Counted from the stretch's first letter, positions 1 to 22,352 are shown. The stretch: 22,352 nt of DNA from Candidatus Bathyarchaeia archaeon (GCA_050014495.1 JBEKDF010000042.1:1-22352), one strand, 5' to 3'. A program made the numbers and translations. The notes: generated from the letters alone by a model not told the origin.

Positions 1-525
1 GAGTTCGCAGACGTCGGTCTTGCTGAGCTCCGGGGTTCCACCGCTAAGTAGCGTCGTGAGGACCCTGGCTATGTCGCTGGTCTCGGGTGGGCAGCCAGGT
101 ATTCTATAATCTACCTTCACGTAGTCTCCGATCGCCTGCTGCTTCGGAAGGAGCTTATCAATTGATGGCAACTCAGAGGGAATGGTTCCCTTCTGCTCCG
201 AGTAGATCTTTTTCAGCAACTCTTGCCCCTCCTTGAGGTTCGCGAGCCCGGGTACACCTCCAAAGCAGGCGCAGGAGCCGAGGGTGATCAGTATGCTTGA
301 TCTCTCTCGGATCTTCTTAGTCGTCTCGACCTCATGCTCTGTTCGAACCCCGCCTTCGATTATAGCTACATCAATCTTTTCCGGGATCTCTTTCACATCC
401 ATAAGAGTCGGCGCGTAGACAAGTTCGTTAGCTTTAAGGATGCCAAGAAGTGCCTCGTGGAGCCCTATGATTGCAATCTGGCATCCTGTATCACCCGAAA
501 GCCCAAGAAGCAAAATCTTCACCAT
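1..525 (-). CDS. mvhG: [NiFe]-hydrogenase small subunit, MvhG/VhuG-like (group 3c); 3' end runs off the window
   Basis: Not in the ORF track; translated by hand from ATG at 525: MVKILLLGLSGDTGCQIAIIGLHE...LVYAPTLMDVKEIPEKIDVAIIEGGVRT...LGSCACFGGVPGLAN...VDYRIPGCPPE...TDVCEL. The IEGG, GxCxxxGGxPGL, PGCPP and start of CExC motifs are typical of MvhG. Confidence 0.88.
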   Translation of the reverse strand, partial: MVKILLLGLSGDTGCQIAIIGLHEALLGILKANELVYAPTLMDVKEIPEKIDVAIIEGGVRTEHEVETTKKIRERSSILITLGSCACFGGVPGLANLKEGQELLKKIYSEQKGTIPSELPSIDKLLPKQQAIGDYVKVDYRIPGCPPETSDIARVLTTLLSGGTPELSKTDVCEL

Positions 526-736
526 GTTAATACCCACCTGGCATCTGCCTGGAACCCAAAGTACGGCAAAGGGAATCAGTAATTATTCTAATGACTACAT
601 ATATTGTTTATGTTAGTAAAGAGAATAATAATTGTATGTAAAAATTCCCAATGAAAATGGAGGAGTGAAAATAAATATTATTTTGAGTGCAGTAAATAGA
701 TACTGGAATATGCAAAATATATGAAAGCGGGATTTC

Positions 737-1633
737 TTAAAAGAACTCCTTTCCATCCTTGGCGACGAGGCGGGTCCAGTAGGAGGTTACATCGTCCTGG
801 ATCTCCTTTATCTCGTCCTCCGTGATGTGGCGGAACCTGCCCTGCATCTTAAGGACGTCCTTCACCGGCTTGAGTTCCTTCGGCTTGTATGTTATACGGA
901 ACTTCTCGCCATCGATGACCTCGTATAAGGGCCATAGACCGCTCAGCACCATCTCCTTACCGATCTTCACCGCCACCTGGGGTTCGAACCTCCAACCCGT
1001 TGGACAGGGGGCTGAGACCTGGATGAAGCGGAAGCCCTTGATGCTCTTCGCGTACTCGAGCTTTCCGATGAAGTCCTCGGGGTAGGCGATACTCGCTGTG
1101 GCCATGTAGGGTACTCTGTGGAGAGCCACCATTGCGGCGACGTTCTTCCTTCGCTCCTTCTTACCCCGGCTAAATTCGCCAACGGGGGTCGTCGTCGTCT
1201 CAGCGTACTTCGTCGTAGCGCTACTGCGCTGGCCACCTGTGTTCATGTATGCCTCGTTGTCGTAGCATATCCAGAGGACGTTCTCGTTACGCTCCGCAGC
1301 GCCTGAGAGTCCCTGGAAGCCTATGTCTGTCGTGCCACCATCACCGACTATCGCGGTGACGATGGCGTCCTCGCGCTCGAGCCTCTTGAAGGCCCTGCTG
1401 AGGCCTGTTGACATAGCGCCAGCACCCTCGAAGACCTCGCCGTATAGGCTTGGCTGGTCGAGGTTACCGAAGGCTGGGCCACAGCAGGCGACCTCTTGGC
1501 GGACCATCTTGTCCTTCAGGACCTTGCCGACGATCCTCGCGACAGAAGCGCCGGTGCATCCCTGGCAGGCCTGGTTCGCTGGCTGAATGTACTCCTTCTC
1601 GTCTAACTTAACGAGCGGAACTGGTTTGCTCAT
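737..1633 (-). CDS. porB: 2-oxoacid:ferredoxin oxidoreductase beta subunit (TPP-binding, PorB-like)
   Basis: ACQGC, GDGG...YDNEAYMNTGGQ TPP motif, PCPTGW and QGRFRH; GGAGG Shine-Dalgarno upstream. Substrate uncertain. Confidence 0.88.
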   Translation of the reverse strand: MSKPVPLVKLDEKEYIQPANQACQGCTGASVARIVGKVLKDKMVRQEVACCGPAFGNLDQPSLYGEVFEGAGAMSTGLSRAFKRLEREDAIVTAIVGDGGTTDIGFQGLSGAAERNENVLWICYDNEAYMNTGGQRSSATTKYAETTTTPVGEFSRGKKERRKNVAAMVALHRVPYMATASIAYPEDFIGKLEYAKSIKGFRFIQVSAPCPTGWRFEPQVAVKIGKEMVLSGLWPLYEVIDGEKFRITYKPKELKPVKDVLKMQGRFRHITEDEIKEIQDDVTSYWTRLVAKDGKEFF

Positions 1634-1646
1634 TTCATAATCCTCC

Positions 1647-2825
1647 TTAGACCCACTCCACTAAGGGAGAGACCTTCATGCCGCTCGCGGCTTTAAGGGT
1701 CTTCTCACCTATCTTTATTATGTCCTGTACACGGACCTCCTTCCCGTTTAAGCCGGCGTGGAACTGGAGGGTCCTTGGCCTCTCCTCGACCTCGTACATG
1801 GCGTTTCTGATCTCTCCAAAAGCCCAGCCTCCAGAGCCAATGCTTATGTTGCGATCGATGATACCCATGGCTTTGACCTTAGGGCCGATGCGTTGGAACT
1901 CCTCGGCTGGGAATGGTTTGAAGGTCTTGAGCCTAACTAAGCCGACCTTCTTCCCCTCAGATTGGAGTTTGTCGATGGCTACGCGTGCCGTACTCGCGAT
2001 GGTGCCGGCTGCAATTATGACAGCGTCAACATCCTTCGTCTTGTACTCTTCAACAAGGCCGTTACCGTAGCCACGGCCAAACATCTTCTTGAACTCTGTG
2101 TTGACCTCCTTGATGACTTTCTTAGCATTCTCCATCGCCTGCTGGTCCTCGATGAAGGTGGTCTGCACATCTTGCCCTATGCTCCACTGTTGCATCTGGA
2201 AATCCCGGTTCTCCTTACCCTGATCGGGGAGGAGAGGGATCATCGTCTTGTACGGTGGTAAGAACGCGTCTACCTTCGCTTCATCCGGGATGTCAATTGG
2301 TTCATCGGTGTAGCTGAGTATGTAGCCATCGCCTGCGAAGAGGCATGGTAGGCGGACTCGCTCATCCTCGGCGATCTTGTAGGCCATTAAGCCAGTATCC
2401 AAGACCTCTTGGCCACTATCGCACTCCATCATCATCCAGCCTGTCTCACGTTGAGCCATCATATCAGTCTGGTCGGGGTCCATTCCCTTTATTCCCCTGT
2501 GCATCACCGCCATTACAACTGGTATCCTGTTATTTCTCGTGGCGATCATCGGATGATGCATGTAGAGGAGACCTGGACCTGCGGTCGCTGTGAAGGCGCG
2601 TACGCCTGCTGCACCCGCCGAGAAAGCGGATGCCTGAGCGGTAAGCTCACCTTCGGTTGTGACGAACTCGGCATCGATCTCCCCGTTGGCCACCATATCG
2701 GCTATGTATTGAACGATGGTTGTCTGGGGGGTGATGGGGAAGGCTGAGATGAATTTCGCCCGGGCGAGTCTGACCGCATGGGCTACTGCCTTGTTACCAA
2801 CCATAACCTCAAACTTTTGTGGCAT
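1647..2825 (-). CDS. porA: 2-oxoacid:ferredoxin oxidoreductase alpha subunit (PorA-like)
   Basis: GNKAVA...FPITPQT, RAFTATAGPGL, RETGW, DGYILS, FKPFP and DRNISIG; lies between the gamma-delta and beta genes. Confidence 0.88.
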   Translation of the reverse strand: MPQKFEVMVGNKAVAHAVRLARAKFISAFPITPQTTIVQYIADMVANGEIDAEFVTTEGELTAQASAFSAGAAGVRAFTATAGPGLLYMHHPMIATRNNRIPVVMAVMHRGIKGMDPDQTDMMAQRETGWMMMECDSGQEVLDTGLMAYKIAEDERVRLPCLFAGDGYILSYTDEPIDIPDEAKVDAFLPPYKTMIPLLPDQGKENRDFQMQQWSIGQDVQTTFIEDQQAMENAKKVIKEVNTEFKKMFGRGYGNGLVEEYKTKDVDAVIIAAGTIASTARVAIDKLQSEGKKVGLVRLKTFKPFPAEEFQRIGPKVKAMGIIDRNISIGSGGWAFGEIRNAMYEVEERPRTLQFHAGLNGKEVRVQDIIKIGEKTLKAASGMKVSPLVEWV

Positions 2826-2840
2826 ACTCCATTTTCCTCC

Positions 2841-3656
2841 TTAGATGGTCTCCTGGACCCAATCGATTGCCTTTGTTGGGCACTCCTCTTGGCAGATGCC
2901 ACAACCTTTGCAGTACTGGTAGTTGACGACTGCTTTATTGTTCTCCATTCCGATAGCGACCTCTGGGCAGAGGATATAACAGCGGCGGCACCCGACACAT
3001 TTAGCATCGTTGAAGACTGGACGGTATAGCCTCCAGCTTGAGACGTCGCTTTCACCAGCCTTTCGTGCGCGGCTTTGAACAGTAACATCTTTCATCTTGA
3101 CCTTGGAAACGTCGACTGCCGGTGTCGCGGCTTCATAGGCATTCTGCATCGCCTTGATGTTCATTTCGCCAATGCGTCCACTCCACTGGTGGTGGGCGGC
3201 CTCCTCGAGGCTGGCAAGTTTGACCATACCGGTGACCTTGGCGAATGCGCCAAGGATGGCAGTATTTGTAATGGGCCTGCCAATAGTCTCCATCGCGACC
3301 TTTGTCGCATCGACCGTGGCGACCTTGAATGGGCCGCCAATACCCGTCTGATCTCCAGCATGTGGGTGGTTAACTAAGACGAGGCCACCCTTCTTGAGTC
3401 CCTGCGTAACAGGAACCGTCTTGGCGAGGAGTGGATCTAATACGACGACTATATCTGGCTCGTGGACAAGGTCGCGCTCATAGATCCGACTATCGCTTAC
3501 CCTGAGGAATGATTGGACCGGCGCTCCGCGCCTCTCTGTGCCGTACATGGGGATACCCAAAGTGTACTTACCCTCGTAGTACAGCGCTGTTGAGAGGAGC
3601 CTTACTCCGGTGACGGCGCCCTGGCCGCCCCTACCATGGAATCTGATCTCCATCAA
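2841..3656 (-). CDS. 2-oxoacid:ferredoxin oxidoreductase fused gamma-delta subunit
   Basis: Gamma domain (EIRFHGRGGQG, YGTERRGAPV, NTAILGA) is in frame with a delta 2x[4Fe-4S] domain (WRLYRP, CVGCRRCYILCP, CKGCGICQEECP). Confidence 0.9.
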   Translation of the reverse strand: MMEIRFHGRGGQGAVTGVRLLSTALYYEGKYTLGIPMYGTERRGAPVQSFLRVSDSRIYERDLVHEPDIVVVLDPLLAKTVPVTQGLKKGGLVLVNHPHAGDQTGIGGPFKVATVDATKVAMETIGRPITNTAILGAFAKVTGMVKLASLEEAAHHQWSGRIGEMNIKAMQNAYEAATPAVDVSKVKMKDVTVQSRARKAGESDVSSWRLYRPVFNDAKCVGCRRCYILCPEVAIGMENNKAVVNYQYCKGCGICQEECPTKAIDWVQETI

Positions 3657-3809
3657 CGTGGTTAACTCCCTTGAAGGATTCCTTCAACATCTTTTATCGC
3701 AGCATATAACCATTCTGCAATAACGGTGAGGTAATTCTATTTGAAGAAGCAATTATTATGATTGTTCAGAGAAGCAAACCGAAAATGTTTGCTTAGAGCA
3801 GAATAACTC

Positions 3810-4262
3810 ATGAGAACCCTCATCGTCTATGTCTCCTACCACCATAGGAACACTGAGAAGATTGCTAAAGCCATCGGGGAAGTACTTGATGCCGAGCTGA
3901 TTAGCCTAGAATCGGCCAAATTAAAGCCAATCAGCGACTTCGATCTGATTGGATTTGCATCGGGAAACTACTTTGGCAGGTTTGACAAGAGACTTATTGC
4001 ATACATTAATGGTCTCCCAGAGAAAAGTGGTAGGTCCGCTTTCATATTCAGTACCCACGGCTCCGACGCAAATATGAAAGCTCATGAAGAACTGAGAAGG
4101 CATCTAGAAGAAAAAGGTTTGAAGGTCGTGGGAGAGTGGCATTGCCGAGCCTTCGACACATTCGGTCCACTCAGACTATTAGGTGGAATAAACAAGGGAA
4201 GACCCAACGATGAAGACATCAAAGACGCGAAGAAATTTGCAGAGGGTCTAAGAACAAAGTAA
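3810..4262 (+). CDS. Flavodoxin family protein
   Basis: IVYVSYHHRNTEKIA, FDLIGFASGNYFG, FSTHG and GGINKGRP are typical of short archaeal/firmicute flavodoxins. Confidence 0.9.
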   Translation: MRTLIVYVSYHHRNTEKIAKAIGEVLDAELISLESAKLKPISDFDLIGFASGNYFGRFDKRLIAYINGLPEKSGRSAFIFSTHGSDANMKAHEELRRHLEEKGLKVVGEWHCRAFDTFGPLRLLGGINKGRPNDEDIKDAKKFAEGLRTK

Positions 4263-4315
4263 TATGGAGGTATCTAACAACTAACTGATCATTATAGAAA
4301 ATAATCAATTGAGGA

Positions 4316-5089
4316 TTGATTGAATTGGTTGAAAAAATTGATGTGAAGGAGAAGGCGATGAGAATTGGGTTCAGCGCCGTGGGCATCCTGTCCCTGGAAC
4401 AGTTGAGCAAGCTCCCAGTTGGTGATGTAGAAGGCGTACATATGCTCGTTCCCGCCAGGGAGGAGTTGCAATCTGTGAAATCGGTAATAATTCTTGGATA
4501 CAACATCTGGGATCCAATCTTCAATGTTCACACTCTTGACCCGCGTTGGAGGGGGATAGGACTCCACGACCCAGGAGAGAAGTTCGAATTTCATCAATTA
4601 TACTCTGAGGTCGTTGGGAGAAAGGCGTGGCAGCTTACGGAATGGTTAAGGGAATATGGATATGAGGCAGTCCTGGCTAGCGGGCTGCCCCTTAAGCCTG
4701 CAGCACAGCTCGCGGGGCTCGGTATACAGGGGAAGAACACGATATTAATATCGGATATGTACGGCCCCAATTTGAGGCTCGGAGCGGTCCTAACATCAGC
4801 TGACCTTGAGCCGGATGAGCCCTTTATGCTTGACCTATGTGGCAACTGTACACGCTGTATACGAGCATGCCCCACCGGTGCACTGAAGCCTCATGAGGTC
4901 AATATAAAAAGGTGTATGGTCTACGGTCTTGAAAGCCCAGAGTCGAGTGATGTAGATGCTGAAGTCAGGGCTATGACGGATAAACTGACCATCAGACCCA
5001 CAACGAGGAGCTTCATCGAATGTACGCGGTGCCTCGATGCATGTCCCATTGGAAGGGATATTAATAGTGGCAAGCCTACTCAGGCTTAA
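4316..5089 (+). CDS. QueG/reductive-dehalogenase-like 2x[4Fe-4S] protein
   Basis: KPAAQLAGLGIQGKNTILIS..YGPNLRLGAVLT, CGNCTRCIRACP, then C...CTRCLDACP. Start codon uncertain (TTG 4316 or ATG 4358). Confidence 0.8.
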   Translation: MIELVEKIDVKEKAMRIGFSAVGILSLEQLSKLPVGDVEGVHMLVPAREELQSVKSVIILGYNIWDPIFNVHTLDPRWRGIGLHDPGEKFEFHQLYSEVVGRKAWQLTEWLREYGYEAVLASGLPLKPAAQLAGLGIQGKNTILISDMYGPNLRLGAVLTSADLEPDEPFMLDLCGNCTRCIRACPTGALKPHEVNIKRCMVYGLESPESSDVDAEVRAMTDKLTIRPTTRSFIECTRCLDACPIGRDINSGKPTQA

Positions 5090-5120
5090 ATCAAGGGCTG
5101 TCGAATATTTACTGACCTGA

Positions 5121-6137
5121 ATGAAGCTTGTTGTATACGGTCCACAAAAGAGACTTGGTGCTTGGTTGGAAGATGGCATCATTGTTGACCTCAATTACGC
5201 CTACACCGCATTGCTTGAAAGCAAGGGTGAGGAGAGAGCCTGCGCTAAGGCTTATGCTAATGTTCCCTCATATCTCCTCGCATTCATCGAGGAGGGCGAG
5301 GCTGGACTAAAGGCCGCTGCGAAGGCTATTGCCTATGCTAAAAAGGCGAAGGTCTCAGCGAAAGGTGAGCAGCTCCTATTCAAAGACTGCGACGTGAAGT
5401 TTCATGCCCCTCTACCGAGCACGGACTCAAGGATAGCCATGGCTGGCGCTAACTTCTACGACCATAGCACTGACGTCTCCAAGATGTTCGGCCAACCCAC
5501 CTCCATCGAGGAGATCAGGAAGCAGGTTAAGGATGGAAAATACAACGCTTGGGGTTTCTGGAAGCAAGCACGTAATGTCGTAGACCCTGATGAGTGTATC
5601 CCCTACCCAGCCCGCACTCAACGTCTCGACTACGAGGTCGAAGTCGCAGCGGTACTGGGGAAGAAAGGAAAAGACATCGAGGAGGATAAGGGCGAGGATT
5701 ACATTTACGGCTACACCATAGTCAACGACCTCAGCATACGCGACGGAGGCAGGATGGCTGGTCCTGATGGATTCTTTTTTGGGAAGAACTTCGATGGATG
5801 CGCCCCCATGGGTCCCTGCATCGTCACGAAGGACGAGATTGGAGACGTTTACAAGCTCAAGCTCAAGCAGACAGTGAACGGTAAGATCCGCCAGAATGGC
5901 TCTATGGAGAGCATGATCAGAAAGTACCCATGGTGGATCACCTGGATCAGTAGGGACATGTATCTCTACCCCGGTGACATCGTCTGTGGCGGTACATGCT
6001 CCGGGACAGCCCTTGACACCAGTCCCGTTGTCGAGGGCAAGACAAAACCTGACAACTTCCTCAAGGTGGGTGATGTCCTCGAAGCTGAAGTCCCAGGCAT
6101 TGGGAAGCTCCATACAACCATTGTTGCTAAGAAGTGA
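5121..6137 (+). CDS. Fumarylacetoacetate hydrolase (FAH) family protein
   Basis: GANFYDH, LDYEVE, GYTIVNDLSIRD, GKNFDG, PMGP and FLKVGD...GIGKL. Confidence 0.9.
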   Translation: MKLVVYGPQKRLGAWLEDGIIVDLNYAYTALLESKGEERACAKAYANVPSYLLAFIEEGEAGLKAAAKAIAYAKKAKVSAKGEQLLFKDCDVKFHAPLPSTDSRIAMAGANFYDHSTDVSKMFGQPTSIEEIRKQVKDGKYNAWGFWKQARNVVDPDECIPYPARTQRLDYEVEVAAVLGKKGKDIEEDKGEDYIYGYTIVNDLSIRDGGRMAGPDGFFFGKNFDGCAPMGPCIVTKDEIGDVYKLKLKQTVNGKIRQNGSMESMIRKYPWWITWISRDMYLYPGDIVCGGTCSGTALDTSPVVEGKTKPDNFLKVGDVLEAEVPGIGKLHTTIVAKK

Positions 6138-6165
6138 CCCTTTTATCTCTCAGCCGCCTTTTTTC
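6138..6165 (+). terminator. Possible archaeal oligo-T terminator after the FAH gene
   Basis: CCCTTTTATCTCTCAGCCGCCTTTTTTC directly follows the stop codon. Confidence 0.35.
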
Positions 6166-6170
6166 ATGAG

Positions 6171-7115
6171 TTGTCCTACGCAGCGGTTGACATCGGCGCT
6201 ACGAATATTAGAGTGGCGATTGGCGATGAGAGGGGGATAAAGAGTAAGTGCTCCGAGGCCACAGACAGGTTGAATGGCCCAAAGGGGGTCATAAATCAGA
6301 TCGCTAGGATGATCAGAGGATTAGACGCTGAGCCATTGGCCATCGGCGTGGGCTCCATAGGACCACTTGACACAAAGATGGGAGCAATAGGCGCGACACC
6401 GAACTTCACCTTTAAGCACATCCCTGTCGTCGTCCCCCTTAAAGCCGAATTCGGCATCCCAGTCCAGATAATGAACGACTGCAACGCTGCAGTGATAGGA
6501 GAGCATATTTTCGGGGCTGGGAGGGAAATTGACAACCTCTTCTATGTTACCCTGAGCACAGGATTGGGCGGCGGCGCTATTGTGGATGGGAACCCGCTGA
6601 ATGGGAAGGATGGAAATGCACCTGAGATAGGCCACTTAACCCTCGATCCAAACTCGGAGCTCATCTGTGGGTGCGGGTGTCGTGGTCATTGGGAAGCATA
6701 TTGTAGCGGGGCGAACATACCCAACTATGCGAGGATCCTTCTCAAGGACAGGGACCTGGATGGGGGTCTCCTGATGAGGATGGTTAGGGGTGACCTCGGA
6801 AAGCTCACATCTAAGATGATATTCGAGGCAGCAGGTAAAGGGGACAGGGACGCGGTGTTTGTGGTCGATGAGGTTGGGAATATGAATGCTGTCGGTTTCG
6901 CAAACATCGTAAACGCCTTCGATCCGGAACTGATTACCATAGGTGGATCAGTTGCGATAAACAATCCCGATTTGATTATCGAGCCCATCAAGAGAGGCAT
7001 TGAAAGGCACCTCATTAACAGGAAGCCTGATATTAGGCTCACGTCACTGGGGGCGGATGTTGTGCTTTACGGTGGCCTCGCAATCGCATTGAAGCTTGGC
7101 GATCGTAAGCTGTGA
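6171..7115 (+). CDS. ROK-family sugar kinase (glucokinase-like)
   Basis: VDIGATN, MNDCNAA, STGLGGG and the EIGH...CGCGCRGHWEAYCSG Zn motif. Confidence 0.9.
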   Translation: MSYAAVDIGATNIRVAIGDERGIKSKCSEATDRLNGPKGVINQIARMIRGLDAEPLAIGVGSIGPLDTKMGAIGATPNFTFKHIPVVVPLKAEFGIPVQIMNDCNAAVIGEHIFGAGREIDNLFYVTLSTGLGGGAIVDGNPLNGKDGNAPEIGHLTLDPNSELICGCGCRGHWEAYCSGANIPNYARILLKDRDLDGGLLMRMVRGDLGKLTSKMIFEAAGKGDRDAVFVVDEVGNMNAVGFANIVNAFDPELITIGGSVAINNPDLIIEPIKRGIERHLINRKPDIRLTSLGADVVLYGGLAIALKLGDRKL

Positions 7116-7121
7116 TAGTGG

Positions 7122-7877
7122 CTATGGCATCTGTTTCACTATTACTATACTGTCGGCATCGTTTTTATACTGAATAAGGTCGCCCTTATAGAAGTACAGA
7201 GTAATCTCAAAATTGGGCTCTCTTGTGACGACGCATTCATAATTCCTTAAACCGATGTTAACAAACTGATGGGCCGTGTCGACACCGTACTCGAGTTGTT
7301 GGACATCACCTCCTTGCGGGATGAAGGCGTTTATGTGATATTTGCCCCCCTCAGTGGCTGTGAAACTCTTAGCGAGGAGCTCCCAGTGGGCTGGGTTGTT
7401 GTTGTCAACGAGGACAGTGTTTGAGGAAAGGGGGACGGAGATCGTCTGGTTTTTCCCCTGATTATTGCTTATTATATCAACTTGATCACTAACGAAAACG
7501 CATTGGAGGGTAGACTTTGTTCCGTTTGAACCGAAGTCTATGTTGTAGCCAACGTGTGTGACCTCCGAGAGGAATTGGTAGGTAGTGTTTACTGTGAGAT
7601 GGTTGAACTGGTAGTCGATATCAACTGCGGTGTTGAGTGTGTAGAGAGTGGAGCCTCCAGAAGTCTGGTTGCTGAGAGTGTAAGTGAATGTGCCAATGAG
7701 GGCGCCATCTTTATAGTAGTTGAATCGCTGGGGTGTACCGATTAGGAGGTTCGTGTAGCCTGTGGGAGCATAGTCTATAAATGGGTTGTAGTAGTCGTTG
7801 TAAAGTTCCAAGGCGATGGCTCCCACTATGATTAGGACGCCGAGGATTAGGATGTCTCGGTTGTTCAAGGGTGTCAC
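7122..7877 (-). CDS. Hypothetical membrane-anchored, beta-rich extracellular protein
   Basis: N-terminal hydrophobic helix followed by a T/N/Y-rich body with several N-x-S/T sequons (NQT, NTT, NGT). Confidence 0.65.
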   Translation of the reverse strand: MTPLNNRDILILGVLIIVGAIALELYNDYYNPFIDYAPTGYTNLLIGTPQRFNYYKDGALIGTFTYTLSNQTSGGSTLYTLNTAVDIDYQFNHLTVNTTYQFLSEVTHVGYNIDFGSNGTKSTLQCVFVSDQVDIISNNQGKNQTISVPLSSNTVLVDNNNPAHWELLAKSFTATEGGKYHINAFIPQGGDVQQLEYGVDTAHQFVNIGLRNYECVVTREPNFEITLYFYKGDLIQYKNDADSIVIVKQMP

Positions 7878-7913
7878 TTAATTGGGCGAGGGCTTAATAA
7901 AAAGGGGTTTGGG

Positions 7914-9422
7914 CTAGGATGAGTAAGCCTCGCTGGTTTGGCGCAGCTTATAGAGTGCAGCTTCTATTCTTCCCCTCTTTTTGGAGAGTTCTATTCTTTG
8001 CTTCTTTGCATCCTCGCCATGCTCCTTTAGCATCCTTTTAACCTCGGCAGGGCTTGGGCTACCGAGGCTGACCCTGCGGATTAGGCTCTGCATCGGGTCG
8101 GTGGCCTTGTCGATGAAGGCACGATTTACCTTAACGTCCTTTTTGTAGAGCTTAATAGCGCTCGCCTCGACGTCCTCGGGCTTGAGCTTGTCGAGAGTGT
8201 CCCCGCGACTTATGCTAAGGTTGACGAGGTCAGCAGCTATCTTATAGGACTCCCGGAAGCTGAGGCTAGTCTCGTTTGATAGGGTCTCAGCGAGCTCAAC
8301 GGCCATAGCGAAGTTGCCTGGAACCTGCCTGTAGAGCTTCTCTGGCTTGATCTTCATGGTGGTAATGGCCCCGGTCAAGATCTCAAGGCAGATCTGTGTA
8401 TTCTCGACGGTGCGCCAGAGGGTTAATTTAGTCTCCTGGAGGTCCTGGACGTAGCCAGTTGGGAGGCCCTTCTCCATGGTGAGTAACTCCATGAGTGCTC
8501 CGTATGCCTCGCCGGTCTTGCCACGGAGGAGTTCGATAGTGCTCGGGTTCTTCTTCTGTGGCATTATGCTACTGCTGGAGGTATATTCGTCAGTGAGCTC
8601 TATATAGCCAAACTCAATGGTGCTCCACTCGAGTATGTCAGCGGCGATTCTACTTAAATCGCCCATGATTATAGCGCAGACAGCGGCGGTCTCCATGGCC
8701 CAGTCCCTGCTGCTTGTTGCGTCGATGGAGTTCTCCTGTATAGCATCAAATCCGAGGAGTTCAGTTGTGCGTTTACGGTTGATGTTTATACTAGTCCCCC
8801 CAACGGGGCCGGAACCAAGGGGATTTGTGTTGACCCTAGCATAGAGTTCCGTAAGGCGCTGTTGGTCGCGTAAGAGGATATCTGCGTAGGCGCTTAAGTA
8901 AGCGCCCATTGTGCCTATCTGACCATGTTGGCCGTGGGTGTAGACTATCATGACGGCATCAGCGTTCTCCTTACCGCGATTCTGGAGAGCATCGACGAGG
9001 TTAAGGGCGGCCTCGGATATGTTGAGGATGTCCTCGCGTAGCCTGAGTTTTATGTCGGTGACGACCTGGTCATTTCGGCTACGACCGGTGTGAATCATGC
9101 CTCCAGCCTCGATGCCGATCTGCTTGATGATTGTTGTTTCGATGTACTCGTGGACGTCCTCGAACTCAGGGCCAATAATTATTTCGCCTTTGCGCCACTT
9201 CTGGCGGATCTCCCCAATGGCGGTTAGGATTAGCTTGAGCTCCTTGCTGGGAATGATCCCCTGTTCGTGTAGCATAATATCGTGGGCTGTAGTACAATTG
9301 ATATCATCTTCGAATATTCGGAGGTCCTCGTTGACAGAGGTATGGAATATGGCGGTCTTCTTATCGAACTCCTTAGAGAGGCGGGATCTGAATAGACTGC
9401 CTTGGTTTACGGATTTAGGCAT
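7914..9422 (-). CDS. argH: Argininosuccinate lyase
   Basis: EDVHEY, HTGRSRNDQV, YTHGQ and the SSSIMPQKKNP fumarase/ASL signature; 502 aa. Confidence 0.95.
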   Translation of the reverse strand: MPKSVNQGSLFRSRLSKEFDKKTAIFHTSVNEDLRIFEDDINCTTAHDIMLHEQGIIPSKELKLILTAIGEIRQKWRKGEIIIGPEFEDVHEYIETTIIKQIGIEAGGMIHTGRSRNDQVVTDIKLRLREDILNISEAALNLVDALQNRGKENADAVMIVYTHGQHGQIGTMGAYLSAYADILLRDQQRLTELYARVNTNPLGSGPVGGTSININRKRTTELLGFDAIQENSIDATSSRDWAMETAAVCAIIMGDLSRIAADILEWSTIEFGYIELTDEYTSSSSIMPQKKNPSTIELLRGKTGEAYGALMELLTMEKGLPTGYVQDLQETKLTLWRTVENTQICLEILTGAITTMKIKPEKLYRQVPGNFAMAVELAETLSNETSLSFRESYKIAADLVNLSISRGDTLDKLKPEDVEASAIKLYKKDVKVNRAFIDKATDPMQSLIRRVSLGSPSPAEVKRMLKEHGEDAKKQRIELSKKRGRIEAALYKLRQTSEAYSS

Positions 9423-9586
9423 TGGTAGCCCTTAGGGTGGTTTGTTTATATCCATTGCGACGCGGGTGTTACGTTTTAGAAATGTTTTGTCACGTATGTG
9501 TCGAATGAGTAGCGTGATATCTAATATTAAATAGGATAAAGGAAGATTTTTGTTAGATTTGAGTTAATGTGGGTGTAGTGTGTATA

Positions 9587-10231
9587 CTAATTAGTGTAGA
9601 ATGTGGCTTCGAGCATGGCACATAGCGTATGGTAGATAGGCAGATGCAGCTCTTGGGCACCATTAGAAGTGTCAGCAGGAGCCAAGACCACAGCTTCGCC
9701 AAGGGTCTTCAGGGTTCCGCCTGTTTGCCCGGTTAGGACTATAGTCTTTGAGCCCATTGCCTTCGCGACTTTTGCAGCATTCACAACACTTGGCGAATCG
9801 CCAGATGTGCTGATTGCGATGAGGATATCACCAGCGCTAAGATAGGCGTAGACTTGCTGGGCGAAGATCATGTCTGGGGAGACATCGTTAGCGATGGCTG
9901 TAATGAGGGAAGTCTGGCTGGCAAGGGAGATCGTGGGTAGAGCGCGTTGTAGGTGATCAGCGAGGTACTGATCGTCAGGGAAGGCCGAGATCAGTTTTCC
10001 ACGATCTTCCTCACCGATTGGCCTTCTCCTGAGGAACCCCTTCATCAACTCCCCGACGATGTGCTCAGAGTCCGCGGCACTACCACCGTTGCCGCATACA
10101 AGGACCTTCCCGCCAAAACTGAAACACTCTTCCAAAATATGATAAGCCTTCTCGATGTCATCTTTGATTGGTAACAGCTTAGGATAGTTGACAAATAGTT
10201 CTTCGAATATTACTTTTGTATCACTATTCAT
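9587..10231 (-). CDS. SIS-domain phosphosugar isomerase, GmhA-like
   Basis: CGNGGSAADSEHIVGEL, TAIAND, FAQQV, ISTSGDS and QELHL..YHTLC; overlaps the upstream ROK stop by 8 nt. Confidence 0.85.
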   Translation of the reverse strand: MNSDTKVIFEELFVNYPKLLPIKDDIEKAYHILEECFSFGGKVLVCGNGGSAADSEHIVGELMKGFLRRRPIGEEDRGKLISAFPDDQYLADHLQRALPTISLASQTSLITAIANDVSPDMIFAQQVYAYLSAGDILIAISTSGDSPSVVNAAKVAKAMGSKTIVLTGQTGGTLKTLGEAVVLAPADTSNGAQELHLPIYHTLCAMLEATFYTN

Positions 10232-11210
10232 CGTATTTCGCCTCCATGGCCACTGACAATGCAGCGTAGTCCTCTATCTTATCACCGAGGGAAGATGGGA
10301 CGATTCGGCAGGAGTTCAGGGAGTGACTCAAGCTTTCACGCTTTATGACCACCTCGGCAGCTGGCCAGAGTAAGTGTGTGCTCTTAGCGAAGATGCCTCC
10401 GATTACTATGATCTCAGGGTTAAGGACGTCAATTATCATGGAAATCCCCTTTCCAAGGTACTCCCCACTTTTCACATATATTTCCCGGGCAAGAGGGTCG
10501 CCCTCGTCGGCTGCTTCCGCTATTGATTTTGCTGTGATTAATGGGAGCTGCTCCATACCTGTGCAGAAACCGACCTTCTGGCCCATTTGGAATCTTTCGA
10601 GTACCATCATTCGGGCGAGCTGCGCTAAGCCTCCTCCGCTACAGAACCCCTCAAATGAGCCTGCTTTACCATAACCAACAGGGCCGTTGGTAGAGAGGCG
10701 TACGTGGCCAACCTCTCCCGCCATGTTGTTAGCTCCGCTATAGAGTTTGCCGCCAAGAATGAGGCCAGCGCCCATCCCTGTGCCAAATGTGAGGAAGACG
10801 ATGTCCCTACAACCTCTTGCTGCACCATATCTCCACTCAGCGATAGCGCAGGCGTTCGCGTCGTTTTGCAGACGAACCTCGATGCCAAACCTATCTTCTA
10901 TCCTCTTAACAATAGGCACATTATCCCAGCCAATGAGGTTTGGCGGAGACTTGATTATTCCTAGTCTACTGTCGAGAGGTCCACCGCAGATGACTCCAAC
11001 GGCATTTATTGAACCTATGAGTGTCGAGTGTTTGTCTAGGAGTTCCTCGATCAAAAACAGTATCTTATCTACTGTGTATTTTGAACCCTTCTCATGGTCG
11101 GTGGGGAATGTGATCTTATCTATTATTGTGATGGTTTCTTCCCCCATTCTTTGCCCAAGAACGATGGCTGACTTAGTCCCACCAATATTGACTCCTAAGA
11201 GGCTCGACAT
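10224..11210 (-). CDS. ROK-family protein, Cys-less subfamily
   Basis: GVNIGGTK, QNDANACA, FGTGMGAG and GEVGH...GPVGYGKAGSFEGFCSG. Confidence 0.85.
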   Translation of the reverse strand: MSSLLGVNIGGTKSAIVLGQRMGEETITIIDKITFPTDHEKGSKYTVDKILFLIEELLDKHSTLIGSINAVGVICGGPLDSRLGIIKSPPNLIGWDNVPIVKRIEDRFGIEVRLQNDANACAIAEWRYGAARGCRDIVFLTFGTGMGAGLILGGKLYSGANNMAGEVGHVRLSTNGPVGYGKAGSFEGFCSGGGLAQLARMMVLERFQMGQKVGFCTGMEQLPLITAKSIAEAADEGDPLAREIYVKSGEYLGKGISMIIDVLNPEIIVIGGIFAKSTHLLWPAAEVVIKRESLSHSLNSCRIVPSSLGDKIEDYAALSVAMEAKYDE

Positions 11211-11310
11211 TGCGTTCCTTTATACTATTCATCATTATGCTTTTCCCATTTCTCCTAAAGAATCAATAAGATATGTCATGTAACAGGGAAAAAGGTAGAA
11301 GTAGAAGATA

Positions 11311-12444
11311 CTACGCTTTCCCGACGTTGTGCTTCTCATAGAGTTTTTTCAGTTTCGCATCTAGCTCCTTGGCGCGCTCCTCATGTTCAAGCGGCTTTAT
11401 CTCGGGGCAGTCATAACCCACGACCTCCCGCATCAGTTTGACATTTTCGTTGACGAAGACGACTGTGCCATCTTCCTTGACCCTCTCGATGCCATCTATC
11501 TTTGCGCCGTCCTCATTAATTTTCACAGCATCTTTGAGGGTTATGCCAGGGAGGGCCACCTTCGCACCGGATGCATCGAGGAAGCATGGATAGCCACCGG
11601 GGAGCCCGTTGGGTGCGGGGAGGCATTGGATGATCTCGCCAGTGTTATAGTATATGGCTAGTGTGATCTTTAGGAAGCTGCTGGCAGTCTTCATCTGGTC
11701 GACTAGAGGACCTGAAAAGCTGGGCATGTTGGCATAGCCATATTTATCGTATAGCTTGGCGATAGACTTGACGGGGTACTTATCGCTCACGTCTTGCCCC
11801 GCTGCGATTATCTTATACCAGCTTGGGCCATCCATCTTCGCTGTGTAAAAGGTGCCATGATGACCGACAGCAAGGACCTGAACGTCCCTAACAGGTACCT
11901 TCATTTCCGCTGCCACAATCTTGCGGAGTCTACTAGCGCCTAGGTCCATATTCCCTCCACCGCAGACCGGTGGCAGGCTAAGCTTCCCAAGAATCACATT
12001 GGTAAGGTCGGGGTAAGCCCCATTCACAACCTTCGTCTCGATGCCGCTTTTCTTCACAGCGTGCATCAGCTTATGAGTTAAGGTGAAGTGAAAAGGTATC
12101 CATGGACCTATAGGACTAATCTTCTTATAGACCTCACTAGGGAGGAGGCGAGTCACCCACCATGCACCCAAGCTTGCTAGGCTACAGATTACAGTTGGAC
12201 GCTCCTCCTTGAGTAGTTCTGCTGTCTGGTCTATGTCGAAGAGATTGATCTTGTGGAAGCTGAGCTCTGGGTAGAGCCCGAAGTTGTGGGCTACATGTAG
12301 GCACTCGTCCACTTCATACTTTCCTTTAGCCTCGTTGTAGTCTGCACCGACCACACTAATCTTGTCAGTCATGCTCGCAATCTGGTACATCATGTCATGG
12401 GCGACGCTGCCCGCTGAGCCGATAAGGAGAATCTTACCCACCAT
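11311..12444 (-). CDS. Uncharacterised NAD(P)-binding oxidoreductase, LDH/MDH-like fold
   Basis: N-terminal Rossmann-like ILLIGSAGSVA; VNGAYPDLTN (cf. LDH/MDH NPxD); VGHHG (cf. GEHG); PNGLPGGYP. Confidence 0.6.
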   Translation of the reverse strand: MVGKILLIGSAGSVAHDMMYQIASMTDKISVVGADYNEAKGKYEVDECLHVAHNFGLYPELSFHKINLFDIDQTAELLKEERPTVICSLASLGAWWVTRLLPSEVYKKISPIGPWIPFHFTLTHKLMHAVKKSGIETKVVNGAYPDLTNVILGKLSLPPVCGGGNMDLGASRLRKIVAAEMKVPVRDVQVLAVGHHGTFYTAKMDGPSWYKIIAAGQDVSDKYPVKSIAKLYDKYGYANMPSFSGPLVDQMKTASSFLKITLAIYYNTGEIIQCLPAPNGLPGGYPCFLDASGAKVALPGITLKDAVKINEDGAKIDGIERVKEDGTVVFVNENVKLMREVVGYDCPEIKPLEHEERAKELDAKLKKLYEKHNVGKA

Positions 12445-12689
12445 TAAGGTCAGGGTAAGTGTTTAGGGGTTTGTGTATAAACGATTTAGGGGGGTACGAT
12501 TACGCGCGCGCAGACGAATTCGTCTCAAATGGAGGTTATCAGTATAGATCGTTTCTAATTGGAAAAGATATATGTACAGAGTTGTGTCTCACGAGCACTG
12601 ACACTTCGAGTGGTGTAGGGAGATAGATGGGTATATGTTAAATCACTAAAGATATCATCGAGAGTACGATTAATCGTTGGATTGCCTAT

Positions 12690-13316
12690 ATGCACATTGA
12701 CACACTGGATGAGGAACGTCTCCTAAAGGCTGTTGAGATATTAGCTGAAAGAGACTTGGACCTCGCTGCCATCGTGTGGCGCTACGGCGCTCCACCTATG
12801 TGGTCAAGGCCACCAGGATTTTCAACCCTCATCAGGATAATTCTCGAGCAGCAAGTCTCACTCTCATCGGCTCGCGCTGCCTATAACCGCCTTGAGGAGG
12901 TGACGGGCGAGATCACACCCACTAGTTTCTTAAAACTCAACGACGCTGACCTAAAGGCTGTTGGTTTCAGCCGTCAGAAGACGCATTATGGGCGTCTACT
13001 AGCTGAGGCGTTGCTCAGTGGCTCCTTCGATCTTAGGGGGCTTAATGACCTCCCCGATGAGGATGCGCGTGCACTGCTCATGAAGCTGAAGGGTATTGGT
13101 CGGTGGAGCGCCGACATATATCTGCTTATGGCACTTTTGCGTCCTGACATTTGGCCCCATAACGACCTCGCCCTAATTGAGGCAGTGACGAGGATCAAAG
13201 GGTTGGACAAACTGCCAACACGCGCCGAATGGAATGAGATCGGAGAGATGTGGCGCCCATGGAGGAGCGTCGCTGCACGTATAATGTGGTTAGACTACCT
13301 CGGTGGCAAAACTTGA
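12690..13316 (+). CDS. alkA: DNA-3-methyladenine glycosylase II (HhH-GPD family)
   Basis: IILEQQVS, GFSRQK, LKGIGRWSA helix-hairpin-helix, P..D and WRPWRS. Confidence 0.9.
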   Translation: MHIDTLDEERLLKAVEILAERDLDLAAIVWRYGAPPMWSRPPGFSTLIRIILEQQVSLSSARAAYNRLEEVTGEITPTSFLKLNDADLKAVGFSRQKTHYGRLLAEALLSGSFDLRGLNDLPDEDARALLMKLKGIGRWSADIYLLMALLRPDIWPHNDLALIEAVTRIKGLDKLPTRAEWNEIGEMWRPWRSVAARIMWLDYLGGKT

Positions 13317-13820
13317 TCACTTGATACGTTCGTTTTGGTAGACGCCACTGTAACCCTTTTCCACTTCGTCGGTTGAGTAGAAGACGAGTTGGGCTACTCT
13401 GGCGTCTTGTTTCAGCCTGATTCCATGGGGGTTATGGACGACGAGTAGGCTACTACTCCTCCCTTGATAACCAGGGTCCCATACTGCGGTTTCTATCGCC
13501 GCTGCGTTTCTTAGGATAGTGCTCCTGCTTCGAGCGAGGGCAACGATGTTCAGCGGCATTTTAACAGCCTCGTTGTAGACAATCATATAGCAGCCTTGGG
13601 GTAAAGTATACCATCCATCTGCATTAGGATTGAGCTTCATCGTTGAGGCTAACTTTCGCTCCCTATTATCAAAGTCAATGGCACCAGCCCCCCAGTAAGC
13701 GTGGACCTCCTTGAGACTCAGGTCGAAGCCCGCTGGTTGAAGTTGTTTCTCGAGGTCAACATAGTGTGTGATGAGCTGCTGTGTCTCAATGAGTTTCTTG
13801 ATTGCCTTGGAGTTAAGCAC
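13317..13820 (-). CDS. dut: Archaeal trimeric dUTPase (dCTP deaminase/dUTPase family)
   Basis: QLQPAGFDL, RSTILR, AVWDPGYQG, RVAQLVF and YSGVYQ; its stop abuts the alkA stop. Confidence 0.8.
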   Translation of the reverse strand: MLNSKAIKKLIETQQLITHYVDLEKQLQPAGFDLSLKEVHAYWGAGAIDFDNRERKLASTMKLNPNADGWYTLPQGCYMIVYNEAVKMPLNIVALARSRSTILRNAAAIETAVWDPGYQGRSSSLLVVHNPHGIRLKQDARVAQLVFYSTDEVEKGYSGVYQNERIK

Positions 13821-14019
13821 ATATTCTGGCTGTCAGTTCGGCAGTAAAATTGTTGCGCTCCTCAGGATTGCTTCACCCGGTGGTATGCCCCTCTCAGTAA
13901 AGCGATCTGCCCAGCGCGCGCAGACCATTTAAAACCAATATCTAAACAACCTAGCGTGCATCATTTGTTCGAAGCCGGTTTCGAATCAATCCCTCTTCTG
14001 TTCTAATGATTAGTCGTAT

Positions 14020-14660
14020 ATGGGCAATAGGCGCTCCATTATTTCGATGACAAGGCTCAAGGCCCTAATATTAGCAACTACTCTCATTCTTCTATCAGTA
14101 GCCCTCTTCGCTGGTCTAGACTCAATGTCCAATAAGGTAAACACTGAGAACACATACAACACATTAACGACCTCAGTCTCCGACACAAGCCTCGGATACA
14201 ACTAAAACCACACCATTCAACTCACCCTAAACACAACAATCACAAACCATGGACCACTCAGCATATCCTTCAGGAAACTCAACTCAACAATCCGACTAGC
14301 TGACAAGCCAGTCCTCGTAGCAAGTCTCGGTGAAGTAACTCTGAGAGCTGGAGAATCACTATCCCTCAACGGCACAGAGAGCGTGCTGAACGTCCCAGAT
14401 CAGGACGAGTCACTCTACAGGGCACTGAAGGCGAGAAACCTCCGCATAGAAGTTGACTTCAGCGGGATTGCAGATGTGGGTGAGGCGACCCGTATAATTA
14501 CTGTCCGTGGGAATGCGACGACTGGCTTCCTACACGGACCGGGTGAAGGCATACTGGAACCGGCTGACTTCCCCATCAAAGGAAGCCTTAACTCGCGAGA
14601 CGTTCCTCGGGCCAGCCAAACCTACGTGAGCCTAGCTGGGACTCTGGGTTCGACGCGCGC
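14020..14660 (+). pseudogene. Interrupted membrane-anchored beta-sandwich (LEA_2/WHy-like) gene
   Basis: ORFs 14020-14205 and 14383-14748 share a frame. After TAA at 14203-14205 the frame stays open and protein-like (NHTIQLTLNTTITNHGPLSISFRKLNSTIRLADKPVLVASLGEVTLRAGES). The 3' boundary is uncertain. Confidence 0.65.
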
Positions 14661-14661
14661 G

Positions 14662-14908
14662 CGGTCTAATGTACCAAGTCGAGAAGATGGTGAATGGCTC
14701 ATGGGCGCCTGTCGAGGATCACACTATATGGGCGATGGTGGCGATTAGTATGTTTGCGGGGTCTGAGTGGAGTCAGAGCGTGTACACAACGGGTCTTGAC
14801 TCGGGGCTCTACCGGGTCTCGAAGGAGATCGAGTACGATGGCCAGAGGCAGGTGTTCTACGCCGAGTTTACTGTAGTCAGGTCTCTGATGTTAGCCAATG
14901 GGCAGGCG
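14662..14908 (+). repeat. Inverted repeat copy A (pairs with 21329-21575)
   Basis: Ungapped 247-bp manual alignment, about 80% identity; core 14795-14862 matches 67/68. Confidence 0.9.
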
Positions 14909-15037
14909 ACTAGTTTTGAACCTGAAACTTCCCCTTTAGACCCAACGGAGATCGTGGCGATCCCATCAAAGGTCAATATTGTTCCACCCTTCAACTACTA
15001 TACTAGAAACCAAACTGAGGCACTTCTCTTCAAATAA
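14662..15037 (+). pseudogene. 5'-truncated Ig-like (Big_14-type) domain fragment
   Basis: GLMYQVEKMVNGSW...GLDSGLYRVSKEIEYDGQRQVFYAEFTV is paralogous to 20966-21829 but lacks the first strands; it starts right at a (CG)5 tract. Confidence 0.7.
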
Positions 15038-15098
15038 ATGGTGATATCCACTTTACATCCTTCTTCATTAAAACTAAATTGCTGCGCGCGCGACGCAG

Positions 15099-15743
15099 TT
15101 AAGAAGCGGGGCTTGTGAACACCGCCTCATAGTAGAAGCCGGTGTTGGTGGTAACCCTAATCACATAAGATGTTGAGGACGTCCAAGCGTAACCTACTGG
15201 ACCCACCAACGTGTGACCCCCATAAGGAATCGTCCTACTGATAACCGACGAAGAGAGCACCGTCACCGCTGAACCAGCCTGATTTACCCTGATGGAGACT
15301 GACGCAAGCACGGCGTCAACGCTCCCCGTGTTCCTCACATCCAATGTAAACGACGAGCTGTCCCAGGTAACGGAGTCGATCCTGACCTGGGTCTGAGTCT
15401 GACCGCCGATCGCCTGGATCAGTTCCTGCAGCCTCGTGACGTTTGCCTTGAGCTGCTGAAGAATGCCCTCCTGGCTCTGGATGAGTGTGCTCTGTTCCTG
15501 AAGCTGCGTGGCCTGAGCCTGTAGCTGCGCATTTTTAGCCTGGATCTCCGTGTCCTCCGCCTGTAGCTGCGTATCTTTGGCCTGGATGAGTGCGTCCTTC
15601 GCCGTTATCTCCGCGTCTTGGCTCTGGGTTCTGAGCTGATAGGCTGCGACCTCGTTTTGGAGAGTCGTTGAGGCGATTAGGTAGCCGCCGACTAGTCCTC
15701 CGATTAGGCAGATGGCTGCAATGAGGATGATTTTCGAGTCCAT
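15099..15743 (-). CDS. Membrane-anchored coiled-coil protein with C-terminal pilin-head-like beta domain
   Basis: N-terminal TM; heptads (ITAKDAL/IQAKDTQ/LQAEDTE/IQAKNAQ/LQAQATQ); C-terminal LDVRNTGSVDAVL...WTSSTSYVIRVTTNTG. Confidence 0.75.
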   Translation of the reverse strand: MDSKIILIAAICLIGGLVGGYLIASTTLQNEVAAYQLRTQSQDAEITAKDALIQAKDTQLQAEDTEIQAKNAQLQAQATQLQEQSTLIQSQEGILQQLKANVTRLQELIQAIGGQTQTQVRIDSVTWDSSSFTLDVRNTGSVDAVLASVSIRVNQAGSAVTVLSSSVISRTIPYGGHTLVGPVGYAWTSSTSYVIRVTTNTGFYYEAVFTSPAS

Positions 15744-15934
15744 GGAACTAGGTTGTGGGAGGGGAGTTAAGTTTTATGACGAATTTTTGTATCTCACTGG
15801 CGAGTTGTAGTTGAGGCAGTGCGTGCGCGCAAAGGTTTGTGAAAACGCCTTGATTGATATAATAGAACGAATAGAAGCTCCAAAAAGCGATGTATCCAAA
15901 GGAAATAGGTTTACTAAGTGTGAAAGAAAAGATG

Positions 15935-15959
15935 TGGCGGGCCCGGTGGGATTTGAACC
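15935..15959 (-). tRNA. Orphan tRNA 3' fragment (Lys- or Arg-like), probable att site; not a complete tRNA
   Basis: Minus strand reads GGTTCAAATCCCACCGGGCCCGCCA (T-loop, T-stem, acceptor 3' strand, G73, CCA), followed by CATCTTTTCTTTC. No 5' half, D arm or anticodon arm is adjacent. Confidence 0.8.
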
Positions 15960-16086
15960 AAAATGGGTTCAGGTCCCAATGTTAGAGAAAAGAGTTCAGG
16001 TTAAGGAAACTTATAGATAAAATTCTACTTAAGATGATACATGGGAACACGTATATTTTCAGAGAGATACCAATCCGTAGAGGAAG

Positions 16087-16404
16087 TTGAATCTAAAATT
16101 CACCTTGTTAGTCACAATATGGACCTGCTTGATGATCCTGTTTGGCTTTAACGCCTTTATCGTAGCAGGGTACATATCAGCCCCGCCTATACTCGTTATC
16201 TTCTATGTCTTCCTCTTCGTCGGCTTCTACACTTTCTGCGTCCTCCTCATGTATAAGCGGCTGGTTGAGAAGGTGAAAACCCGTTACCCCCTCGCTTACC
16301 CTGGTGAACCTGATGAGTATCTTCCCGGTTTCAGCATACCGCGACCCATAATCGAGGACGTTCGTGAGCATCCAGAGTACTTCGAGAAGAAAGATGAAAA
16401 GTGA
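16087..16404 (+). CDS. Hypothetical small membrane protein (2 TM)
   Basis: Two hydrophobic segments and a charged, Pro-rich tail; GAGGA Shine-Dalgarno before the TTG start. Confidence 0.6.
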   Translation: MNLKFTLLVTIWTCLMILFGFNAFIVAGYISAPPILVIFYVFLFVGFYTFCVLLMYKRLVEKVKTRYPLAYPGEPDEYLPGFSIPRPIIEDVREHPEYFEKKDEK

Positions 16405-16585
16405 AGTGCTTTCATGGCAACGACCAGACCAGCCTGGGCCTTGTGGCTTAACGGAGCGAGTATATACTGTGTACGTGGTGAAGGTGCCAACAATAAAATC
16501 AAACACCTTTTCCACAGTTTCAACTGAACAAGCGCCTCTGTTCTAATCAGTGGTATTAAACCAGACCAAGGAACGAAGTTACTCA

Positions 16586-17374
16586 ATGTTCAGCCCCAGT
16601 CAAGCGACAGCCACCATCGCCGCATTAATCATCACATTGGCCTGCTTCACAACAATCTCATACCCAACACTAACTCAAACACCCAGCATTACGATCGAAT
16701 ACCCTCTCACTTACAGCCTAACGACCGACCACGAAACCTATCACGCCCCAGACATGATCGACGCGTACTTCACCGTCACAAACAGAAACCCTTACCCGAT
16801 GAACTTCACAGGCTTCGGAGAGGTCACATGGTCCTCCAGATACGTGGGCGAAGCTTGGACGACCTACACCTTCGAGGGCGACTGGGCCTTCTCACCAATA
16901 ATCCCAGCGAACACCACGGTTACTCTGACATCGTGGAGCTTCTCAGCCGCTAAAGCTGGTGACTTTGAGATGATGTTCACAGCATCACATATGCACGCTT
17001 ACGACGTTGACAAGATAGTGAAAGTGGTTGATAGAGTGTTTCACGTTGATAACCTCGACCTCTGGAACGGCACTCCGGATGTGAAGGCTGCGCCGCTTGA
17101 GAAGAACCTATTTGGCCCCATTTATCACTGGCCCGCGTCTCAGGATCTCATCACGGTCTGGTCGGAGGAGGTGGACAGGGCTGAGGGTGAGCTCGCTGCG
17201 AGGGGTGTGGATGTGTGGAATCTCGGTGTGTCGAGGAACGGGACATTAGTGGTTGGTATGAGGAAGGTTGATGAGAGGAATGTTGGTATCCTGTTGGAGG
17301 TTCTCTTCGATAAGGTCCCTCCTGGTATTTTGGTCATTAGGGAGACTGGGCCCCCTGTGGGGATCCCGACTTAG
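16586..17374 (+). CDS. Hypothetical secreted or membrane-anchored protein with Ig-like N-terminal domain
   Basis: Likely ATG at 16586 (track starts at GTG 16550); hydrophobic N-terminus; LTTDHETY...FTVTNRNPYPMNF Ig-like pattern. Confidence 0.65.
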   Translation: MFSPSQATATIAALIITLACFTTISYPTLTQTPSITIEYPLTYSLTTDHETYHAPDMIDAYFTVTNRNPYPMNFTGFGEVTWSSRYVGEAWTTYTFEGDWAFSPIIPANTTVTLTSWSFSAAKAGDFEMMFTASHMHAYDVDKIVKVVDRVFHVDNLDLWNGTPDVKAAPLEKNLFGPIYHWPASQDLITVWSEEVDRAEGELAARGVDVWNLGVSRNGTLVVGMRKVDERNVGILLEVLFDKVPPGILVIRETGPPVGIPT

Positions 17375-17403
17375 CGAACATAAGTACCGCCTCATCACGT
17401 CTC

Positions 17404-18402
17404 CTAGAGTCTGGTCCTCACCTCCTTACCCTTAGTTATGATGGCAAGCTGAGGTGGGTAAACCGAGACTAGAACAATGGCCAAATCACCTATGATACCC
17501 ATCACGGTGAGTAACAGACCGTACCCTTCATTCATATTAACACTCGAGAAGGATATGAAACGATAAAATACACCGAATAAGCCATAGAGGAGAAAAAACC
17601 CCCTGAGATACAGTGGAGCCGAAACTTCAACCTGATCTGCTTGACGAAGCCTTAGGTAGATGTCTAATAGGAATATCGCGAAGACTAAGTTCATGCTCGT
17701 CTCGAATATGATCACCGCTTGCTCGTACCAGACCCTTGTAAAAATGGTCTGTAATGATGCGTCCATACTGGGCTGAATTAGGGAGGTCCAGAGCCATTCG
17801 AATCCTAACCACAGGTAGTTGGCCGCGAAGAGTAGGAACATCCACTTCGATAGTATGTTTTTATTTGTTATTACGCGCTTGGCGAGGTATCCGCATAGAA
17901 CAAGTAGTATGAGGATGTAGCTGTCAGCAATGATCGCGGAAATCATGTTTGGTGGCCAGCTAACCCAGAGGACGAGTCGAGTCCAACTCAATCCACCCTG
18001 AAGCCAAAACACGAGGTCAACCAGTGGGAGGGCGACTCTGCCAATCGCACCAATTATCACCGTCACAATTAGCTCTAACCCATGCCGCTTCACGACTCTG
18101 CCGGTGATGAGATAGTCAGTGATGAGGATGACGAGAGATAATCCGAAGGGGAAGACCATGACCGTTTGGAAGAAGGAACGCGCAATGTTCGGGTCTCCCA
18201 ACAGATCAAGTCGTCCCGGGATGTTTTGTGTAAGGTAGATGAATCCCTGAAACAGTGATCCGAAGCTCCAGACGAGCAGCATCGTTACGAATCCTATTTT
18301 GCCGCTTGTCTGGAGTCTGACGATGGGGATGAGGCTTGTTAATGGTAAGAAGAGCCTGGGACACCAACCGAGGTATTTATTGGCCAGGGCTCTGAAGGTC
18401 AT
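17404..18402 (-). CDS. Polytopic membrane protein with N-terminal GWCP motif (DUF1673-like), paralog 2
   Basis: Start reassigned to ATG 18402 (MTFRALANKYLGWCPR), 4 nt after the previous stop and matching the paralog's N-terminus; many hydrophobic helices. Confidence 0.75.
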   Translation of the reverse strand: MTFRALANKYLGWCPRLFLPLTSLIPIVRLQTSGKIGFVTMLLVWSFGSLFQGFIYLTQNIPGRLDLLGDPNIARSFFQTVMVFPFGLSLVILITDYLITGRVVKRHGLELIVTVIIGAIGRVALPLVDLVFWLQGGLSWTRLVLWVSWPPNMISAIIADSYILILLVLCGYLAKRVITNKNILSKWMFLLFAANYLWLGFEWLWTSLIQPSMDASLQTIFTRVWYEQAVIIFETSMNLVFAIFLLDIYLRLRQADQVEVSAPLYLRGFFLLYGLFGVFYRFISFSSVNMNEGYGLLLTVMGIIGDLAIVLVSVYPPQLAIITKGKEVRTRL

Positions 18403-18406
18403 GGTC

Positions 18407-19198
18407 TCAGCCCCGAGATTTGGTGATGAGCAATCCTTTTCCGACATCAAACCTGTAGAGATAAAAAGAAGCCAAGAGGAACATAACCGACTGCAACAGG
18501 AAGATTGCGTCAAGATGGTTGTAGGTGAATCCCATTATGTTATACGGGACCTGAGTCGGGTTCAGGAAAGTGGCTACGCTAAACTTCGTGTCCAACGCCA
18601 AGCTCTGACGCCACTCCGCATCGAATAGGTTCCAGACATACTCAACCAGCGGCACCACGAAGTAAAGGGAGAGCAGCAGAAACGTCCATTTGACCAGTAT
18701 TGATCTATCCTTGAGTAGCCGGAATGAGACGTATAGGAAGAGCGTCGCCGAGGTCAATGTTAGAGCGGCTGAGCTGAGTGTACTAGTCAGGGTGAACATC
18801 TGATTGTTCAGGCCGTAAACGCCGAACAGCAGTGAAATTATGCTTTGACTCCCCCATAGGCTTAGGATTAGAGATGCCTCGAGTTTATGCCGCCTCAAGA
18901 GGCCGCCGTTGATGAAGAAATCAAATATTAAGGTGATGATGGTGAGTCCTGCGGCGATGTTTAGAAGATTTGAAATGATGATGAAGTAGCCGTAGGAGTA
19001 TAGAAGATCAGGTGTCAAGTATTGTGGGATCAGTAGTATCGCCGCGAGTATTGCGAGTAGTCCAGTCGTTCCCATCAAGGTAGAGAAGACCATCTTACCG
19101 CTGATTGGTAAGTCGGCAAACGGGGCACTTTGAATGGGGACCTCCTCAAAGTGCGGGCACCAACCCCTGTACTTGTCTAGGAGACCGCGCAGCGTCAT
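18407..19198 (-). CDS. Polytopic membrane protein with N-terminal GWCP motif (DUF1673-like), paralog 1
   Basis: MTLRGLLDKYRGWCPH; ATGA overlap with the upstream regulator; shares SGK, RH-x-LE and IL-x-KW-x-FLL blocks with the next gene. Confidence 0.78.
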   Translation of the reverse strand: MTLRGLLDKYRGWCPHFEEVPIQSAPFADLPISGKMVFSTLMGTTGLLAILAAILLIPQYLTPDLLYSYGYFIIISNLLNIAAGLTIITLIFDFFINGGLLRRHKLEASLILSLWGSQSIISLLFGVYGLNNQMFTLTSTLSSAALTLTSATLFLYVSFRLLKDRSILVKWTFLLLSLYFVVPLVEYVWNLFDAEWRQSLALDTKFSVATFLNPTQVPYNIMGFTYNHLDAIFLLQSVMFLLASFYLYRFDVGKGLLITKSRG

Positions 19199-19662
19199 TG
19201 TCTCAGCTCCGGTAACAGCTTCGAGAAGATGACGTGTGCCAGCTTCGATGGGGGTAGCTTCCTCTGCTCCGCCTCCAGCTCGACTCCCCTCTCCTTCGCC
19301 TCGTCGAGCAGCCTCTCCCCACAGCGCCTAACATATCCACATACATCACAGTTGGGCTCCTCGAAGTGCCAAGTCTGGACTCCATGCTTCCTCGAGAAGG
19401 TGACGATCACCTTGCTGGAGTCTAGAGGCATGCTACCTAGGAGAATACCATTCTTAGGGTCAATTCGAATGATCTCGATCGAGCTCGCCTCAGCTGTATG
19501 CGTGAGGGCGTTCTCAACCTTACCCAGCGACACTTTTAATGCGTCGTAGACCGCCTGCCGCGTGAAGCCGAACCTCTCACCAATCTCCGCCCTCGACTCG
19601 CCTCGCCTGTTCATGTCCCATATGTCTAGTTGGCGGGCGGTCAAGTAGGCTGAGGATAACAT
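19195..19662 (-). CDS. HTH transcription regulator (sigma70 region 4/LuxR-like) with C-terminal C-x2-C-x5-C domain
   Basis: LTARQLDIW...GESRAEIGERFGFTRQAVYDAL HTH; GVQTWHFEEPNCDVCGYVRRC; EAKERGV...PPSKLA. Confidence 0.8.
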   Translation of the reverse strand: MLSSAYLTARQLDIWDMNRRGESRAEIGERFGFTRQAVYDALKVSLGKVENALTHTAEASSIEIIRIDPKNGILLGSMPLDSSKVIVTFSRKHGVQTWHFEEPNCDVCGYVRRCGERLLDEAKERGVELEAEQRKLPPSKLAHVIFSKLLPELRQ

Positions 19663-19683
19663 ATATATCTAAATCAAGATAAC

Positions 19684-19707
19684 ATGTAAAGTATAAGAGC
19701 TTTACGT
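19684..19707 (-). promoter_or_regulatory. Palindromic operator overlapping the TATA box of the HTH-GWCP operon
   Basis: ATGTAAAG-TATAAGAG-CTTTACGT (GTAAAG-N8-CTTTAC). The minus strand reads AAAG-CTC-TTATA about 30-35 nt upstream of ATG 19662. Confidence 0.6.
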
Positions 19708-19728
19708 ATCATCTTTCAGGTAATAACA

Positions 19729-20121
19729 CTATGGCACTTTGATGCGATAAATGATCATCAGAATCAGGAACCCAACTGTGGATAATATTATCCCAAGAAC
19801 GACCTGGGTGTTCGCCGACTGTCTATCGTATAACACACGAGAACCCCTATAAACCAGGAAAATACCACCAAAAGTCATCCCATACAATAAAAACGTCAGA
19901 ACAAACTCCGTTGAGGTCTGCTCAGATGCGTAAGGAGAAATGGAGGTCGGACCTCCGGACTGATCCGCGACCAACCCGGGTGGATGGTTGATGACCTCGT
20001 ATGTCCCACCGCATACAATGAAGAGCACGAAGATGACCAGGATAAATGGACCATATTCACGGAGTGATTCAAACGAGATCGACTTACGTTTCTCGTGGGA
20101 CTTACCCTTCCTCTTAGACAT
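19729..20121 (-). CDS. OST3/OST6 (OSTC/DC2)-like oligosaccharyltransferase accessory subunit
   Basis: 130 aa, basic N-terminus, 3 TM; GGTYEVINHPP...EQTSTEFVL...GG mirrors the GG-x-Y-D-x-I-xx-PP...Q-xxx-E pattern of DC2/OST3-6 (recalled from memory, not searched). Confidence 0.65.
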   Translation of the reverse strand: MSKRKGKSHEKRKSISFESLREYGPFILVIFVLFIVCGGTYEVINHPPGLVADQSGGPTSISPYASEQTSTEFVLTFLLYGMTFGGIFLVYRGSRVLYDRQSANTQVVLGIILSTVGFLILMIIYRIKVP

Positions 20122-20269
20122 TCATACAACGCTCGTATACTGGGCTAACTTCGATACTGTTGGAAAAAAGTGATTCAATCACTTAAAATGGCTTCTGGTA
20201 CAAACACTTACAGGGTTAGATTCGATGCAAAGTCAACGATATATACGGATTTGGTGAAATAGTTACTGT

Positions 20270-20923
20270 ATGGTTGATAGGAGGATTATAACTGGAATCC
20301 TCGCAGCACTGTTATTAGCCTCGACATTATCCGTCATCACAATTGGCAAAAACATCTCCCTGAGTGTCACCGGGCAGGTGTATGATGGGAGGTATAGTCT
20401 CCATTATCCACTCTTCGTAACCCCGATCGTCAATGCTTCTCAGCTTCATGATGAAGGAGCGGCTAATCAGTCAGCTAGGATGGATATTCTCCTCTTCGTC
20501 GAGAGTAACCCCGGTTCTCATTTTAGGCTGATCTGCTCCTCGCTTGGTCTGTGTGTGGGGGTTGTGCAGTATCACGTTCGTAGGCTTGAGGAGCTGGGGC
20601 TTGTCTCCTCGAGGCGTTTTGGGAGGTATAGGAGGTATTTCTCGTCTGGTGTGTTTGATGACTCGGTTATGGGTGTGATTTCTATGCTCAGGATCGGGAC
20701 AGTCAGAGATATTGTTGAGGTACTTTTGGAGGCTGGTTCCGTGCGTCATGTTGTTTTGGCTGATCGTGTTGATGTTTCCTCTCAGGCGTTAACGTGGTAC
20801 ATGAAGAGGTTGGGCGAGGCTGGACTAGTTTCTTCTAGGATGGATGAGAATGGTTTGTGGTATACCGTAAACTTCGTGAATAGGGACGAAATTATCCGAT
20901 GCTTAAAGATTCTACGTAAGTGA
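20270..20923 (+). CDS. Tandem winged-HTH regulator with N-terminal hydrophobic anchor (COG3398-like)
   Basis: ILLFVESNPGSHFRLI...GVVQYHVRRLEELGLV...RYF, and a second wHTH (SSQALTWYMKRLGEAGLV). Confidence 0.8.
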   Translation: MVDRRIITGILAALLLASTLSVITIGKNISLSVTGQVYDGRYSLHYPLFVTPIVNASQLHDEGAANQSARMDILLFVESNPGSHFRLICSSLGLCVGVVQYHVRRLEELGLVSSRRFGRYRRYFSSGVFDDSVMGVISMLRIGTVRDIVEVLLEAGSVRHVVLADRVDVSSQALTWYMKRLGEAGLVSSRMDENGLWYTVNFVNRDEIIRCLKILRK

Positions 20924-20965
20924 ACAGGTATATAGCGTTCTCAAGGTATTCCACCAAAACCGGAT

Positions 20966-21829
20966 TTAATCACCCATGTACCCGACTGCCTTGAACAGTA
21001 ATACGTCACTACGCTTTCCAATGATGCTAGCATCGTTTGTGCCGACTCTGTAAGTCCCGACAAAAGTCAACGAAACCTCAGCACTGCTCGGGCCAGTCTC
21101 AACGATCTTGTCGAAGAACGTGTAATTCACGTGCTTAACCGTACTCGATGCATCGATCTCATCCTGAGTCAAAACCTGTATAACCACACCTTTGATACCA
21201 CGAGGGACATCAACCCCTGCGAGGTTCGGCGTCGATAACAGGATCAGACCACCCTCCGGGAGGCTGACTCCCCTGCTTACTCCCTGAAGCAACTGATCCA
21301 CGTGGTCGCTGAGTGCCAACTCAACCAACGCCTGCCTGTCGGCTAACCCTAAAGGCCTACTCACCGTGAACTCCGCGTAGAACACCTGCCTCTGGCCATC
21401 GTACTCGATCTCCTTCGAGACTCGGTAGAGCCCCGAGTCAAGCCCCGTAACATTGACACTCTGATTCCAGGCAGACCCCGCAGACGCACTAATCAACAGC
21501 ATTGCCCACCAGGTGTGATCCTCCACAGGAGTCCACGTCTCATTAACCATCTTCTCGAGATGATACATGAGACCGTACTCGATGCTCCACGGACCCGGGT
21601 TGAATATCCTGAGAGCTATCGCGCCCTCATCCGTCACGTTAGATGGCTGAACGCTCAGAGACGGTTTAGGCTCGTACAGGTTGTTACTCGAGTCAATCAC
21701 AGTGTAGTCAGACTTGATGCCGACGATTGGGGCTCCGCTATTATATCCGAGCCCGACGCCGTGTCCCAGTCCCCTCGGGACGCTGAGGGTAACGTTGAGT
21801 ACAGTCGGCTCGTTGACAGTCACGAACAC
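20966..21829 (-). pseudogene. Ig-like (Big_14-type) domain protein, probably 5'-truncated
   Basis: SIEYGLMYHLEK...W...LDSGLYRVSKEI...FYAEFTV. No signal peptide; the frame closes about 20 codons upstream of GTG, inside the PadR fragment. Confidence 0.6.
21329..21575 (-). repeat. Inverted repeat copy B (pairs with 14662-14908)
   Basis: Reverse complement aligns without gaps to copy A; core 21375-21442. Confidence 0.9.
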
Positions 21830-21832
21830 AGG

Positions 21833-22147
21833 GATGAGGGCTTGGATAGACGTAATTATACCATCACGCCGGAAGGTGAGGAGGCTCTACGTAAGGGGAT
21901 GGATCGCTGGAGCCAAGTCATGGAATATGTTGAACTCTTTGGCGAGAGGCACAGGGCTGATGTAATTGTTAAACTGGGGGAGTCAATGAGAGAAGCCTCA
22001 TTCAATGTTTCAGACGCTCTTCCCACTTTAGAGTCGATGGAGATTGAGTTGCCTGAACAGTTAATGTTCAAATTCCTTTACGCACCGGAAGGCGATGAAA
22101 TGGAGATCGAGATCGAGGTAGAGTGGCCAAATAAGCAGAAGACATGA
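21833..22147 (+). pseudogene. 5'-truncated PadR-family regulator fused to an amphi-Trp-like domain
   Basis: DRRNYTITPEGEEALRKGMDRW is the PadR wing plus C-terminal helix; EIELPEQLMFKFLY...EMEIEIEVEW resembles an amphi-Trp terminus. The upstream part of track ORF 21515-22147 is merely antisense to the Ig gene. Confidence 0.65.
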
Positions 22148-22166
22148 AGTTACGAAGATGATGTTT

Positions 22167-22352
22167 CTAGTACATTTCTTTGGTCCTCTCCTCGGGGGGC
22201 TTGATGTCCTTGAAGAAGAGGTACATCGTTGCAGCGGAGGCAAACTGGAAGAAGCCCGCACCGTAGAAGGGGAAGGATAGGCTCACGAACTCGTAGAGAT
22301 ACCCAGCAATGGCCGGTGCACCTGCAGATGTGAACCTGCTGACCACCTGAAT
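22167..22352 (-). CDS. MFS transporter, C-terminal part (5' end off the window)
   Basis: Manual translation IQVVSRFTSAGAPAIAGYLYEFVSLSFPFYGAGFFQFASAATMYLFFKDIKPPEERTKEMY* fits the MFS TM11-12 pattern. Confidence 0.75.
   Translation of the reverse strand: MQVVSRFTSAGAPAIAGYLYEFVSLSFPFYGAGFFQFASAATMYLFFKDIKPPEERTKEMY

Follow-up and report, generated by a model that had tools for sequence, protein, structure and literature searches.

A candidate archaeal autorepressor predicted to be joined to its membrane partners by a short cysteine tag and a shared metal site

ECF sigma factors have a sigma-2 region ahead of sigma-4 and activate their target promoters on release, and zinc anti-sigma factors (ZAS) carry an H-x3-C-x2-C motif in the membrane partner. 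We know of no sigma factors in archaea. In Bacillus subtilis, the gene of the autorepressor SdpR heads the operon of its own membrane partner, SdpI, which sequesters the repressor and derepresses the operon (PMC2910880). The HAAS-PadR-like wHTH dyads always combine a portable N-terminal module of three helices, found on diverse membrane or sensory bodies that include Toastrack/DUF4097, with a PadR wHTH encoded by a standalone gene (bioRxiv 10.1101/2020.09.24.301986). DUF1673 proteins (PF07895, arCOG06827) begin with GWCP; in the available text of the arCOG literature this “MGWCP motif” is only a label, and no function, regulator or operator is given there (PMC4158269, PMC4390880). In the “iron staple” of AddB, Cas4, Dna2 and Exo5, one distant Cys joins three clustered Cys of the same chain around a nuclease domain, and both Fe-S and Zn are bound within the family (PMC3466216, PMC3378879).

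The locus compared here with these systems lies in a 22,352-nt stretch from Candidatus Bathyarchaeia archaeon, the whole of which is called the window. Its three genes are all on the minus strand, in the order regulator, m1 and m2 (Table 1). The regulator stop codon and the m1 start codon overlap as ATGA, and m1 and m2 are separated by 4 nt (18403-18406). The regulator contains three Cys residues in total, all in C-x2-C-x5-C, and the N-terminal peptides of its membrane partners are KYRGWCP in m1 (residues 9-15) and KYLGWCP in m2, GWCP occupying residues 12-15 in both. The two partners are paralogous, their alignment of 266 columns having 26% identity (E 3e-13). A sequence-only reading had described a tightly coupled operon of a 3-Cys HTH gene and two GWCP membrane paralogs, and the coordinates, the overlap, the spacing and the count of Cys residues all agree with it. 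The span of the feature, which ends at 19707, also takes in a palindrome that was unmentioned in that reading.

Table 1. Positions of the genes and of the sites discussed in the text, numbered from the first nucleotide of the window.
Feature	Position	Strand	Description
Regulator	19195..19662	-	155 aa; Tfx/sigma4-like HTH, four-stranded sheet, Cys triad, C-terminal helices
Cys triad C105-x2-C108-x5-C114	19321..19350	-	Predicted three-ligand half of metal site
m1	18407..19198	-	Membrane partner, 263 aa, polytopic, translationally coupled
m1 tag, residues 10-18	19145..19171	-	Predicted docking peptide; interface residues of complex model
GWCP core of m1 tag	19154..19165	-	
m2	17404..18402	-	Membrane partner, 332 aa, polytopic paralog of m1
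GWCP tag of m2	18358..18369	-	
Palindromic operator-like site GTAAAG-N8-CTTTAC	19686..19705	.	43 to 24 bases before regulator ATG

The 3.1-Mb genome encodes three copies of the regulator with 76-79% identity, each followed directly by a GWCP gene, and all four of its long ORFs with an N-terminal GWCP are inside the operons led by these copies. One GWCP partner in this genome spans the membrane once and has a large soluble domain. Alignment of m1 with P0122, its closest relative, shows an in-frame deletion of about 52 residues near 18568; the deletion is a real natural allele, as contigs from three of four runs of other studies bridge the junction without a gap. None of the three proteins of the window passes a Pfam or NCBIfam cut-off, and a search of PHROGs with the same proteins gave weak matches only, with nothing meaningful.

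The AlphaFold model of the regulator (pLDDT 92) contains an HTH at approximately residues 9-59, and the remainder is alpha/beta. The nearest solved HTH is that of Tfx (PDB 8HNO and 1NR3; E 4e-7 across residues 5-65), and the HTH also matches sigma4/LuxR-type domains with a Z of about 5, an arrangement that is common. The earlier description of a sigma4-like HTH is accurate as a likeness to sigma4 and Tfx but not as membership, since the scores for those families are below cut-off only (for TIGR00721, 15.8 versus a cut-off of 60.25). Unlike Tfx, the regulator gives no match to TFX_C and has another C-terminal domain. It also lacks a match to Sigma70_r2 (at E<=1), HTH_5/ArsR and PDDEXK/Cas4, and searches of the module proteins gave no match to PadR, DUF1700, DUF1129 or DUF1048. 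Foldseek found nothing for the C-terminal domain at E<=0.001, and the best VIA Z was 4.3 (77 aligned, rmsd 4.0), which neither proves nor denies a new fold.

Judged from sequence, the regulator family is widespread in Bathyarchaeia and Methanomicrobiales and has homologs in Asgard archaea. Its named close homologs are Bathyarchaeota. At E<=0.001 the regulator profile matched 97 genomes out of 301 from the class (the weakest matches being to the HTH only) and 219 proteins among representatives; at E<=1e-8 it matched 16 genomes out of 301 from the phylum. Two of 10 distant clusters that were looked up are named Asgard archaea, and six of eight metagenome regulators fall within clusters named Methanoregula. 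All 89 Cys-type regulators of alignment A4 have the Cys triad, having been chosen for it, and among 44 unselected diverse homologs it is nearly invariant. No fusion of regulator and partner was present among 7990 longer candidates, which is weak evidence, and one apparent fusion, P0179, looks like a frameshift join. Viral contigs contained 23 pattern matches, none of which was confirmed.

Linkage of regulator and tag was assessed with 186 distinct full-length regulators from 226 loci, duplicates and partial profile matches having been dropped. The sample comprised the 30 best matches and 60 across the E-value range of the class profile search, 23 from the phylum search, 25 from an earlier homolog set and the best 80 of 121 from another search. 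Two regulators without downstream room were left out of the adjacency count, and a Cys tag was counted within the first 26 residues of the next gene; the tag and operator patterns were both defined after viewing the same loci. A Cys-tagged membrane gene is next after 139 of 163 three-Cys regulators, against a background of 53 of 2392 own-genome ORFs. By group the counts are 67 of 87 for Thermoproteota and 72 of 76 for the Methanomicrobiales type; the other three-Cys regulators are seven with IxPP partners and 17 of the 163 with no tag in the next gene. A few of these 17 have a tagged gene nearby. In the reverse direction, 48 of 53 tag-profile matches in 40 genomes are within 4 kb of a regulator, and at E<=1e-3 a tag match was obtained in 22 of 25 genomes with a regulator and in none of 15 genomes without one, with a profile that was partly built from these loci. 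The coupling of regulator and tag, proposed from this single locus, is supported across the sampled family, and in Methanomicrobiales a single regulator heads arrays of several tagged genes.

Co-location by itself cannot prove binding, and m1 and m2 are related beyond the tag. The operon could thus be autoregulated with no contact between its proteins, the tag being a shared ancestral N-terminus or a translational-coupling sequence. This explanation is scarcely probable, as unrelated bodies carry the tag, which is also kept in genes with transcripts of their own, co-varies with the regulator and passes the test by complex modelling.

The bodies of 59 Thermoproteota partners include NosD/beta-helix, Toastrack, bacterial PH and zinc ribbon domains, and 44 match nothing; those of 12 Methanomicrobiales partners include DUF1673 (four, over cut-off), SdpI/DUF1648 (two) and DUF6159 (two). 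Unrelated domains carry one shared tag, as the suggestion of variable membrane bodies had anticipated. The attribution of the GWCP terminus to DUF1673 survives in part: the motif is the same, and true members of that family sit in these operons in Methanomicrobiales, but m1 and m2 gave no match to PF07895 (cut-off 30.4 bits) at E<=1. No protein over the cut-off was found in the genome itself or in 20 relatives, and none of the 59 Thermoproteota partners matched at E<=1e-3. DUF1673 is apparently just one of many kinds of body with the tag. The resemblance to the HAAS-PadR dyads is one of design, with a portable N-terminal module, diverse bodies (Toastrack/DUF4097 in one of the 59 Thermoproteota partners) and a standalone HTH gene. 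The parts are non-homologous: the module here is a W-C-P peptide of about 10 residues rather than a three-helix domain, and the regulator combines a Tfx-like HTH with a Cys domain rather than being a PadR wHTH.

According to a crude hydropathy scan, 115 of 135 partners have more Lys and Arg on the N-terminal side of the first membrane helix than beyond it. Because of this charge bias, the tag is likely to be cytoplasmic, as had been presumed for the GWCP terminus.

The palindrome upstream of the regulator, a conserved 20 bp, is the only match in the window (0.01 expected). Its clade form occurs three times in 3.1 Mb of genome, always ahead of a copy of the regulator (control, 0). A family form, GT[AC]AA-N10-TT[TG]AC, defined on the same promoter set in which it was counted, is present within 90 bases upstream in 131 of 183 regulator promoters, compared with 0.08 in base-shuffled controls, and in 143 promoters with one mismatch allowed, compared with 2.26 expected. 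At five loci with tagged genes that are divergent or upstream, six of six such genes have their own exact copy of the palindrome. Since these genes are separately transcribed, the tie between operator and tag is independent of operon order. A paralog in Methanomicrobiales has its own recognition helix, an operator variant and a GLC variant of the tag (6/6, single clade).

The position of the palindrome may bear on the sign of regulation. Its spacer in the window is TATA-like on the coding strand, and 22 of 27 promoters in the near clade have a TATA-like spacer. In Methanomicrobiales the palindrome is just downstream of a TATA-like box (63 of 74 promoters). Part of its conservation in the clade of the window may be that of BRE/TATA itself. 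In the archaeal systems reviewed (PMC4158304), repressor sites lie downstream of BRE/TATA and activator sites upstream. Because the palindrome overlaps or follows the TATA box, as for characterised archaeal repressors, these promoters indicate that the regulator is most likely an autorepressor and not a sigma-like activator. A regulator dimer would very probably bind the palindrome and block TBP/TFB or RNA polymerase.

The sequence-only reading had favored the logic of ECF sigma factors, in which an activator is held at the membrane and freed by a signal or by proteolysis. In both systems the regulator gene is coupled to that of a membrane partner whose N-terminus is cytoplasmic and metal-related, and both have a sigma4-like HTH, although at a Z of about 5 this likeness is to a common arrangement. 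The many single-pass partners that have an outer domain look like anti-sigma factors, and tethering itself is supported by the complex model. However, the regulator has no sigma-2 region, and its Cys cluster is on the regulator rather than on the anti-factor, the tags having a single Cys and no H-x3-C-x2-C. The predicted site is of repressor type, enclosing a TATA-like spacer or following a TATA-like box rather than lying upstream of BRE/TATA as in the reviewed activators, and a palindrome scan of this genome gave no regulon beyond the module's own operons. Release of an activator from the membrane was thus not borne out and is very improbable.

Contact between regulator and tag was modelled with the regulator, m1 residues 1-35 and [4Fe-4S], using our own alignments, that of the partner being selected for the Cys tag. 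The complex scored 0.79 (three runs), and the best of three controls scored 0.00. Among 157 solved complexes 116 reach that mark, as do two of 215 mismatched pairs; these counts are only rough here because the calibration had neither the ligand nor such alignments. The runs share at least 80% of contacts, and the partner pLDDT is at least 51. In the model, tag Trp13 packs on I86, W98, S139, A142, H143 and F146, and tag Cys14 contacts W98, H99, P138, S139, A142 and C114. The cytoplasmic tag is accordingly modelled, with high likelihood, as binding the regulator C-terminal domain, with Trp13 in a pocket of I86, W98, P138, A142 and F146, and the C-terminal helices are predicted to form this tag pocket. 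The model supports two earlier proposals, that the tag tethers the regulator and that the tag Cys is placed beside the triad, Cys14 touching Cys114; its contacts are between protein residues, and the Cys-metal geometry of the putative shared site is what we infer from it.

The closest parallel to such a site is the iron staple, with one distant and three clustered Cys. The genome's own Exo5/PD-(D/E)XK nuclease has C54 and C251-x2-C254-x5-C260, with the spacing of the regulator triad. In the staple all four Cys are in one chain, whereas here the fourth would come from a second protein, and searches found no sequence or fold homology between iron-staple proteins and the regulator, the analogy being one of motif only. 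The staple nuclease has an aromatic residue two positions past its second Cys; the conserved counterpart in the regulator was discarded as evidence because it is restricted to the near clade. In a two-chain version of this 1+3 arrangement, tag Cys14 would probably be the fourth ligand of a [4Fe-4S] or Zn site on C105, C108 and C114, with Fe-S weakly preferred over Zn.

Natural loss of Cys points to the tag as the source of this ligand. Among 19 regulators without any triad Cys, none has a partner with a Cys tag, and 14 of the partners have GW[VLIF]P. W98, P138, A142 and F146 are retained in all 19, and the partners keep G-W/Y-x-P. In a quick tree (132 of 186 rows, with the Methanomicrobiales rows thinned) these regulators are one clade with an SH-aLRT of 99, so the loss counts as one event and not 19. 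The triad and the tag Cys are absent together, lost jointly on both sides, in one clade. This clade may represent a metal-free version that retains the Trp pocket. A second Cys-less group (P0241, P0245, P0249, P0250 and P0259) might be an independent loss.

Alternatively, the metal site could be self-contained, with three Cys and a His or Glu as in N5 of complex I; the tag would then bind through Trp and Pro only, and its Cys would be structural or redox-active. His99, which lies within the modelled interface, is invariant in the 120 nearest homologs listed, and a His at -4 in 77 of 77 Methanomicrobiales-type regulators creates H-x3-C-x2-C-x5-C, which resembles the complex I Fe-S motif PF10588 (E 8e-4, below cut-off). 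The Cys-less clade shows that the pair persists without Cys, and in the IxPP clade seven three-Cys regulators, which have a His plus an insertion, have partners without Cys or Trp; P138 is lost there too. Against this, 47 of 83 three-Cys regulators from Thermoproteota carry Tyr at position 99, and the presence of Tyr in most distant homologs rules out His99 as a universal fourth ligand. The position of the His varies between clades. His and Cys are both missing from the eight residues ahead of the triad in 36 of 88 Thermoproteota regulators, most of which still have Cys-tag partners. The supposition that the regulator itself holds no family-wide fourth ligand is supported by these counts. As loss of the tag Cys coincides exactly with loss of the triad, and the model sets this Cys against C114, a self-contained site is decidedly improbable.

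The observed gene coupling, the palindrome with its position and the co-variation of triad and tag can be combined with the predicted clasp into a three-part module, to which we give about even odds: an autorepressor is caught by a membrane tag through a shared metal site, and capture turns the genes on. It is slightly favored that the variable body, on sensing a signal, makes its tag accessible, so that the repressor is drawn away from DNA and more partner is induced. By analogy with SdpI, the signal might be envelope stress, a peptide or a toxin. The regulon would consist of the tagged genes, and capture would lead to derepression as in SdpR/SdpI, the reverse of the ECF analogy. As in that system, a probable autorepressor gene heads its own membrane partner, the partner may sequester the repressor and derepress the operon, and SdpI/DUF1648 bodies occur in 2 of 12 Methanomicrobiales tagged partners. 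The differences are that the present regulator is not of ArsR type, that m1 and m2 have no match to the SdpI domain (PF13630) and that contact is predicted to be made through a portable N-terminal tag and a metal site, with many unrelated bodies.

The same clasp could also act with the opposite sign. The tag would then be a co-repressor, the regulator folding or dimerising only with a metal site completed by the tag, and abundant partner or proteolysed tag would shut the operon, giving negative-feedback homeostasis of the membrane proteins. This fits all genomic data. A three-ligand site alone may be unstable, and in Cas4 staple Cys mutants are insoluble (PMC3466216); arrays of several tagged genes would also over-titrate the repressor were capture ungated. 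However, the analogue SdpI/SdpR works by sequestration and derepression (PMC2910880), SdpI bodies bear the tag, and a membrane-anchored tag is badly placed for DNA unless cleaved; among the operon genes that were read, no protease stood out. A co-repressor tag is consequently unlikely, and capture with derepression is the preferred reading.

A description of the system was not found in the main texts of the open literature searched, and a search there for Bathyarchaeia with anti-sigma found nothing. The module is real and would be of the repressor/membrane anti-repressor kind, built from parts without description in that literature. If docking of the tag into the repressor completes a shared metal site as modelled, the result would be an undescribed membrane-to-gene switch. 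It is possible, though doubtful, that the module has a [4Fe-4S] cluster split between a repressor with three Cys and a portable tag with one Cys on dozens of unrelated membrane sensors, and thus constitutes an inter-protein, possibly oxygen-labile switch with paralog-specific tag and operator codes and a metal-free clade.

Envelope-to-gene signalling without kinases in archaea is little understood, and the module bears on this question. For the orphan MGWCP motif, noted in 2014, the module supplies a partner together with a predicted binding pocket, a candidate operator and a probable regulon in at least two phyla. A soluble protein of 155 aa, a peptide of 20 residues and an oligonucleotide of 20 bp are enough to approach all steps. 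The tag, of 10 residues, could also be used with its repressor and operator as a part for archaeal synthetic biology. If true, a switch in which repressor and membrane protein complete one metal site between them would be unusual.

The regulators at seven loci (L112 to L115, L126, L133 and L134) form a divergent clade, in which a His and a four-residue insertion are present besides the three Cys residues and the HTH is altered. The repeat upstream of these genes is a different one, and all five of the membrane partners scanned have an IxPP start and a bPH_2 domain. Homologs of this clade carry the name Thorarchaeota.

Relative to the homologous proteins P0122 and P0123, the membrane partner m1 lacks ~52 amino acids in frame near position 18568 of the window. 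Contigs in three of four sequencing runs span the junction gap-free, and the deletion is natural. Another module lies 3 kb from the untagged homolog of the second partner, m2 (see the table).

Features within the window and elsewhere in the same genome (G000)
Feature	Position	Strand	Remarks
ORF pair	14669-15037 and 20966-21829	+	Common near-identical stretch of ~60 residues, seen by eye
ORF	21515-22147	+	C-terminal part PadR-like by eye
130-aa membrane protein	19729-20121	-	OST3_OST6 match over Pfam cut-off, E 9e-10
m2 homolog	G000:C16:1920-2810	+	40% identity; no GWCP tag, no adjoining regulator
Solo Exo5/PD-(D/E)XK nuclease (L227)	G000:C20:44679-45470	+	Four staple-type Cys

The stretch common to the ORF pair is a putative local duplication. 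In the PadR-like ORF, the C-terminal part has the look of a PadR-type regulator's wing and tail, and the start of that regulator may have been displaced by ORF 20966-21829. The operator lies directly downstream of the gene for the 130-aa membrane protein. This protein also matched DAD and Ost5 weakly in the Pfam scan, and it is predicted to give Bathyarchaeia a small oligosaccharyltransferase subunit of eukaryote-like kind.

The regulators L058 and P0129 contain CxxC only, plus a His upstream, and the partner of L058 retains GYCP; this pair would fit a site of two Cys, His and the partner Cys. A second, distant group of homologs (P0241, P0245, P0249, P0250 and P0259) lacks the Cys triad and may offer an independent test of the joint loss of triad and tag Cys.
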